Shown: one piece after another, positions 1 to 64,000 of the stretch
Layout of the letters: every line of letters starts with the position of its first letter
Position numbering within the stretch: the first letter of the stretch is position 1
Assembly (NCBI GenBank): GCA_965367815.1
Contig: CBDUKN010000001.1
Span: 64,001-128,000, forward strand
Length of the DNA stretch: 64,000 bases
Direction: 5' to 3'
Source of the DNA: an uncultured Thermoprotei archaeon
GTDB taxonomy: Archaea > Thermoproteota > Thermoprotei > Thermofilales > B15-G2
Notes under the pieces: model-generated
Told to the model about the DNA's origin: nothing
Seen by the model: only the letters and a program-made list of their open reading frames with translations
The model's database searches: none
Program-made: the position numbers and the translations under genes

Positions 1-191
1 TCCCTAAACATACTTGTATTTGTCGATAGAGAGGCTTCAAATTATGAGGTATGCACGCAGCGTCCTGAGTATATTGCCTTTTAGTGTGAAGTATTTTCAG
101 AAACATCAGGTATGCAGTCTACTATATGCTATTTACTCTAGCGCTAATCTTTGATACTTATGCTAAAATACTTCGTTCAGGAAAATAAGCC

Positions 192-1393
192 GTGGAAGAA
201 AAGAGCTTACTAGAAGTCTATGAGAGTAAGTCAGCCTTAAGAGGTTTCATAACTCCTCTTTTTGAAGAAGGATTTACTATAGCAAATATAGCTGCATCTA
301 TTCTTGCTGGCGCTGAATGTGATGTGTCTTTACCCCCGCTTTCTGGTGAAGTACTAGAGCCTGAAGTGTTTAATAAAAATAAAATAGCATTAATTATAGT
401 AGATTCCCTTAGATATGATTATGCAGTAAAATATTCAAGTAAAATACCTCGCATAGAAGTTAGATCCATTCTATCTACAGCGCCTTCAACAACAGTCACT
501 GCTCTAACAAGTATATCTTATGCTTCATCACCTTTTCTACACGCTATGCTAGGCTATAAAATGTTTTTAAAAGAGTACGGTGGAGTAGTAAGAATACTTG
601 ACTTTACTTCAGCGGCTGTTTCTCAAAAAGAGTCTCTTAAAGACTCACTTGTAGATCTTTCAAAATTAGTAGACGAAAAAACAATTTTTGAGAAACTCTC
701 TGAGAAAATTATAAAACATTCTTTCTAGTAAGAAAAGGACTCTGCGATACGAGTTTTACGAGGTTGCTGTCTAAAGGTGCCATTTGTCAAGAATATTTCA
801 CTTTACCTCAAATGTTTGTTAAAATAGCTAAGCTCCTAAGAGACCACGAAAAAGTGTTTATTTACGCATATTATGGGGCTCTAGACGCTATTAGCCACGA
901 AAACGGTCCTTTCTCAGAGGAATACAGAAGAGAAGCAGAAAACGTCTTTTATTGGATAAAAGTATTCATAGAAGAATTGGCGCCAGAAAAAGACTATACA
1001 TTGCTAATTACGGCTGACCATGGGCAGATATCGATTTCAGAGCATCATATAATTGATATTCGCGCGCTGAATCTATATAAAGAGCTTAAAGTGCCTCCTT
1101 TCGGCGAAAGCCGCTTCACATACTTTATTGCTGAAAAAGAGTTTCTGTTCGAAGGCCTAGAGAATATAGCTGAAGTATACACTATAAAGGAGCTTGCAGA
1201 GAAAAAAGTATTTGGAGAAAAGTTCTCCGAGAAATTCTGGGAAAGAGCAGGGACTTATGTTGCTTTAGCTCTCGAAGACTATTGTCTAGTACATCCTTTT
1301 ACTAAAAAGGACTTGGAGTTTAAGCCAAAAGGACACCACGGGGGATTAAGTAAAGAAGAAATGATAGTACCATTAATGAGTCTAGTAGCTTAA
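192..1393 (+). pseudogene. Alkaline phosphatase superfamily / type I phosphodiesterase-nucleotide pyrophosphatase, split by one frameshift near 720
   Basis: ORF 192-728 has LIIVDSL and PSTTVTALTS; ORF 764-1393 has LDAISH, LITADHGQ and GHHGG. Shifting frame at ~720 reads through as FLVRKGLCDTSFTRLLSKG. Could be a real lesion or an assembly error. Confidence 0.75.
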
Positions 1394-2383
1394 AGGCAGT
1401 TTAACTGGCTCTCCTTTCTTATGCGACTCGTAGGCAGCGAGAGCAATTTCTAGTGCTTGGCGTCCATCCCAGCCGCTAGCTTTGGGTTCTTTGTCTTCTT
1501 CTATGCACTTAATGAAGTCTTTTATCATTTCTTTGTCACAGTCGGGGCCGAAGTAAATCCACTTCAGTGTTTCGCCTTTAGAAGCCAAAGTTATACATGA
1601 ACGGAAAGCATCTACGAGAATGTATCCTTCTGTACCGAATATGCCTAAGTAGACGTCACCCCATATAGGCCAGTTGTCAGGTCTGCTCCAGCTGCAGTCA
1701 ATGCTTCCGAGAACACCTTTTCTGAACTTCAGTAGAATGAGAGCATTATCTTCTGAGAGTAGTTCGGGCCTAATGTTTACTCCTATTTTAGCATAAACTG
1801 TATCAACTTCATCTCCAGTATACCAGCGCATGAGGTCAGCTGTATGTACAGTGTGATCCATTACTGCTCCGCCGCCAGCAAGCTTAGGGTCAGCGAACCA
1901 GAGTCCAGGGTATTTGCCGTGGTTAGTAGTAGTTATAGCCAGTATTTCGCCTATTTCGCCTCTATCAATTAGTCTCTTAACTTCAACTGTTGTCTCGTGG
2001 TAGCGCATAACGAAGGCTGTCTGAAGCTTAACTCCATGCTTTCTAGCTGCTTCAATCATTTCGTCGGCATCCTTCAGTGTTGTAGCGAGAGGCTTTTCAC
2101 ATATAATGTGTTTTCCGTGTTCGGCTGCCGCGATGACTAAGTCGTGGTGCTTAGCATTTTCTGAAGCAACTATTACTGCATCTATATTTTCTTTCTCTAA
2201 GAGCTTATAGTAGTCACTATACTTTTTATCAACCTTATATGTTTCGGCAGCTTTCGCTAATCTATCAGGGTCGTCATCATATATGGCGGCTAGCTCTGCA
2301 TTAGGTAGTTCTTTAAGTACCCTGGCGTAGCTCCAAGCATGAATATGTGCAAAAGACAATATAGCGAACTTATGCACTTTCAT
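1382..2383 (-). CDS. Gfo/Idh/MocA family NAD(P)-dependent oxidoreductase
   Basis: HIICEKPLA, GGGAVMDHTVH motifs; GAGGTGA SD before ATG. Confidence 0.9.
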   Translation of the reverse strand: MKVHKFAILSFAHIHAWSYARVLKELPNAELAAIYDDDPDRLAKAAETYKVDKKYSDYYKLLEKENIDAVIVASENAKHHDLVIAAAEHGKHIICEKPLATTLKDADEMIEAARKHGVKLQTAFVMRYHETTVEVKRLIDRGEIGEILAITTTNHGKYPGLWFADPKLAGGGAVMDHTVHTADLMRWYTGDEVDTVYAKIGVNIRPELLSEDNALILLKFRKGVLGSIDCSWSRPDNWPIWGDVYLGIFGTEGYILVDAFRSCITLASKGETLKWIYFGPDCDKEMIKDFIKCIEEDKEPKASGWDGRQALEIALAAYESHKKGEPVKLPLSY

Positions 2384-3390
2384 GGTATCACCTCTTCAGA
2401 TAGAGGGAGTTTGACAGGTTTACCTTCTTTCAAAGACTTTAAAGCAGCTAAAACTACTTCAAGAGTCTTTTTGGCTTCTTCGCCTGACACTAGAGGCTCT
2501 TTATCTTCTTTAACACATTCAATGAAGTGTTTTAACTCAAGGAAGTAGGCATCTTCGGTCTGAGGAATAAAGTCTACACACGAGTTTTTCTTGAATACTT
2601 TAAGTGAAGCTGTATAATGGTTGTCTACTGTAAGAAGTCCCTCTGTTCCAGCGATCTCAAAATATGTTGTGAATGGAAAGCCTTCAGGCATAATCCAGCT
2701 TCCTTCGACATAAGCAATTGCACCCGACTTGAACTTAAGTAGCGCGTGAACATAGTCTGGGGCAGTAGAGTCCTTATATAGAAGAACTCCTCCCTGCGCG
2801 TAAATCTCTTCTACTTCTCCTAAAAGCCAGCGCAGGAAATCAACGTCGTGTATGCTCATGTCAACAAACACTCCTCCACCTAATTCGAGTTTCTTGTGCC
2901 ATGGAGCCCACATAGGAAAACTGGACTGCCTATAGGCTCTCGCTATTCTAGGCTCACCTATAGCACCTGATTCAACAAGCTCTTTTACTCTAACATACTC
3001 GGGCCAGAATCTAAGACAGTGAGCTACCATAAACTTTAAGCCCTTTTTCTTAGCAGTATTAATCATTTCATCTGCATCCTTCAGCCTCAAGGCAATAGGT
3101 TTCTCGCATACAACATGTTTGCTGGACTTCAGTGCTGCGACAGCAATCTCGCAGTGAGTATATGTTGGAGTACATATATCAACTACATCAATATCCTTCA
3201 TCTCAATGACTTTAGTGTAGTCAGTGTACCATTTATCTACCTTAAAGGTTTCAGCAGCTTTACGTGCTCTCTCCTCAATAATGTCGACGACAGCCGCGAC
3301 CTCAACATCTTTTATCTGCTTAAGCGAAGGAAGATGTTCTGCATTCGCTATAAAACCACAGCCAATCACGGCTACTCTGATTTTACTCAT
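2380..3390 (-). CDS. Gfo/Idh/MocA family oxidoreductase (start moved to MSKIRVAVIGCG)
   Basis: Rossmann GCGFIA, CEKPIA, GGGVFVDMSIHDVD; 4-bp overlap with the paralogue downstream. Confidence 0.9.
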   Translation of the reverse strand: MSKIRVAVIGCGFIANAEHLPSLKQIKDVEVAAVVDIIEERARKAAETFKVDKWYTDYTKVIEMKDIDVVDICTPTYTHCEIAVAALKSSKHVVCEKPIALRLKDADEMINTAKKKGLKFMVAHCLRFWPEYVRVKELVESGAIGEPRIARAYRQSSFPMWAPWHKKLELGGGVFVDMSIHDVDFLRWLLGEVEEIYAQGGVLLYKDSTAPDYVHALLKFKSGAIAYVEGSWIMPEGFPFTTYFEIAGTEGLLTVDNHYTASLKVFKKNSCVDFIPQTEDAYFLELKHFIECVKEDKEPLVSGEEAKKTLEVVLAALKSLKEGKPVKLPLSEEVIP

Positions 3391-3615
3391 TCTCTCTATA
3401 GAAAAATCAGCATTAAGTAAAATAAAACTTATCACATTATAAGAGAAAGCACACAAGCCTATCTTTAATCAATGTCTTCCCAACTAAGACAAATTAAAGC
3501 TAAATATTTGTCAATACTGCTATCCTCTTATTTAGTACTTTCGCTAAAATATAATAGGCGTCTAAAGAGTAGAGTAAGACAATACTACAGCAGCAAACGC
3601 GATACAAATCTAAAA

Positions 3616-3672
3616 AACATCAGTCGGTTTGGTGCTCTTCACAAATCCGTTCGTCGCAGGGTCATCATCTAG
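3616..3672 (-). ncRNA. Box C/D methylation guide sRNA
   Basis: Minus strand AUGAUGA (C) - CCCUGCGACGAA - CGGA (D') - UUU - GUGAAGA (C') - GCACCAAACCGA - CUGA (D): canonical archaeal spacing with two 12-nt guides. Confidence 0.85.
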
Positions 3673-3866
3673 TAGTCTAAATCTAAATCGAGGATAATTA
3701 ATTTTTCAGCAAGTTCTGTCATAGTGTTCTAGGCAGAAGACAATATAGCTAAAGGCTGCAGTCCAATACACTAAAGACTAGGTAAGTTCTCTGAATGAAA
3801 AATACATTTGCCTAATATACTAATACAATGGTCAAATCAACTTAGATAATACGTAAAAATGCCCGT

Positions 3867-3881
3867 AGAAAGCTATATATA
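3867..3881 (+). promoter_or_regulatory. BRE/TATA promoter for the 3904-4054 RNA
   Basis: AGAAAG followed by CTATATATA, centred ~26 nt upstream of the first paired G (3904). Confidence 0.6.
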
Positions 3882-3903
3882 TTTTGGAAACAAGTATAAT
3901 AAC

Positions 3904-4054
3904 GCCGGGCGCGGGAGCACGCCCCGCCTAAACCCACTAAGTCCCGCGGCTCCGGTACCACGCCGAGACCCCTCCCTTCGGGGAGGAGTCCCGGCAAGGT
4001 ACCGAAGCACGCAGGGACTCAGTGGGGAACGGTGGGGCTTAAACCGCGCCCGGC
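3904..4054 (+). ncRNA. Unclassified 151-nt GC-rich rod-shaped structured RNA with a BHB-like motif near its base
   Basis: Perfect 11-bp terminal helix 3904-3914/4044-4054, near-continuous pairing up to a C(UUCG)G tetraloop at 3977-3980, sharp GC island in AT-rich DNA, TATA upstream and T6 tract immediately downstream. Function unknown. Confidence 0.8.
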
Positions 4055-4060
4055 TTTTTT
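4055..4060 (+). terminator. Oligo-T archaeal terminator
   Basis: TTTTTT directly after the RNA's closing helix. Confidence 0.55.
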
Positions 4061-4070
4061 ATTAACGGAA

Positions 4071-4721
4071 TTAAAGTTCAGAAGAGAATATGTTTTTGAC
4101 ATATTTGCAATAATAACTAACAGCGTCTACTTCTATTATCTTTAATTCATCTACGTTAATTATGTAAATGTAGTCTATTTTTGCTTTTATTAGTTCGTCA
4201 AGCGATATAGGTGGAGACTTATAGTAATTATCTAGTAGCATTTTTATTTTCTTTAATTCTTCTACATTTCTCTGCGAACTAGGTAAAGTGAATTCATAGG
4301 GTATTTGAAGAATATGATAAGGTGGAGTTGCTAGAATGAATATGTCTGCATATTTACTGTACCTAGCTATTTTGCTTATTTCGCGTGCGCGCCTATAGTT
4401 AACTGGGTCTACCGAATTAGATGGAGGTACAAATCCCGTTTCTATTTCAACAATATATTTGAGGCCGTCTTTTTCGGCGTAAATATCGCAAACAAGGCTT
4501 TCTTCAAGCTCCTTTTCGACTTCAACATTCATTCCTTTGTTCAAGAGATATTTAGCTATAATAAACTCCATAACTGAATGATTCGATTTAACGAAGCCTT
4601 TCATCCACATTTCAACGAGCTTAGTTTTGATTTCTTCAAGTTTCTCGACTACTTTATGGTCAAGCTGACCATCGAGTTTAGTCATTATTAAGTCAAGGTC
4701 GTCGGCTAAGGTCTTAGGCAT
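4071..4721 (-). CDS. Hypothetical protein with putative PD-(D/E)XK restriction-endonuclease-like fold
   Basis: VEVEKEL...LVCDIYAEK..KYIVEIETG pattern (E...D...ExE) resembles the PD-(D/E)XK core. Confidence 0.6.
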   Translation of the reverse strand: MPKTLADDLDLIMTKLDGQLDHKVVEKLEEIKTKLVEMWMKGFVKSNHSVMEFIIAKYLLNKGMNVEVEKELEESLVCDIYAEKDGLKYIVEIETGFVPPSNSVDPVNYRRAREISKIARYSKYADIFILATPPYHILQIPYEFTLPSSQRNVEELKKIKMLLDNYYKSPPISLDELIKAKIDYIYIINVDELKIIEVDAVSYYCKYVKNIFSSEL

Positions 4722-4999
4722 TCAGAAGGAACTAAGTCTTATTTAAAGAAAAATGTATCAGATAAAATACGAATCCCACATAGTTCGACAGTTGTAGAAA
4801 CTCGAGAATTCATGGGCGAGAACCACTGTCCTCACCTAGCTTCGCAGAGGAGAACATTAGACGAGCTATAGAGATTATTGAATTTAAAATTTGGTACTAA
4901 AGGCTTCTAGCTTTAGTCTCAAGTCTATGTAGCTACTCACAAATGTTTAGCAGACATTATGAAAACTTATTAACTGCTAGCTAGTACAATTACAGGAAA

Positions 5000-5599
5000 A
5001 TGCAGACAGAGACTCTAGTGAGCTTAATCAGCATAATTGTTACCATTATAGGGTCAACAGCATCAATAGCCTACTGGCTAGGCAAAAAATTTGCTGAAAT
5101 AGATAAAAAGTTTTTTGATGAAATAAATAGGAAATTTGGTGAGATAGATAAGAAATTTAATGAAATAGATAAAAAGTTCAGTGAAATAGATAAGAGGTTT
5201 GCCGAGATAAATGAAGAGTTCAGTAAGGTTCATGAAGAAATAAAAGCTATTGATAGGAAAGTAGAGAGCATTACTAAAGCTACTCGAGACCAACTAGAAT
5301 TCTTCTCAGAATTCCTAGGATTCAGAGGTATCTTTACAGACAAAGACGTAGCCTTCGTTAAAAGCGAACTACAAAGACTCTCAGCTCGAGCAGTAAACCC
5401 TCTAACTAAAGAAGAATTAAAGAGAATTAGAGAGCTCATCGAAAAAGACGAGCTAACATTCGAGGAAGCAGATGAGCTCAGAGAACTAGCGAGAAAATTC
5501 GTCGACGAATACTGGCACATACCAGGTGCACACAAACTACTCATATATGCATCAATAATGAGAGGAATAGCCATGAGAAAACAGAAAACAACCAAGTAG
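5000..5599 (+). CDS. Membrane-anchored coiled-coil protein with FxEIDKK heptad repeats
   Basis: N-terminal hydrophobic helix, 7 heptad repeats, helical C-terminus. Confidence 0.75.
   Translation: MQTETLVSLISIIVTIIGSTASIAYWLGKKFAEIDKKFFDEINRKFGEIDKKFNEIDKKFSEIDKRFAEINEEFSKVHEEIKAIDRKVESITKATRDQLEFFSEFLGFRGIFTDKDVAFVKSELQRLSARAVNPLTKEELKRIRELIEKDELTFEEADELRELARKFVDEYWHIPGAHKLLIYASIMRGIAMRKQKTTK
5090..5239 (+). repeat. Intragenic tandem 21-bp repeats (7 degenerate units plus one extra codon)
   Basis: TTTGCTGAAATAGATAAAAAG / TTTGGTGAGATAGATAAGAAA / TTTAATGAAATAGATAAAAAG / TTCAGTGAAATAGATAAGAGG etc. Confidence 0.85.
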
Positions 5600-5800
5600 C
5601 TCTAATCACCTGCTCTTTTACGAACATAAGCACACTCCTATCGCTTTAATCTCCTTTAAACAGTCTCTGTAACAAAAATGCTTGAAACCAAGAATATCTT
5701 AAATTTACTGAAGTGAACAGTTCTGAAACTCAACTCGACTACACAGCTTTACTTACTTAACCACAAATATATACTATTTAAACTTGTTATTAACATAGTT

Positions 5801-7166
5801 ATGAGCTCAGAGTGGACCAAGCTAACTGTAGAGGATCTGGGACCCATATCCCATGCAGAAATCACAATTAGGCCGGTAACAGTTATAATAGGCAAAACTG
5901 TTTCGGAAAATCGCTTCTAATAAATCTAGCATACTTACTCTCCGATACACTACCCGATCTCTCCCAATTAAGAAGAGAAGTCGGCCAAGAGGCCGATAGA
6001 CTTGCTGAACAGGCTTACAGCGCAATTAAGGCAGAGAATGCTCATGAATTAGCTAAAGCTCTTTCCAAAATGCTCTACGTTTACTTTAGAAAACTCGACC
6101 CCGCTATAAAGGAGAATCTCACTAGTCGATTTAAAGAGTTTTTCAATGTTAGAGAAATAGCCGATCTATTTAGAGGACATATAATAGTCAAGAATTCTCC
6201 TCTCTCATACTTTATTAAAGCAGAGAAAAGTAAGCTTGCAGTAAAGTTCAGCGGATACGAGGAGCTTGAAGTATATGTGAAAAATATTGAGCAAGAGCGT
6301 TTAGAGACTTTTCTCCTAGACGTAGGATTACGATGCGAGAAAAGCGGTGAAGAGCTTAGGTCTTTTCCCTATAGAGTCGAGGATCCAGCAGATATTCATT
6401 CACTAGTTGGTGTACACTTACTTCCCTATGCATTACTTTATTTATATCCACTTAGCTTTGGAGTCAGTAAACCGTTCCTCCTTACCGATAGTAGAGCTGG
6501 AATTCTGAGGCTAGCCAGAACCGCTGTAGCAACTACACTTGAATATGGTCGGCTACTTGTGCCAGCTAGAGAATCTGCTTTTTTAGCAGCTTATAACAGA
6601 TTAGCAGTAAGGTTCAGAGAGAAAGGACCTTTAAAAGAACTTGAAAAACCATTCAAGAAGTTTCTAGCTGAAATAGGATTAAAGAACATCGAGGTCAGAC
6701 TAATAGGCGGGTACCCCGAAATATACGTTGAAGATATATGGGGTAAGAAGCTTCCACTAGAGGAGTGCCCAGGCGGAGTCAGAGAATCTTTGTCTGCTGC
6801 ACTAGCCCTTGTTACAGAAGATAAAGGCTTAGAAGCACTTTTCATTGAGGAAATAGAGTCTCATATACATCCTAGGGCATAAAATTACTTGATAGAGCTT
6901 GCTTGGAAAGCGGTGTTGAGTAGAATGAATAAAAAATTGATGTTTCTCATAATGACTACTCATAACCCTATAGCCTTGTCGAAGCTCAATAACTTGATAC
7001 TGAAAACTGGTGAAAAAGGTTATGATCTAGTAACTATAGTTCACTTGAGAGAAGTCAACGGTGCTGTAGAGTCAGAGGAGCTGGAAGTAAGCGAGAAAGG
7101 GTTTGATGAAAGCGGCTAAGTGAGATATTTGTGGAGCTTTTAGAGGAGAGAGGCGAACTAGTGTGA
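5801..7166 (+). pseudogene. ABC/AAA_15-AAA_21-type ATPase, inactivated
   Basis: Start MSSEWTKLTVEDLGPISHAEITIRPVTVIIGK; frameshift in Walker A (GKNCFGKS); signature-like PGGVRES; Walker B FIEEIESHIHP then in-frame TAA at 6880-6882; IMTTHNP; further frameshift near 7115. Confidence 0.8.
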
Positions 7167-7554
7167 TTTTGAGGCCTATTAAACGCGAAATCAGAGTCAA
7201 GCAAATAGTATTAGATAAGTGCAATGAAGAGCCTTACACAGAGCTAAAGAAAAGTGGTAAATACGTAGACGAGCTAGTAGTACTACCCGACGAAAGCGTA
7301 GTCGTCGAGCACACCGAGTGGCCTACAGCACACGAAGGAGCCCAAGCACTAGCAAGCTTCAGAAAACTCGTAGAAATAGGAATAAAAGTAGCTGCAATCG
7401 TAGTCGTAGGAAAAAGAGGCTTCGACAAGAGAGACAAAGGACTCATAGCATAGGCACTGAGTCAGTAAGCTTAAAGCATCACATACCCGTTTTCCTTAAA
7501 AGAGCAGGACAAACTCTAAGCATTAAATCAATTAAGTTCATCATACTAAATTGA
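7163..7554 (+). pseudogene. Small nuclease-like partner of the ATPase (PD-(D/E)XK-like), interrupted by a stop and a frameshift
   Basis: GTGA overlap with the ATPase stop; KYVDELVV...VVVEHT pattern; TAG at 7451-7453, with the coding-like sequence continuing in another frame to 7554. Confidence 0.45.
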
Positions 7555-7769
7555 ATTCATTTAAAAGCATTTAAATACATTAATCTCTATTTATAGTTTA
7601 GTTAAGCATAACACTTTTCGAAATAGCCCAGTAAAGTATTCTACTAAGCTTAGTTTTACTAGGATAAAAATTGCTCTTATTAGAATTAATGCAAGTTATT
7701 TCTCGTAAAATGGAGTATTTTTGAGTTAGATAAATTAGATTGTTTGCTATATCTAAATGTACTCAAAGT

Positions 7770-8099
7770 TTATTTTATGATTTCGACATTGAGTGTTGAT
7801 ATTTCAGCTATATCTAGGAAATCTTCGTCTTTTGTTACTAGTTTTTCTTGTCTGTTTACGCATATAGCTGCTATCAGTAGATCCGCGAAGCTTTTCGGTT
7901 TTCCTAGCTTAAGTAGTTTTTCTTGCAGCTTATAGGCTGTGAAGAAGTCCTTGATCTTTGGAAATATAACATCCCCAGTGAAGTGCCTGTACTCCAAGAT
8001 TTTTGGGAATTCCACCATCGTTACGGCGGTAATTGACTCTCTTATTTTTTCTCCCTTTTTTACTTTCTCTATCGCTACGCTTGTGTCGAGTACAACCAT
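7770..8099 (-). CDS. vapC: PIN-domain VapC toxin
   Basis: VVLDTSVAI, TMVEF, SFADLLIAAIC, LVTKDEDF acidic PIN motifs. Confidence 0.9.
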   Translation of the reverse strand: MVVLDTSVAIEKVKKGEKIRESITAVTMVEFPKILEYRHFTGDVIFPKIKDFFTAYKLQEKLLKLGKPKSFADLLIAAICVNRQEKLVTKDEDFLDIAEISTLNVEIIK

Positions 8100-8293
8100 T
8101 TTATCCTATCCCTTTCTCTCTTTCTTATGCTTTCAAATAATTCTGCTTCTATGTGTTCTCTTGTCTCAATTCCTAGAATTTCTCTAATTTCATCTGCACT
8201 AATTCTATCTCTCATACCGAAAATAATTAGCAAAGTTTTCTTTACTTCTTCTTCACTCACCCATTCCGGTACTTCAATCGTTATTTTCTTCAC
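8075..8293 (-). CDS. Antitoxin for VapC (start moved to GTG, MKKITIEVPEWVSEEEV)
   Basis: Small ORF overlapping the vapC start; TTTAAA box ~25 nt upstream. Confidence 0.75.
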   Translation of the reverse strand: MKKITIEVPEWVSEEEVKKTLLIIFGMRDRISADEIREILGIETREHIEAELFESIRKRERDRIKWLYSTQA

Positions 8294-8370
8294 GCATAAA
8301 GTATCATAGCTGCCGTATTTAAAGACAGCGATAGATAATGAAACAATATACTTAAGCTTGACCATTACCT

Positions 8371-8390
8371 GCTCCCTTAATCTTGGGCTA
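8371..8390. repeat. Junction motif GCTCCYTTAATC, copy 1
   Basis: GCTCCCTTAATCTTGGGCTA, just past the mazF stop. Confidence 0.7.
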
Positions 8391-8396
8391 TTAAAG

Positions 8397-8729
8397 CTAG
8401 ATTGTGAGGAGAGTTTTTATTTTCTTGTTGACTTTTTCTCTAAAGTGTTGGGGGAGGGTCCCTATTTTCCCTGCTACTAGGCTTTTGTGTATTGTTGCTA
8501 TTTTGTCTAGCCTTATGATTGATGAGACTTTAAGCCCTGTTTCTTCGAATCCAGGGTCTTCTTTTCTTATGATTACCGATGTTTTAGGATCATATTTTTC
8601 GAGTCTCGATGAGATGAATGCTAGAACGATGTCTCTTTTACCTTCGTAGAGCACTAGTGCTGGTCTAAGTTTTCTGCCTTTGAGGTCTGTAAAAGGAAAG
8701 TATACTAAAACTATGTCACCTTTTGACAT
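8397..8729 (-). CDS. mazF: PemK/MazF family endoribonuclease toxin
   Basis: KGDIVLVYFPFTD...KLRPALVL, AFISS, GLKVSSIIRLDKIATI, IGTL. Confidence 0.9.
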   Translation of the reverse strand: MSKGDIVLVYFPFTDLKGRKLRPALVLYEGKRDIVLAFISSRLEKYDPKTSVIIRKEDPGFEETGLKVSSIIRLDKIATIHKSLVAGKIGTLPQHFREKVNKKIKTLLTI

Positions 8730-8916
8730 CTTCTTCACTATAGAGGTCTGGCTCAGATTCTAGGAATTCTTTAAGCGATTCTTCTTGTAGTTTTAGCAAT
8801 CCATATTCTTCTAAAATATCTCTTAAAATCTCCTTTCTTGTTGCAAGAACTCGGCAAACTAGCTCGACTTCTTCTTCACTTACCCATTCTGGCACTTCAA
8901 TTGTAATCTTCTTCAT
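8716..8916 (-). CDS. Antitoxin for MazF
   Basis: Overlaps the mazF start; acidic tail LQEESLKEFLESEPDLYSEED; N-terminus identical to the VapC antitoxin. Confidence 0.75.
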   Translation of the reverse strand: MKKITIEVPEWVSEEEVELVCRVLATRKEILRDILEEYGLLKLQEESLKEFLESEPDLYSEEDVKR

Positions 8917-8972
8917 AAGGTATAACTGCTAGTCTTGGTTTAAAAGCGTTGCTGTAATCAAGGTGCTTAACC

Positions 8973-8990
8973 GCTCCTTTAATCCCGCTA
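8973..8990. repeat. Junction motif, copy 2
   Basis: GCTCCTTTAATCCCGCTA, abutting the relE-remnant stop. Confidence 0.7.
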
Positions 8991-9224
8991 TATTTCTTTG
9001 CATGCCTTTCCTCTTTCAGCAATTACCAATATTACTACTTCTTTTCTGCCCATTTGACTTAACATATTATCCTTAGCTTTCCTATTCTGATTCCGTAGAG
9101 GTTCCAATAGCCTTCAGCTTGACTGTGCCGTATTCTCTAAAAGATATTGGATTTCTTTTTAGTATTTGAAAAATTTCGAGAAGTTTACTTCTATACTGTT
9201 GATTTTGAGTCTAAAGCTTTCCAT
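8988..9224 (-). pseudogene. relE: RelE/ParE-family toxin remnant
   Basis: Joined across frameshifts: ILKRNPISFREYGTVKLK(G)YWNLYGIRIGKLRIIC*VKWAEKK..VILVIAERGKACK, which matches the RelE YRIRIGxxRII...RGKAYK pattern. Confidence 0.7.
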
Positions 9225-9373
9225 ACTTCCTCCTCATCTAGTGTTTCATCGTCTAAGGCTTCTTCAATAAGCTTCTTCTCCCACTCTTCCGGCTCCTCTA
9301 CTCTAATAACCTGCTCTATAATGAATTCAAGCATACTTCTAATTGCCCTAACTTCTTCTAGAACAGCTTCCAT
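9191..9373 (-). CDS. RelB-like antitoxin
   Basis: 60-aa acidic ORF (VEEPEEWEKKLIEEA...DEEEVWKAL) overlapping the relE start. Confidence 0.7.
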   Translation of the reverse strand: MEAVLEEVRAIRSMLEFIIEQVIRVEEPEEWEKKLIEEALDDETLDEEEVWKALDSKSTV

Positions 9374-9832
9374 AACGGAATAAATATTAATAAGAACTAT
9401 CAAATCTATTGCTTTAGTTAACTCTTGTTAAAGAAATAATTACTATTCTGAATTGGTTACATTACTTTAGCTCCATATTTCCTTGATTTATAAATTAATA
9501 CATGGGATTACTCAGGAAGCTGAGGAGAAGCTTTATCAAGCTGATATTAAGGAAATATGTTAGATCCTTTAAAGTCGATCCACCTGGAACTCCTATTAGA
9601 GAGCTTGCTATATCCTTATCTGTATACATTGTGAAAGGTTTAGTGATTCAATACTCGTTGGTCCTGGTAATATTTTTGCTTTCTATGCGTGTAAAGATGG
9701 CTTGATAAATGATGAAGTAGGAGAGACTCTTATAATATTTCTCAGACTACTAAGAGAATTTACCTTATGAGAAAACTTTAAAGAAGTATTCAAGGACTGC
9801 GCTTTAGTAGGCTGGCTTTGTTGCTTTGGCTT

Positions 9833-9851
9833 GCTCCCTTAATCCCGGCTT
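9833..9851. repeat. Junction motif, copy 3
   Basis: GCTCCCTTAATCCCGGCTT, upstream of the surface-protein gene. Confidence 0.7.
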
Positions 9852-9884
9852 AAACCTTATTTTCCCACAGACACTTATTAAAAT

Positions 9885-11332
9885 GTGGCAGAACACGAAA
9901 AGCCGTCAAAGAAGACAAAAACAAGAACATTAATAATAGGATTAATCGCAATTATACTAATTCTAGGAGCCACAACTACATAATACTAAACCTAGCTAAT
10001 AAACCCAAATTTGAACTAAAAAGCATCAGTATTCAGAAAACCGATACCACAATAACCATAAACATTAAAGGATACAATAACACCAGATTACCCGAAATCC
10101 CGATTAAACTAATCTTCTCAGATGGAACATCTTACTCCATTAAAGCTAAAGCTGTAAACAAGAAGTCTTGGCAAGCCGATTTACCGATTACTAGAGAAGG
10201 TGTCTACAGGATTCAAGTAATACATCCTTACACAGGTAAAGTGATTAAGGAAAAGTCTTTTGTGTTCTACGATAAGCCTTCGGTTAAAGCCGTTTTGAGC
10301 TTAAAAGGTAATTTGCTCAGCATTAAGGTTAATGCTAGCGATTTGAGCGGAATTGAAAAAATTTTGTTTGAGGCTTTCGGCAAGAACTATACTCTGGCTC
10401 CAGTTAATGTTGATGAGAGGGGTAATGGTGTCTATTCTTTGAAGATTAAGCTGAACTCTACTGAAGACTTTAATTACAGGATAATTGCTCTTGACAGGAG
10501 TGATAGGCATTTGACGAGCGTTAGTAAGGGTTTGTTTGAGTTGAGCGATTACGAGAAGTTTGTGGTCTACTGTTCGAACAAGGGTTTGGGTTTTGGGGAT
10601 GTTGAGAAGCTTTGGGATGTTGGGCTTGCTAGATACTTGTTTAGAGCTGATAGAAAGCTTTTCGATAAGCTTTTGGATTTGGTTAAGGTGAATAAGCTCG
10701 CTTTACTTGTTTTGGATCAGATTGTTAGGGATAAGAGGGTTGGGGATAAGGTTGGTGTCTTGTCTAGGGCTTTGGATTTGGTTGAGGGGATTGGGGTTGA
10801 GCCTTGTGTTCAGGTTGCTTGGCTTGTTGGTAATTGCTCTAATTACGGCTTTTATTCTGATAGTGGTGTTGTTAAGGCGGCTAAATTTATTTCATCTCAT
10901 CTTGAAATGAACTGGAATTACAGTAGACCTGTATGCTTTAGTGCTTTAAGCGACGCATACTACTTCTTCCCAGAAATATTCGATAAGTATCCTTGGGAAG
11001 CCTACTACTTTGTTTTGCAAGTAGGAGACACATTCTACTACTATAAGATAATTGAAATAAACGGTACAAAGTATGCTTGGAATAAAGCTATTTTGCCTTA
11101 CGCTAAATGGAGGTACGGTAAATTAATTAAAGGAGAGTTTGTTCCTATTGGTGTTAGGCTTGTTAATGGTGATTTAGCTAAGTTGGCTAAGTGGGCTGAT
11201 AAAAAAGTTGTTGAAGCTGCTACTGAGGAAGCGTACTCGGCTTGTTTATCGAAGCTAGGCACTAAAGTTTATTCAATAAATAGTCTTGGAGAATTAGTAA
11301 AGGAGATTAAAGGAGTTCTAGGCGTTAACTGA
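9885..11332 (+). pseudogene. Membrane-anchored/secreted protein with beta-rich N-terminal domains, frameshifted near 9975
   Basis: GTG 9885 gives MAEHEKPSKKTKTRTLIIGLIAIILILGATT (signal anchor); a single frameshift joins an open frame continuous with ORF 10241-11332. Confidence 0.6.
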
Positions 11333-11597
11333 TTTTCTGACTTATTATCTGTAGGGTTTGTGTAGTTGGCGTTGTAGTAGATAATAAGTATGAGGCTTGT
11401 TAGCGGTATTAATGTCTAGCAGGGAAGTGAAGCTCTGCTGTTTTGATTTATTTTTATTATATTATATAGGTTTAATGTTATTTAATTGTAAAAATGACAT
11501 AATATTATAATATTTTTTAAATATATGTTGTTTCTTTCAATATTATTTGAGTATCTTTTATTAAAGTTTATTTAGTGGGTGTGTTCAGTAGTAGTGA

Positions 11598-12653
11598 ATG
11601 ACAGAAGTCAATCGTAGGCATGTTGCTATAGCTCTTTCGGCTGGAATAATAGTGTACTTAGTGTTTCTCCTGGTAATTAACGTGAATTTCGCTGATGTCT
11701 ATAGGCTTATAGTTAATATGGATCAGCGTTTTCTTCTGATGGCTCTTTTCTTTGACACTAATTTTATTATTTTTTATGGACTGGCTTGGTATGTTTTAGT
11801 TAAAATTGTTTTAAAAGAAATAAAAGTGAAGGATGCGCTTTTAGCTGTTATAATGGGTTGGCTTGGAGACATGATTGTACCAGCTGCTTTTATTACAGGC
11901 GAGGTCATTAGGCTACTCTACTTGAATAAAAAATATAAGTTTGAGTATAGTAAAGGGTTGGCGACAGTAATTGTTCACAGGCTTTTGAGTGCTGTAACTT
12001 TCGTGTTTTTTATAACATGTGGAGCAGTTTTTCTCACTATTGAGCGTATGGCTGTTTCGAAAGACGTTTTCAGAGAAATGACTTTGACAGCTGTTCTTGC
12101 AGGAGGCTTTGCTGCTTTTCTCTTTTTCATATTTTTTAACGAGAAGGCTTTGAACACGGTTTTAGGTAAAGCATCTGCATTAGGTAAAAAACTTTTAGTT
12201 AGATTTAAAAGAACAGAAAAATATATCACTAAAATTGACGAAGAAATATCTATGTTCAAAACATCTATATTTGAAATCAAGAGAAGCAAAATCTTAGTGC
12301 TCTTTGGTTTCGGTCTGCTTTTAATTCAGTGGACTGCGGGAATACTTGTGCCCTACTGTGTTTTTAGAGCACTTAAGTCGCCTGTTAGTTTCTGGGTTTT
12401 AGCTCTCGCTTACCCGCTTTACGGTGTTATAGACAATATTCCAGCGGGTATACCAGTTAATGCAGGTGTTCTCGATACAGCTATGGTCACTACATTCATT
12501 CTGCTTGGAGTAAGTAGAGATGTCGCTGTAGCAGCTACTCTCATAACTAGAACTATTACTGTAGTCTATGAAGCTGTTCTAACAGGAACTATTTCGCTTA
12601 GCTTTGGAATAAAGGAAATATGGAGAGAGTACAAGGAAACAGAGTTTTTATAG
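11598..12653 (+). CDS. Lysylphosphatidylglycerol-synthase TM / UPF0104 flippase-like membrane protein
   Basis: Multiple TM helices, PAAFITGEVIRLLYL, PVNAGVLD, AATLITR. Confidence 0.8.
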   Translation: MTEVNRRHVAIALSAGIIVYLVFLLVINVNFADVYRLIVNMDQRFLLMALFFDTNFIIFYGLAWYVLVKIVLKEIKVKDALLAVIMGWLGDMIVPAAFITGEVIRLLYLNKKYKFEYSKGLATVIVHRLLSAVTFVFFITCGAVFLTIERMAVSKDVFREMTLTAVLAGGFAAFLFFIFFNEKALNTVLGKASALGKKLLVRFKRTEKYITKIDEEISMFKTSIFEIKRSKILVLFGFGLLLIQWTAGILVPYCVFRALKSPVSFWVLALAYPLYGVIDNIPAGIPVNAGVLDTAMVTTFILLGVSRDVAVAATLITRTITVVYEAVLTGTISLSFGIKEIWREYKETEFL

Positions 12654-12659
12654 TTAGAG

Positions 12660-13010
12660 CACTTTTAGCGGTATCTGCTACTATACCTGGCTTATTTTTC
12701 CTCCTATAGGAGGATATCTGCTCAATACGATGGGCTTAAACGGACTTAGGCACTGTTATACTATTTCGGGAGTCGCTTGTTACTTGGCTGCGGGCTGAGA
12801 ATATTTATGCTTAAGAAACTCGTAAGGTGTTAGAGAGGCCTAGATTAAGTGCAGTAGAGGCTTAGAGGCTTCAGTATGTCTCTAAGCATATTGCTCGCTG
12901 GTATAATGTACTCAGTTAGTGCTTTGTTTTCCTTTAAAATATCATGTGTTATTGCTCTTCTAGATGCTTTTTGTGTAATCGCTTTTATTAGAGAACCCGA
13001 GGTAAAGAAA
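12660..13010 (+). pseudogene. MFS transporter remnant
   Basis: Broken frames reading ATIPGLF.PPIGGYLL, ACYLAAG.RIFMLKET, AFIREPEVK. Confidence 0.4.
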
Positions 13011-13012
13011 CT

Positions 13013-15013
13013 TTAACTGAGTTCTACTTCAAGTACTTCGTAGACATGTATTTCATCTAGAGTAATGCTAGTATGCTTGTTTACTTCAACGTGCATATCT
13101 TTTCCTAATAGTCTCCTTACATGTTTTGCTTTTAGTTGGGGTAGAACTACTTTGATGTTCTTTAATGGGGCTATATACTCTATTGGACGCTTTAAATCCG
13201 ATGTAAAGTTTACTAAATGTATGTATAGTTTGTTGTCTTTTTTACGGAGAGTTATTTCGAGGCTAGAGGGAGCGTTTTCTACTAGAACTTGTCTTCTAAA
13301 TCCAAGCTCATCGAGCAGTGAATTGAAGAGTTTCAAGTACTTTGCGAACTTAAAGTCACTATATGTTTGGAAGAAGTTTCCGCAGAAGTAGAGTGCTCGC
13401 CCTTTCCCGTAATCATTTAGCGTAATAGATGGATATTCAGTGAGCTTTATTGGCTGGTAGTAGCCTTGAGTGTTCTCTGAAACTACGCCGAGTGCTCTAG
13501 CCGTAGTGAGCGTTGTCTTAATGACGTAGGTGTAGCAAGGATGCCATTCTCTGCGGTAAGTGAAGTAGTTTTCGTAGCGCCCGTACTCCTCTAGACCCAA
13601 ATACTTTACTCCAAGTAGATCTGCTATCCTGAAGTTTTCTAGCTTCCTGCCTACCTCGTAGAGAGATGTCTCGAAGGAAGCTATAAGTAGACCACCTTTT
13701 TCGACAAATTTTCTTAGAGCTTCTGCTTCTTCCTCAGTTAAGTGAGCCACATTAGGTAAAACTACTAAATCTAAGTCTGCTAGCTGATTGTAATCGCATA
13801 CTACTTTAAAGGGTACATGTGACCTCAAGAGAACTTCGTACGCACCCACGAAGCTTTTCATGTAGTCTCTAACGAACTTAATAGTGTGTCCAGTAAAGTC
13901 GCTTACAGGAACTGTTCCTCCATATAAATTGGCTGTAAACTGAGACCAGTAAAGGCCGACTTTAGATGCGTCTCGAGTACCGAAAAATGCGTCTTCATTT
14001 TCTTCAACCCACTTATTTACTTCTTTCAGAGCCTCCTCCATCTCTGGGTCTCTGTAAGTAATGCCTATCCAGTAGAAAGCGCCGTTAGCTATAGTCTCAA
14101 GGCACCTGATCATGATTTCTTCGGGTGTAGTAGGCTCTCTGTTCCATGGACTGTGTTTAGCTGCATTAAATATTACTCGAGGTTTATCTGGAGCCTGTGC
14201 TTCAAGAAGTTTAGCAGTCATCCCTGGCTTAAATATCGGCGTCTGGATTAACTCAAAGTACTCAAAGCCTCCTTCAGCACCTACTAAGTCCTGGTACTTA
14301 GCTAGCTTTCTATTTTCACGGCCAGTAGCCCAGTTAGGGCGCAGTGTCTCGCCATTCAAGTATATAGCAATATTCTCGTCAACTTCTTTCACAGCGTTAT
14401 AGGCATCCCTCATGTAGCTCGCCATAGAGTCCTGCTGAAACTCTATTAGAAGAAGATGCCGCGGATCATCTAAGTCTCCTTTCCTAGGCATGGGAGGCCC
14501 ATACTTCTCTTCGAAAAGTTTTCTACAGTACTTGCAGTAACATCCTCTCCTGTGGAAAACAGGACCGTCTAGGAAAATTCCGTCGGGTTTATACTCAGCT
14601 ATCTTCTTTATTAGCTTAATAGACTCTTGTCTCCAAGGAGTATTTACGCAAGGCATTAGTCCTCTTCCGTAAACATCGTCTATGATTTTCCCCTCGTAAT
14701 CTACTTGATACCAGTCAGGATGCTTGCTTAAGGCCGAGACATCGTGCCAGTGAACATTAATGTAAACGAAAACTCTGAAGTTTTCTTCTCGTGCTACAGC
14801 TAGATACACCGGAAGTAATTTGAGGAATTCTTTAAGTCTCTTTTCTGCTTCCTCAACAGGCCCCTTAATGGGAAGAGAGAAGTGTTCGGCATTAAACCCT
14901 AAAGACTTCTTCCATCTGATACTTTTCCTAGGGTCAAACTCGCCTTTCTCGTATGCTTCCCTGTTAATTAAAATAGCGTCTATTATTCTGAGAGGATACT
15001 TAATCCAGGTCAC
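13013..15013 (-). CDS. Glycoside hydrolase-like protein (GHL6/GH42-like TIM barrel plus class-I GATase-like trimerisation domain)
   Basis: HPDWYQ, PCVNTPW, DGIFLDG, CYCKYCRKLF, LVVLPNVAHL...FVEKGG. Confidence 0.75.
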   Translation of the reverse strand: MTWIKYPLRIIDAILINREAYEKGEFDPRKSIRWKKSLGFNAEHFSLPIKGPVEEAEKRLKEFLKLLPVYLAVAREENFRVFVYINVHWHDVSALSKHPDWYQVDYEGKIIDDVYGRGLMPCVNTPWRQESIKLIKKIAEYKPDGIFLDGPVFHRRGCYCKYCRKLFEEKYGPPMPRKGDLDDPRHLLLIEFQQDSMASYMRDAYNAVKEVDENIAIYLNGETLRPNWATGRENRKLAKYQDLVGAEGGFEYFELIQTPIFKPGMTAKLLEAQAPDKPRVIFNAAKHSPWNREPTTPEEIMIRCLETIANGAFYWIGITYRDPEMEEALKEVNKWVEENEDAFFGTRDASKVGLYWSQFTANLYGGTVPVSDFTGHTIKFVRDYMKSFVGAYEVLLRSHVPFKVVCDYNQLADLDLVVLPNVAHLTEEEAEALRKFVEKGGLLIASFETSLYEVGRKLENFRIADLLGVKYLGLEEYGRYENYFTYRREWHPCYTYVIKTTLTTARALGVVSENTQGYYQPIKLTEYPSITLNDYGKGRALYFCGNFFQTYSDFKFAKYLKLFNSLLDELGFRRQVLVENAPSSLEITLRKKDNKLYIHLVNFTSDLKRPIEYIAPLKNIKVVLPQLKAKHVRRLLGKDMHVEVNKHTSITLDEIHVYEVLEVELS

Positions 15014-15059
15014 AGTAACTACGCGTGAATAAAATATATATGAGTGAGCCTTCTAGAAT

Positions 15060-15476
15060 GAAGCACCATGAAGCTGAACTGTCGGAAAAGAAAAAGACTG
15101 TAAAGCCCAGAGACTCGCATGGCTTTTTGGAGAGAAGCTTTCGTATGAAGTAGTGCAGGGAGGAGCGGGAGGCCTAGCCTACTATTACACTTACTACACG
15201 AAACCAGAAACAGTATCAATTATAGTAGAGCTGTACCGAGTCAACAGCGACTACTGGTTCACAAGATACAATCCTTCTACAAAAGGAGAACTAGAAAACA
15301 TTTGCTTGAAGTTCTATAGAGCTCTATCAGCCCTCATACAAAACCCTGAGCTAAAAACAAGTTCAAGCGAATATCTGCCACTATATCTAACACTATTTCC
15401 AGCACTAGTGGTGACAATATACATCATCGTCAGGATCCGCAGAAAACACCGTAGCTCTTCATTAAAGTCACCTTAG
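15060..15476 (+). pseudogene. 3' remnant of a C-terminally anchored secreted protein
   Basis: ORF 15153-15476 ends in a TM helix plus basic tail (LVVTIYIIVRIRRKH); no intact 5' part. Confidence 0.35.
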
Positions 15477-15548
15477 TTTTCTCCGAAAAGGTATCTCGAA
15501 AAGCTTATAAGAGTATTGACATGTTTATGTGAGGGGGTGCCTATTGAT

Positions 15549-18512
15549 TTGCTATTTAGCCTAAAGTCCTATAATGCCGTCGAAGTAGAAAAAATAGTTA
15601 AAGAATTCTGGGAGAAGAACAAAATTGAGGAGAAATGGTTTAAGCCTCCTGAATCCGAAGAAAAAATTTTCAGAATGCTTGAAGGCCCACCAACGACTAA
15701 CGGCTTTATGCACGTTGGCCACATGAGGGGCAGAACTTACAAGGACATTGTTCTCAGATACATGAGGCTTAAAGGCTACTGGACATGGTCTCCAGGAGGC
15801 TGGGATGAGCACGGACTTCCAGTAGAGTGGGAAGTTGAGAAGAAGCTAGGTTTTAAAACAAAGAAGGATGTAGAGAAGTACGGCTACGAGAACTTTTCTA
15901 ATAAGTGTAATGAGCTAGTAGACTACTACCTCAAGTTCTGGGTAGAGGACTCGAAGAGGCTTGCTCTGTGGCTAGACTACGAGAGAGCATACGAGACCAG
16001 GAAGCCTTGGTACATAAACCACGTCTGGGCATTCCTCAAGTATGCTTATGAGAAAGGATGGCTAGTAGAAGACTACCGTGTAGTGCCTTTCTGTCCACGG
16101 TGTGAAACATCGCTTTCAGACGCAGAAGTAGCTCAAGGATACGCTACTGTAAAGGATCCATCGATATTCGTGAAGTTCCCTCTAGTAGATGAAGAGAACA
16201 CGTACATAGTGATATGGACTACTACGCCGTGGACTCTCATAGACAACGAAGCAGTAGCAGTTAACCCTGAGTTCAAGTATGCTAAAGTCAAGGTAGGCGA
16301 CGAGTACTGGATAGTTGCACGAGACCTAGTTACAGCACTAATGGGAGCTTTCGATATTCAAGAATATGAAATAGTTGAAGAGTTCTATGGAGAAAAGCTC
16401 AAAGGCTTAAAGTACAAGCATCCTCTCGAAGAAGAAGTTCCCGCACACAAGGAGCATGGGAAACCTAACCACACTATAGTGCTCGCAGACTTCGTTACAC
16501 TAGAGCAGGGTACGGGATGTGTTCACATGGCGCCAGCACACGGACCCGAAGACTTCGAAGTAGGCAAAAAGTACGGTTTACTGATATTCAATACTCTTAA
16601 GCCGGACGGACACTTCGACGAGAAAGCCGGCAAGTACAGTGGACTGTACTTCAAAGATGCATCCGAGAAAGTACTAGAGGATCTCGAAAAGAAGAGACTT
16701 CTAGTTCTTAGAGGCGAAATAGAGCACGAGTATCCGCTCTGCTGGAGATGCGATACTCCGCTAGTCTACCGAGCAGATAAGCAGTGGTTCCTTAAAGTAG
16801 AGCCTATTAAGAAGAAGCTTGTCGAAGAGAACTCTAAAGTCAAGTGGTATCCAGCATGGGCTCAGAAGAGGTTTCACGACTGGCTTGAAAACGCTATAGA
16901 CTGGTGTATATCAAGGTCAAGAGTCTGGGGCACACCTATACCAATATGGAGGTGTAAGTCCTGCAACCATATACTAGTAGTCGGTAGCATAGAGGAGCTA
17001 GAAAAGCTCTCTGGAACAAAAATAAGCAATCCACATAGACCGTGGATTGACAGAATTATCTTAAAGTGCCCTAAGTGCGGCGGAGAAATGAGAAGAGAGC
17101 CTTACGTACTAGACTGCTGGCTTGACTCCGGTTTAGCCTGGATAGCTAGCATAAACGGCTTAGTCAATAAAGAAGAGTTTGAGAGAAGATATCCCTATGA
17201 CTGGATAACAGAGGCAGTCGACCAGACTCGAGGATGGTTCTACACGCTTCTCTTCACAAGCGTTATGTGGAAAGGAGTATCTCCATACAAGTCTGTTCTG
17301 TGCCAAGGACACGTATTAGACAAATACAGGAGGAAAATGTCTAAGTCAAGAGGAAACGTAATATGGGCTAGAGACCTCTTCGAGAAATGGGGCGCAGACA
17401 TACCTAGATTTTATATAACATTTAAGGCTGCTCCATGGGACTCTGTAGCCTTCGACGTAGATGAGTTAAAAGAAGTCAGAAGAACATTTACTGTCCTCTG
17501 GAACTCAATTAAGTTCGCAGATACGTACATGGAGTTAGACAAGTTTAATCCAGAAAAACACAGCTTAGAGAAACTCGAGCACAGCCTTGCTATTGAAGAC
17601 AAGTGGCTACTTTCTAGAGTAAACTCGATAATAAAAGAGATGGAGGAAGAACTTAATAAAATGAATCTTCACTTAGCGGCCAGAAAGCTCTCCGACTTTA
17701 TAGTTGAAGACCTCAGCCACCGGTATATCAGGCTTGTTAGAAGAAGAGTATGGATTGAAGAAGAAGCGACAATAAAGTATGCTTGCTACGCAGTCTTATT
17801 CTACGTACTGAAGAGACTTCTCATAGTAGCCTCAATATTCATACCATACTTAACTGAGTATCTCTACCAGGCGTTTGTAAGAAAGTACGATAAAAACGTG
17901 GCTGAAAGTGTTCACTTAGAGAAATGGCCTAAAGTAGACGAGAAGTATGTCAACAAGGAGCTCGAGGAAACAATGGACTTAGTATTCAAGATATTCGCCG
18001 ACGTAGCCGAAGTAAGACAAAAAGTCGGAGTCAAGCTGAGGTGGCCTCTAAGAGAAGTAGCAGTAGCTGTTAAAGACAAAGCTGAAGTTCTCAGGAATTT
18101 CGAAGGAATACTGGCACAGCTTCTCAACGTAAAAAACATAGTGATTGCAAGCGAGCTTGAAGAGAAATACAGAAAAGAGCCGTTTACAGTAGTTACAGCA
18201 CCCTACGGCGAAGTAGCTGTAAACACTAAGATAGACGAAGACTTGCTAAAAGAAGCCTATGCGAGAGAGCTTGTGCGAAGAATACAGGCTATGAGAGCAG
18301 AACTAGATTTGAGAGTAGAAGAGTTTATCGAAGTATACTTAGAGACAAGCGACGACAAAATAGTAGCTGCCGTAAAAGAACACGAAGACTACATTAAAGG
18401 AGAGGTGAGAGCAGAGAAACTAGCTCTAGGCAAAGGCCCTGAAACAGCATACAACAAAGAATGGAATATAGAGGGATCTAAAGTAAAAATATACATTGTT
18501 AGAAAAAGTTAG
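15549..18512 (+). CDS. ileS: Isoleucine--tRNA ligase
   Basis: EGPPTTNGFMHVGH (HIGH), GWDEHGLPVE, WTTTPWTL, GTGCVHMAPAHG, DWCISRSRVWG, KMSKS; exact start uncertain (GAGGGGGTG SD at 15531-15539). Confidence 0.95.
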   Translation: MLFSLKSYNAVEVEKIVKEFWEKNKIEEKWFKPPESEEKIFRMLEGPPTTNGFMHVGHMRGRTYKDIVLRYMRLKGYWTWSPGGWDEHGLPVEWEVEKKLGFKTKKDVEKYGYENFSNKCNELVDYYLKFWVEDSKRLALWLDYERAYETRKPWYINHVWAFLKYAYEKGWLVEDYRVVPFCPRCETSLSDAEVAQGYATVKDPSIFVKFPLVDEENTYIVIWTTTPWTLIDNEAVAVNPEFKYAKVKVGDEYWIVARDLVTALMGAFDIQEYEIVEEFYGEKLKGLKYKHPLEEEVPAHKEHGKPNHTIVLADFVTLEQGTGCVHMAPAHGPEDFEVGKKYGLLIFNTLKPDGHFDEKAGKYSGLYFKDASEKVLEDLEKKRLLVLRGEIEHEYPLCWRCDTPLVYRADKQWFLKVEPIKKKLVEENSKVKWYPAWAQKRFHDWLENAIDWCISRSRVWGTPIPIWRCKSCNHILVVGSIEELEKLSGTKISNPHRPWIDRIILKCPKCGGEMRREPYVLDCWLDSGLAWIASINGLVNKEEFERRYPYDWITEAVDQTRGWFYTLLFTSVMWKGVSPYKSVLCQGHVLDKYRRKMSKSRGNVIWARDLFEKWGADIPRFYITFKAAPWDSVAFDVDELKEVRRTFTVLWNSIKFADTYMELDKFNPEKHSLEKLEHSLAIEDKWLLSRVNSIIKEMEEELNKMNLHLAARKLSDFIVEDLSHRYIRLVRRRVWIEEEATIKYACYAVLFYVLKRLLIVASIFIPYLTEYLYQAFVRKYDKNVAESVHLEKWPKVDEKYVNKELEETMDLVFKIFADVAEVRQKVGVKLRWPLREVAVAVKDKAEVLRNFEGILAQLLNVKNIVIASELEEKYRKEPFTVVTAPYGEVAVNTKIDEDLLKEAYARELVRRIQAMRAELDLRVEEFIEVYLETSDDKIVAAVKEHEDYIKGEVRAEKLALGKGPETAYNKEWNIEGSKVKIYIVRKS

Positions 18513-19309
18513 CAGAAACCAACTGTTCTAAATACTTTTATTAAATCTTCTCCTCTAACAACAATAGTTCTCGAATCTATTCTTTCTACACCAGGCTTAC
18601 TCTCCATTGAGTCAGCGTATTTGCTCAAGGTATACTCTATTTTGAGCTCAATAGGAGGCTCTACTTTAAATGGCTTAAATTCCCTCCTTAAAGTTCTCTC
18701 AACAGCTCTCCGAGAAGCTTCTCTAATAAGCTTCCTCGCCTTCTTCGGTGCAATAGTCATAGCGAACGACCTCCCAAAACCCCACTTAACCACAACTATC
18801 TCTATGTCCCCTAGAAGACTTCGGGCTTCTTCACATGCTTTGGCACATCCAGTTACAAGGCCTACAGGAACACCGTAGTAGCCGGCGATGGCAGCTTCTA
18901 TGCCTATCTCGCCTATAGGCTTTTTATTCAAGTATACATTTTGAATAGATTGACTAGACATAGTGTGGTCAAGAACTCCTCGAAGGGTTCCGGCTCGAGA
19001 ATGATAGCCTAGAAGAAATACTACATCTACAGAAGAGTCTAGTCCGGCGAGAGCAAATGGTCTAGGAGCGCCATGGACAAGCTTCGCTTCCTCATGTAGT
19101 TCCTCTAAAACAATATTGAAGCCGCCATCGTGTCCATCATTAACTATTACTTCTGTAGCTCCTCCCTCAAGAGCGCCTTCAACAGCTGCATTGACTTCTC
19201 GAGTCAAAAGCAGCCTTGCTTCATCGTAGTAGCGTCTTCCGGGAAAAACTTGTTCTTCAGAAACAACTCCAGTTACTCCCTCTAAATCAGTGACAATGTA
19301 TACTTTCAT
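18509..19309 (-). CDS. dppA: M55 family D-aminopeptidase
   Basis: YIVTDLEGVTG, VNDGH, GYHSRAG, GVLDHT. Confidence 0.9.
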   Translation of the reverse strand: MKVYIVTDLEGVTGVVSEEQVFPGRRYYDEARLLLTREVNAAVEGALEGGATEVIVNDGHDGGFNIVLEELHEEAKLVHGAPRPFALAGLDSSVDVVFLLGYHSRAGTLRGVLDHTMSSQSIQNVYLNKKPIGEIGIEAAIAGYYGVPVGLVTGCAKACEEARSLLGDIEIVVVKWGFGRSFAMTIAPKKARKLIREASRRAVERTLRREFKPFKVEPPIELKIEYTLSKYADSMESKPGVERIDSRTIVVRGEDLIKVFRTVGFC

Positions 19310-19375
19310 ATGTACCAGAACATAATTCTACTTGAAACTATTTAAGCCTAAACTAGATAGCATAGTAAATAGCTG

Positions 19376-20659
19376 TTAAAGACGTATTTTAGGCATTTTT
19401 AGAACATCTTTGAGCAGGCTTGGCGGATAGTCTCCTAGACCTATTATCTTTACTTTAGAGATGGGCCACACAATATCGGCTTCAAGACAGATTTCGTAGT
19501 CGATTTTTATTGAAGGCTCCTCAGATGCTGCTTGAGCTTCAACACTTACTTCTTGACCTGGTTCAAGCACTTTATCTACCTTTACTTCATTTCCGTCAAC
19601 AGTAAGTTTTTCTACTTTAATGAAATTATCGTGAATATTCTTTAAGGTTACTGAGACTTTCACTTTATCGTCTACTTTGCCTTTAGGCTCTACCTTTACT
19701 CTAATATGTTGCTTAAAGTCAAATTTCCAGCCCTCAATCTTTATTGAAGCCCTAGGATAGCCTGGCTGAATTCTGTTTCCCTTATATACTGCCTCTACTT
19801 GAACTCTGTAGTCAACATCGTATACTGCAATATAGTTACCCGAGTACTCGCGTAGAATACCTTGATAGAGCTTTTTCTCGCCGTCGATATCAGTTACTTC
19901 AATTGTAAGGAGATGGCCTATACTGTTTTCAAGCAAGGGGTTATAGCTTACGGAGCCTATTGTAGACTTAGTTATGTCTTCTAGAGACCTCTTTATTTCT
20001 GGAGAAAAGTAAGCGACCATAGATATTCCTCCGGCTAGTGTTGCTGTTAGCTTGTCTTTAACGAAGATGAGGGAGTTGTAAATTCTGCGTCCAAGTCTTT
20101 TTATTAGTGGTGGATGATAAATAGACCTTAGTTCTTTCCACTTCTCTTTAAGTTCTTCTTCAGATAGTAAGTCTTTAAATATTATGATAGCGTTTAAGTT
20201 CTTAATATCAGATGGAAATATTTTCTTAGAGATCAGTGAAGGAGGAGCCCAAGGATTCCACTTAACTTGGTCTAAAGTAAAGTTTTCTGGAATAAGTTTC
20301 ATTTTCTTAAACTCTTTGAGAAGCTCTTCTGCTTCCTCAAGAAACTTCTTATCTTTAGTTTCTCTATAGTTTTCTACTAGAAAAGCTAAAAGCGATACTG
20401 GATTCTCTATTTTTTCGCTAGGAAAGTATATTTCAAAGCCGCCTCCACTTCTAGGAGGAGTGACTATTTTACCATAATACGCTTCGTTTCCCAAGAAAAC
20501 AAAGGCTCTTTTACCTACAACCACTTTCAGCACTCTATCTCTCGTAAGAACGTCTGCTATAGCGTAAATTATTGAAAGCACTAAACCTATTGCAAGTAAG
20601 TATAAGATGAGCTGAGTATAGTATTCTATTAAGCCGAGTGTTGCGTTTACGTCTACCAT
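19376..20659 (-). CDS. Membrane-anchored hypothetical protein
   Basis: 427-aa ORF, single N-terminal TM helix, beta-rich C-terminus. Confidence 0.7.
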   Translation of the reverse strand: MVDVNATLGLIEYYTQLILYLLAIGLVLSIIYAIADVLTRDRVLKVVVGKRAFVFLGNEAYYGKIVTPPRSGGGFEIYFPSEKIENPVSLLAFLVENYRETKDKKFLEEAEELLKEFKKMKLIPENFTLDQVKWNPWAPPSLISKKIFPSDIKNLNAIIIFKDLLSEEELKEKWKELRSIYHPPLIKRLGRRIYNSLIFVKDKLTATLAGGISMVAYFSPEIKRSLEDITKSTIGSVSYNPLLENSIGHLLTIEVTDIDGEKKLYQGILREYSGNYIAVYDVDYRVQVEAVYKGNRIQPGYPRASIKIEGWKFDFKQHIRVKVEPKGKVDDKVKVSVTLKNIHDNFIKVEKLTVDGNEVKVDKVLEPGQEVSVEAQAASEEPSIKIDYEICLEADIVWPISKVKIIGLGDYPPSLLKDVLKMPKIRL

Positions 20660-20741
20660 CGTAGAGTTTTGGTGGAAATATTTAAATCCGTTTTTATTTG
20701 GTTCACGTAAAGTAAAATAGCCCTAAAGAAACTATATTCAT

Positions 20742-21134
20742 GTGAATTTGATAGTAAAATACAAAGTTTGGTTTGAATCAGAGAAAGGAGACTTTGTTCT
20801 GGGACCAGGAGGCATAGAATTGCTTAAAGCAATACATGAAACAGGAAGTATTAGAAAAGCCTGCGAGAAATGCGGGTGGTCCTATAAGCGCGCATTAAAC
20901 TACCTTAATTCACTAGAAGAAACTCTAGGAACTAAGATTACTGTAAGGAAAAGAGGAGGAAGGAGAGGTGGAGGAACGGTTCTAACAGATGAAGCTCTCA
21001 GACTAGTCAATGTATATAGTGAAGTATGTAGGAAAATAGAAGAAGGGATACATGAAGTAAAGTTTAAGAACATCAGAGGCTCAGGTTCTCATCACAGTGG
21101 GGAGTCAGAACCCCACCGTTTCACTCACCTGTAG
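20742..21134 (+). CDS. ModE N-terminal-like winged-helix regulator
   Basis: LLKAIHETGSIRKAC...SYKRA...RGGRRGGGTVLT. Confidence 0.85.
   Translation: MNLIVKYKVWFESEKGDFVLGPGGIELLKAIHETGSIRKACEKCGWSYKRALNYLNSLEETLGTKITVRKRGGRRGGGTVLTDEALRLVNVYSEVCRKIEEGIHEVKFKNIRGSGSHHSGESEPHRFTHL
21070..21132 (-). ncRNA. Box C/D sRNA candidate just 3' of acdA, antisense to the ModE-like tail
   Basis: Minus strand GUGAGUGA (C-like) - AACGGUGGGGUU - CUGA (D') - CUCCCCACU - GUGAUGA (C') - GAACCUGAGCCU - CUGA (D). Confidence 0.7.
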
Positions 21135-21136
21135 TA

Positions 21137-22540
21137 CTATTCCTGCTTTGAGCTAGATATTTGTTGCTGTATAGCGCCGTAGTCCACTAGTGCTTTTACC
21201 GCTACGGCTGCGTCTTCTGGCGTCTTATATATCGGTATACCAGCCTCTACTTCGATTTCACTTGAGTGCTTTTCAGTGTAACTTCCTCCTGGAGCGACCA
21301 TTACTATAGGCTTGTCTGTCTCAGAGACTATTCGCTTTAAGTAGTCTTTAAGAGTCTTCGGGTTCAGTGCTGGAGACTGCATTAAGGTAATTACTACTAC
21401 TACGTCTACGTTAGGGTCTTTTAGCACTAAGTTTACGGCATCGCGATATCTCTCGGCAGGAGCATCTCCAAGAATATCTACAGGGTTTGCTGTTGAAGCT
21501 GATGAAGGAAGAACTTTTTCAAGCTCGGCTACTGTGCTCGGAGACAGCGAGGGTATTTCTAGGCCTTTTGATTCTAGCTCGTCTGCCATTAAGACTCCTG
21601 CTCCGCCGCCATTAGTTACTATGCCTACTCTCGGCCCCTTAGCTGGAGGCTGGAGAGCTAGCGCCTTTGAGGCGTTTAGAAGGCTTTTTAGGTCTTCTAC
21701 TACTATTGCTCCATGTTGCTTGAGGGCGCCCTCATATACTTTATAGGAGCCGGCCATACTTCCTGTATGTGATGCTACTGCTGCTGCTCCTCGAGTGGTT
21801 TTTCCTGCTTTCAGCACTACTACTGGCTTCTTAGCTGAAGCCTTTTTAATCGCTTTTAGAAACTCTCTTCCTCTTCTGACTCCCTCGATGTAGCAGGCTA
21901 TTACTTTAGTTTCAGGGTCTTCTGCAAGGAACTCTATTAGCTCTGTTTCATCTACATCGGCTGCGTTGCCATAGCTGATGAAGTGGCTCATTCCTATGTT
22001 TGTGGCAGCAATCCAGTCAAGTAGTGCTGCGCCTAAGGCACCGCTCTGGCTTACGAAAGCGATAGGCCCTGGCTCGGGTTTAGCCTGTCTGTCACTAGGA
22101 TTGAATATTGTGTCGAGGCCACTGTGAGCAGAATACACGCCGAGGCAGTTAGGGCCTATGATTTTTACTTCGTGTTCTCGAGCTAAAGAAACTAATTTTT
22201 CTTCAAGCTCAGCCCCCTCTTTTCCTGATTCTCTGAAGCCTGCGCTTATCACTATGGCTCCTTTTACTTCCTTCTCTCCACAGTCCTTTATTACGCTTAG
22301 AACAGCTTCTGCCGGAACAGCTATTACTGCTAAATCTACTTGGCCCGGAATATCTTTCACAGATTTATAGCACTTTAAGTTGAAGACTTTATCGTACTTT
22401 ATGTTAACTGGGTAGATAGAGCCTTTGAATGAGGAAAGAAGGTTTTCCATTATAGCTCTACCAATACTACCCTTTTTCTCAGAGGCTCCCACTACAGCTA
22501 CACTTCTAGCTCTGAAAATTTTCTCGAGACTACTGACCAT
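21137..22540 (-). CDS. acdA: Acetate/acyl--CoA ligase (ADP-forming) alpha subunit
   Basis: VAVVGAS, IIGPNCLG, SQSGALG, ASHTGSMAG phospho-His motif, NPVDILGDA. Confidence 0.92.
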   Translation of the reverse strand: MVSSLEKIFRARSVAVVGASEKKGSIGRAIMENLLSSFKGSIYPVNIKYDKVFNLKCYKSVKDIPGQVDLAVIAVPAEAVLSVIKDCGEKEVKGAIVISAGFRESGKEGAELEEKLVSLAREHEVKIIGPNCLGVYSAHSGLDTIFNPSDRQAKPEPGPIAFVSQSGALGAALLDWIAATNIGMSHFISYGNAADVDETELIEFLAEDPETKVIACYIEGVRRGREFLKAIKKASAKKPVVVLKAGKTTRGAAAVASHTGSMAGSYKVYEGALKQHGAIVVEDLKSLLNASKALALQPPAKGPRVGIVTNGGGAGVLMADELESKGLEIPSLSPSTVAELEKVLPSSASTANPVDILGDAPAERYRDAVNLVLKDPNVDVVVVITLMQSPALNPKTLKDYLKRIVSETDKPIVMVAPGGSYTEKHSSEIEVEAGIPIYKTPEDAAVAVKALVDYGAIQQQISSSKQE

Positions 22541-22665
22541 AATTGGGTATCAGTGGTTCCTCTTATTAATTTAGTTATGCGACTTAAATAATTAGATCTA
22601 AAGCCTTGGTAAATATCTAGTAGAATAAAGAAAGTATTTGAATTAAAGAAGTCAAAAACTGTTAC

Positions 22666-23691
22666 TTAGCTTCCCGAAGATGGAGAGGACTTAGTGGATT
22701 GCTGTGGAGGCGTAATTAGTACTGGGACTCCCTGACCCTGAGGAACTACTATTATGAGGCCTCCTTTTTCAGCTACTTTCTCGAGTGCTGCTATGTACTG
22801 CTGTATTAGCGCATATTCAGTTGAATTATACGCTGAGATAATGAGTATTATGGCTTTCTTCTGGGCTTCTGCTCTAATGAGTGTAGCGTTGGCTTCAGCT
22901 AGAGCAGCTATTATCCTTGCCTCTGCTTCAGCTTTAGCGGCTATAATCTTAGCTAATGCTGTGGCATTAGCTTCAATTAGTAGCTTCTTTTTACGGTATT
23001 CTGCTGCTAGTGCTTCCTGCTGTGCTGCTAGCTTTTCTTCGATAGCTTTCTTCACGTCAGACGGTATATCAATGTTCCTTACAGCTACATCTATTATCTT
23101 GATACAGCCTTTGAGTGTAGGATCGCTTATGAGTCTACTTTCAGTCGCATTAATTATCTCTAGCCTAACTTTTTCCCTCTTCTCGATGATTTCTGTTAAA
23201 GTATATTTCGCGATGATGTTTCTCACATCTTCTCGTATAATAGGAACTATAGCGTTTTCTTCGAACATTAAGTCAGGGTACCTTTTAACAAGCTCTTTGA
23301 TAGCTGTATCGCTTTGGACTACTTGATACCTGACGGTAATATCTACCTGTACTTCAGCGCCGTCTTTAGTGAGCGCCATTACCGCAGGATAATCTCGTGG
23401 AGGATTCTTGAACATGTCGACTGCTTCTACTTTGAGCCAGACTACTTTCTTGAACTGCCAAGGCATTTTAATGAAGTAGGCTGGGCCGTAGACTACTGAA
23501 ATTATTTCATGTGAAAGTGGGTCGTAGATTACGGCGGCGTAGCCTAAATCAACATAATCTATTGTAGCTGCGAGCAAAATTATGAGCACAATGCCCAGTA
23601 TGAGTCCTACTACAAGTAGTTTAGTGTACTTAATGCTTTTCTTCATTTTTCTTCGGGAAGGAAAACCTACATCGACGGGAACCTCGGTCAT
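22666..23691 (-). CDS. SPFH/prohibitin (band 7) membrane protein
   Basis: TM helix, TKDGAEVQVDITVRY, AIEEKLAAQQEA, Ala/Glu coiled coil. Confidence 0.9.
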   Translation of the reverse strand: MTEVPVDVGFPSRRKMKKSIKYTKLLVVGLILGIVLIILLAATIDYVDLGYAAVIYDPLSHEIISVVYGPAYFIKMPWQFKKVVWLKVEAVDMFKNPPRDYPAVMALTKDGAEVQVDITVRYQVVQSDTAIKELVKRYPDLMFEENAIVPIIREDVRNIIAKYTLTEIIEKREKVRLEIINATESRLISDPTLKGCIKIIDVAVRNIDIPSDVKKAIEEKLAAQQEALAAEYRKKKLLIEANATALAKIIAAKAEAEARIIAALAEANATLIRAEAQKKAIILIISAYNSTEYALIQQYIAALEKVAEKGGLIIVVPQGQGVPVLITPPQQSTKSSPSSGS

Positions 23692-23746
23692 CGTGAAGAT
23701 AGTAGGAAAAACATCTCATAAATTTTTCAGTCATCAGGTTTTGAGG

Positions 23747-26245
23747 CTATAGTTTGACTGTAAACACTTTTTCAGGAGCATTGAGAGATCCGTATTTCAG
23801 TTCAACTGCATCGATATACTTGCTTCTAATGGTTATTTTTAGAGGCCTAGGCTCTCCGGGAACTATATTGAAGTAGTTATCGCTGTAAGTAACGTATTTG
23901 GGGTCTACTCCTGTCACTTTAACATAAGTGAAGTAAGAGTACTTGCTAGAAGATAATGTAAGCTTAACTACAGTATTTTCTTCAATTCTCTTAGCTTCCT
24001 CTACTTTAATCTCTATGCTTGTTTCAGGCAGCTTCAGGTCAAAGTGCTTAGCGAAGAACAGTGTATTTTCATGTACTTTCTTTTCATTTACGTAGAGTTT
24101 TCCTATTAGAACTCTATCATCTACTCTGTCTAGCGGAAGATCTTTTAACATGACTTCATGTACTTTCTTCGCGGAGTTCTCTTCAACACTAAAGTCTACT
24201 TCTCTGCTGAAGAGTGTTTTTCCGTTGAAGTCTATTAGTCTTAAAGCTACTTTGCCGCTAATCTTCTTCAGAGCATCGTTAACTACATAGACTTCGACAG
24301 CTTCTTTTTTCTTCTTGAAGACTAATATTATTGGGCTATAGGCTTTCTTAACGTAGAAGTAAGCTGCCTTGGGGTTAAAGAAGTAGTCTACTACTTCCCA
24401 GCAGATATTGGGCCAAGGAGCATTAAAGTTCCAGTACATGCAGCCTCCACACGCGAATTTCCTCGACCGGTAGTGCTCTATAGCTATTTTAAGAGCATAT
24501 GCCTGTACCAGCTGCGAAAGTAGAACATAGTCTCTTAGAGTAAGTGGCTTCCCGAACTCCCGAATATAGTAGGCCATTTTCCATGGAGTGTGGTAATGGT
24601 ATATCCATGTCTCGCTTATAGGCCAGAGATTCTCCTCTTTAATGAACTTCTTCAAAGTATCTATATCGGGAGCAGCCTGGAAGCCGAACTCTGTTATGAA
24701 TCGTCCTTCGTCTTCTAAGTATTTTTCAATAGGCTCGTAGCGGTGCCAAACATACCAGTTGTGCCTATTGCCTTCTTCCATAGAATTAGGGTGCTTTCCT
24801 CCCCAAGGACTGCTTGGCCAGTAAGGCCTGCCGGGATCATATTTCTGAATAACTTCGGGAAGTATTTTGTAGAATATCGGGTGGTCATCGTGCTTTATTC
24901 CCATATTGTACATCATCCAGTCTATCTCATTGTTACCACACCACAGAATTATTGACGGGTGGTTTCTAAGTCTCTTGACAATACTCTCAGTCTCCTTCTT
25001 GACTAGTTCGAGGAACTCTTCGTGAGTAGGGTAATAGGCTGTACTGTAGGGGAAGTCTTGCCAGACCATTATTCCCAGCTCATCGCATAGATCGTAGAAC
25101 ATATCATGTTCAATTAAGCCTCCGCCCCATACTCTAACAGCGTTGTGGTTTGCTTCAGCCATCATCCTTAAAGCGCGCTCATACTTATCGGAGGTTATTC
25201 TGCCTATAAGGAGGTCTAGTGGAATCCAGTTGGCGCCCTTGACGAATACTTTTACTCCATTTATCTTAAAGTAGAAGACTTTACCGTTAGGTGTCTCAGG
25301 TCCCTCAGTTACAAGCTCTATAGTCCTTATACCGAATCGAGTGAAATACTCGTCTACTTTGCTTACACCCAAATAGAGCTCGGCCGTGAGCTCGTAGAGG
25401 TTTTGCTCACCGTAGCCTCTAGGCCACCACAAGTAAGGCTTCTCTACAGAATACTCTTTTTTGATAATGTTAAGTCCTTTCTTCAGCTCTACTTCTAAAG
25501 AATCCTTTAAAAGACTGTCTTTACACGTTGCCTTTAGCACAAGCCTGTACTTATCTTCTTTAAACGCCTCTACTTCAGCTTCAATAAGAATCTTAGCGGA
25601 AGCATTACTGATCTCAAGGGTCCTAACGTAAATACTCCTTATTTTAGCTGAGTTTATGAAAACAAGCTTAACGTCGCGCCAAATACCTACAGTAAGCAGT
25701 CTCGTAGCCCAGTCCCACCCATAAGCATACTGAGCTTTCCTAGCCCAAGCCCTCAGCAAGTTAACAGGAAGTCCGCCCTTATTTCTCTTGCGCGTCCCAA
25801 GAAGCGGTGAACCGAGCTTAACTACAAGAATATTCTTTTCACCAAACCTAATTTTGTCGGTAACATCTACAACAAGCGGTAGAAACATGTCCTCATGTTC
25901 AGCTATCTTTATGCCATTAAGCCATACTGTAGCAAAAGTATCTAGTCCTTCAAATACTAGCTCAACTCTACTAGCCTTTAAGTCTTCTGAAACATAGAAG
26001 ACCTTCTTAAACCACCAGTCAACTTCTTCAACCCACCTACATTTCTCTGCATTTTTCTCGAAAAACGGGTCTTCAATAAGTCCTTTCTCTAAAAGATAGG
26101 TGTGAACATCGCCTGGCACGTTGCACTCAAGCCACGCTGAATCATCATAGTCCTCTTCGTATGGCTTTTTTCTCAGTCGCCAATACTCATCTGGCTCAAA
26201 CCATTTAAACTTCCACTTACCATTTAGTAAAAGCACTTTAGCCAT
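23747..26245 (-). CDS. GH2 beta-mannosidase
   Basis: FEGLDTFA, RKAQYAYGWDW, KGANWIP, VRVWGGG, RLRNHPSIILWCGNNE, FITEFG. Confidence 0.9.
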   Translation of the reverse strand: MAKVLLLNGKWKFKWFEPDEYWRLRKKPYEEDYDDSAWLECNVPGDVHTYLLEKGLIEDPFFEKNAEKCRWVEEVDWWFKKVFYVSEDLKASRVELVFEGLDTFATVWLNGIKIAEHEDMFLPLVVDVTDKIRFGEKNILVVKLGSPLLGTRKRNKGGLPVNLLRAWARKAQYAYGWDWATRLLTVGIWRDVKLVFINSAKIRSIYVRTLEISNASAKILIEAEVEAFKEDKYRLVLKATCKDSLLKDSLEVELKKGLNIIKKEYSVEKPYLWWPRGYGEQNLYELTAELYLGVSKVDEYFTRFGIRTIELVTEGPETPNGKVFYFKINGVKVFVKGANWIPLDLLIGRITSDKYERALRMMAEANHNAVRVWGGGLIEHDMFYDLCDELGIMVWQDFPYSTAYYPTHEEFLELVKKETESIVKRLRNHPSIILWCGNNEIDWMMYNMGIKHDDHPIFYKILPEVIQKYDPGRPYWPSSPWGGKHPNSMEEGNRHNWYVWHRYEPIEKYLEDEGRFITEFGFQAAPDIDTLKKFIKEENLWPISETWIYHYHTPWKMAYYIREFGKPLTLRDYVLLSQLVQAYALKIAIEHYRSRKFACGGCMYWNFNAPWPNICWEVVDYFFNPKAAYFYVKKAYSPIILVFKKKKEAVEVYVVNDALKKISGKVALRLIDFNGKTLFSREVDFSVEENSAKKVHEVMLKDLPLDRVDDRVLIGKLYVNEKKVHENTLFFAKHFDLKLPETSIEIKVEEAKRIEENTVVKLTLSSSKYSYFTYVKVTGVDPKYVTYSDNYFNIVPGEPRPLKITIRSKYIDAVELKYGSLNAPEKVFTVKL

Positions 26246-26314
26246 CAGTAAAATATAATCAACGCCTGATTTAAACATTAAAAGTAAAGCAAAAATATTA
26301 CCCAGTAAATATCT

Positions 26315-26378
26315 ACGTGTGATGAATCAGCGGCCTCTGCCGCTCTCCACGTGAGGAAAGGGGGTTTCAGCTGACTTT
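26315..26378 (+). ncRNA. Box C/D sRNA candidate
   Basis: GUGAUGA (C, 26319-26325) - AUCAGCGGCCU - CUGC (D'-like) - CGCUCUCCAC - GUGAGGA (C') - AAGGGGGUUUCAG - CUGA (D, 26371-26374). Confidence 0.7.
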
Positions 26379-26804
26379 TCTTCTAATGCATATTTCTTTG
26401 ATAACTACTAGTAGAGGCACTAATACTAGCTCTATCTCTTTACCTAAATCAGTCAAACTATAGTATGCTCTAATGGGCCTTGAAGTCAAGTCAATTTCCT
26501 TAAATACAATGCCGTACTTCTCAAGGAACTTCAGCTTATCGGAGAGAACTTGAGAGCTCACTCCGAAAGCCATCTTCAACTCATTAGAACACATTCTACC
26601 TCTTAAGTAGAGAGCATATACTATTCCAGGAGTCCATCTTAAAAGCACTGGCCTCAAAAAGGGGCTCTATTTTTGCTATTTCTTCCTAATACTATCTGTA
26701 CTTGCTCTGCTACATATTTTTCTCAAGAATTCTTCTATTTTAGCTAAAAATCTGTGAATATTTTCATGAAGGTTTTCGCTAGAATACTCAGTTTCTTCAC
26801 ACAT
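26367..26804 (-). pseudogene. HxlR-family winged-helix regulator, 5' part interrupted
   Basis: RWTPGIVYAL...GVSSQVLSDKLKFLEKYGIV...YSLTDLGKE; the upstream frame contains two TAGs, and a shifted frame reads EEIAKIEP. Confidence 0.6.
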
Positions 26805-26844
26805 ACCTTTCATTTTATTACTTAGTGCTATAAACTTACCTAGA

Positions 26845-27200
26845 TGTAGGCGACGTGGTTTTGTAGGCAGTTATCTTGCCGAACAACTAGTAGAAAAAGA
26901 AGCGGAAATAAGAGTACTGACAAGAATGCCCAGTAATCTCAAGCAAATAGAGCATTTGAGACAGAAAATCGAAGTAATTAAAGGCGATATCACAGTAAAA
27001 AGCGACGTCAGCCGAGCAATAGGGGGAGTAGAAATAGTCTTTCACTTAGCTGCCATATTTAGCCACACCGTATCCAAAACTGTATGGAAAGTAGGTCATC
27101 AAGGTACAGTAAATGTAGCAGAGGAAGCTCTTTTGAGGAATGTAGACTAATACACTTAAGTACAGTCGAAGTTCTCGGGCCAGCAGACGTAGCGGAGCAA
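26845..27200 (+). pseudogene. NAD-dependent epimerase/dehydratase (SDR) 5' fragment
   Basis: GFVGSYLAEQLVEK, IKGDIT, VFHLAA, GTVNVAEEA, then truncated. Confidence 0.65.
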
Positions 27201-27217
27201 CTAAAACCTAAAGTTTG

Positions 27218-28495
27218 CTAAACTACTACTGCCTTAAGGCGTATTGGCGGTGCTATTTCTGCTATAGGGAATCCTTTTTCACTAGATATTCTCATCGACA
27301 GCGAACGCCCTACATCAATTTGCTCTCTTAGCAGTGTTCTTGGCGAAAGCCGTACTTCTGTAGCATTTACAGCATACTTTATTTCTCCCTTCTCAATGTA
27401 GTAAAATGCTTCAGGAACTACTGTAACTATATTATCTTTTAGTTCTGCTTTAACTAGCCCCTCTATGTAGAATCCTTCTCTTGTTTCCTCAATTAACTCT
27501 GATGTCTTCCAGTCTCTAGGCTTCACTACGAGGTTGCTTTGCATTGCTTTAGGCTGTATAAAGAGTCCTCTAGCACTTGCATTAGGAGGAGCTTTCATGA
27601 TATATGCGGTCCAACGTGTATGCAGAAGCGAGACTATTGTACCATTTTCCACTAATGTTTTTCTACTAGCGTAGACTCCTTCGTCGTCGAAAAAGTAGCT
27701 CGCGTAGCCTTCAGGTACAAGAGGGTCGTCTACTACAGTTATATTGGATTTAAACAGTTTTGCTCCAGGTCTTATTCCGAGATTTCTCTCTACAACTACG
27801 TCTGCTTCAAGAAGATGCCCTACTACTTCGTGGAATAGTGCTCCCGAGCACTCTGAGCTAAAGACTACTGTGTACTTTAAGCCTCTCCTAAAAATGTCTA
27901 AAGGCCTTGCTTTTAACATAGCCAGCAGTCTTGAAGAAATTTTCTTTGCGATTAGAGAAGGATCTGGCAAGTACTTCAAGTTACCGGTAAACCCTACTAT
28001 AGTGCTTGCTGTCTTACTTGAGTAAGTAGCAGAAGCAATAAGCTCTACTATGGTTTTCTCTTCAGAAGCATTTGCGCCGTCGCTTGTAATAATATTTCTT
28101 TCGGTAGTGTAAGCTGTTAAAATTACTTCTGGAATTACTTCAAGAGGATGAAGGAAGTCTCTAATATTGTCTGAAAGTGAAACAACGTAGTCTACTGCTT
28201 CCTCTGCATCAATTTCATATGAGGCTTTATAGGAGCCTTTAGCTAATTTCGCTTCAGCAAGTCCCTCAATTTTCTTAGTAGTTCTTCTGCTCATTGACAC
28301 CGCTTTCAAAGCTTTCTCCTTGAGTGTCTTAAAGTCTTCTTTATTGCTCGACGCAATGCCGTAGACTCCGTCTTTAAGTATCCTTACACCCTTGACTCTA
28401 GACTTATTCTCGTTTATTTCAAGTGAACGCCCGCGGAAAGCTATCTCGAGAATAGAAGATTTGAGAGAAATGTAAGTGGTCTGTTCGACTACCAT
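27218..28495 (-). CDS. TldD/PmbA family metalloprotease
   Basis: LFHEVVGHLLEAD, DDP, FDDEGV motifs. Confidence 0.9.
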   Translation of the reverse strand: MVVEQTTYISLKSSILEIAFRGRSLEINENKSRVKGVRILKDGVYGIASSNKEDFKTLKEKALKAVSMSRRTTKKIEGLAEAKLAKGSYKASYEIDAEEAVDYVVSLSDNIRDFLHPLEVIPEVILTAYTTERNIITSDGANASEEKTIVELIASATYSSKTASTIVGFTGNLKYLPDPSLIAKKISSRLLAMLKARPLDIFRRGLKYTVVFSSECSGALFHEVVGHLLEADVVVERNLGIRPGAKLFKSNITVVDDPLVPEGYASYFFDDEGVYASRKTLVENGTIVSLLHTRWTAYIMKAPPNASARGLFIQPKAMQSNLVVKPRDWKTSELIEETREGFYIEGLVKAELKDNIVTVVPEAFYYIEKGEIKYAVNATEVRLSPRTLLREQIDVGRSLSMRISSEKGFPIAEIAPPIRLKAVVV

Positions 28496-28532
28496 TTCAA
28501 GTAAGTAGATATAGCGGAACGACATATAAAGT

Positions 28533-28590
28533 TACAGTGATGACCGGGTAAGGTTTCGGAGCAGTGACGAACGGGCTATAGTCTGATTTC
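28533..28590 (+). ncRNA. Box C/D methylation guide sRNA
   Basis: GUGAUGA (C) - CCGGGUAAGGUUU - CGGA (D') - GCA - GUGACGA (C') - ACGGGCUAUAGU - CUGA (D). The first guide is complementary to the conserved 16S rRNA AACCUUACC motif. Confidence 0.88.
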
Positions 28591-30436
28591 AATTTACTGG
28601 AGAATATTTATCGAGAACTTCAGTTAATTCAGGATATTTGACTACTTTTACTCCGTTAGTGAAGTAGTCTGGTAGAAGGTTCAAGTATCTCAAGTAGCGT
28701 TCGTCTCCAGCTATTAGGACTGCTCGGTCTTCACGCGATCTCAGTGCTCTGCCTAGAGCCTGTGAAGCTCTGCGCAGGGCTGGGATTATGTAGGCGTAGT
28801 ACCTGCCTTTGCCTTCCCCGTAGACTTGTGTATAATACTCTATGTATTTCTTTGTTCTAGCGGTCACTCTATCAAAGGGTATTCCGACGAGGAATACTGC
28901 CTCTAGTTCTCGTCCGGGGAAGTCTGCTCCTTCCGCGAACCTGCCTGAGGCAGGGCCTATTAGTACACCGTATTCTCCGCTAGAGGGTAGTTCCTTGAAC
29001 TTGGTGAGTATTTTTCTTGCCTCATCGCCTTTCATGTCTTTTCGCTCAACGAAGACTTTCGCTCCAAGAGTCTTCAGTTCTTCGATTAAGCCATGTTTAA
29101 TCAGTTCTCTTTGAATTCTATAGCTGGCTGTAAAAACAGCTGTATTTACTTTCAGCTTGTCTACAAGCACCTTAACTAAGTTAATGTACCTTAAGCACAT
29201 TTCTTCAGGTAGCTCTTCTCCTCTAGTAGTCACTCCCTTCAAGATAATAGGCAGGACTCTGCGAGGATCGTAGTCTGACGCTATTATTTTGCCCGAGTAT
29301 TTTTCTAAGCCTACTGTTTCGGCGAAAGCATCTATCGGCGCCAGCGTACCTGACATGAGCACTACTCTAGCAAACTGTCTCCACACGCTACCCAGTATTT
29401 CCCTCGATCTCATGTCCCATAGCTCTAATATGATATTGTCTCTATCTCTTGTAGCAATGTACGCGAAGCCTTCTATACCAATTGTCTCGAAAACACTTAG
29501 CCAGAAGTTGGCTAAATGATAGAGTGAGGAATGGGGCCTTTTCTTCATTTTTATTTGCTGTTCTCTTATCTTTTGACCATAAGTTCTCATTTTCTTTAAA
29601 AGAGGCTCTGTTAAAATGTCTTTGAAGTCGCTTGGATCAAATAGCATGTCTTCTTCGTCTTTAAGTAACTTTTTGTACCCAGATACCTTAGTATGCAGCT
29701 TTTTCAGTACTTTGACTATATTAGCTAATCCTCTTTCCTGAGCTTCTCTCGCAGCGTTAACTATAGTGTTGAGTGTTATTTTGTCTGAATAGAGGTTTAA
29801 GTGCTGTAAATTATGGGCTTCGTCTACAACTAGTATCGTATCGCTGAAGGGGACTATGCGTTTAATGCTCCAGCTTATACTCTCCATGAAAATATAGTTG
29901 TAGCTCAGCGACACTACGTCTGCCTCCTCTAAGAGAACATACTGGGCGAAGTAGGGGCACACTCCCAGACGAGAACACTTCTCTAAGACCTCGGTATACA
30001 TCATTGGGTCATTAAATATATCTAGTATAGTGTCTTCTCTTCTAATCAAAGTCAAGTAGTACTTGCATGTTTTCCTGTAGGTTCTGCAGAGAACACTTGC
30101 ATCTTCATGGCTTATAGGCCCGCTGAGCATTTCTCTAGCCAGTAAACACATGTCTCTTTTTCCTCTAAATGAGAGCCCCTTTACGTCAAGGCCATATTTC
30201 TCGACAATTACTTTAAGTTCTTCTATGGGTCTATCTGTCTCGTTTCCTGTTCTAACAGCCCAGAGAACTCTATAGCCTCCTAGTATATACGGCATTAGAG
30301 CTGTTAACACAACAACTGTTTTACCGAAGCCTGTTGGCGCCTGCAGGAGAGCAGCTCTTCTAGCTCTGATTTGTCTTCTAATAAACTCGATTGCTTCTTC
30401 TTGTCCTCTGCGAGGAGTGTAAGGAAAGTATTTAAC
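28589..30436 (-). CDS. XPD/Rad3/DinG-family Fe-S DNA helicase (extended 5' to include the Q motif and Walker A)
   Basis: YFPYTPRRGQ, QAPTGFGKT, Cys cluster ending CPY, VVDEAHNL, MSGTL, EGADFPG, QALGRALR. Confidence 0.9.
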   Translation of the reverse strand, partial: VKYFPYTPRRGQEEAIEFIRRQIRARRAALLQAPTGFGKTVVVLTALMPYILGGYRVLWAVRTGNETDRPIEELKVIVEKYGLDVKGLSFRGKRDMCLLAREMLSGPISHEDASVLCRTYRKTCKYYLTLIRREDTILDIFNDPMMYTEVLEKCSRLGVCPYFAQYVLLEEADVVSLSYNYIFMESISWSIKRIVPFSDTILVVDEAHNLQHLNLYSDKITLNTIVNAAREAQERGLANIVKVLKKLHTKVSGYKKLLKDEEDMLFDPSDFKDILTEPLLKKMRTYGQKIREQQIKMKKRPHSSLYHLANFWLSVFETIGIEGFAYIATRDRDNIILELWDMRSREILGSVWRQFARVVLMSGTLAPIDAFAETVGLEKYSGKIIASDYDPRRVLPIILKGVTTRGEELPEEMCLRYINLVKVLVDKLKVNTAVFTASYRIQRELIKHGLIEELKTLGAKVFVERKDMKGDEARKILTKFKELPSSGEYGVLIGPASGRFAEGADFPGRELEAVFLVGIPFDRVTARTKKYIEYYTQVYGEGKGRYYAYIIPALRRASQALGRALRSREDRAVLIAGDERYLRYLNLLPDYFTNGVKVVKYPELTEVLDKYSPVN

Positions 30437-30528
30437 TGCGGGTCACCGGCTAACTTGTTCTCGAGAAGTATTTATCGTTGAGGATTCTCGAGGAAAAGCA
30501 TTTATCGGGAGACTATTAAATGTGAATT

Positions 30529-30795
30529 ATGATAATCGAGTTAACTGGCAGAAGCGGGCTAGCGCCCCAAGATGTGGCACAGATACTAGGCAAGCTAGGC
30601 GAAGTAATCGAAATCGGATATTCTTCATACGCGGTTATCTCGGAAGGAAAAGTAGTTTTGGTAGTTTCTTGCCAGAGAATAGAAGACGGCTTAACAAACA
30701 TTAAGATATACGTAGAGGAGGCAGAAGTGCTCAAGAAGCTGGTCGAAGTATACGAAGAGCTAGAAGCAGAAATAGATGAAGTTACTGTTCATTAA
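30529..30795 (+). CDS. Small hypothetical protein
   Basis: 88-aa ORF filling the gap between two minus-strand genes, typical composition. Confidence 0.6.
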   Translation: MIIELTGRSGLAPQDVAQILGKLGEVIEIGYSSYAVISEGKVVLVVSCQRIEDGLTNIKIYVEEAEVLKKLVEVYEELEAEIDEVTVH

Positions 30796-31895
30796 ATCAT
30801 TTCTCTTTCTCTAAAGTACTCTATTAGCTCGTCTACTGACTTGAATATTTTTGTAGTGTAGTATTTCAGGAACGGGCTTACGCTGTGTGGGAATATTGCG
30901 TAGACTTCCTTGTTGTGTGTAAATCCGTAGTTTATTTCGCTTAGAACTCCTGCGCTCAAGTATGTTACAGGGTAGTAGACTATGATTATGTCTGACTGGT
31001 TTATCAGCTTGTAGTCTCTCGCTACAACTTGGTCTACTATATCTTCTTTAGCGTCCTCTATTTCTCTTAAAGGTATTTTGAACTCTTTTCCTTCTACTTC
31101 AAAAACTACTTCTTTTTTTCCTTCTCTAGCAGCTGCTTCAGCTGCTCCTATTATATCCATTTCTTCTACACTTATGGGGTCGAAAACAATTATGCCTGAT
31201 TCTCTGAGCTTTTCTTTAACTTCGTTTTTCTCTTTAATAAACTCGTCTCTGCTTTTAACATATGTAATAGGATAGCTTAAGTAAGCTTTAATCGCTGGCT
31301 TTTCTCCACGTTTTTTCTTTTTTTCGACATTATATATAATGTTGTAGAGTACATCGGGGGGTTCTGAGTAGGCAATAATGTAGTGTGGTTTCTGCTGGTA
31401 CTGTGCAAGCATTTCACTTATGAAGACTTCTTCGTCTCTCCAAATTAATATATCTTTAAGAGTAAGTCTGCCTCGCCAGTGAGGATTTGATTCGAGGCGA
31501 GCTTTAATGTAGTGAACGTTGTCTATGATTGTCACGTAGACATCGGGGTTCAGTTGATTTAAATAGTAGAAATTGAATCCTGGAACAAGGTGTTTCTTCC
31601 ACCTGAAGCATGTGTGAGTACTTATTATTAGGTCTTTGTCTTTCTCACTGTAACTCTCGAATTCTTTTTTCTCTTTCAATAGCTCTTCAAAAATAGCTGC
31701 TCTCAAGTAGTTTAATGCAAAGGGGTCGAGGTCTAGTATTTTTCCTTCAGGGATCTCTATACCTAGTTGCCTCGATTTCTCGAACATCATTGAGCCTATG
31801 TCTCTTACTTCAAGCTTGTCTCCCGCTAATTTCTGTACTCTTTTTATGTAATCCAGTCTTCCGCTACCACTTATTGCTGTAACGAATATTATCAA
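30792..31895 (-). CDS. Archaeal adenylate-kinase-like P-loop domain fused to a nucleoside 2-deoxyribosyltransferase-like domain
   Basis: N-term FVTAISGSGR, IISTH, WRDEE; C-term AYLSYPIT, FDP, RDYKLINQSDIII, SAGVLSE. Confidence 0.7.
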   Translation of the reverse strand: MIIFVTAISGSGRLDYIKRVQKLAGDKLEVRDIGSMMFEKSRQLGIEIPEGKILDLDPFALNYLRAAIFEELLKEKKEFESYSEKDKDLIISTHTCFRWKKHLVPGFNFYYLNQLNPDVYVTIIDNVHYIKARLESNPHWRGRLTLKDILIWRDEEVFISEMLAQYQQKPHYIIAYSEPPDVLYNIIYNVEKKKKRGEKPAIKAYLSYPITYVKSRDEFIKEKNEVKEKLRESGIIVFDPISVEEMDIIGAAEAAAREGKKEVVFEVEGKEFKIPLREIEDAKEDIVDQVVARDYKLINQSDIIIVYYPVTYLSAGVLSEINYGFTHNKEVYAIFPHSVSPFLKYYTTKIFKSVDELIEYFREREMI

Positions 31896-32053
31896 ATTGC
31901 TTCACCTCACTAGCCTATTCTATTTAACTTAATAAGCCTTTTGAAGGAGAGCAGTTTCGGTAATCTCTTGCACAGAGTATTAGTAGCAAGATATTCTGAT
32001 AATACTGGGTAAGTTAAACGTAACCCAATATTAAATATTTGAGGAAACTATGA

Positions 32054-32317
32054 GTGATGCCTATGAACAAAGGCAAAGTCTACCTATTTGTAGAGAAGAA
32101 CAATAGTGAGTGCGAGAAGGCTGTTGTGCTTTTAGAGTCTCTAGGTATACCTTTTGTCAAAGTAGATGTAGACGAGAATGGTGTTCGCGGCTGGATGATA
32201 TTAGAGTTTGGGTCAAATAAAACTCCTCTAGTGGCTACAGAAGAAGCCATACTTGTAGGACTTAAACAGATAGAAGAATACTTTAAAGCAAAAAACAGAG
32301 CTTCTGCAGGCGAATAA
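32054..32317 (+). CDS. Glutaredoxin-like protein without CxxC
   Basis: SECEKAVVLLESLGIPF..VDV, KTPLV, GLKQI thioredoxin-fold pattern. Confidence 0.65.
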   Translation: MMPMNKGKVYLFVEKNNSECEKAVVLLESLGIPFVKVDVDENGVRGWMILEFGSNKTPLVATEEAILVGLKQIEEYFKAKNRASAGE

Positions 32318-32352
32318 CAGTCTTAAATAGTGCTTCCGTAAGTATAGATATT

Positions 32353-33387
32353 GTGAAGTTTAAGGTTAGAGCGGTTACTCTCGCTATACCTGAGCTGAAT
32401 GAAAGTTTTATAGAATTAGCAAGAAAAGTAAAGGAAACGGAAGTAAGAACTGAGATCTGGAGCTATAGAATTGCCTTAGCTCCAACTAAGTGTTCTTTAA
32501 AGCTTCTCGACAGAGCTTCTGCTTTCGTCGAGGAAGCGGACTTCGATTATTTTTCTGTGCCTTTGTCAGCTGAAGGGAATTTAGCTGAAATATGTGAAAG
32601 TCTGTCTTCGTATGAAAATCTTTTCGCGAGTTTCAATGTCCCTGAACTAGAGTTAAGTCGAATTCCGTGTCTAGCCGAGAAGTACTATCAAGCCTTGAAT
32701 TCTCTAAGGAAGAGAGGCGATTATCTTACTCAGTGTAGAATAGCTCTTGTCGTTAAAGGTCCTATTGAAACACCTTATTTTCCGGCTGCAGCCTGTGTTT
32801 CAGGGAAGCCCTTTTTAACGGGGGCTCTTCTCTACGCCAAGTATCTTTACTCAAAGGGGAATATTATTGAAAAAATAAGAGATGCTGGAAGAACTTGCTT
32901 AAAAGTTCTCACAGAAATCTCCTGTAAAGCAGGGATTGAGGTTAAGGGAGTAGATCTATCTATTTCACCTTGGATGGAGGAGTCTGTTGTTCCTTTAATT
33001 ACTTCAGGAAAGAGAAGTATTTCTCTCTACCGAATACTTGTTTTGAATAAGGCTATTGAAAGAGCTTCAGCTGAGCTAAAGTCTTGTGGATTTAACGAGA
33101 TTATGCTCCCTTTAGCTGAAGACAATGAGTTAAAAAGGCTTGCAGCTGAGGGGGCTCTGAGGGCAAGAGACTTCATTAGGTTCTCTGTAGCATGTGTAGC
33201 TGGAGTAGACATGGTGCTTCTTCCCAATGCTCCTAGAGAAAAGTTCCTCGAGTACATTGAAGAGTGTCTTGCTGTAGCTTTCATTAAAAACAAGCCTATA
33301 GGCTTTCGCTTAATCTACACTGATGCTGAGCCCGGCGAATTTATTGAATTAGGAAAATTTTCTAGTACGCCTGTAATAGACTTCTAG
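32353..33387 (+). CDS. DUF711 family protein
   Basis: ETPYFPAA, GVDLSISPW, GFNEIMLPLAED, CVAGVDMV. Confidence 0.8.
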   Translation: MKFKVRAVTLAIPELNESFIELARKVKETEVRTEIWSYRIALAPTKCSLKLLDRASAFVEEADFDYFSVPLSAEGNLAEICESLSSYENLFASFNVPELELSRIPCLAEKYYQALNSLRKRGDYLTQCRIALVVKGPIETPYFPAAACVSGKPFLTGALLYAKYLYSKGNIIEKIRDAGRTCLKVLTEISCKAGIEVKGVDLSISPWMEESVVPLITSGKRSISLYRILVLNKAIERASAELKSCGFNEIMLPLAEDNELKRLAAEGALRARDFIRFSVACVAGVDMVLLPNAPREKFLEYIEECLAVAFIKNKPIGFRLIYTDAEPGEFIELGKFSSTPVIDF

Positions 33388-33441
33388 TTTTCAATGAATT
33401 TACGATAGTTTTAAATTACATTACGCTTACTCACACACAAT

Positions 33442-34413
33442 ATGAGGACAGTAGTCACGGGTGGTGCAGGTTTCATTGGAAGCTGGCTCGTAGATAAGCT
33501 TATCGAGGAAGGACATGAAGTAATAGTAGTAGATAATCTCAGCAGCGGTAAAGTAGAGAACTTAAGTAGGCACTTAAATAATTCTCGCTTTAAGCTAATT
33601 AAAGCAGATTTAAAGACTTTAACCGACTGGAGTTTTATGAAAGATTCTGAAGTAGTCTTCCACTTGGCTGCAAATCCCGAAGTAAGAGTATCCTCTATAA
33701 ATCCTAGAATACACTTTGAGGAAAATGTCTTAGCTACGTTTAATGTCCTTGAAGCAGCTCGATTAAACGATATACCCTACTTCATTTTCACGAGCTCGAG
33801 CACAGTTTACGGAGAAGCCAAAATTATGCCTACTCCTGAAGACTATCATCCACTTGAACCTATCTCGGTATATGGTGCGAGTAAACTTGCCTGCGAGAAT
33901 TTCATTGTGACTTATTCTAAGCTCTATGGAATTAAAGGAGTAATCTACAGACTAGCCAATATTGTGGGAGGAAGATCTACTCATGGAGTAATATGGGATT
34001 TTATACATAAGCTCAAAAAGAACCCCTCATGTCTAGAAATACTCGGTGACGGGACTCAGCAAAAAAGCTATCTCCATGTATCAGACTGTGTTGAAGCCAT
34101 GCTCTATCTCTTCAATAAAGTAAAAGACCCTATCAAAGACTACGAGGTATTTAATGTGGGAAACGAGGACTGGGTTAAAGTAATAGAGATAGCCGATATT
34201 GTTGTAGAGGAAATGGGCCTCAAAAACGTGAAATACGTGTTTAAGCCGATGACTTCCGATGGAAGAGGATGGCCCGGCGACGTCAAGTTAATGCTACTTG
34301 ATATAAGTAAAGCTAAGAAGTATGGCTGGAAGCCTAAGCTAAGCTCGAGAGACGCTGTCAGAAGAGCCGCAAGAGAAATTCTCGAGTATTTATCTAAGGG
34401 ACAGAAGCTATGA
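33442..34413 (+). CDS. NAD-dependent epimerase/dehydratase (UDP-glucose 4-epimerase-like)
   Basis: TGGAGFIG, SSSTVYG, YGASK. Confidence 0.9.
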   Translation: MRTVVTGGAGFIGSWLVDKLIEEGHEVIVVDNLSSGKVENLSRHLNNSRFKLIKADLKTLTDWSFMKDSEVVFHLAANPEVRVSSINPRIHFEENVLATFNVLEAARLNDIPYFIFTSSSTVYGEAKIMPTPEDYHPLEPISVYGASKLACENFIVTYSKLYGIKGVIYRLANIVGGRSTHGVIWDFIHKLKKNPSCLEILGDGTQQKSYLHVSDCVEAMLYLFNKVKDPIKDYEVFNVGNEDWVKVIEIADIVVEEMGLKNVKYVFKPMTSDGRGWPGDVKLMLLDISKAKKYGWKPKLSSRDAVRRAAREILEYLSKGQKL

Positions 34414-35021
34414 CCTACAGTATTCTAGTAGCAGACCCTGTCAACAGGCTTCTCGGAATAATAACTGTCTCCGGCAGTATCGCTGTGGGAAGCAGAGTTC
34501 CTTACATAAAGTACCCTTACTGCGCGGTAGCATCTCAGGCGTTAACTAATCCTTCCTTAGGGCCGATCATAGGAGAACTCATTAGTAGAGGAAGTACAGC
34601 TGAGCAGGCTCTGAATCTAGCTATCAAGAAAGATAGCTATCCTCAACACAGACAAGTAGCAGTAATTACTCTTGGCTTAGACAAGGCAGCGTACACTGGC
34701 TCTGAGGCTCCTCAGTTTCGTGGAGAATATTTGGGAGAAGACTTTGCTGTCATAGGAAACTATGTGCGCAAAGGAGTAGTAGAAGAGGCGGCAGACGCTA
34801 TGAGGAGAAATAGAAAACTCAATATGCTTGATAGACTCATAGAAGCAGCTCGGAGAGCTCATGAAGTGGGAGGAGACATGAGAGGTGACAGGAGTGCTGC
34901 ACTAATTATTTGCGGCGAAACAGAGTATTCGCCTTACTACAATAAGCTACTTGATCTAAGAGTAGATTTTTCGAGAAACCCTGTAGAAGAACTCATTAAA
35001 ATAGTCAATATGCTAAAATAG
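34410..35021 (+). CDS. DUF1028 Ntn-hydrolase family protein
   Basis: MTYSI start, AVGSRVP, RQVAV, GGDMRGDRSAAL, DLRVD. Confidence 0.85.
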   Translation: MTYSILVADPVNRLLGIITVSGSIAVGSRVPYIKYPYCAVASQALTNPSLGPIIGELISRGSTAEQALNLAIKKDSYPQHRQVAVITLGLDKAAYTGSEAPQFRGEYLGEDFAVIGNYVRKGVVEEAADAMRRNRKLNMLDRLIEAARRAHEVGGDMRGDRSAALIICGETEYSPYYNKLLDLRVDFSRNPVEELIKIVNMLK

Positions 35022-35072
35022 TTTGTGATTTCTGCAAGGGAAATGTTAAAAGTAGTAGTTTCGAAGTAAAGA

Positions 35073-35837
35073 GTGATGTTAATAGACCTAAAAGTAGCTA
35101 AAGTCGGGTCTCTCGTATTGGAAGTCGAAGACGAAGAGCTTGCTCACTTTCTTTCATCTAAAGCTCCTTCCTCTGTAATCAATGTCTGGAAAGAAGAGAT
35201 ATACTTCAATATACCTTTTTCTAAAGAGTTTGCAGAAACTGTAGCTTATGTACATAAGGGAGACGTAGCTTACTGGGAGCCAGGCCCGGCTCTCTGTGTT
35301 TTCTTCGGCTACAGTCAGCCCTATACTCCTGTGGCAGTTGTGGGCCACAGTATTTCTCCTATTCACCACTACTACTGGGTAGAAGACAGAGCAGAAGTAC
35401 AGGTATCTGCTCACAAAGAAGTTTTTAAAGAAGACTACGAGGGTATAAAAGAAGTACTTCGGAAAGCTGGGTACACGGCAGCAGTAGCAGACATGGAGGG
35501 AGGATACCCTGTAGTAGTTGCGTGTAAGTATATTGAAGGGAGAAGGATAAGCCTAGAGCTAGATGTAGAGGACTACGGATACTATATTGAAACAGAGCCT
35601 CTCTACAAGTATTCTCGAACAGCATTTCACGTAGTAATAACAGAAAACCTTACAAGAAGACTTTCTCCCTTCAAGTACTCTAGAGTAGACTTAAACGAAG
35701 ACGGATACCTCTGCGTATCAGCCTGCTGCACTAGGGAAAAAGAGTTAAAAAGTGCCATAAGAGAACTCGAAGAAAAGTATTTGAAAGCACTAGATTTCAT
35801 AGAGTCACTCTATTCTGTTCCAATGATTGAACTGTAA
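35073..35837 (+). CDS. Cyclophilin-like (DUF369) domain plus C-terminal YbjN-like domain
   Basis: WKEEIYF, GDVAYWEPGPALCVFFG; C-terminal domain assignment is tentative. Confidence 0.65.
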   Translation: MMLIDLKVAKVGSLVLEVEDEELAHFLSSKAPSSVINVWKEEIYFNIPFSKEFAETVAYVHKGDVAYWEPGPALCVFFGYSQPYTPVAVVGHSISPIHHYYWVEDRAEVQVSAHKEVFKEDYEGIKEVLRKAGYTAAVADMEGGYPVVVACKYIEGRRISLELDVEDYGYYIETEPLYKYSRTAFHVVITENLTRRLSPFKYSRVDLNEDGYLCVSACCTREKELKSAIRELEEKYLKALDFIESLYSVPMIEL

Positions 35838-35875
35838 CGCTATGTTTAAATTAAATTAAAATTACTTAAAAAACG

Positions 35876-36292
35876 ATGCCAGAAGATATTGAGCTAGAGA
35901 AAATAAAGTTGAAAAAACTAGCTAGGCTGCTGGGAGGAGGAAAAGAGAAGCCTCGAAGTGAAGTCATTGAAGTAGAGAGCTACGAGGAGTTTAAAGAACT
36001 TTTAGCGAAGTCGGCTAGTGAAGGCAAGTTGCTCGTAGTAGATTTCTGGGCTCCCTGGTGTCCTCCCTGCATAATGATGGCGCCTATCTTCAAAGAAGTA
36101 GCTAAAGAGCTTTCAGACAAAGTTCTCTTCGCTAAAGTAAATGTAGATAAAGTAAAGGAAGCTGCCCTAGACTACGGTATAACGGCAATACCTACTCTCA
36201 TGGCATTTAAAGGAGGAAAGCCTGTAAGCATGCGCGTAGGCTTCGCGCCTAAACCTGCTTTAAAGTCTTGGGTAGAGAGCCTAGTTAGATAA
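35876..36292 (+). CDS. trxA: Thioredoxin
   Basis: VDFWAPWCPPC, AKVNVD, AIPTL. Confidence 0.92.
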   Translation: MPEDIELEKIKLKKLARLLGGGKEKPRSEVIEVESYEEFKELLAKSASEGKLLVVDFWAPWCPPCIMMAPIFKEVAKELSDKVLFAKVNVDKVKEAALDYGITAIPTLMAFKGGKPVSMRVGFAPKPALKSWVESLVR

Positions 36293-37046
36293 GTTCTTCT
36301 GGTATAGAGTCCGGCCTGAAGCTCACTTTAGGCTTTATGCCCGCTTTTCTCAGACGCTCCATTACGTGAGGGTACTCAAAAACATATTCCTCCTCGAATT
36401 CCTCTACTAGTACTCTGTCTATTTCTTCTAGTCTTTGAATTAGGTACTTCAAACTCTCTTTAGTGCTGAAAGAAAGCATTACAGCAGGATGGCATTCAAC
36501 ACCGTAATCGAGAAGGTTTTTTAGTGCCTGGAGCTGGTACTCGAAGGACTTTGGTGTAGCGCCGGTAAGCATAGAGAATTCTTGGGGAGTACAGCCCTTA
36601 ATAGATACTCTCACGTGTACACATGTAAACTTAGAGAGATCTCGGGCATAAGACTTGTCATATCCTATGAGTATTCCATTAGTTTCCAGTATAAACAGGT
36701 ATTTTCCTGACTCTTCTACAAGCTCCAGCAGTTTAGTTAAATGTTCTCGGCCGATAGTTGGCTCGTTACCGCTTACTCTCAGCTGACGGTATCCTCTCCT
36801 CGAGGCACATTTATCGAGCTTCATGAAAATGTACTCAGGCGAATAAAACTTGCCTATTTTGTCTGGATGGTCTCGTGGTGCTCCGCTCCAGCAGAAAACA
36901 CATTTGAGGTTGCAGCCAACGCAGTCAGCTGTAGCTATTCCTCCATACCAGCGTCCTCCTCTAGCTACACGGTAGTATTTTCTAAGAGAATTCTTTGTTA
37001 CTATTCTCTTGAGAGCTTCAGCGTATTTTACGGGATCATAGGGCAT
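36285..37046 (-). CDS. Radical SAM protein
   Basis: CNLKCVFC (CxxxCxxC), SGNEP, ETNG. Confidence 0.88.
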   Translation of the reverse strand: MPYDPVKYAEALKRIVTKNSLRKYYRVARGGRWYGGIATADCVGCNLKCVFCWSGAPRDHPDKIGKFYSPEYIFMKLDKCASRRGYRQLRVSGNEPTIGREHLTKLLELVEESGKYLFILETNGILIGYDKSYARDLSKFTCVHVRVSIKGCTPQEFSMLTGATPKSFEYQLQALKNLLDYGVECHPAVMLSFSTKESLKYLIQRLEEIDRVLVEEFEEEYVFEYPHVMERLRKAGIKPKVSFRPDSIPEELI

Positions 37047-37177
37047 TTTCTCAACTATGATTAGACTCTACTTTTTCATATTCTTTCTCCTCGAAATAGG
37101 AGTACTGCGCTAAGCTTGCGAAAATGGCCTTTATTTGGCTAAATTTAATTACTGTTGCTAGACTATTTTCTGTGATT

Positions 37178-38362
37178 ATGAGAGAAGAATTTCCTGTACT
37201 CAAGAAAACTGTCTACTTGAATACTGCGGGCTACGGCCTTGTTCCACAAAGAGCTATAAAGAAGGTAGTGAGCACTGCTCAGCGTTTACTAGAGGAAGGG
37301 CCTTGGAATTCTTCCTTCGAGGAAAAAGTTTTAGATGAGGCTAGGAGAGAGGCCGCAAAAATCATAGGTGCTGAAGCAGAAGAAGTATTTTTTACCACGT
37401 CTACTACGACGGGTTTAAGTAAAGTCATAGCAATGGTTGGATTCAAGAAGGGGGATAATGTAGTTAGCTTCGACTTAGAGTTTCCTGGTGTTGCATCAGT
37501 AGTAAAGACATACTGTAGTAAAGTTGGCTGCGAAGTACGTATAGTAAGACATAGAAATGGCTTCTATGCGGTAGAAGATATTGAGAAGGCTGTTGATGAG
37601 AAAACAAAAGCTATTGTAGCTAGCAGTGTTCAGTGGGTTAATGGTTTAGTCATGCCACTCAAAGAAATGCGCGAAATAGCGGATAGAGTAGGTGCCTACT
37701 TGATTTTAGACTCAATACAGCATATAGGTGCAGTCAAGTTCAATGTAAATGAAATAAAGCCAGATTTCGCTGTAGCTGGTGGAGAAAAGTGGCTTCTTTC
37801 TACATGGTTTGGAGTTGGTCTAGTTTATGTTAGAAAAGAGCTTTTGAGCGAACTCGAGTCTCCTCCTTATGGCTTACATAACATGGAGGAGCCTGCCGAG
37901 ACATGGTCTCAGTACTGGTTCAATCCAGATAAAGACTGCTGGAAATTACTCGAGCTGAAGAAAACTGCAGCCAGGTTCGAGTGGGCCGGAACTCCACCGA
38001 TACTTGGTGTACTTGGTTTTACGGAGTCATTGAAGCTTTTAAATGAAATAGGAATAAACAAAATACATTATCACAATTTGTCGCTTAAAGAAAAGCTTAT
38101 AGATATAATAATTGAGCTAAATGGAGAGATAGTGACCTTTACTGAAAATAAAGAAAAGTGGTCTAGTATAACTACATTTAAATTAAGGAACATTAGTTTA
38201 AAAGAACACTATAACATAGTAGCTGAATTAAAGAAAAGAAACATTATTGTCGCAGCTAGAGGGGCTGGGGGACTAGGCGGTATAAGAGTATCACCGCATT
38301 TATACAATACAGTAGACGACTTAGAGAAGCTATTTGAAGTTATTAAAGAACTTATTAAGTAA
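37178..38362 (+). CDS. Class V PLP-dependent aminotransferase / cysteine desulfurase-like
   Basis: YLNTAG, LDSIQHIG, GGEKWL (PLP Lys), IRVSPHLYNT. Confidence 0.88.
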   Translation: MREEFPVLKKTVYLNTAGYGLVPQRAIKKVVSTAQRLLEEGPWNSSFEEKVLDEARREAAKIIGAEAEEVFFTTSTTTGLSKVIAMVGFKKGDNVVSFDLEFPGVASVVKTYCSKVGCEVRIVRHRNGFYAVEDIEKAVDEKTKAIVASSVQWVNGLVMPLKEMREIADRVGAYLILDSIQHIGAVKFNVNEIKPDFAVAGGEKWLLSTWFGVGLVYVRKELLSELESPPYGLHNMEEPAETWSQYWFNPDKDCWKLLELKKTAARFEWAGTPPILGVLGFTESLKLLNEIGINKIHYHNLSLKEKLIDIIIELNGEIVTFTENKEKWSSITTFKLRNISLKEHYNIVAELKKRNIIVAARGAGGLGGIRVSPHLYNTVDDLEKLFEVIKELIK

Positions 38363-38402
38363 TGATACTTAGTTTTTTATTCCATGGAGCGGACATGTAG
38401 AC

Positions 38403-39378
38403 GTGATTAAAGTATCTTTAATTGGCACGAGAAGCGCTTCACTTAAGGTTTACTGGGAGACTTCTTTCGAGTAAATGACCTATGGGGCAGCACTTTTTGT
38501 CTAATGAATATGGTTGAGTCGACTGTGCAGCTGCAAGTCTTTACACTAAAGTAAATGTAGTCGAGTTATGTCATAGTGTATATCATATCGTGAAATTAGC
38601 GTCAAAGCTACTGAACATAAATCCTCAGGGGGATTAGTGTTCATGCTGGAGGATTAAACCACTTTATATGGACTACTGATATAGTCTATAAAGGAGAGTC
38701 CGTGTTCTCTGTCTTAACAAAGGAGTTATTTAATTCGAGCAAGTACAGTATTATGGAAAACACCCATACTCAATTAGACGCGAAGTCTACAAAGTTTTTA
38801 AGGTTCTGCCTACCTTGAGTGATAGACGATTCGCAGAGTTTTTCCCTTATTTAAGCTACTGGCTTAATCGCCTTAAATATGGTTCTGTATTGAAAAGAGT
38901 AAGTGGGGTCATAGATTTCGATAAAATGAGGCTCAGCGAGCACGTTGTCAGAAGACAAGGGGATGTTTTCTCTGCTGTAATTAAAGGTGAGAAGAAAATA
39001 AGGCCTTCGGAAGAATATGCTCTTGACATAATTTCAGCTTTCTCTAATGAGAAGAGATTGTCACTGCTAGCAGTTAATATACTTAATAAAGGAAGGTCTG
39101 ATAAGCGGGTTACCTAGTGAAATAGCTGTAGAAGTGCCTGCAGTAATCGACGGTAGGAAGATAGAGGGAGTTTCGGTAAAGCTACCCGATGCTGTTAAAG
39201 CTTGATTGAGGCTGCATTCTGAGAAATACCTGCTATTAGTCAAAGGGATGGTTGAGGGCTCTATAGAGCTAGTTGAGCAGGCAATGGTTCTGGATCCCTT
39301 AACGCCTTCACTCGAAGCTGCTGAAATATTTTGAAAATGTATCTAAGCGAATTAAAGAGACTTGGGATGATGCCTTAA
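38403..39378 (+). pseudogene. GH4 NAD-dependent glycosidase, heavily decayed
   Basis: Fragments in different frames: IKVSLIG, VVELCHSV, AGGLNHFIW (38645-38671), AVNILNKG, AVEVPAVIDG, AMVLDPLTPS. Confidence 0.75.
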
Positions 39379-39401
39379 GTGAGTAGTATAATATTTGCTC
39401 T

Positions 39402-40427
39402 GTGCGGAAACAGAACATGAACAGAAATTTCTCTGTTCTAAACTATCTTCGCAAATTAGAGAGTGAAAATAAACCTTTACTTGAGTTCAAGGCGAAAAGT
39501 TTCGACGAGTGGAGGGAGTGGAGAGAGAAGCTTAAGAGTAAGTTAATAGAGCTTCTCGGAGGTTTTCCTGAAGAAAAAGTTCCTCTAAACCCTGAGGTAG
39601 TCGAGTCCTTTGAGAAAGACAGTATTATTGTAGAGAAAGTAGTCTATGATACTGAGGAGAACTTTAGTGTTCCTGCTTATCTTCTCAAGCCAGCCGACCT
39701 TAAGGGTAAAGCTCCGGGTATTCTTGCGCTTCATGGTCATGGGCGAGGTAAAGTTGATGTGGCCGGGATAGCTTCAAGTGAAATAGAGTACCAGAGATAT
39801 ATTGCTCCGCTGAACTACGATTATGGCTTCAAGCTAGCTAAGAGAGGCTTCGTGGTACTAGTGCCTGATGGGAGATGCTTTGGCGAGCTGTCGAAGGATG
39901 GCGTGACCTGCACATGGGGATTTACTTCTTCTCTTTTGTTGGGCAAAACTATGGTTGGGCAAAGAGTATGGGACGCCATTAGATCTATTGATTATCTTCA
40001 ATTGCTGCCTTTCGTAGATAAGGAGAAGATAGGCTGTGTAGGGTTATCTTGGGGCGGCACGTGGACTGCCTATACGAGTGCACTCGACGAGAGGATAAAG
40101 GTGGCTGTTATAAGCGGATACTTCAGCACTTTTAGGGACATGCTTATTGAGAGAGGAGAGTGTCCCTGCCAGTATATACCGGGCATACTCAAGTACGCTG
40201 ATTTTCCCGATATTGTGGGCTTAATTGCTCCTCGACCACTCTTAATAGAGTACGGTAAAAGAGATCCTCTTTATACACCGTCTTACGTTATGAAGGCTTA
40301 TGAAAAGCTTAAGAGGATTTATGACTTCCTTGGTGCGGGCGACAAGCTAGACATAGATGTATTTGATGGAGGACACATGTTTTCAGGGAGAAAGTCTATA
40401 GCTTGGCTAGAGAGGTGGCTAAAGTGA
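39402..40427 (+). CDS. Alpha/beta hydrolase (dienelactone hydrolase/carbohydrate esterase-like)
   Basis: LALHGHG, GLSWGG nucleophile elbow, IAPRPLL, DGGH. Confidence 0.85.
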   Translation: MRKQNMNRNFSVLNYLRKLESENKPLLEFKAKSFDEWREWREKLKSKLIELLGGFPEEKVPLNPEVVESFEKDSIIVEKVVYDTEENFSVPAYLLKPADLKGKAPGILALHGHGRGKVDVAGIASSEIEYQRYIAPLNYDYGFKLAKRGFVVLVPDGRCFGELSKDGVTCTWGFTSSLLLGKTMVGQRVWDAIRSIDYLQLLPFVDKEKIGCVGLSWGGTWTAYTSALDERIKVAVISGYFSTFRDMLIERGECPCQYIPGILKYADFPDIVGLIAPRPLLIEYGKRDPLYTPSYVMKAYEKLKRIYDFLGAGDKLDIDVFDGGHMFSGRKSIAWLERWLK

Positions 40428-41726
40428 AACTATTTTCTCGAAGAGCGAGTATAGGAGAGCTTTTTCTGGCTCGCTGTGAGCTTTTTTAATCAAAATAAAG
40501 AGGCCCCGGTCTCCTTCTTCGAGGAAAGAGAGCATTTCTCTTGCAATTAAATACGTTTTCCTTAAGCCTTTTTCTGTAGTTAAATCTGTTAAGTTATCGA
40601 AGACTAACAGGAATGGGTAGCGGCAGCGGCTGCGCATTTTTCTAAGTAAGTATATTATATGTGCTTGTTCAGCCGATACTTCGTATTCTCGGTCACTTAT
40701 TTGTTTAGGATAGCTTACAGGTTCTAGGTAGCAGAAAATAATAGGCAAGTTTTCTTCACTTAGTTTCTCTCTTAAGGGGCTTTTCTTCTTAGTAAAGATT
40801 ATTGTACAGTATTCTTTGGCCTGTAGAGTATTCTTAATTACGCTCGCTGCGTCACTAGGTGTGTCTACTTCAAGTAGTATGCTTTTGTCTGCCGAGACTT
40901 TCATATGTGAAGTACTTGCTGAAGCCAGGAGAGTTACGGGTGTAAAGCTGCTCCAAGTTAGTGCCATTATCAGTACGCCGAGAGCAACTATTTCGAAAGA
41001 TTTCTTGAGAAAGAATAGTGATAGTTGAGAATATGCGTAGAGATCTTCGAGAATATAGAGCGAGAGAACAATTATGAAAAAGAGTCCACTAAGTCTATAG
41101 AAGTCTATTATTAGCTGAATTGACCAGTTATCTGATCCTCTTGTGAAAAGCATTAGGGTCCACACGACTACTGCAGCTAGCATACATGTCTCGGGAAAAA
41201 TATCTTGTAATAGCTTGTTGAATGAAGGATACGTGTATCCTCCTCCTATACTGACTATAACAAATGTCAGTACTAGTAGAATAGCTGTAATAGTAGTTCC
41301 AACAGAAGAAACTGGAGTTATTGCTGGTTCGTGGACTGTTATTTTCTTTAGCCATAAGTATATTCCTATGGCTAGAAAAAGAGCTCCTGTTAGAGGTGGT
41401 ATCTTAAGTGTAAAGAGTTGCCCGTATTCTCTTATAGTCGCTAATTCGTCGCAGAGATCTAGTATTGTGGAGAGTGTTAAGAGGAGTACTCCTCTGAATA
41501 CAAGTCTCCACTCCGAGAACCTGTATTCGGGTCTTTTTAAGTAGACTATAGTTGTGTGAATAGATGCGTTTAGGATAATCATTGTGACAAAAATTTTCAT
41601 GTACAGTTTGTCCCACAATATAGTGAATCTAGGCATTATGTACCCTTGGGCAAATAGCCAAATGATAGTCGAGGCAGTCAAGGCGAGTACTCCGTAAAAT
41701 ACTGTATTTTCGATAACTCTTTTCAC
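40419..41726 (-). CDS. Polytopic membrane protein with C-terminal DUF835 (inactive KaiC-like) domain
   Basis: ~8 TM helices, then LLVFDNLTDL...KKAHSEPE. Confidence 0.7.
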   Translation of the reverse strand: MKRVIENTVFYGVLALTASTIIWLFAQGYIMPRFTILWDKLYMKIFVTMIILNASIHTTIVYLKRPEYRFSEWRLVFRGVLLLTLSTILDLCDELATIREYGQLFTLKIPPLTGALFLAIGIYLWLKKITVHEPAITPVSSVGTTITAILLVLTFVIVSIGGGYTYPSFNKLLQDIFPETCMLAAVVVWTLMLFTRGSDNWSIQLIIDFYRLSGLFFIIVLSLYILEDLYAYSQLSLFFLKKSFEIVALGVLIMALTWSSFTPVTLLASASTSHMKVSADKSILLEVDTPSDAASVIKNTLQAKEYCTIIFTKKKSPLREKLSEENLPIIFCYLEPVSYPKQISDREYEVSAEQAHIIYLLRKMRSRCRYPFLLVFDNLTDLTTEKGLRKTYLIAREMLSFLEEGDRGLFILIKKAHSEPEKALLYSLFEKIVSL

Positions 41727-41749
41727 TAGGTATATTTCGAGTGCCTAAT

Positions 41750-43039
41750 TTAAATCTCTAAGTATGTTCTTGTAAGCGACTTAAGTACTTCAATGTTCTT
41801 TTCTTCATGGGCTTTTACATAGACTATGAAGTATACAATATCTCCAGGTGAGAGAATACTGCTTATTTCTTTCACTATTTCATAGGACTTTTTATCTCCT
41901 CTCATTATATAAATATCTGTTAAGTTATCAAAAATTATTAGAACATTTGTTTTACTCGAAGACTTTACGGTTTTAACAAGCTTTACAATATGTGCAGTTT
42001 CTGGAGGTAAAGTGAACTCTGTAGGAGATATGCTCCGCGGATAAGAGGTTTCTGGGTCTAAATATGCTATAAATGATTTTTCTCGGAATTCGTAAAATAT
42101 CGATAAAAGAGGGCTTCCCCTCCTTGTTATAACTAGTATTGAGTAGCCTTGACGAGCATACGATGCTAGAATATCCCTGATATACTCAGAGTAGCCTACA
42201 ATAGATGTTATTCCTAAGAGAACTGATTCGCTGTATCTTCTTGTAATGGGCATTGAGGCCCCTATAAGTAGCATAGAGCCTCCGATGAAAATAAGTAAAG
42301 CTATGTTTACTGCTGTAAAACTTACTACTGCATCTATTATGCTGAAGTACCCTTTTGCAAATGCCAGTATTTTAATTAAAGTATAGGATGCTTCAAAAAC
42401 AAAGCCCAGCGCGATTAGCAGTTTAAAGGCCTCAATAGGATATGAATAGCTTTTGTAGTTATATGTTAAATAAAAACTGTATAATAAAGTAGCCTTAAAA
42501 ATAATTATATTTAATATTACTTCAACATAATCGTTCTCTATGCAATATGGAATATTTTCCTTAAATGTAATACTTATTATTGATGAAGAAATAGATAATA
42601 TGACGATTATTGCTAGTGAAAATACTATAAATGGCTTGAAAGTACGCGAAGTACTTTTTATAACACCTACTTTAATAAAATAGTTTTTCGTAGAGAGAAA
42701 TAGTATAGTAATTCCTATTGCGAAGCCGACGTTGCTAAGCAAGTACTTTAAGAATATTATGTCAGGTGAATAATACAGTGTTTCAGCTATAAGAGATAGC
42801 GCCACTACCATTAGTCCAGAAAAAATTTCTACTTGTTCTTTTTCGAAAGAATGTCCTGAAAGTATTAGTCCTATTAAACTTGACGCTACAAAGAATATGC
42901 AGATGTAAAAGGATAAGAGACTTAGTGAGAAGATTTCAAGAGAAAGGTAAGCTTTTCTTCCTCTGAAGAAAAGATATATTAAAAGGAGAATTGATAAAGA
43001 GAGCCAGCCTAAAACTATTTTATCGCGGTCTATTCTCAT
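41750..43039 (-). CDS. Polytopic membrane protein with C-terminal DUF835 domain (paralogue)
   Basis: ~8 TM helices, then ILVITR, LIIFDNLTDI, KAHEEK. Confidence 0.7.
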   Translation of the reverse strand: MRIDRDKIVLGWLSLSILLLIYLFFRGRKAYLSLEIFSLSLLSFYICIFFVASSLIGLILSGHSFEKEQVEIFSGLMVVALSLIAETLYYSPDIIFLKYLLSNVGFAIGITILFLSTKNYFIKVGVIKSTSRTFKPFIVFSLAIIVILSISSSIISITFKENIPYCIENDYVEVILNIIIFKATLLYSFYLTYNYKSYSYPIEAFKLLIALGFVFEASYTLIKILAFAKGYFSIIDAVVSFTAVNIALLIFIGGSMLLIGASMPITRRYSESVLLGITSIVGYSEYIRDILASYARQGYSILVITRRGSPLLSIFYEFREKSFIAYLDPETSYPRSISPTEFTLPPETAHIVKLVKTVKSSSKTNVLIIFDNLTDIYIMRGDKKSYEIVKEISSILSPGDIVYFIVYVKAHEEKNIEVLKSLTRTYLEI

Positions 43040-43725
43040 GGCTTAAATGGCGCTAACACTTCGAAGCCTTTATCAGTAATCGATATCTCATAGTATGCTC
43101 TACTGTGTCCAGCAACTCTGTTCTTAAGAACTGTCAGTCTTAAAGTATATCCTTCTGCTCGCTCGTATTGCTCTAGCTTAATAATAGTATCACACATGAA
43201 TTCTTCTACGCCAACTGTAGGCGACTTACCTGTAAGTGAGATTTCTCCTACAAGAATTCCAAGAAGCTTTTTGTCTATAATATGTTTATAAAGTGACCCC
43301 AGAATACCTCTTACTTTGACTACCGGTATAAAATTAACTAGAGAAGTTATACTGTCTAAAGCTATGTTAGAGAATTCTCCTGTCTCTACTTTGGCTAAGA
43401 CTTCTTCCAGCAAAGTAGCAACTATATTTTCCTCTGAAATCGGTGTACCATAAGCTACTTCAATTAAGTTATTTTCTACTAGTTTTTCGAAGTCTATACC
43501 CATTGACTTCAATCTGGAGATAAGGAGAGAGGGGTGTTCTGAGGTGCATATATAGAGTCCTTTTTCACTATGTTTCTTAGCTCTCTCGTAGAGAATCTGG
43601 GCACAAAGTGTTGTTTTTCCTGTACCAGTATGTCCCACTAGGTACACGACTCCAGGTCTAGGTAATCCCCCTCCTAGCACTTCATCGAGTCCAGGAATAT
43701 AGGTTTTGATCAGCTCGACGTGCAT
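43036..43725 (-). CDS. KaiC/RAD55-like RecA-superfamily ATPase
   Basis: TYIPGLDEVLGGGLP, GHTGTGKT, IALDSIT, LTVLKNR, ITDKG. Confidence 0.9.
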   Translation of the reverse strand: MHVELIKTYIPGLDEVLGGGLPRPGVVYLVGHTGTGKTTLCAQILYERAKKHSEKGLYICTSEHPSLLISRLKSMGIDFEKLVENNLIEVAYGTPISEENIVATLLEEVLAKVETGEFSNIALDSITSLVNFIPVVKVRGILGSLYKHIIDKKLLGILVGEISLTGKSPTVGVEEFMCDTIIKLEQYERAEGYTLRLTVLKNRVAGHSRAYYEISITDKGFEVLAPFKP

Positions 43726-43802
43726 ACTAGACCACTACATATTAAATCCGCTAGGCTATTAAAATATAGTTTAGAGAATCAGTTAAAGTATTGTTTGGTG
43801 AA

Positions 43803-44432
43803 TTATATGCCTATGGAAATTATTCTGCGGTAAAGGCTTAAATGATTTAATGTCTCAGGATTTTTAACTAATATAGCTTTTATTCTAAGAGATACTGGTA
43901 TTTTATAGTCGTAAGTAAAGTTGTCTCCTATGTGCACTATCGAGCTTGCAGGTACTTTAAGATCTTTAACAACTCTTGCGTAAAAACTTCTAGTTTTTCT
44001 TACTAAGGAGTAGTCACTTACACACGAATATATTTCCCTAAAGTAGCTTCTAATAGAGAGGTAGTCTAGGATACTAGTGGCTAGTTCTCTAGGAGCATTA
44101 GTGCAGAGAATTATCTTAATTTTCATTTTAGATAGAGTGTGTAAAAGGGGTTTCACATAAGGATATGGTTTACTTTCTCCAAAAGCTTCGTGTATTAGCT
44201 CGTTTAAGCTCTTTTTAATACCTAGGCACTTCAGCCAAAAATCGGGTAAGTACCATCTTATGTCGCTATCGCCTATTTCATCGTACTTTGAGTAGACGAT
44301 TCTCTTAGCTTCATTTAACTTTAAGCCCTTTTCTTCAGCATATGTTCTCGGTATTACTTCAAGCCAGAAATAGTCATTGTACTTTCTATCGATAATAGTT
44401 CCATCAAGATCAAAGGATACTACTCTTAGCAT
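43803..44432 (-). CDS. HAD-superfamily hydrolase
   Basis: SFDLDGT, CTNA, HIGDNFTYD. Confidence 0.88.
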   Translation of the reverse strand: MLRVVSFDLDGTIIDRKYNDYFWLEVIPRTYAEEKGLKLNEAKRIVYSKYDEIGDSDIRWYLPDFWLKCLGIKKSLNELIHEAFGESKPYPYVKPLLHTLSKMKIKIILCTNAPRELATSILDYLSIRSYFREIYSCVSDYSLVRKTRSFYARVVKDLKVPASSIVHIGDNFTYDYKIPVSLRIKAILVKNPETLNHLSLYRRIISIGI

Positions 44433-44437
44433 AACTA

Positions 44438-45550
44438 CTACACTTTCCAGTCTTTAGGAGGCTCTCTTTTTGTAGATACTCGAATGAAGCTGAGTATTAG
44501 TATTAAAAGCCATATTGGCGAGTAAATGAAGTAATACAGAAGGAACTCATACATCTTGAACTCATATTCGAGTTTTCTAGCAAAATAGTAGAAAACAGCA
44601 GTTATCGCAGCAGTAGCTATAATTAGCGGTATTAGGTTTCTGTGAAGAGAGTATCCTAGAGAAATTAGAACTAGGATAATTAAAAGAGGATCATATTTCA
44701 GCGCAGTAAGCAGAATAAAGGTTACTACAAGATATTCTCCCAGAGTTAGGCTCAATGAAATAAATGTGAAGAAGATCACTAGCGAGGGAATTAGCATCAG
44801 TAGTCCGAGTATTGTTAGTAGAGGGTTCTCTTTAACGAATTTTGCTAGTTCTTTCCAGTACTTAAAAATCCACTGAGCTACACCATATCCCCATCTCCTT
44901 CTCTGCTTAAACCACGTTTTCCAAGAAGGAGGGGCAGGCATATACACAGAGAGATTATTGAGAAACATGTACTTCATTCCATGTAGATACGACTTTGTGC
45001 CTATATCTAAGTCTTCGCAAACTACTCTAGAAAATCCCCCTATTTTTTCGAATGCGCTTTTCTTAATGGCAAATGCTGCGCCATTGACTGCCAAACATTT
45101 ACTTAATTTACGTGAAAAAACCCAGTTAATAGCGCTATAGCTTAGGTAGTCGTAGTGAACAAGTCTCGAGAGTACTCCTTTTCTAAAAACTCTTTTGCTC
45201 ATTTCAACTACTTCATAGTGGTTTGTAGCGTGGGCTATTTCCGCCAAGAAACTGTTCTTGGGTTTTATTTGGGCAATGTCGCTGTCTATAAAAACAAGTA
45301 TGTCTCCCGAGGCTTGCTTAACTGCGTTATTGAGCGCCGTAACTTTCCCTAAACGCGTTTTATTGAAGATAAATTTTACTTTATCTTTGTACTTGTCTGC
45401 CAGCTTTAGGCTTTTTACTGTAGGCTCGTCTACGATAACAATTACTTCCTTTTTCTCATAGGGGTCTTTGAGAAGCTGGTCAAGTAGACTTTGAAGCTGG
45501 TCTGATTCTCTGTAGACGGGTATTAGTACGCTGATCAGCGGAGTGTCCAT
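44438..45550 (-). CDS. GT2 family membrane glycosyltransferase
   Basis: SVLIPVY, FIDSD, CEDLD, QRRRW, C-terminal TM helices. Confidence 0.9.
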   Translation of the reverse strand: MDTPLISVLIPVYRESDQLQSLLDQLLKDPYEKKEVIVIVDEPTVKSLKLADKYKDKVKFIFNKTRLGKVTALNNAVKQASGDILVFIDSDIAQIKPKNSFLAEIAHATNHYEVVEMSKRVFRKGVLSRLVHYDYLSYSAINWVFSRKLSKCLAVNGAAFAIKKSAFEKIGGFSRVVCEDLDIGTKSYLHGMKYMFLNNLSVYMPAPPSWKTWFKQRRRWGYGVAQWIFKYWKELAKFVKENPLLTILGLLMLIPSLVIFFTFISLSLTLGEYLVVTFILLTALKYDPLLIILVLISLGYSLHRNLIPLIIATAAITAVFYYFARKLEYEFKMYEFLLYYFIYSPIWLLILILSFIRVSTKREPPKDWKV

Positions 45551-45630
45551 AGCGTAGTATTAAAGACAGTAGATAATATATTCTCTTGCTCTTCGGGTAA
45601 TTTATTAAACTTAATGCATGCAGATAGTAC

Positions 45631-46464
45631 GTGTTAGTTAGAGAGTTCACGCTATCCGACTTCAAGCAAGTAGACGACTTGCTATCTTCAACTTACGCAG
45701 GCTTTACGACACTTAAAAACGTGTCCGATATACTATACTTTCAGGGAAAATATCCTCACTTGTCGCTTGTCGCAGAAGATGAAGAGTTCATAGGACATAT
45801 TTTTGCAATAGAGTTCACGAGAAGAAAACCTTTGCTCTTCAGAAAAGTTAAAGGAAAATGTTATGAGCTGAAATGCTTTTTAATGCGTCCTAAGTACTGG
45901 AGAGACCAGTACTTGAGCGAAATTATGGACTGGTTTCTTAAAAAACTTGAAAAATACTTTGTTAAAGGAATAGTTGCTGAAGTAGAGCTTCACCAGATTG
46001 AAGCAGTAGAGTTTCTTTTCAGAAGTGGGATGAGAATTCACGAAGTAAGCTATTTTAAGCCCGTAGAGAAGAAAGAACAGTATTTTAAGCCTACTGAAAT
46101 AGAGGACATAGGTTATTTGAAGGACTTCGAGCTACATAGTGTTTCGGACTATAAGTTATCTGAAGAGGATTTAGAGAAGCATACAACTTTTTACGTGAAT
46201 CGAGAAAATGAGGGCAAGTGTCTAGTAGTTGTTAGAAAAGAAAACGATATCGGTAGAATTACGTATTTAGCGGTATCTAGAAATGCTCTTTCTTCTGGAC
46301 TTTTCTCTAAAGTTCTCGACTCTATAGTTAGCGAGCTGTACTACCTTGGGGCAGAAATTCTTGTCTTGGACTGCTTAGTTGAGAAAAGAGAATTCAGGAG
46401 GTATTTAAGAGAACTAGGCTTTTATCCCTTCTCGTGCTTCCTTTACATGGTGTTAAGAGACTAA
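45631..46464 (+). CDS. Tandem GNAT-fold protein
   Basis: VREFT start, SLVAED..FIGH, RITYLAV...LRELGF. Confidence 0.6.
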   Translation: MLVREFTLSDFKQVDDLLSSTYAGFTTLKNVSDILYFQGKYPHLSLVAEDEEFIGHIFAIEFTRRKPLLFRKVKGKCYELKCFLMRPKYWRDQYLSEIMDWFLKKLEKYFVKGIVAEVELHQIEAVEFLFRSGMRIHEVSYFKPVEKKEQYFKPTEIEDIGYLKDFELHSVSDYKLSEEDLEKHTTFYVNRENEGKCLVVVRKENDIGRITYLAVSRNALSSGLFSKVLDSIVSELYYLGAEILVLDCLVEKREFRRYLRELGFYPFSCFLYMVLRD

Positions 46465-48576
46465 AGTCTGTAATAAAAGTCCTGTATAGTAAACTGTGAG
46501 TGAGACGACTGTAGCTAAAGCTACCATATATATTGTTGCGAAAATAGTGGTTCTTAAGCTTCTGCTTTCGAAAAATATTGCAGCTAAAGTAGCTAAGCAG
46601 GGAACATAGAGTGTCATGAAAACTAAGAGAGAGTATGCCTGTAGTGGAGTTAAGCCTAGTGCTAATAGTGCTTCACGAGTAGAGAGAGTACCACCGTACA
46701 TTACGGCTATTGTTTCCACCAGAGCTTCTTTAGCAACAAATCCCTGTAGAAGTGCAAAAGCTGTTTTCCAGGCGTTTTCTCCGTAAATGCCATAGAGCGC
46801 TAGCAGTGGAGCCAGAGTCTTACCAATTATTGCTCCAAAGCTTTCTTCTACACTGCTTGCTAGCCCTGAGGGACTGTAGCTTAGTAGCCACCACGTAGCT
46901 ACGCTTAAAGCCACTATTATTGTACCTGCTTTTCTCAGGAAGTGCTTGCTGTAATCCCATGTGAGCCACCAAACTACTTTGAGTGAAGGCTTGTGTATTG
47001 GAGGTATTTCGAGAATTAGTTCGGGAGGCTCTTTCTTTTTAAACCGAAGTGCTCGCATTAAAAGTGACGTAAGTAGTGTGAGAAAAATGGCTATGATGTA
47101 TATGCTGACTATAGCGAAAGCTTGGTGAAGAGGGGAAGTAAAGTAAGCTGTAGTAAAAGCTAAGATAACTAATAGTCTTGCTTGACAAGGTATAATAGGT
47201 GCTGAAAATATGATCTGTCTTCTTTCCTCTTCTTCTATCGATGCTCTAGAAGCCATTACTGCGGGAACATTACATCCTAAGCCTATTATCAGGGGATATA
47301 TTGCTTTGCCTGAAAGCCCGAAGTAGTTGAAGAATCTATTTACCGATACAGCTATACGGGGACCTATACCGCTATCTTCTATTATCGAGAGAGCGATGTA
47401 TATTACTACGATAAGAGGGAAGAATGAAAGTACGCTGCCTACACCTGGTACTATTCCGTCTACTACAAGCGATACTAGCCAGTCAGGTAGCTTAGCCCGC
47501 ACCATTATTTGCCTTAAAATGTCGCTCAAGTAGTTGAAGACAGTGTCTATTAGCCCGCTTAAGCTGTATTCTTCTACTACTTCGGCGGCTTCAGAAAATC
47601 CCATGAAGTCGAGTAATATATTCAGCGGAAAGCCCGTATTCAGCGCAAAGGCTGCTGTAAAAGCTAGAAGAAGAACTAAAAGCCCTAGTGGGGGGCCGTA
47701 AACAGGGTGTATTAAAAGCTTTTCGAGTAGAGATTCCTCGGATACTGCAGAAGTCTTGACTCTCACAACAACTTCTCTAGCAATAGAGTCTACGAGATTA
47801 AATCTAGACGTAATAACATGTTCGCCTATGTCTTTTCCAGTGCTTCTAGTAATAGCGGTTCTCAAACGCCTTATTTCTTCTATTAGCTTTTCAAAGCCTC
47901 TTTGTTCAAGTATTTCTTCTAGCCTCAAGTCTCCTTCAAGAAGCTTTACAGCAGCCCATCGTCGATCGTACTCAGGTAAAGCATTATACTTGCTCAGCAG
48001 AGACTCTACTTCAGCTATATGGGGCTCTAGCCACGAATAGTTTACTTTTAAGGGCTTTTTCCTGCCTTTTTTCCCTTCAGCTACATCGACTACTGCATCG
48101 AGAAGTTCTCTCAGTCCTGTACCTTCTAGAGCCGAAACTAAGACTACAGGGACACCAAGCTTTTCTTCAAGTTTATTGACGTGTATGTGTATTCCTAAAC
48201 TGTGAGCAGAGTCAGCTTTAGTCAGCGCTACGACAACTCTAGGTGTTAACTCAAGAACCTGTATAGCTAAATTTAGTGTTCTTTCAGGAGCTGTAGAGTC
48301 TACTAAAACTAAAACTACATCGGGTTCTCCGCTGACAATATATTCTCTGGCAACGATTTCTTCAGGTGAAGTAGCCGAAATAGAGTATGTTCCAGGTAAA
48401 TCAACAAATCTTATTTTTTTTCCTCGGTATTCTCTAAAGCCTTCTTTCCGTTCAACAGTTGTTCCAGGCCAGTTAGCTACATGTGCTATTTCTCCAGTTA
48501 AAATAGTGAATAGCGTGGACTTGCCTACATTAGGATTTCCTGCTACTGCTACAACTATTACCTTCTTCTCCGACAT
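46453..48576 (-). CDS. feoB: Ferrous iron transporter B
   Basis: GNPNVGKS, VANWPGTTVE, DLPGTYS, GLGCNVPA, PCQAR, LYVPC. Confidence 0.95.
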   Translation of the reverse strand: MSEKKVIVVAVAGNPNVGKSTLFTILTGEIAHVANWPGTTVERKEGFREYRGKKIRFVDLPGTYSISATSPEEIVAREYIVSGEPDVVLVLVDSTAPERTLNLAIQVLELTPRVVVALTKADSAHSLGIHIHVNKLEEKLGVPVVLVSALEGTGLRELLDAVVDVAEGKKGRKKPLKVNYSWLEPHIAEVESLLSKYNALPEYDRRWAAVKLLEGDLRLEEILEQRGFEKLIEEIRRLRTAITRSTGKDIGEHVITSRFNLVDSIAREVVVRVKTSAVSEESLLEKLLIHPVYGPPLGLLVLLLAFTAAFALNTGFPLNILLDFMGFSEAAEVVEEYSLSGLIDTVFNYLSDILRQIMVRAKLPDWLVSLVVDGIVPGVGSVLSFFPLIVVIYIALSIIEDSGIGPRIAVSVNRFFNYFGLSGKAIYPLIIGLGCNVPAVMASRASIEEEERRQIIFSAPIIPCQARLLVILAFTTAYFTSPLHQAFAIVSIYIIAIFLTLLTSLLMRALRFKKKEPPELILEIPPIHKPSLKVVWWLTWDYSKHFLRKAGTIIVALSVATWWLLSYSPSGLASSVEESFGAIIGKTLAPLLALYGIYGENAWKTAFALLQGFVAKEALVETIAVMYGGTLSTREALLALGLTPLQAYSLLVFMTLYVPCLATLAAIFFESRSLRTTIFATIYMVALATVVSLTVYYTGLLLQTLVS

Positions 48577-48581
48577 TTAGC

Positions 48582-48806
48582 TCAACCTATAGGCTGAACT
48601 ATAATCTTTCTCGCAACTCCTCTCCCGAGAGCAATAACTACTCCTCTTACTCTAACTAAAAGAGGTCCAGGTCCGCTGTTAACTACCTCTACTATAGTTC
48701 CTGGAGTAAATCCCATTTCCATAAGTCTTCTACTTAAACCGTAGCCTCCCGCTACTCCCAAAATACGTGCTCTTGTGCCTGGAGGCAAGCTCTCTAAAGA
48801 AATCAT
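48582..48806 (-). CDS. feoA: Ferrous iron transport protein A
   Basis: RRLMEMGFTPG...IALGRGVARKI; directly upstream of feoB. Confidence 0.92.
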   Translation of the reverse strand: MISLESLPPGTRARILGVAGGYGLSRRLMEMGFTPGTIVEVVNSGPGPLLVRVRGVVIALGRGVARKIIVQPIG

Positions 48807-49414
48807 TACCTAATCACCTCTACGCGAATAAGCCTAGCTATATCCAAAGGAATTCTAAGACTCTTATTTTCGTGAAAAACTTCAAGATAGTAAGCAGTCT
48901 TGCTTTTAACGAAGAGCCTAGAGCCTTTTGAAATACCGTGCTTAGAGAGGAACCTGAATAAAGACTTTAAGTCATTAAAAGCTACTACTCTACATGCGCT
49001 GTTTTCGCCAACGTCACTTAACTTTGTTCCCTCGATAGCGCTTCTGTGGGAAGCTTCAGGTACTTTAGCCTTAATTTTTTCTAAAAGGGAGTCAGGTATA
49101 TGCTCCAAGTAGTGTGCTATTGCATGAGCATCAGCATAATCTATTCCCAAAACCTCCATTAAGACTTCTTCGACAACCAGGTGTTTATCTATTAGCTTTC
49201 TGGCGGCTTCTTTACCTTTCTCAGTAAGCTTAATTTTCTTTTCTACAGTTTTCTTAACTAAACCCATTTTTTCAAGTTTTCTAATCATTTTAGATACAGT
49301 AGCTGGAGATACGCCTAGCTCTTTTGCCAGTCTACCTACTCTAGCGTATCCGTAAGCTTCTTCTAGTCTATATATTTCAGCTAAATAATCTTCAAGAGAG
49401 TTTTCTAAGTACAT
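48806..49414 (-). CDS. DtxR/MntR metal-dependent repressor with FeoA-like C-terminal domain
   Basis: EDYLAEIY, LGVSPATVSKM, AHYLEH; first gene of the feo operon. Confidence 0.88.
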   Translation of the reverse strand: MYLENSLEDYLAEIYRLEEAYGYARVGRLAKELGVSPATVSKMIRKLEKMGLVKKTVEKKIKLTEKGKEAARKLIDKHLVVEEVLMEVLGIDYADAHAIAHYLEHIPDSLLEKIKAKVPEASHRSAIEGTKLSDVGENSACRVVAFNDLKSLFRFLSKHGISKGSRLFVKSKTAYYLEVFHENKSLRIPLDIARLIRVEVIR

Positions 49415-49420
49415 TTCTAC

Positions 49421-49438
49421 TGTTAGACGTATCTAACA
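49421..49438. promoter_or_regulatory. Putative DtxR-family operator palindrome
   Basis: TGTTAGA-CGTA-TCTAACA lies between a TTTATAAA box (~49440-49447) and the dtxR ATG. Confidence 0.7.
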
Positions 49439-49521
49439 CTTTATAAAATTAGCGTCGCTTATTTTTACATGCCAGCGGAGATAACAAAATAGTTGAGACA
49501 GTATAGATATCTGTTGTCGGA

Positions 49522-50802
49522 CTAGACGGCAATGTATTTAAAGTATTTAAAGAGAAATTCCTTTGATTCTCTATAAGCATTGAATATTATTAAGTCGGGA
49601 CTAAGTACTGATATTTTCTCTACAGTCTCTACTACAAGGTCCTCTGATAAAACTTTGATGTTAGAAAATATTTCTTTAGAATATTTGTTTTCGAAGCACT
49701 TTTTACTACACGAGATAGCTGCGTAAAGTGGCTTATTTTCTACGTTTAGTTCAATGCAAGCTTCAGCTATTTCGCTTAAAGCTTCAATATCGAGTCCTTC
49801 TTCCTTAAGAACATTATATGGTTTGGTGTATTTGCTGTCTAGTCCTAAGAGCCTAAAGTATATTTTGGTCAAGAGGTCTTTATTTATGCCGCTTTTATCG
49901 CTTATTTCCTTTACTACGGGTAAGCCTTCCCATATTATCTGGTCGAAATAGAGTAGAGGTTCTATGAAGTCGACAATTATGCTGAAGTCTCTGTAGTCTT
50001 GACCTACTAGTATGCTCCACATAGGAGCCATGAGAGTTGCGCCGACGGCTAGTGAGGGTCCGCCAAGACTCTTAGCTAGCTTAGTGAGATAATATGTGTA
50101 CTCGCTAATTATTTCTCTATGTAGAGCTAGCCAGTCTGTAAGCGAGTGATAGTCGATTGTAGTGTAGACCCACTCGAAGAGCGAAGTTAATTGAGGAAAG
50201 TTGACTAAGATATCTACGTCTACTGAGACTACTTTTTCATACAGCTCAATTAGATCTGACTTAATGAGGTATAAGTTAAAGCCTCTTTCTTTGGCGTCTC
50301 TGCAGCACTCTTCGCAGAAACAAACAAGGTAATTTTCTAGTCCATAGAAAACACCACCGTATCTCAAAAAGTCGAGCAGAATACCGTCTACATCATATGT
50401 CTCTATGAGATTACGCATGTCGGCTTCGACTCTGTGTCTGACTTCGTTATTCACGGGGCAAGCCCACTCTCTATTCCTCTTGTTAAAGACTGTTACTGAA
50501 GCTAAGTCTATATTTTCGTCGAGCTGACTGAAGTGAAAGACTTTTAGCGGAGGTACTACCTTTAAACCGATACTCTGAGCGTCTCTAACAAGCTCTCTTA
50601 GCTTAATGATAAGGCTTCTTTTAACATGATGAGGCTTAATTCTAGTGTCTGTGTAATACTCTTCTACTCTAGGTAGGGGAAGACTGACATGAAGAACTTC
50701 TAGTCCTTTATCTGTGAGTTCGGCTAGTTCATCGAAATCATTCTCGAGATCGCTGTACGTCAGATAGAAGCCGTACTTCAAAGAGTTTTCACCACTTCGC
50801 AT
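49522..50802 (-). CDS. Glycoside-hydrolase-like TIM barrel protein (GHL10/DUF187-like)
   Basis: WACPVN, DVDGILLDFLRY, CFCEEC, GQDY, PLLY. Confidence 0.65.
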   Translation of the reverse strand: MRSGENSLKYGFYLTYSDLENDFDELAELTDKGLEVLHVSLPLPRVEEYYTDTRIKPHHVKRSLIIKLRELVRDAQSIGLKVVPPLKVFHFSQLDENIDLASVTVFNKRNREWACPVNNEVRHRVEADMRNLIETYDVDGILLDFLRYGGVFYGLENYLVCFCEECCRDAKERGFNLYLIKSDLIELYEKVVSVDVDILVNFPQLTSLFEWVYTTIDYHSLTDWLALHREIISEYTYYLTKLAKSLGGPSLAVGATLMAPMWSILVGQDYRDFSIIVDFIEPLLYFDQIIWEGLPVVKEISDKSGINKDLLTKIYFRLLGLDSKYTKPYNVLKEEGLDIEALSEIAEACIELNVENKPLYAAISCSKKCFENKYSKEIFSNIKVLSEDLVVETVEKISVLSPDLIIFNAYRESKEFLFKYFKYIAV

Positions 50803-51920
50803 AGTTTTTCTACAGTTTCGTGAAGTTTATTGGTGTAAATGAAGAAGTTTACTCCACTACAGCCGGCCTCGATTACTTTTTGAGCCGCAAAGACTACTTG
50901 AGGATCTTTAAGTATTATAATGGGCTCTACTCTACTGCTTTCAGCAAGTCTCAGGGCTTTAGTAGACTCTACGTGAATTGCTTCAAGAGGTAAACCTTTC
51001 TCAAATAAGTCTTCCAGCTTGAGTGGAGGACTCAAAGTATCTAAGCCGCACAGCCTATAGAGAAGGAGCAGTATATCCGAGACAGCACTACCCGAGAGCT
51101 CTGAAATATCTTTAGCGCAGACAGCTAACTCGTAGTTATAGCAGGCTACTCCCTCGCCGAGCCTATATATCATCGGCTGAAAAACATCTAAGTACCATGC
51201 TAGCCTCCTGTAGTCCTGTCCCACTAGTTTCGACAAAGTCGGAGTGAAGAGATAGGCTCCTAGCTCTAGCTTGGGGTCAATAGATTTCAGAAGATTTCTA
51301 GTTTCTTTAACATACTCGGCGATACATTCTGCCCTAAAGCTCAGCCACTCTAATACTCCCTCATAGTCTAGCAGAAAGTCTATAAGCATTGAGAAATCAT
51401 TTACTGTTTTCTTCAAGTATTCTATAAAACTAGGATTCTGTAGACTCTTATGCAGTCTCTCAACGTCTTTTTTCATTCTCCAGTAATTGTAGCCTAATTC
51501 CTCTGCCTTGTATTTGCAGTTCCTGCAGAAACATGTCATGAAAGCGTTAATGCCGCTTCCAGGCGAAGCGAATCTTATACCGTCAAGCGATATTCCATGT
51601 ATGTCGTACTTAGTGGCTATTTCCTTTAGTTTTTCTAGTCTTTCTTCTCTTAAAAGAGGGTTATTTGGGCACCCTGAGCTAAACCATACGTGTTTTCTTC
51701 CATAAGGATCTTCTGCAAGTAGACTAGGTTCTCCGCGTTTGTTGCTAATATCAAATGCTTTAAAGACTATAAAGACTTTGAACCCATGGTCTAAAGCGAG
51801 TTTAATGAGGTTTTCTTTCAGAGGTAAAGTTATATGAGTAAAACCTCCTCTACTAAGTAGATCTAAAGCTTTTTCAGGATTCTCTGAAGGCAAACCAAAC
51901 ATCCACAAAATTTTCTTCAC
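50778..51920 (-). CDS. Glycoside-hydrolase-like TIM barrel protein (paralogue)
   Basis: GCPNNP, GISLDGIRF, CFCRNC, GQDY, QPMIY. Confidence 0.65.
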   Translation of the reverse strand: MKKILWMFGLPSENPEKALDLLSRGGFTHITLPLKENLIKLALDHGFKVFIVFKAFDISNKRGEPSLLAEDPYGRKHVWFSSGCPNNPLLREERLEKLKEIATKYDIHGISLDGIRFASPGSGINAFMTCFCRNCKYKAEELGYNYWRMKKDVERLHKSLQNPSFIEYLKKTVNDFSMLIDFLLDYEGVLEWLSFRAECIAEYVKETRNLLKSIDPKLELGAYLFTPTLSKLVGQDYRRLAWYLDVFQPMIYRLGEGVACYNYELAVCAKDISELSGSAVSDILLLLYRLCGLDTLSPPLKLEDLFEKGLPLEAIHVESTKALRLAESSRVEPIIILKDPQVVFAAQKVIEAGCSGVNFFIYTNKLHETVEKLCEVVKTL

Positions 51921-51984
51921 ATAACTATTTCTGAAAACACTTTTAAAACACTTTTAGCTCACTTGAAGAGTATACGTGGTTGAT

Positions 51985-52719
51985 TCACTTCGTCAAAGTT
52001 AATTTCTCTTTTATAGTCTTTATTAATTCATCTCTACATGATTTTTGCTTAATTCTAGCTTCCTCTGAAACTTTTGCTATTACTGGCTTGATTTCACGTA
52101 CAAAATCTATTAACTCGGCGTCGTACCACTTCTTATAAAGACTTTTGAGAGCTTGAGCCGCGAGAACTACTGCTCTACCAACATTCGCGGCGTCTAACAG
52201 TACGTCTTCGTTTTCTAGCACGTCTCCCTTCTTATTGAAGTAAGCTAAAGCCCAGGGCGGTATAGCGAAGCCCATCGAGACTAGAGTCGCGTAAAGATTT
52301 GCTATTACCTGTATGCAGCCGCTGTCGTTTCCACACGCTATTACGCCGGCTACTCTTCCTTCAACCCAGCTCTTGCCGTCAATAAAGATCATGTTCTCAA
52401 AAGCAGTCAATCTATCGATAAAGGTCTTGACTACGCTAGACATGTTGAACCAATATATGGGCGTAGCAATTATTAAGGCATCTGCTTTCAGTACTTTGTC
52501 GTATAAAATCTTCATATCGTCTTCAATAGCGCAGGGATACCCGCAGGCAGTTTGTTCGTCGCAGAGACAGCCTTCGCAGGGCTTAATATCATAGTCGTAC
52601 AAGTGTACGAGCTCTGTTTCAGCACCCAGCTTTTCCGCCGTCTTTAGCGCGACCAACAACAGTTTAGCAGTATTACCATATTTACGCGGAGACCCATTAA
52701 TGCCGAGAACTTTCACCAT
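51985..52719 (-). CDS. Iron-sulfur flavoprotein / NADPH-dependent FMN reductase family
   Basis: GSPRKYGNT, CEGC...CGYPC.IEDDM, ATPIYW. Confidence 0.88.
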   Translation of the reverse strand: MVKVLGINGSPRKYGNTAKLLLVALKTAEKLGAETELVHLYDYDIKPCEGCLCDEQTACGYPCAIEDDMKILYDKVLKADALIIATPIYWFNMSSVVKTFIDRLTAFENMIFIDGKSWVEGRVAGVIACGNDSGCIQVIANLYATLVSMGFAIPPWALAYFNKKGDVLENEDVLLDAANVGRAVVLAAQALKSLYKKWYDAELIDFVREIKPVIAKVSEEARIKQKSCRDELIKTIKEKLTLTK

Positions 52720-52790
52720 ATTATCACCCCTAAAAAGCCTCTTTAGCAAATGAGCTACACAATATAAGTCTTACTAATGTAAATCTCCTC

Positions 52791-53417
52791 TTAAGTGCTA
52801 TGAGCATTCGAAGACCTCAACTTATATAGGAAGTAGACAATCACAACTAGAGCTCCTACGATAACAACGATATCCAGTAAATGAAAATATTTTTCTAAAA
52901 TAGTCCAAGAAGGCCCTAAGCAGTACCCAAGAAGAACTAAAGCAGTGTTCCACGGAATAGACCCGACTACTGTAAGTAGAATAAACTTACTGAGATTCAT
53001 TTTAAAAACTCCAGCCGGAAAAGAAATAACTGTGCGTACAGCAGGCATAAGTCTTCCAAAGAACACGGCGTAATCTCCGTACTTCGAGAAAAGCTTCTCC
53101 GCGTACTTTAGTTTATCTCGAGTTACTAGAAAATACTTACCGTATTTAAGAAGCATGGGCTTACCTACCTTTAATCCAAGGTAGTATGCTAGCAGAGACC
53201 CGAGAAGATTACCTAGTGTTCCGGCAATTACTGCTTCAACGACCATAATCACAGAACTATTAAGGTAGGCTACATAACCCGAATATGGCATTACAATTTC
53301 GCTAGGAATAGGCACTAAAGTGCTTTCAAGAGCCATAGTAGCAACAATCCCTAAAACCCAGTAACGTGAAATAAAGTAAACGAGGAATTCATGGAGTATT
53401 TTGACTAGGCTATGCAC
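52791..53417 (-). CDS. DedA family membrane protein
   Basis: LESTLVPIPSEIVMP, GRLMPAVRTVISFPAG. Confidence 0.92.
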   Translation of the reverse strand: MHSLVKILHEFLVYFISRYWVLGIVATMALESTLVPIPSEIVMPYSGYVAYLNSSVIMVVEAVIAGTLGNLLGSLLAYYLGLKVGKPMLLKYGKYFLVTRDKLKYAEKLFSKYGDYAVFFGRLMPAVRTVISFPAGVFKMNLSKFILLTVVGSIPWNTALVLLGYCLGPSWTILEKYFHLLDIVVIVGALVVIVYFLYKLRSSNAHST

Positions 53418-53464
53418 ACATTAATTGAGCTAACTGATTTATATTTCCAGCTCGCTAAAAAGAC

Positions 53465-54715
53465 ATGAGTCTTCCCACTATAAGAGGAGTCTTGTGGAGT
53501 CTCCCCTACTTAAGGAACGCTGTAACTAAAAGAGAGTCTAGCTGGGATCGAACAGGAGGCAATAGAGACTACATAACAATAAAGCCCGGAGACACAGCTA
53601 CACTAGCCAAAATCAAGGGACCGGGCGCAATAAGACACATATGGATAACGATTTCTTGTCCCGACAAATACTACTTGAGGAAAATTCTCCTGAGAATGTA
53701 CTGGGATCATGAGAATAAGCCTAGCGTTGAGTCACCTATAGGCGATTTCTTTGGAATGGGACACGGAATAACCAAACATTATATTTCACTTCCTTTGACC
53801 ATGACTTGCGACAAAGGCTTTAACTGCTATTTCCCTATGCCTTTCTTCGACTATGCCGAAATAGAGGTAGTAAATGAGTGCGATACTGAAGTCAGAGCAT
53901 TCTACTACCACATTGACTACGAGCTCTACGACAAGCTTGAAGATGAAATAGGACTGTTCCACGCAAAATGGCGGCGAGAAAAAACAGTAGCTCAGAAAAC
54001 TAAAGTGAACTTAACGGGAGAAAACAACTACCTCATACTCTATGCTGAAGGCAGAGGACACTACATAGGCTGTGTCCTAAGTGTACACGGCTTGAGACCC
54101 GGATGGTGGGGTGAAGGCGACGATATGATTTTCGTTGACGGCGAGAAATGGCCTCCGAGTCTCCATGGCACAGGAACAGAAGACTACTTCTGTTCAGCAT
54201 GGGGCTTTAACCGCGAATACTGGGGGCCCTACCACGGATTTCCCTTGTGGGGCAAGAGAAGTTGGCTAGGCTACCACACAATGTACCGCTTTCACTTAGA
54301 GGAGCCAGTAGTCTTCAAAAAATCCATTAAAGTTACCATTGAGCATGGTCATGCAAATGACCGCGCCGACGATATATCTAGTGTAGCTTACTGGTATCAG
54401 ACAGAGCCTCACATAGAGTTTACGACAATGCCTCCGCCCGAAGAGCGCATACCTCTTCCCGAAAGGAAGTCTAGCGAAGTACTTGAAGAAATTCTCAAAG
54501 AGGAGCTTAAGAAAGGTAAAGTAGAGGACTACGACCGATACTTCTACTACTTGTATATAGTACTTGAAGAGGAGCTTGGGTTAAGGGAGCCCGCTGCAAG
54601 TGTCCTCAGATTCATGTGGGATCTATTTGCGAAACTAGACAAGAGGCTGAAGAAAGAAGTCTTAGTAGACTTATACACTAAGGCTATTAGCATTCTAGAA
54701 GAGCGAGGAAAGTAG
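53465..54715 (+). CDS. GH172 (DUF2961) glycoside hydrolase
   Basis: SSWDRTGGNRD, PIGDFFG, WWGEGDDMIFVDGE, GTGTEDYF, IEHGHAN, SVAYWYQ. Confidence 0.88.
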   Translation: MSLPTIRGVLWSLPYLRNAVTKRESSWDRTGGNRDYITIKPGDTATLAKIKGPGAIRHIWITISCPDKYYLRKILLRMYWDHENKPSVESPIGDFFGMGHGITKHYISLPLTMTCDKGFNCYFPMPFFDYAEIEVVNECDTEVRAFYYHIDYELYDKLEDEIGLFHAKWRREKTVAQKTKVNLTGENNYLILYAEGRGHYIGCVLSVHGLRPGWWGEGDDMIFVDGEKWPPSLHGTGTEDYFCSAWGFNREYWGPYHGFPLWGKRSWLGYHTMYRFHLEEPVVFKKSIKVTIEHGHANDRADDISSVAYWYQTEPHIEFTTMPPPEERIPLPERKSSEVLEEILKEELKKGKVEDYDRYFYYLYIVLEEELGLREPAASVLRFMWDLFAKLDKRLKKEVLVDLYTKAISILEERGK

Positions 54716-54746
54716 TCTCGAGCTAATTTATTTATATTTTTTATTC

Positions 54747-55772
54747 GTGAGCATAGTTGTGAGGAAAGCTAAAGTTCTTGTCACTAGAGAAATACCTGAG
54801 CCCGGCCCCTCTATTATTAAAGAATACTGTGAAGCTGAATGGTGGACTCGCGAAGAACCTCCTCCCAAAGAGTGGATAATAGAACACATTAAAGATAAAG
54901 ATGGTCTTCTCTGCCTGCTTACAGATAAGATAGATAAAGAAGTAATGGATGCTGCGCCCAACCTCAAGGTAATAAGTACTTACAGCGTGGGCTATGATCA
55001 CATCGACGTAGAGGAGGCAACGCGCAGAGGAATATACGTAACAAACACGCCCGGCGTGCTCACCGAAACTGTCGCAGATCTAGTTTGGGCGCTGATACTG
55101 GCTGTAGCTAGAAGAGTAGTTGAGGCAGACAAGCTTGTTAGAAGCGGTGGATGGAAAGTAGGCTGGCACCCCTGTTTCATGCTGGGATACGATGTCTACG
55201 GAAAAACTCTCGGAATAGTAGGACTAGGCAGAATAGGTGCTGCGGTAGCTAGAAGAGCTAAAGGATTCGACATGAAGGTTATTTACTGGAGCCGCAGACG
55301 CAAACCAGACCTCGAGAAAGAACTTGGACTAGAGTATAGAGAGCTCGACGACCTGCTAAGAGAAGCAGACATAGTGAGCATAAATGTAGCGCTCACTAAG
55401 GATACATATCACTTGATAGATGAGAGAAGACTCAAGTTAATGAAGAAGACAGCTATACTCATTAACACTGCGAGAGGAGCTGTTGTAGACGAAAAAGCTC
55501 TCTACAAAGCACTTAAAGAAAAGTGGATAGCTGGAGCAGGACTAGATGTATTCGAGAAAGAGCCCATACCTCCAGACCACCCGTTCCTAAAGCTAGACAA
55601 CGTAGTTCTCACGCCGCATATCGGCAGCGCCAGCCACGAAACGAGATCGAAAATGGCTGAAATAGCTGCCAAAAACTTAGTGTGGGTCCTTAAAGGAGAG
55701 AAACCGCTCTACTTAGTTAACCCAGAAGTAGAGAAAATAAGACCTCTCGGTCAAGTCAAGGTAATCGAGTAG
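54747..55772 (+). CDS. gyaR: Glyoxylate reductase (D-2-hydroxyacid dehydrogenase)
   Basis: VGYDHID, VTNTPGVL, GLGRIG, INTARG, LDVFEKEP, PHIGSA. Confidence 0.88.
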   Translation: MSIVVRKAKVLVTREIPEPGPSIIKEYCEAEWWTREEPPPKEWIIEHIKDKDGLLCLLTDKIDKEVMDAAPNLKVISTYSVGYDHIDVEEATRRGIYVTNTPGVLTETVADLVWALILAVARRVVEADKLVRSGGWKVGWHPCFMLGYDVYGKTLGIVGLGRIGAAVARRAKGFDMKVIYWSRRRKPDLEKELGLEYRELDDLLREADIVSINVALTKDTYHLIDERRLKLMKKTAILINTARGAVVDEKALYKALKEKWIAGAGLDVFEKEPIPPDHPFLKLDNVVLTPHIGSASHETRSKMAEIAAKNLVWVLKGEKPLYLVNPEVEKIRPLGQVKVIE

Positions 55773-55777
55773 CCTCC

Positions 55778-57250
55778 ATGTATTCTCTTGGAGTAGACTT
55801 AGGTACAACTAAACTTAAAGTTCTTTTGCTCGACATAGAGTCCTTTAGAATTATTCGAGTCGTAGAAGGATACTATCGCACTTATAGACCTAAGCCGCAG
55901 TGGGCTGAACAAGACCCTGAGGACTGGTGGAGAGTACTAGCGGAATGCTTGAAGAAAGTACCGGGGAAAGACTTAGAGAAAGTAGTTTCAGTAGGAGTAG
56001 TTAGTCAGAGAGAAGGAATAGTATTCATAGATAAAAGTGGAGTGCCATTAGACCGTTGCGTTATATGGATGGATAGACGCTGTACCCAAGAATCTCTCGA
56101 AATAGAGAAAGAATATGGGCTAAAAGAGATATATTATAGAACGAGGCTGAGGCCAGATGCTACTTTCTCTTTTCCAAAACTTCTGTGGTTCAAAAAACAT
56201 AGTCCGGAAATTCTAGAGAAGGCTGAAGTATATCTTCAGCCTAAAGACTACCTTGTTTATAGACTGACAGGCGAGTATACTACAGACTATACCTTGGCTA
56301 GCAGAACAATGATGTTTGATATCAGCAAACTGAAGTGGATAGATGAGTTTTTCAGCAAATACGATATTCCAAACAAGTTTCCCCGGCTCTACTGGTCTAG
56401 TGAGCCTGTAGGAGAAGTAACAGAAAATGCTGCACGCGAGCTAGGTTTACCTAAAGGAGTACCCGTAGCTGCAGGCGCAGGTGATAGACCCGCCGAAAAT
56501 TTCGGAGCAGGCGCGGTAAAGGAGGGAATAGTTGTAGAGTCTACAGGCACGACGACTAGCGTAAATTCGGTTCTCTCTAAACCTCTCTTAGACCCTAACT
56601 GTAGAATAATTGTCTCAGTACACATGGCTCCCGGGCGCTGGCTACTAGATACAGGTCTCTCTTCAACAGGGTCTCTCTTAGAGTGGGTAATAGATAACAT
56701 GTTCAGGGACTTTAACAGAGACGAGTTTTTCGAGAAAATAGACCTAGAGGTGTCTAAAATTCCCCCAGGTTCTGAAGGAGTAAAGGTAATGCCTTTCTTC
56801 ATAGGTGCTAGAGCACCTTGGTGGAAGCCTGTAGCCAGAGGAGGACTAATAGGTTTGCTCTTAGGTCACTCGAGATGGCACATAGTTAGAGCGTTAATGG
56901 AGGCTATAGCCTATGAAGTTAAATTAGTACTAGATATCGTTGAGAGCCTTGGAGTTAAAGTAAGTGAAGTTCGCTGTATTGGAGGAGGAGCTCGTAGCAA
57001 GGAGTGGCTTAAAATAAAGTCAGCGGTCTACGGAAAGAAAATAGCCGTACCTGAAGCCGAGCACGCGGCAGCATTGACAGCCGCTGTTTTAGGAGCTAAA
57101 GCAGCCGGTTTGATAAGTAGCCTCGAAGAATATCTCTCGAAAGTACAGTTAAAGTCATTAATGTCTCCTAGCGCAGACTTAGCTAAAGAATATAGACGCC
57201 TTTACTTAGAGTACTGTGAAATAGCAAAAAAATTCCTAAAATTTTTCTAA
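55778..57250 (+). CDS. FGGY carbohydrate kinase (xylulokinase-like)
   Basis: GVDLGTT, EQDPEDWW, WMDRR, GAGD, IGGGARS. Confidence 0.9.
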   Translation: MYSLGVDLGTTKLKVLLLDIESFRIIRVVEGYYRTYRPKPQWAEQDPEDWWRVLAECLKKVPGKDLEKVVSVGVVSQREGIVFIDKSGVPLDRCVIWMDRRCTQESLEIEKEYGLKEIYYRTRLRPDATFSFPKLLWFKKHSPEILEKAEVYLQPKDYLVYRLTGEYTTDYTLASRTMMFDISKLKWIDEFFSKYDIPNKFPRLYWSSEPVGEVTENAARELGLPKGVPVAAGAGDRPAENFGAGAVKEGIVVESTGTTTSVNSVLSKPLLDPNCRIIVSVHMAPGRWLLDTGLSSTGSLLEWVIDNMFRDFNRDEFFEKIDLEVSKIPPGSEGVKVMPFFIGARAPWWKPVARGGLIGLLLGHSRWHIVRALMEAIAYEVKLVLDIVESLGVKVSEVRCIGGGARSKEWLKIKSAVYGKKIAVPEAEHAAALTAAVLGAKAAGLISSLEEYLSKVQLKSLMSPSADLAKEYRRLYLEYCEIAKKFLKFF

Positions 57251-57269
57251 AACCTAAAGTTTAATAGTT

Positions 57270-58070
57270 TTGTCGAATTATTTGCTTGTGCTCACTCAAT
57301 ACGATTTAATTATAGTAGATTTAGACGGCGTACTTTGGCGAGGTAAGGAGGTAATAGAAGGAGCAGTTGAGGCGGTCAACAAGCTAATGAAAACGAGTAA
57401 AGTCGTTTTCGCTACTAACAATTCTTCTAAGAGTCGCGAACAGTACTTAGAGAGACTTAGAGAAATTGGTGTTCACGCGTCTTTAGAGAATATTTTTACA
57501 AGCGCGTATGCTACAGCAGTTTTTCTTGAAAAAAAGAATCTGAGAAAAGTATATGTTGTCGGCGAAGCAGGACTCTTCTATGAGTTATCGCGTAAAGGAC
57601 TTCTAGTAGTAAATGAAGAACAGTGCTTTACAGGAAAAGTCGACGTAGTTATAGTAGGCATAGACAGGAACATAACTTACCTCAAGTTATCTGCAGCAGC
57701 TAATGCTATTAGGAAGGGAGCGCTCTTCGTGCTAACAAATCCTGACACAACATTACCTGTAGAAAACAGGCTAGATCCGGGAGCAGGGGCAATAGCGGCT
57801 GCAGTGGAAGTAGCTTCAGCTAAAAAACCGGATTACATTATAGGCAAGCCGAGTCCTCTTTTTTACGAAATTATATGTAGTGAAGTAGGTGAATACAAGA
57901 AAGTGCTCGTAGTAGGCGACAGACTAGACACTGATGTAATGTTTGCTAAGAACATAGGTGCCGATTCTCTTCTTGTTTTAACAGGAGCTACTCGTATGAA
58001 AGATTTGAAAGAGTCAAGTTTAAAGCCTACCTATGTATTAGATTCATTGGTACAGATTCTTGAAATGTGA
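57270..58070 (+). CDS. HAD-IIA (NagD-like) sugar phosphatase
   Basis: DLDGVLW, TNNS, TNPD, GKPS, VGDRLDTD. Confidence 0.9.
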   Translation: MSNYLLVLTQYDLIIVDLDGVLWRGKEVIEGAVEAVNKLMKTSKVVFATNNSSKSREQYLERLREIGVHASLENIFTSAYATAVFLEKKNLRKVYVVGEAGLFYELSRKGLLVVNEEQCFTGKVDVVIVGIDRNITYLKLSAAANAIRKGALFVLTNPDTTLPVENRLDPGAGAIAAAVEVASAKKPDYIIGKPSPLFYEIICSEVGEYKKVLVVGDRLDTDVMFAKNIGADSLLVLTGATRMKDLKESSLKPTYVLDSLVQILEM

Positions 58071-58120
58071 TAGGTGGGGGGAGGGTCTGAGACTCCATGA
58101 TGAAGAGCTCCGCGTCATAT
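58064..58120 (+). ncRNA. Degenerate box C/D sRNA candidate overlapping the HAD stop codon
   Basis: GUGAUAG (C-like) - GUGGGGGGAGGGU - CUGA - GACUCC - AUGAUGA - AGAGCUCCGCGU - CAUA (non-consensus D). Confidence 0.4.
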
Positions 58121-59480
58121 TTTTTAAGTATCTTCTTTAACGGTTGAAGGTCTTTAATTAATTTCTTTTTGCAAGCTTTTATTAAGCACATGGTATTATA
58201 TGGAAAAATGATTTCTACAGCTTGCATCCTTAAGCGAGCGAAGAAGTCTCTTTAAAATTAAAGAAACCTTTATCGAGATAAGCCAGTTCAAAGTCTTTTC
58301 TTTTTGCTTTCCATCATGTTTCTAGTCTTCTTGACGAATTCTTTGTTTAGTCTACTTCAGGTTTATGTAGCTTTGCTATAAAGAGGTTAACATATATGAA
58401 GCCTACATTGTCTTTGTCTATGAGTTGCGAGTACTTCAAGTATCAGTCAATGTCCTCTACTAGAGATTCATAGTGTACTCTAAGTAAAAACATTGACTTA
58501 GAGATTTACATTCGCACATTCCATGCATTTTTATTCTTCTTCACAAGTCTCGTGAGGCGAAGAATCATTTAGTACTACTCCAATAGCACTGCCTTTGAGT
58601 ATTTCAGGTAGTAGCGATAGTCCTTGGACTCTCTTTCTGTTTGCTTTTCACTTAGCTTACAAAACTTGACTTGTCTGCATATACTTAAAGTAAATCACTC
58701 ATGACAACAATCATTGATAGTAGAGGCTTAGTGCTTTCCCTAAGAGATTACAATAGGAGAAGACCAGTTGGTGCCTCAGAGAGAAATATCTATGGTTTCT
58801 TAGAGAAAACAGAGAAAGAACTCGAAAAAGAACTACCAGTTAATTTATTTTCGTTAAGGAGCTTCAATCTGAAGGGCATAGATTAGGAGTATCTATACAG
58901 CCCTCTATAGGCTTAGAAAATTCCCTTATTCCTAAAAAGCTGTAAGAGAGAACTCTCCATCTCAGAACTTATATGCATAAAACACTTCTTGGCCTTATTA
59001 TCAAATAAGTCTACTTAACATAGGATAGTGGCTAAAGGCTAACTCTAACTTCTCTTATAGCTATGTTCTTCATAAATTTCTAAAGCTAATTCTATTTATG
59101 GGCTTATAACTAATCATCATATACTATTTGCTATTAGAAATATCATAAGCCTAACTCTAGCTATAAAATCTAGGAAGTATTGCTTTGCCTGTAAGGATTA
59201 TTCACTACGATTTTATTGTTAATTATGACTCTTTGTAGCCAGAAGAGGGCTTAGTTACCTCCTGAACTTAAAGTTTATACTTGTGCTTTAAATATAACTT
59301 TAGCGTAGCTAAGAAATCTCGAGAAACACTATAATAACGATATATCAACATATAGTACATTTTCTTAAAAATTCTCTAAATATTAGGCGATGAAAAAGGA
59401 AGGTCCCTTGCTTGACATAACATACACTATTTTATCTATATGCACGTTCAACTATCTCTAAGGCCTTACCGCTTTTAAGA

Positions 59481-60869
59481 TCAGTCAGCTTTTATACTGA
59501 AATGAGTTAGTATTTTTGGTAATGCTCTTAGAGCTTTAAAGGTTAATGTTCCTTTATTTTTTACAATATCTTTTATTACTCTCTTTGGAGATAGATAGAA
59601 TGAGAAGTATGCCCACTCTAATAAATATTGTATTCGATTAGGAGGAACGTACATATTTTTCATTACAACTTTTGTTGTAGTATAATTCCGCCAGTTCTTA
59701 GTTAATAAGAGATTCTTTGTAACAGCAATATTCCATAACTCTGTTCCTGGATATGGTGTAGCTATAGTAAACTGAGCAAAATCTACATCTAGAAACTTTG
59801 CAAAACGTATGGTTTTCCTCATGTCCTTTTCTTTTTCATATGGAAACCCTATTATGAATGAGCCTAATGTTCTAAGCTTAGCTTTTTTAGCTATTTTCAC
59901 TGCATCAATTGATTGAGTAAGCGTTATGCCTTTTTTTATAAATTTTAATGTTTTTTCCGAACCTGATTCTATTCCAAAATATATAGTATGAGCACCAGCT
60001 TTTTTCATATATACAGCAGTATCTAAATCGAAAGTATCTACTCTGCTTGAAGCTGACCAAGAAATATCTAGCCCTTCTTGTATTATAGCTTTAGATATTT
60101 CTTGTACCCTCTTTTTACTTAAAGTAAACGTATCATCTAAAAATTCTATCTCTCTAATTTTAAATTCATCATGTAAGATTTTTAATTCTTCAACAACTCT
60201 TTCTACACTATGTGCTCTCCATTTCTTTCCAAATTGTAGGGAAGAAGAACAAAATATACATTGAAATGGGCATCCCCTAGAGGTAATAATTACGCCAAAT
60301 CTTTTTTTATTGAACTGATACTTTTCCATAGGCAATAGATCAAAAGCTGGAATAGGTATATTATCGATATCTTTTATTAAAGGCATAGGAGGATTACTTC
60401 TAATTCTATTATTTTCTCTATATGTTATTCCTCGTATATTTGACAATTTCTTTCCTTTATCCAAATTATGTAAAAGCTGTTTAAATATTTCTTCTCCTTC
60501 ACCCCTTACTACTATATCAATATAGGGTGACTCTTTTAATGTAAGCTCTGGTACAAATGTTACATGGGGTCCTCCTATCACTGTTATAACGTTAGGATTT
60601 ATTCTCTTAGAAATTTCAGCAACTTTGTAGGCGTCAGGAATTGACGTTGTGGTTGAAGTAATTCCCACAACATCTGGATCATATTCTTTTATTTTTTTCT
60701 CAAGTTCATTAAAAGAAAGATTTTCAGCCAATGAATCTATTATCTTTACATCAAATCCCTCATTTCTTGCTACAGATGCTAAATAAGCAAGCCCAAGCGG
60801 AGGACTTACCGTGTTAAGTACCTTTTTTATATCTGTTGCTGTTGGAGGTTCGATCAACAGCACTTTCAC
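59481..60869 (-). CDS. Cobalamin-binding radical SAM protein
   Basis: PPLGLAYLAS, IGGPHVT, TSRGCPFQCIFC, GIESGS, ATPYPGT; more AT-rich than core genes. Confidence 0.92.
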   Translation of the reverse strand: MKVLLIEPPTATDIKKVLNTVSPPLGLAYLASVARNEGFDVKIIDSLAENLSFNELEKKIKEYDPDVVGITSTTTSIPDAYKVAEISKRINPNVITVIGGPHVTFVPELTLKESPYIDIVVRGEGEEIFKQLLHNLDKGKKLSNIRGITYRENNRIRSNPPMPLIKDIDNIPIPAFDLLPMEKYQFNKKRFGVIITSRGCPFQCIFCSSSLQFGKKWRAHSVERVVEELKILHDEFKIREIEFLDDTFTLSKKRVQEISKAIIQEGLDISWSASSRVDTFDLDTAVYMKKAGAHTIYFGIESGSEKTLKFIKKGITLTQSIDAVKIAKKAKLRTLGSFIIGFPYEKEKDMRKTIRFAKFLDVDFAQFTIATPYPGTELWNIAVTKNLLLTKNWRNYTTTKVVMKNMYVPPNRIQYLLEWAYFSFYLSPKRVIKDIVKNKGTLTFKALRALPKILTHFSIKAD

Positions 60870-61588
60870 TCACATAACGCCATTTTTTAAAAATTCTTGG
60901 ACTAGTTTATATAATTAACTTCCTTGGTTTTAGATAGAATACTTTCCATGCAACGTCTATGTACTTTTATATTTAAGAGACTCAAAGCTCGAGCTAATTT
61001 TCACAGATGAGCAGGTAGTATAAGTGTTCTACTAGCGTCAATAACTCGACCGGTAAAATACATTACTGCAGTCTTCTCGATGCTTAATCTATACCTGTAT
61101 TACTCTATTTCCTCTATGAGGTGCAAAAGCGCAAGTGTATAACTTTTTAGCTTGTAGAAAAACAGCTCAGCTTCTTGAGTCTTAGGGGCACTGAATAGCT
61201 TGAGCTTATTTATATCTTTTTCCATGTACAATACTAAACTTTATGTCGTACTTCTTACTCTTAGTCTCAGACTTGCTTAGTGCTCTGGTATATAGATCCT
61301 TGTTATTTCTAACATGTTTTCAAAGCAAGTGTGAAAATCGTGACCAGATTACGATCCCCTTACAAGTACGATAGCTCTAACGGTAGAATGAGAAGTCTAG
61401 GACTTAGCATAGTGTTCAGGGTTTATGAGCTTCGAGGCTTTTCTATCTTTAAAGACATAGCTTACGTGACACTAGCTGTCCTTATTTCCTAGGATTACTT
61501 GGCTAAGGTCGTATACGGCGGAGACCTGAGGTTCCTAGAGACCTATTAATCTCAGAACAAGCTTTAGTGTATTTCATGCTTTATCTAG

Positions 61589-62323
61589 TTAATACTGTTG
61601 TATATTGTTGATTTTATTTTTCACAGTATAGTAGATCCTTTTTCTAAGCCTACCTTTACTCTCGTATTTGAGTAAAATTATTTCACCTATTTCACTTGTA
61701 TTCGCTACATGTGGTCCTCCATCTGCTTGAATGTCTACGTTGGGTATTTCGACTATTCTAAGCTCCTTTACTTGAGGAGGCATGCGTGAAAGCAGCTTAA
61801 CTACTCCTGGTATCTGTAAGGCTTGTTCTCTTGGAAGGAAGTAGATTTTAACCTCTATGCCTTTCTTGGCTATTTCGTTTGCTTTAAGCACTACTTCCTC
61901 AGCTAGTAGTCTACTGAATTTTTCTACTGTAAAGTCTAAACGAGACTCTTCTACGCCTATAGCTCCGCCCGATATCAGTGCATTATATTCTTTGTACATT
62001 ACTGCCGCTAAGATGTGGGCTGCAGTGTGCATTCTCATAATAGTGTATCTTCTTTCCCAGTCGAGCACTCCTTTCACTATGTCTCCTTCGCTAAAATCTA
62101 GCTCTTTTTCGAGGAAGTGTACTACTTCGTTTCCTTCTTTACCGACTTTAATTACACGGTATTCTTTATCTCCATGAATAATTACACCTGTATCGTAGGG
62201 TAGACCTCCTCCTCCTGGGTAAAACGCAGTTTTATCTAAGACTACTTTATTTTCAGCTATTTTAACTACTTTTGCTTTAAACTCTTTTACATAACTATCC
62301 TTAAGGTATAGGAGCTCAGTCAC
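61589..62323 (-). CDS. alaX: Alanyl-tRNA editing protein AlaX (start moved to GTG, MTELLY)
   Basis: TAFYPGGGG, MRMHTAAH, DGGPHV..T.EIG. Confidence 0.9.
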   Translation of the reverse strand: MTELLYLKDSYVKEFKAKVVKIAENKVVLDKTAFYPGGGGLPYDTGVIIHGDKEYRVIKVGKEGNEVVHFLEKELDFSEGDIVKGVLDWERRYTIMRMHTAAHILAAVMYKEYNALISGGAIGVEESRLDFTVEKFSRLLAEEVVLKANEIAKKGIEVKIYFLPREQALQIPGVVKLLSRMPPQVKELRIVEIPNVDIQADGGPHVANTSEIGEIILLKYESKGRLRKRIYYTVKNKINNIQQY

Positions 62324-62385
62324 GAATAAAGGTCGGCTAAAATAAATAAATGGTTTACGTGTTAATAACTTAGGTTCCGCTAAGT

Positions 62386-63156
62386 ATGTGTAAAGTAGAG
62401 ATAACGAGCCTTTATACAAAAGAGCTAAAGGAGCTAGGATTGCTCGGCAAGACAAGAATTTTCTTGAAGAATACTGGAGATTTTCTAGCAGTAACTGCTA
62501 GGGAAAACGAGAGTTTTGTTGTCTACTTGGATCCCCGTGTCCTAAAGTCGAGAGTTTTAAGGAGATACGCGAGATATCTTATTAGACACGAATTCCTCCA
62601 TGTTCTAGACATTTTATCAGGAAAATACGGTACAGATTTCAAGAAGACAGGAGTACCTTTACTCGATGAGTGTATTGAACAGCTCTATTTGGCATATACT
62701 GACTTAATAGCCGACCGAGAATATGTCGAAGTATTTGGCGAAGACGACATAATGTTGTTAGTAGAGTTGTCTTACAACATGGCGAAAAATCTTCTCAGAG
62801 AGGAAGTTTCGTGGCGGACTTTTTTCAGGTCACTGAAGTATGCTGTATCTTGTCTACTATATAGTGAAGGTAGAATAAAGCGCAGTAAAACTTTGCGAAG
62901 ACTATATAACCTTTATCAAATGCTATACAAAGATTTACTTTTAATAGAGAGGTCGGACGGAGACTGGTCTTTTAAGTCAAATCTGCTTGCAACAGAAGCT
63001 CTAGCAGTGCTCTCGCTAGTTGACTTGAAGAGAACGTGGGAAGAGAAAACAGTAGTATTTAGAGAGAATTGGGGTGAATTCATGCTAATTGCTGAGCATT
63101 TAGAGCTTACAGGAGAAGATAATTTCTTCATAAAGATATGGGCTTCGAGAGTATAG
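62386..63156 (+). CDS. Hypothetical protein with HExxH zincin motif
   Basis: YLIRHEFLHVLD preceded by VVYLDP. Confidence 0.6.
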   Translation: MCKVEITSLYTKELKELGLLGKTRIFLKNTGDFLAVTARENESFVVYLDPRVLKSRVLRRYARYLIRHEFLHVLDILSGKYGTDFKKTGVPLLDECIEQLYLAYTDLIADREYVEVFGEDDIMLLVELSYNMAKNLLREEVSWRTFFRSLKYAVSCLLYSEGRIKRSKTLRRLYNLYQMLYKDLLLIERSDGDWSFKSNLLATEALAVLSLVDLKRTWEEKTVVFRENWGEFMLIAEHLELTGEDNFFIKIWASRV

Positions 63157-64000
63157 CTACTCATTTAGTAAGAAAGAGTAGTTTTTCAGCGAAACTAGCA
63201 GTGAATCTAAATCCCATCCAAGTTTTTTCCATGCAAAAAGAAGAGCCCCTACTACAGGCTTAAATAAAGGTTTCTTAAGCTCTATTTTCTTTTTAAAAAC
63301 TTTTCTCAGCATTAATTCGGTTAATTTCGTAAATGTACTTGAATCAAAGAGGCCTCCTTGGCAAAAGATAGTAGAGGAAGATATTCCTGCTTTAATAGCA
63401 ACGCACTTAGCTAATTGAGCTAGTTCTCTACAAGCCTCTCCGATTATTCTGCGGCAATAGACATCTTCTTCAAATAGCTCTAAAGCTATTTTTGCGAGAG
63501 AAGCTATATCAGATACTGTAAGACGGCTATAAGTCAGCTCTACGAGCTCGTCAAGCGTGCTCACATTAAGAAACTCTAGAGTCTTTTCTAAAAGAAGAGA
63601 AGGCTTTTCTCTGCTATCGAGCATTTTTGCTACAGTCTGCAGAACTCTAAGTCCTATCCAGTAGCCTGAGCCTTCGTCGTCGAGTAGATAGCCCAGTCCA
63701 CCGCACCTATAGGTATTTCCAGATGAATCTAAGGCGTAGGCAATTGATCCTGTACCAGCTATAATTAGTATTCCTGGCTTAAAGAGCGTTGAAGAATAAA
63801 GCGCTATTTCAGCGTCCGGCATTATAATAAGCTGTTTCGCTTCAAGTACTCTCGATACAGCTCTAGTAGCTTTCTCTAAGTGCTTTTTTCTCCCAGCTCC
63901 AGCCAAGCCGAGTACTGCTATATCTACTTTGCTTAAGTCCTTTAAAAGAGAACAAATTACTTTAGCTATAGCATCTTCGCTTAAAGTAGCTACATTGCAT
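63157..64000 (-). CDS. BadF/BadG/BcrA/BcrD N-acetylglucosamine kinase-like protein (5' end outside window)
   Basis: LGLAGA, PDAEIAL, IAGTGSIA, GGLGYLLDDEGSGYWIG; frame open to the window edge. Confidence 0.88.
   Translation of the reverse strand, partial: CNVATLSEDAIAKVICSLLKDLSKVDIAVLGLAGAGRKKHLEKATRAVSRVLEAKQLIIMPDAEIALYSSTLFKPGILIIAGTGSIAYALDSSGNTYRCGGLGYLLDDEGSGYWIGLRVLQTVAKMLDSREKPSLLLEKTLEFLNVSTLDELVELTYSRLTVSDIASLAKIALELFEEDVYCRRIIGEACRELAQLAKCVAIKAGISSSTIFCQGGLFDSSTFTKLTELMLRKVFKKKIELKKPLFKPVVGALLFAWKKLGWDLDSLLVSLKNYSFLLNE

Follow-up and report, generated by a model that had tools for sequence, protein, structure and literature searches.

The known substrates of BHB processing in archaea include tRNA and rRNA introns, the processing stems of pre-16S and pre-23S rRNA and the intron of the cbf5 mRNA, to which the same source adds an intron in the 5'-UTR of Haloferax HVO_1309 (PMC7714728). 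In the cases described there, the motif lies inside a host RNA and the joined exons are the product, while for rRNA the circle is the precursor of an already known RNA. The permuted SRP RNA of Thermoproteus is circularised through a BHB (PMC4731332), and circRNA-seq in Sulfolobus has recovered circular non-coding RNAs, some of them of unknown function (PMC3326292). Most of the Sulfolobus circles come from C/D box RNAs, RNase P RNA or rRNA intermediates; the main text of that report does not use the term BHB, and no rod-like RNA of about 150 nt was noted among its circles.

The locus considered here is an island of high GC content at positions 3904-4054 of a 64,000-nucleotide stretch of DNA (the window) from a heat-loving, uncultured member of the Thermoprotei, whose genus comes from hydrothermal sediment. 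It is predicted to encode an RNA that folds into one unbranched rod. Under one possible reading the rod resembles the BHB substrates, as its excised part would likewise be ligated by RtcB into a circle; it differs from them in that the "exons" would measure only 17 and 12 nt, the chief product would be the rod that is cut out, and the motif is absent from the predicted fold. With the SRP RNA of Thermoproteus it would share the standing of a structural RNA, neither tRNA nor rRNA, that is cut at a BHB in the Thermoprotei, but the Thermoproteus case is a recognisable SRP RNA, whereas the rod has no significant similarity to SRP RNA (blastn E 0.76). No case of a stand-alone gene with an excised rod as its main product was found in the open-access literature searched.

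In AT-rich hyperthermophiles, orphan RNA genes, such as those of the HgcC type, are stand-alone GC-rich islands that can be recognised by their composition and fold, and the rod is recognisable in the same way. Unlike these, it matches no Rfam family, consists of a single unbranched rod and is far more stable than the other islands of its host.

Composition and fold of the locus

The host genome (2.45 Mb, 38.6% GC, 99.4% complete) contains 159 GC islands, and its tRNA, SRP and 5S genes are themselves GC islands in an AT-rich background. The rod has a GC fraction of about 0.70 (0.72 and 0.68 in 100-base windows) between flanks of 0.26-0.31, or about 0.28 on both sides. The minimum-free-energy fold of its plus strand is one unbranched hairpin of -117.1 kcal/mol, compared with a mean of -67.2 kcal/mol (sd 4.2) for dinucleotide shuffles, which gives z = -11.9; none of 200 shuffles was equally stable. 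The GC profile, the fold and this z value bear out the proposal of the first-pass annotation that the 151-nt island forms a single unbranched rod, and every pairing listed in that proposal is present both in the sequence and in the minimum-free-energy fold. At -0.70 kcal/nt, the rod ranks top in stability per base among the non-tRNA GC islands of at least 90 nt in the whole genome. It is a single-copy element, and no paralogue was found in the host genome; two hairpin-like GC islands (contig 21:40337-40434 and contig 3:56833-56935) were considered as paralogues and rejected, their architecture differing from that of the rod. The features of the locus are as follows.

3869..3884, plus strand: BRE/TATA-type promoter, found with a tRNA-derived matrix and lying in a block conserved in the two-species alignment
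3904..4054, plus strand: predicted 151-nt unbranched hairpin RNA, from the minimum-free-energy fold and the sister homologue
3904..3914, plus strand: 5' strand of the basal stem, paired with 4044-4054 in the minimum-free-energy fold
3915..3922, plus strand: 5' side of the asymmetric basal loop, conserved, from the alignment and the register analyses
3921..3928, plus strand: 5' strand of the second stem, paired with 4031-4038, its first 5 bp invariant
3929..3959, plus strand: 5' arm of the variable middle of the rod, with 3998-4030 as partner arm and most of the compensatory changes
3960..3997, plus strand: conserved apical module, with an A-rich 2x2 loop, a GCCG/CGGC helix, a C.A mismatch and a C(UUCG)G hairpin
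4037..4043, plus strand: 3' side of the basal loop, of which 4037-4040 can pair with 3915-3918 and 4041-4043 is AAA
4044..4054, plus strand: 3' strand of the basal stem, from the minimum-free-energy fold
4055..4060, plus strand: T6 run directly 3' of the rod, a likely transcription stop
4071..4721, minus strand: convergent neighbour gene of 216 aa, whose orthologue adjoins the rod in the sister species too

Further helices join 3933-45 to 4014-26 (with one A.C mismatch), 3953-59 to 3998-4004 and 3971-76 to 3981-86, the last forming the apical hairpin that is closed by the UUCG loop at 3977-3980. The internal loops of the rod measure 6x5, 4x4 and smaller, and the 37 unpaired bases of the plus strand are rich in A (19 A, 9 C, 5 U and 4 G).

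Conservation and distribution of the rod

BLAST against 41 relatives placed the rod in two genomes, the host included, and the sole homologue lies in the one other genome belonging to the genus. This sister homologue (L002:974-1124, minus strand) is 74% identical to the rod and adopts the same fold, at -107.5 kcal/mol and z = -13.2. The pairing ladders of the two species were aligned rung by rung for the counting of pair changes. Among the 52 pairs aligned with a pair, 41 are identical, 10 are altered on both sides with pairing kept and one is altered on one side; additionally, 10 positions are paired in one species but unpaired in the other, and two pairs are inserted. The 41 identical pairs and the 10 double changes, taken across two species, indicate that the structure of the rod is maintained by selection.

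The changes are unevenly spread along the rod. All 10 double changes fall outside the basal module, in which 8 + 5 bp are invariant; the basal stem is 11 bp long in the window and 8 bp in the sister species, with a sequence that does not vary between them. Near-invariance extends over this 8-bp basal stem, the basal loop, the first 5 bp of the next stem and the apical module. In the middle of the rod the sequence is free to change, with helix defects at the same positions in both species, and the 4x4 loop at 3929-32/4027-30 of the window is fully paired in the sister species.

A strain variant, recovered from one DNA run, completes a conservation sample of two species and one strain variant. 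It carries four changes inside the rod, three of them in loops and one turning an A-U pair into G.U on the plus strand, and no listed rod change disrupts a pair, 20 of the contig's 22 substitutions being listed. Its changes include C>G at 3920, in the basal loop, and A3968G, which reads as G.U on the plus strand and as C.A on the minus strand. Of the 23 sequencing runs listed for the locus, none is recorded as RNA; the four compared with it are DNA contigs and showed no joints.

Relatives outside the genus were sought with several kinds of model. The first-pass annotation had pointed to a covariance search of related genomes; such a search with model R1 hit two genomes among the 41 of the order and two among the 120 of the class, in both sets the host and its sister, and no relative beyond the genus, R1 being built from two sequences with 36 of about 57 pairs and therefore weak for distant relatives. 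Among the matches listed for a loop pattern in 401 genomes of the phylum, the host genome was the only one, and the sister genome was not among them. A pattern scan of metagenomes returned 15 loci, of which four are true copies that repeat one or the other of the known types exactly, while 11 were dismissed as chance matches in high-GC contigs. The gapped pattern over genome contigs matched the sister record and three bacterial sequences; the latter lie inside a conserved protein-coding gene and were judged to be chance. None of the 19 loci returned by two scans of viral contigs is a rod, one match of 35 nt reaching E 0.0029, and phages and plasmids gave no rod match. Within everything searched, the rod thus appears confined to one uncultured Thermoprotei genus.

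Known RNA families were compared with the same outcome. Rfam 15 gave no match at the gathering score across the 64-kb window, in agreement with the earlier statement that the island bears no hallmark of SRP RNA, RNase P RNA, 5S rRNA, tRNA, or H/ACA or C/D RNAs; around the locus, at E up to 10, only miRNA-like hairpin look-alikes far below threshold appeared, the best of them, mir-1294 on the minus strand, reaching 28.6 bits where the cut-off is 90. The SRP RNA of the host is an ordinary, unpermuted gene on contig 34 that scores 164.8 bits over the full model, and its 5S rRNA is located elsewhere in the genome. An identity as SRP RNA was rejected in view of this true SRP RNA, the best blastn match between the two having E 0.76. 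An identity as a reduced RNase P RNA was likewise rejected, since the rod has no unpaired stretch for the pseudoknot, no Rfam similarity and no synteny with the RNase P RNA genes of relatives. Archaeal H/ACA guide RNAs have a large pseudouridylation pocket, a K-turn or K-loop and a 3' ACA; the rod, with loops of 6x5, 4x4 and smaller and a U-run in place of an ACA tail after the basal stem, was rejected as such a guide. The 16S and 23S rRNA genes are not in the host assembly, although contig 4 opens with a GC island that resembles the 3' end of 23S rRNA by its AGUACGAGAGGAAC motif.

Strand and nature of the element

The tRNA genes of the host provide a yardstick for promoters. A matrix was built from 43 tRNA upstream regions of the host genome, which have a clear BRE/TATA block in common at a nearly fixed distance; the best 16-mer of each region was scored, and random 55-mers served as background. 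In the tRNA genes the motif starts at a median of 35 nt upstream (interquartile range 34-35) with a median score of 10.8. On the plus side of the rod the window scores 10.0 at -35, a value reached by 0.7% of random 55-mers, and the sister species scores 12.8 at -32, reached by 0.08%. On the minus side the scores are 5.2 in the window and 5.1 in the sister species, at no tRNA-like distance, and in each case 10% of random 55-mers do as well. The score of 10.0 at the tRNA distance and the T6 run at 4055-4060 corroborate the claim of the first-pass annotation that the island has its own BRE/TATA and terminator.

T-rich tracts similar to this T6 run trail the tRNA genes of the host genome, and the 3' flank of the sister rod holds a pyrimidine-rich tract without a clean T-run, which resembles the tract after some tRNAs. 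In both species it is the plus strand that carries the C(UUCG)G loop. Open reading frames at the rod amount to a 68-aa frame in the window and none of at least 50 aa at the sister locus, so that none is conserved. The tRNA-type promoter, the T-run, the plus-strand C(UUCG)G loop, the A-rich unpaired bases and the lack of a conserved frame together argue for a plus-strand RNA gene. That the locus is a real gene of this kind, with a start near 3904 and a predicted transcript of its own, is held with high confidence on these sequence grounds. If it is expressed as predicted, it would add to the RNAs of uncultured hyperthermophilic archaea a structural one that is new, under strong selection and without a known relative.

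A different account would have the rod act as DNA, an imperfect palindrome such as a cruciform or a site of recombination or replication, and not as RNA. It draws on the fact that compensation between the arms of an inverted repeat would maintain a hairpin in DNA equally well, and on the strong folding of both strands. Nevertheless, a GC island in an AT-rich genome is what tRNA, SRP and 5S genes look like, the promoter of tRNA type stands at the right distance with a T-run at the other end, and a UUCG loop and conserved bulges also point away from DNA. Moreover, the element is single-copy, belongs to no repeat family and has no match in viral contigs, phages or plasmids, and the account is accordingly given very little credence.

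More weight attaches to the strand, about which the first-pass annotation had voiced a caveat on account of A-C mismatches that become G-U pairs on the opposite strand; this caveat is confirmed. The plus strand of the rod has five A.C mismatches and one G.U in each species. Because the plus-strand mismatches are nearly all A.C, the minus strand folds better, at -130.6 against -117.1 kcal/mol in the window and -123.7 against -107.5 kcal/mol in the sister species; in the window the gain is 13.5 kcal/mol, and the minus strand has five G.U pairs where the plus strand has one. The sense strand is the better folded one in 29 of 33 tRNAs and in the SRP RNA of the host genome, so by the yardstick of known host RNAs the rod looks like a minus-strand element. 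Defects correspond between the window and the sister species as A.C to A.A in one place, A.C to a bulged C in another and C.A to A.C in a third. A set of mismatches built almost solely from A and C is odd for a plus-strand RNA and is an unexplained anomaly.

The anomaly invites the alternative that the functional strand is the minus strand and that the mRNA of the convergent 216-aa gene ends in the rod as a 3' structure, which would stabilise it or form a bidirectional barrier to transcription, with the plus-strand promoter being secondary. Apart from the better folding of the minus strand in both species and the five mismatches that turn into G.U pairs, this alternative can point to position: the rod lies 16 nt (window) and 66 nt (sister) past the stop codon of an orthologous gene read on the same strand, synteny is broken on the rod's other side, and no T-run separates the stop codon from the rod. 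The neighbour itself matches nothing in Pfam or NCBIfam; its AlphaFold model (pLDDT 91.6) and weak Foldseek matches to nuclease folds suggest a restriction-endonuclease-like fold of no known family. The gene gives matches at E <= 0.001 in 24 of the 41 genomes of the order, yet outside the genus no copy has the rod downstream (500 nt downstream were covered for 24 of 25 matches, one running off its contig). Further evidence runs against the minus strand. No promoter-like site stands at a fixed distance on that side, where the scores of 5.2 and 5.1 are within reach of random sequence; several helix defects are kept as defects, and not as wobble pairs, across both species; the unpaired bases would be U-rich; and the strain variant A3968G yields G.U on the plus strand but C.A on the minus strand. 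To our knowledge, CGAA, the loop that the minus strand would present, lies outside the stable tetraloop classes, which also counts against this reading. It is regarded as improbable, though less so than a function as DNA.

The basal loop and the mature form of the RNA

The favoured explanation is that the product of a plus-strand gene is an unbranched hairpin RNA, about 151 nt long and very stable, which would act as a stable structural RNA and probably as a protein-binding scaffold. One module would be the basal stem with its asymmetric loop, and the other the apical C(UUCG)G hairpin with the A-rich 2x2 loop; the intervening rod, in which only the pairing and the positions of the defects are conserved, would hold the two apart. 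Such a layout, with two conserved ends on a freely covarying rod, is that of protein-carrying RNAs. The mature RNA most likely retains the invariant basal stem and would therefore be linear. The basal loop would then be a recognition site rather than a cut site, and the invariance of the basal module would reflect sequence-specific recognition, which a purely structure-reading endonuclease would not explain. A linear, plus-strand, protein-binding hairpin rod that works through its two conserved ends is preferred on these grounds, tentatively and at somewhat less than even confidence; the relative folding of the sense and antisense strands, the mismatches of A.C type and the presence of a formal BHB in both species all count against it.

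The basal loop also offers a lead of a different kind. In the sister species AGUA stands opposite GAA, which we take to be the loop E or bulged-G (sarcin-ricin type) consensus, and at the same places the window has AGCA opposite UAA; the likeness is a lead only, because the window version differs at two positions.

The first-pass annotation had described an alternative register at the base of the rod, in which GAGC pairs with GCUU between bulges ACG(C) and AAA, and this register is possible as described, a repeated GC allowing the shift. In the window, 3915-3918 and 4037-4040 form a 4-bp helix (G.U, A-U, G-C, C-G), with a 5' bulge at 3919-3921(22), ACG(C), and a 3' bulge at 4041-4043, AAA; the span from G3921 to A4042 is 122 nt. 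The corresponding helix of the sister species is C-G, A-U, G-C, U.G. A BHB scanner set to accept bulges of 2-5 nt and flanking helices no shorter than 3 bp found the basal-loop site as the only match on the plus strand of the window rod, and in the sister rod the same site with one further weak match elsewhere. In a crude control of the scanner, a BHB was found near the ARAGORN coordinates in 9 of 18 tRNA introns, 5 of them in strict form. Both species offer a strict form, with two 3-nt bulges around the 4-bp helix, and a form with a 4-nt 5' bulge. The outer flanking helix has 11 bp (8 in the sister), and the inner one 3 bp in the strict form, or 6 bp (4 in the sister) with the 4-nt bulge.

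The claim that this is the geometry of a BHB stands in part: the 4-bp helix and the bulges can be formed in both species, but the register is absent from the predicted fold. The register with the 4-nt bulge costs 5.0 kcal/mol in the window and 4.7 kcal/mol in the sister over the best fold, and in the strict register, where the inner stem has to bulge out a C, the cost rises to 8.4 and 5.9 kcal/mol. The helix pairs of the register have probabilities of 0.0003-0.0013 (window) and 0.0004-0.013 (sister) at 37 C, rising at 80 C to at most 0.03 and 0.08. When the loops were randomised within the same frame, some BHB-like register arose in 4.9-16% of trials and the strict form in 0.75-2.8%. The two species differ at three places in the basal loop, all of which leave the 4-bp helix pairable: pair 12:137, the outer one, changes from G.U in the window to C-G in the sister, and pair 15:134, the inner one, from C-G to U.G. 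The register is thus kept in the one other species available (1 of 1), and the covarying pair 12:137 fits the best fold too.

In the circular reading, the splicing endonuclease would cut at both bulges of the basal loop and RtcB would join the ends of G3921-A4042, giving a circle of 122 nt in the shape of a rod with both ends closed, while the two flanks of 17 and 12 nt would be joined as a mini-hairpin of about 29 nt. The host genome has two genes with a tRNA_int_endo domain on contig 4 (102.4 and 46 bits) and an RtcB gene (609.9 bits), and ARAGORN calls introns in 19 of its 44 tRNAs. Two EndA-domain genes would fit the heteromeric splicing endonuclease of TACK archaea, which is described as accepting various bulge lengths (PMC7714728). 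EndA and RtcB are present in archaea generally, so their presence discriminates nothing. End-to-end circularisation by an Rnl3-type ligase was rejected as a separate route, TIGR01209 not being found in the host genome; the sister genome gave only a partial match below threshold.

What speaks for cutting is the position of the BHB-type site as the scanner's only plus-strand match in the window rod and its recurrence in the sister, the availability of both the strict and the 4-nt-bulge forms in each species, the rarity of the strict form among random loops and the compatible changes at 12:137 and 15:134, which with the third difference keep the helix. Against it stand the low probabilities and the energetic cost of a register that is not the predicted structure, the ease with which any BHB-like register arises in random loops, and the compatibility of pair 12:137 with the best fold. 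Moreover, cutting would remove the basal stem, which does not vary between the species, and the bases of the loop are themselves conserved, which an enzyme that reads structure would not need. Excision and sealing of the 122-nt circle is therefore considered possible but rather unlikely, and the fuller proposition that the purpose of the gene is this circle as functional product, made by way of a working BHB, a heteromeric endonuclease and RtcB, is equally doubtful. Were it true, the locus would be the first case in archaea of a stand-alone gene that mainly yields a circular RNA excised at a BHB, and it would place a circle gene in a lineage with rebuilt RNA processing, in which ribonucleoprotein RNase P is not detected and an enzyme of HARP type takes its place. 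If the basal loop is cut, BHB processing would extend to a dedicated circular-RNA gene, and the rod would offer a small, clean substrate with which to study how relaxed the heteromeric splicing endonuclease is in its specificity.

The RNase P genes of the genus deserve a separate remark. As the rod occurs in one genus, which amounts to one lineage, no link between it and RNase P can be claimed. Across the 41 genomes of the order, RNase P RNA (RF00373) was found in 34, Pop5 (PF01900) in 34 and Rpp29 (PF01868) in 39; none of the three was found in the host or the sister genome (99.4% and 85% complete, respectively), and for Rpp29 these two are the only misses. PIN_5 (PF08745) occurs in three of the 41 genomes, namely the host, the sister and one other, and this third genome also carries RNase P RNA and Rpp29. 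HARP falls in the PIN_5 cluster, and the Rnl3 ligase is described as associated with HARP (PMC12153264). Missing RNase P RNA, Rpp29 and Pop5 together with a PIN_5 gene suggest that the genus, lacking a ribonucleoprotein RNase P and having a HARP-type gene instead, may use a protein-only RNase P.

RNase P in the genus

Among the 41 genomes of the order, RNase P RNA (RF00373) is matched in 34, while the protein subunits Rpp29 and Pop5 are matched in 39 and 34, respectively. None of the three has a match in G000, the genome containing the window, or in G001, the sister-species genome of the same genus, with completeness of 99.4% and 85%, respectively. Judged from sequence, the genus seems to be without a ribonucleoprotein RNase P. 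A gene of the PIN_5 cluster, in which the protein-only RNase P type HARP is placed, is strongly matched in both G000 and G001, and only three of the 41 genomes have one. In G000, it is located outside the window:

G000 contig 2:69693-70223, (-) strand: PIN_5 (HARP-type) gene

The distance from tRNA promoter to tRNA gene is almost constant in G000. The genus may represent an archaeal lineage depending on protein-only RNase P.

Other GC-rich islands and rRNA genes in G000

Two further GC-rich, hairpin-like islands of approximately 100 nt stand in AT-rich surroundings outside the window. The assembly also contains a 5S rRNA gene:

G000 contig 21:40337-40434: GC-rich hairpin-like island
G000 contig 3:56833-56935: GC-rich hairpin-like island
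G000 contig 18:56371-56490, (-) strand: 5S rRNA

Neither island is matched in Rfam at E values up to 0.01, and both differ in architecture from the rod, the predicted unbranched hairpin RNA gene at window 3904..4054 (+). The two islands are candidate unknown small RNAs. The Rfam models for 16S and 23S rRNA found neither gene in the G000 assembly; the GC island that opens contig 4 resembles the 3' end of 23S rRNA.

Protein-coding neighbours of the rod

The convergent neighbour of the rod (window 4071-4721 (-)) encodes a 216-aa protein, which belongs to no family in Pfam or NCBIfam, is matched in 24 of the order's 41 genomes, and carries D79, E92, and E94 as invariant residues in its alignment. 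Its AlphaFold model is confident (pLDDT 91.6), and Foldseek returned weak matches (best E 0.002) with restriction-endonuclease-like folds, namely a CdiA-CT nuclease, AF1548, HindIII, XisH, and SfsA. The protein looks like a member of an unnamed PD-(D/E)xK-type nuclease family.

Within the gene, two short stretches (window 4344-4376 and 4402-4451) are also matched in two DNA runs by contigs from other organisms that are covered far more deeply (222 and 14-29; 2-9 differences), probably representing conserved parts of the gene family from abundant relatives. In relatives of one genus (loci L037-L039, L041, and L044), a conserved stretch roughly 50 nt long lies approximately 80-140 nt past the 216-aa orthologue, on the opposite strand. 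By eye, it displays C-box-like and D-box-like motifs and probably represents a C/D box sRNA gene running towards the orthologue.

A second protein is encoded nearby:

window 5000-5599, (+) strand: 199-aa protein with a hydrophobic stretch at the N terminus plus a coiled-coil region

Its family matches are weak and confined to coiled-coil families, and an EIDKKF-like motif is repeated in the coiled-coil region.
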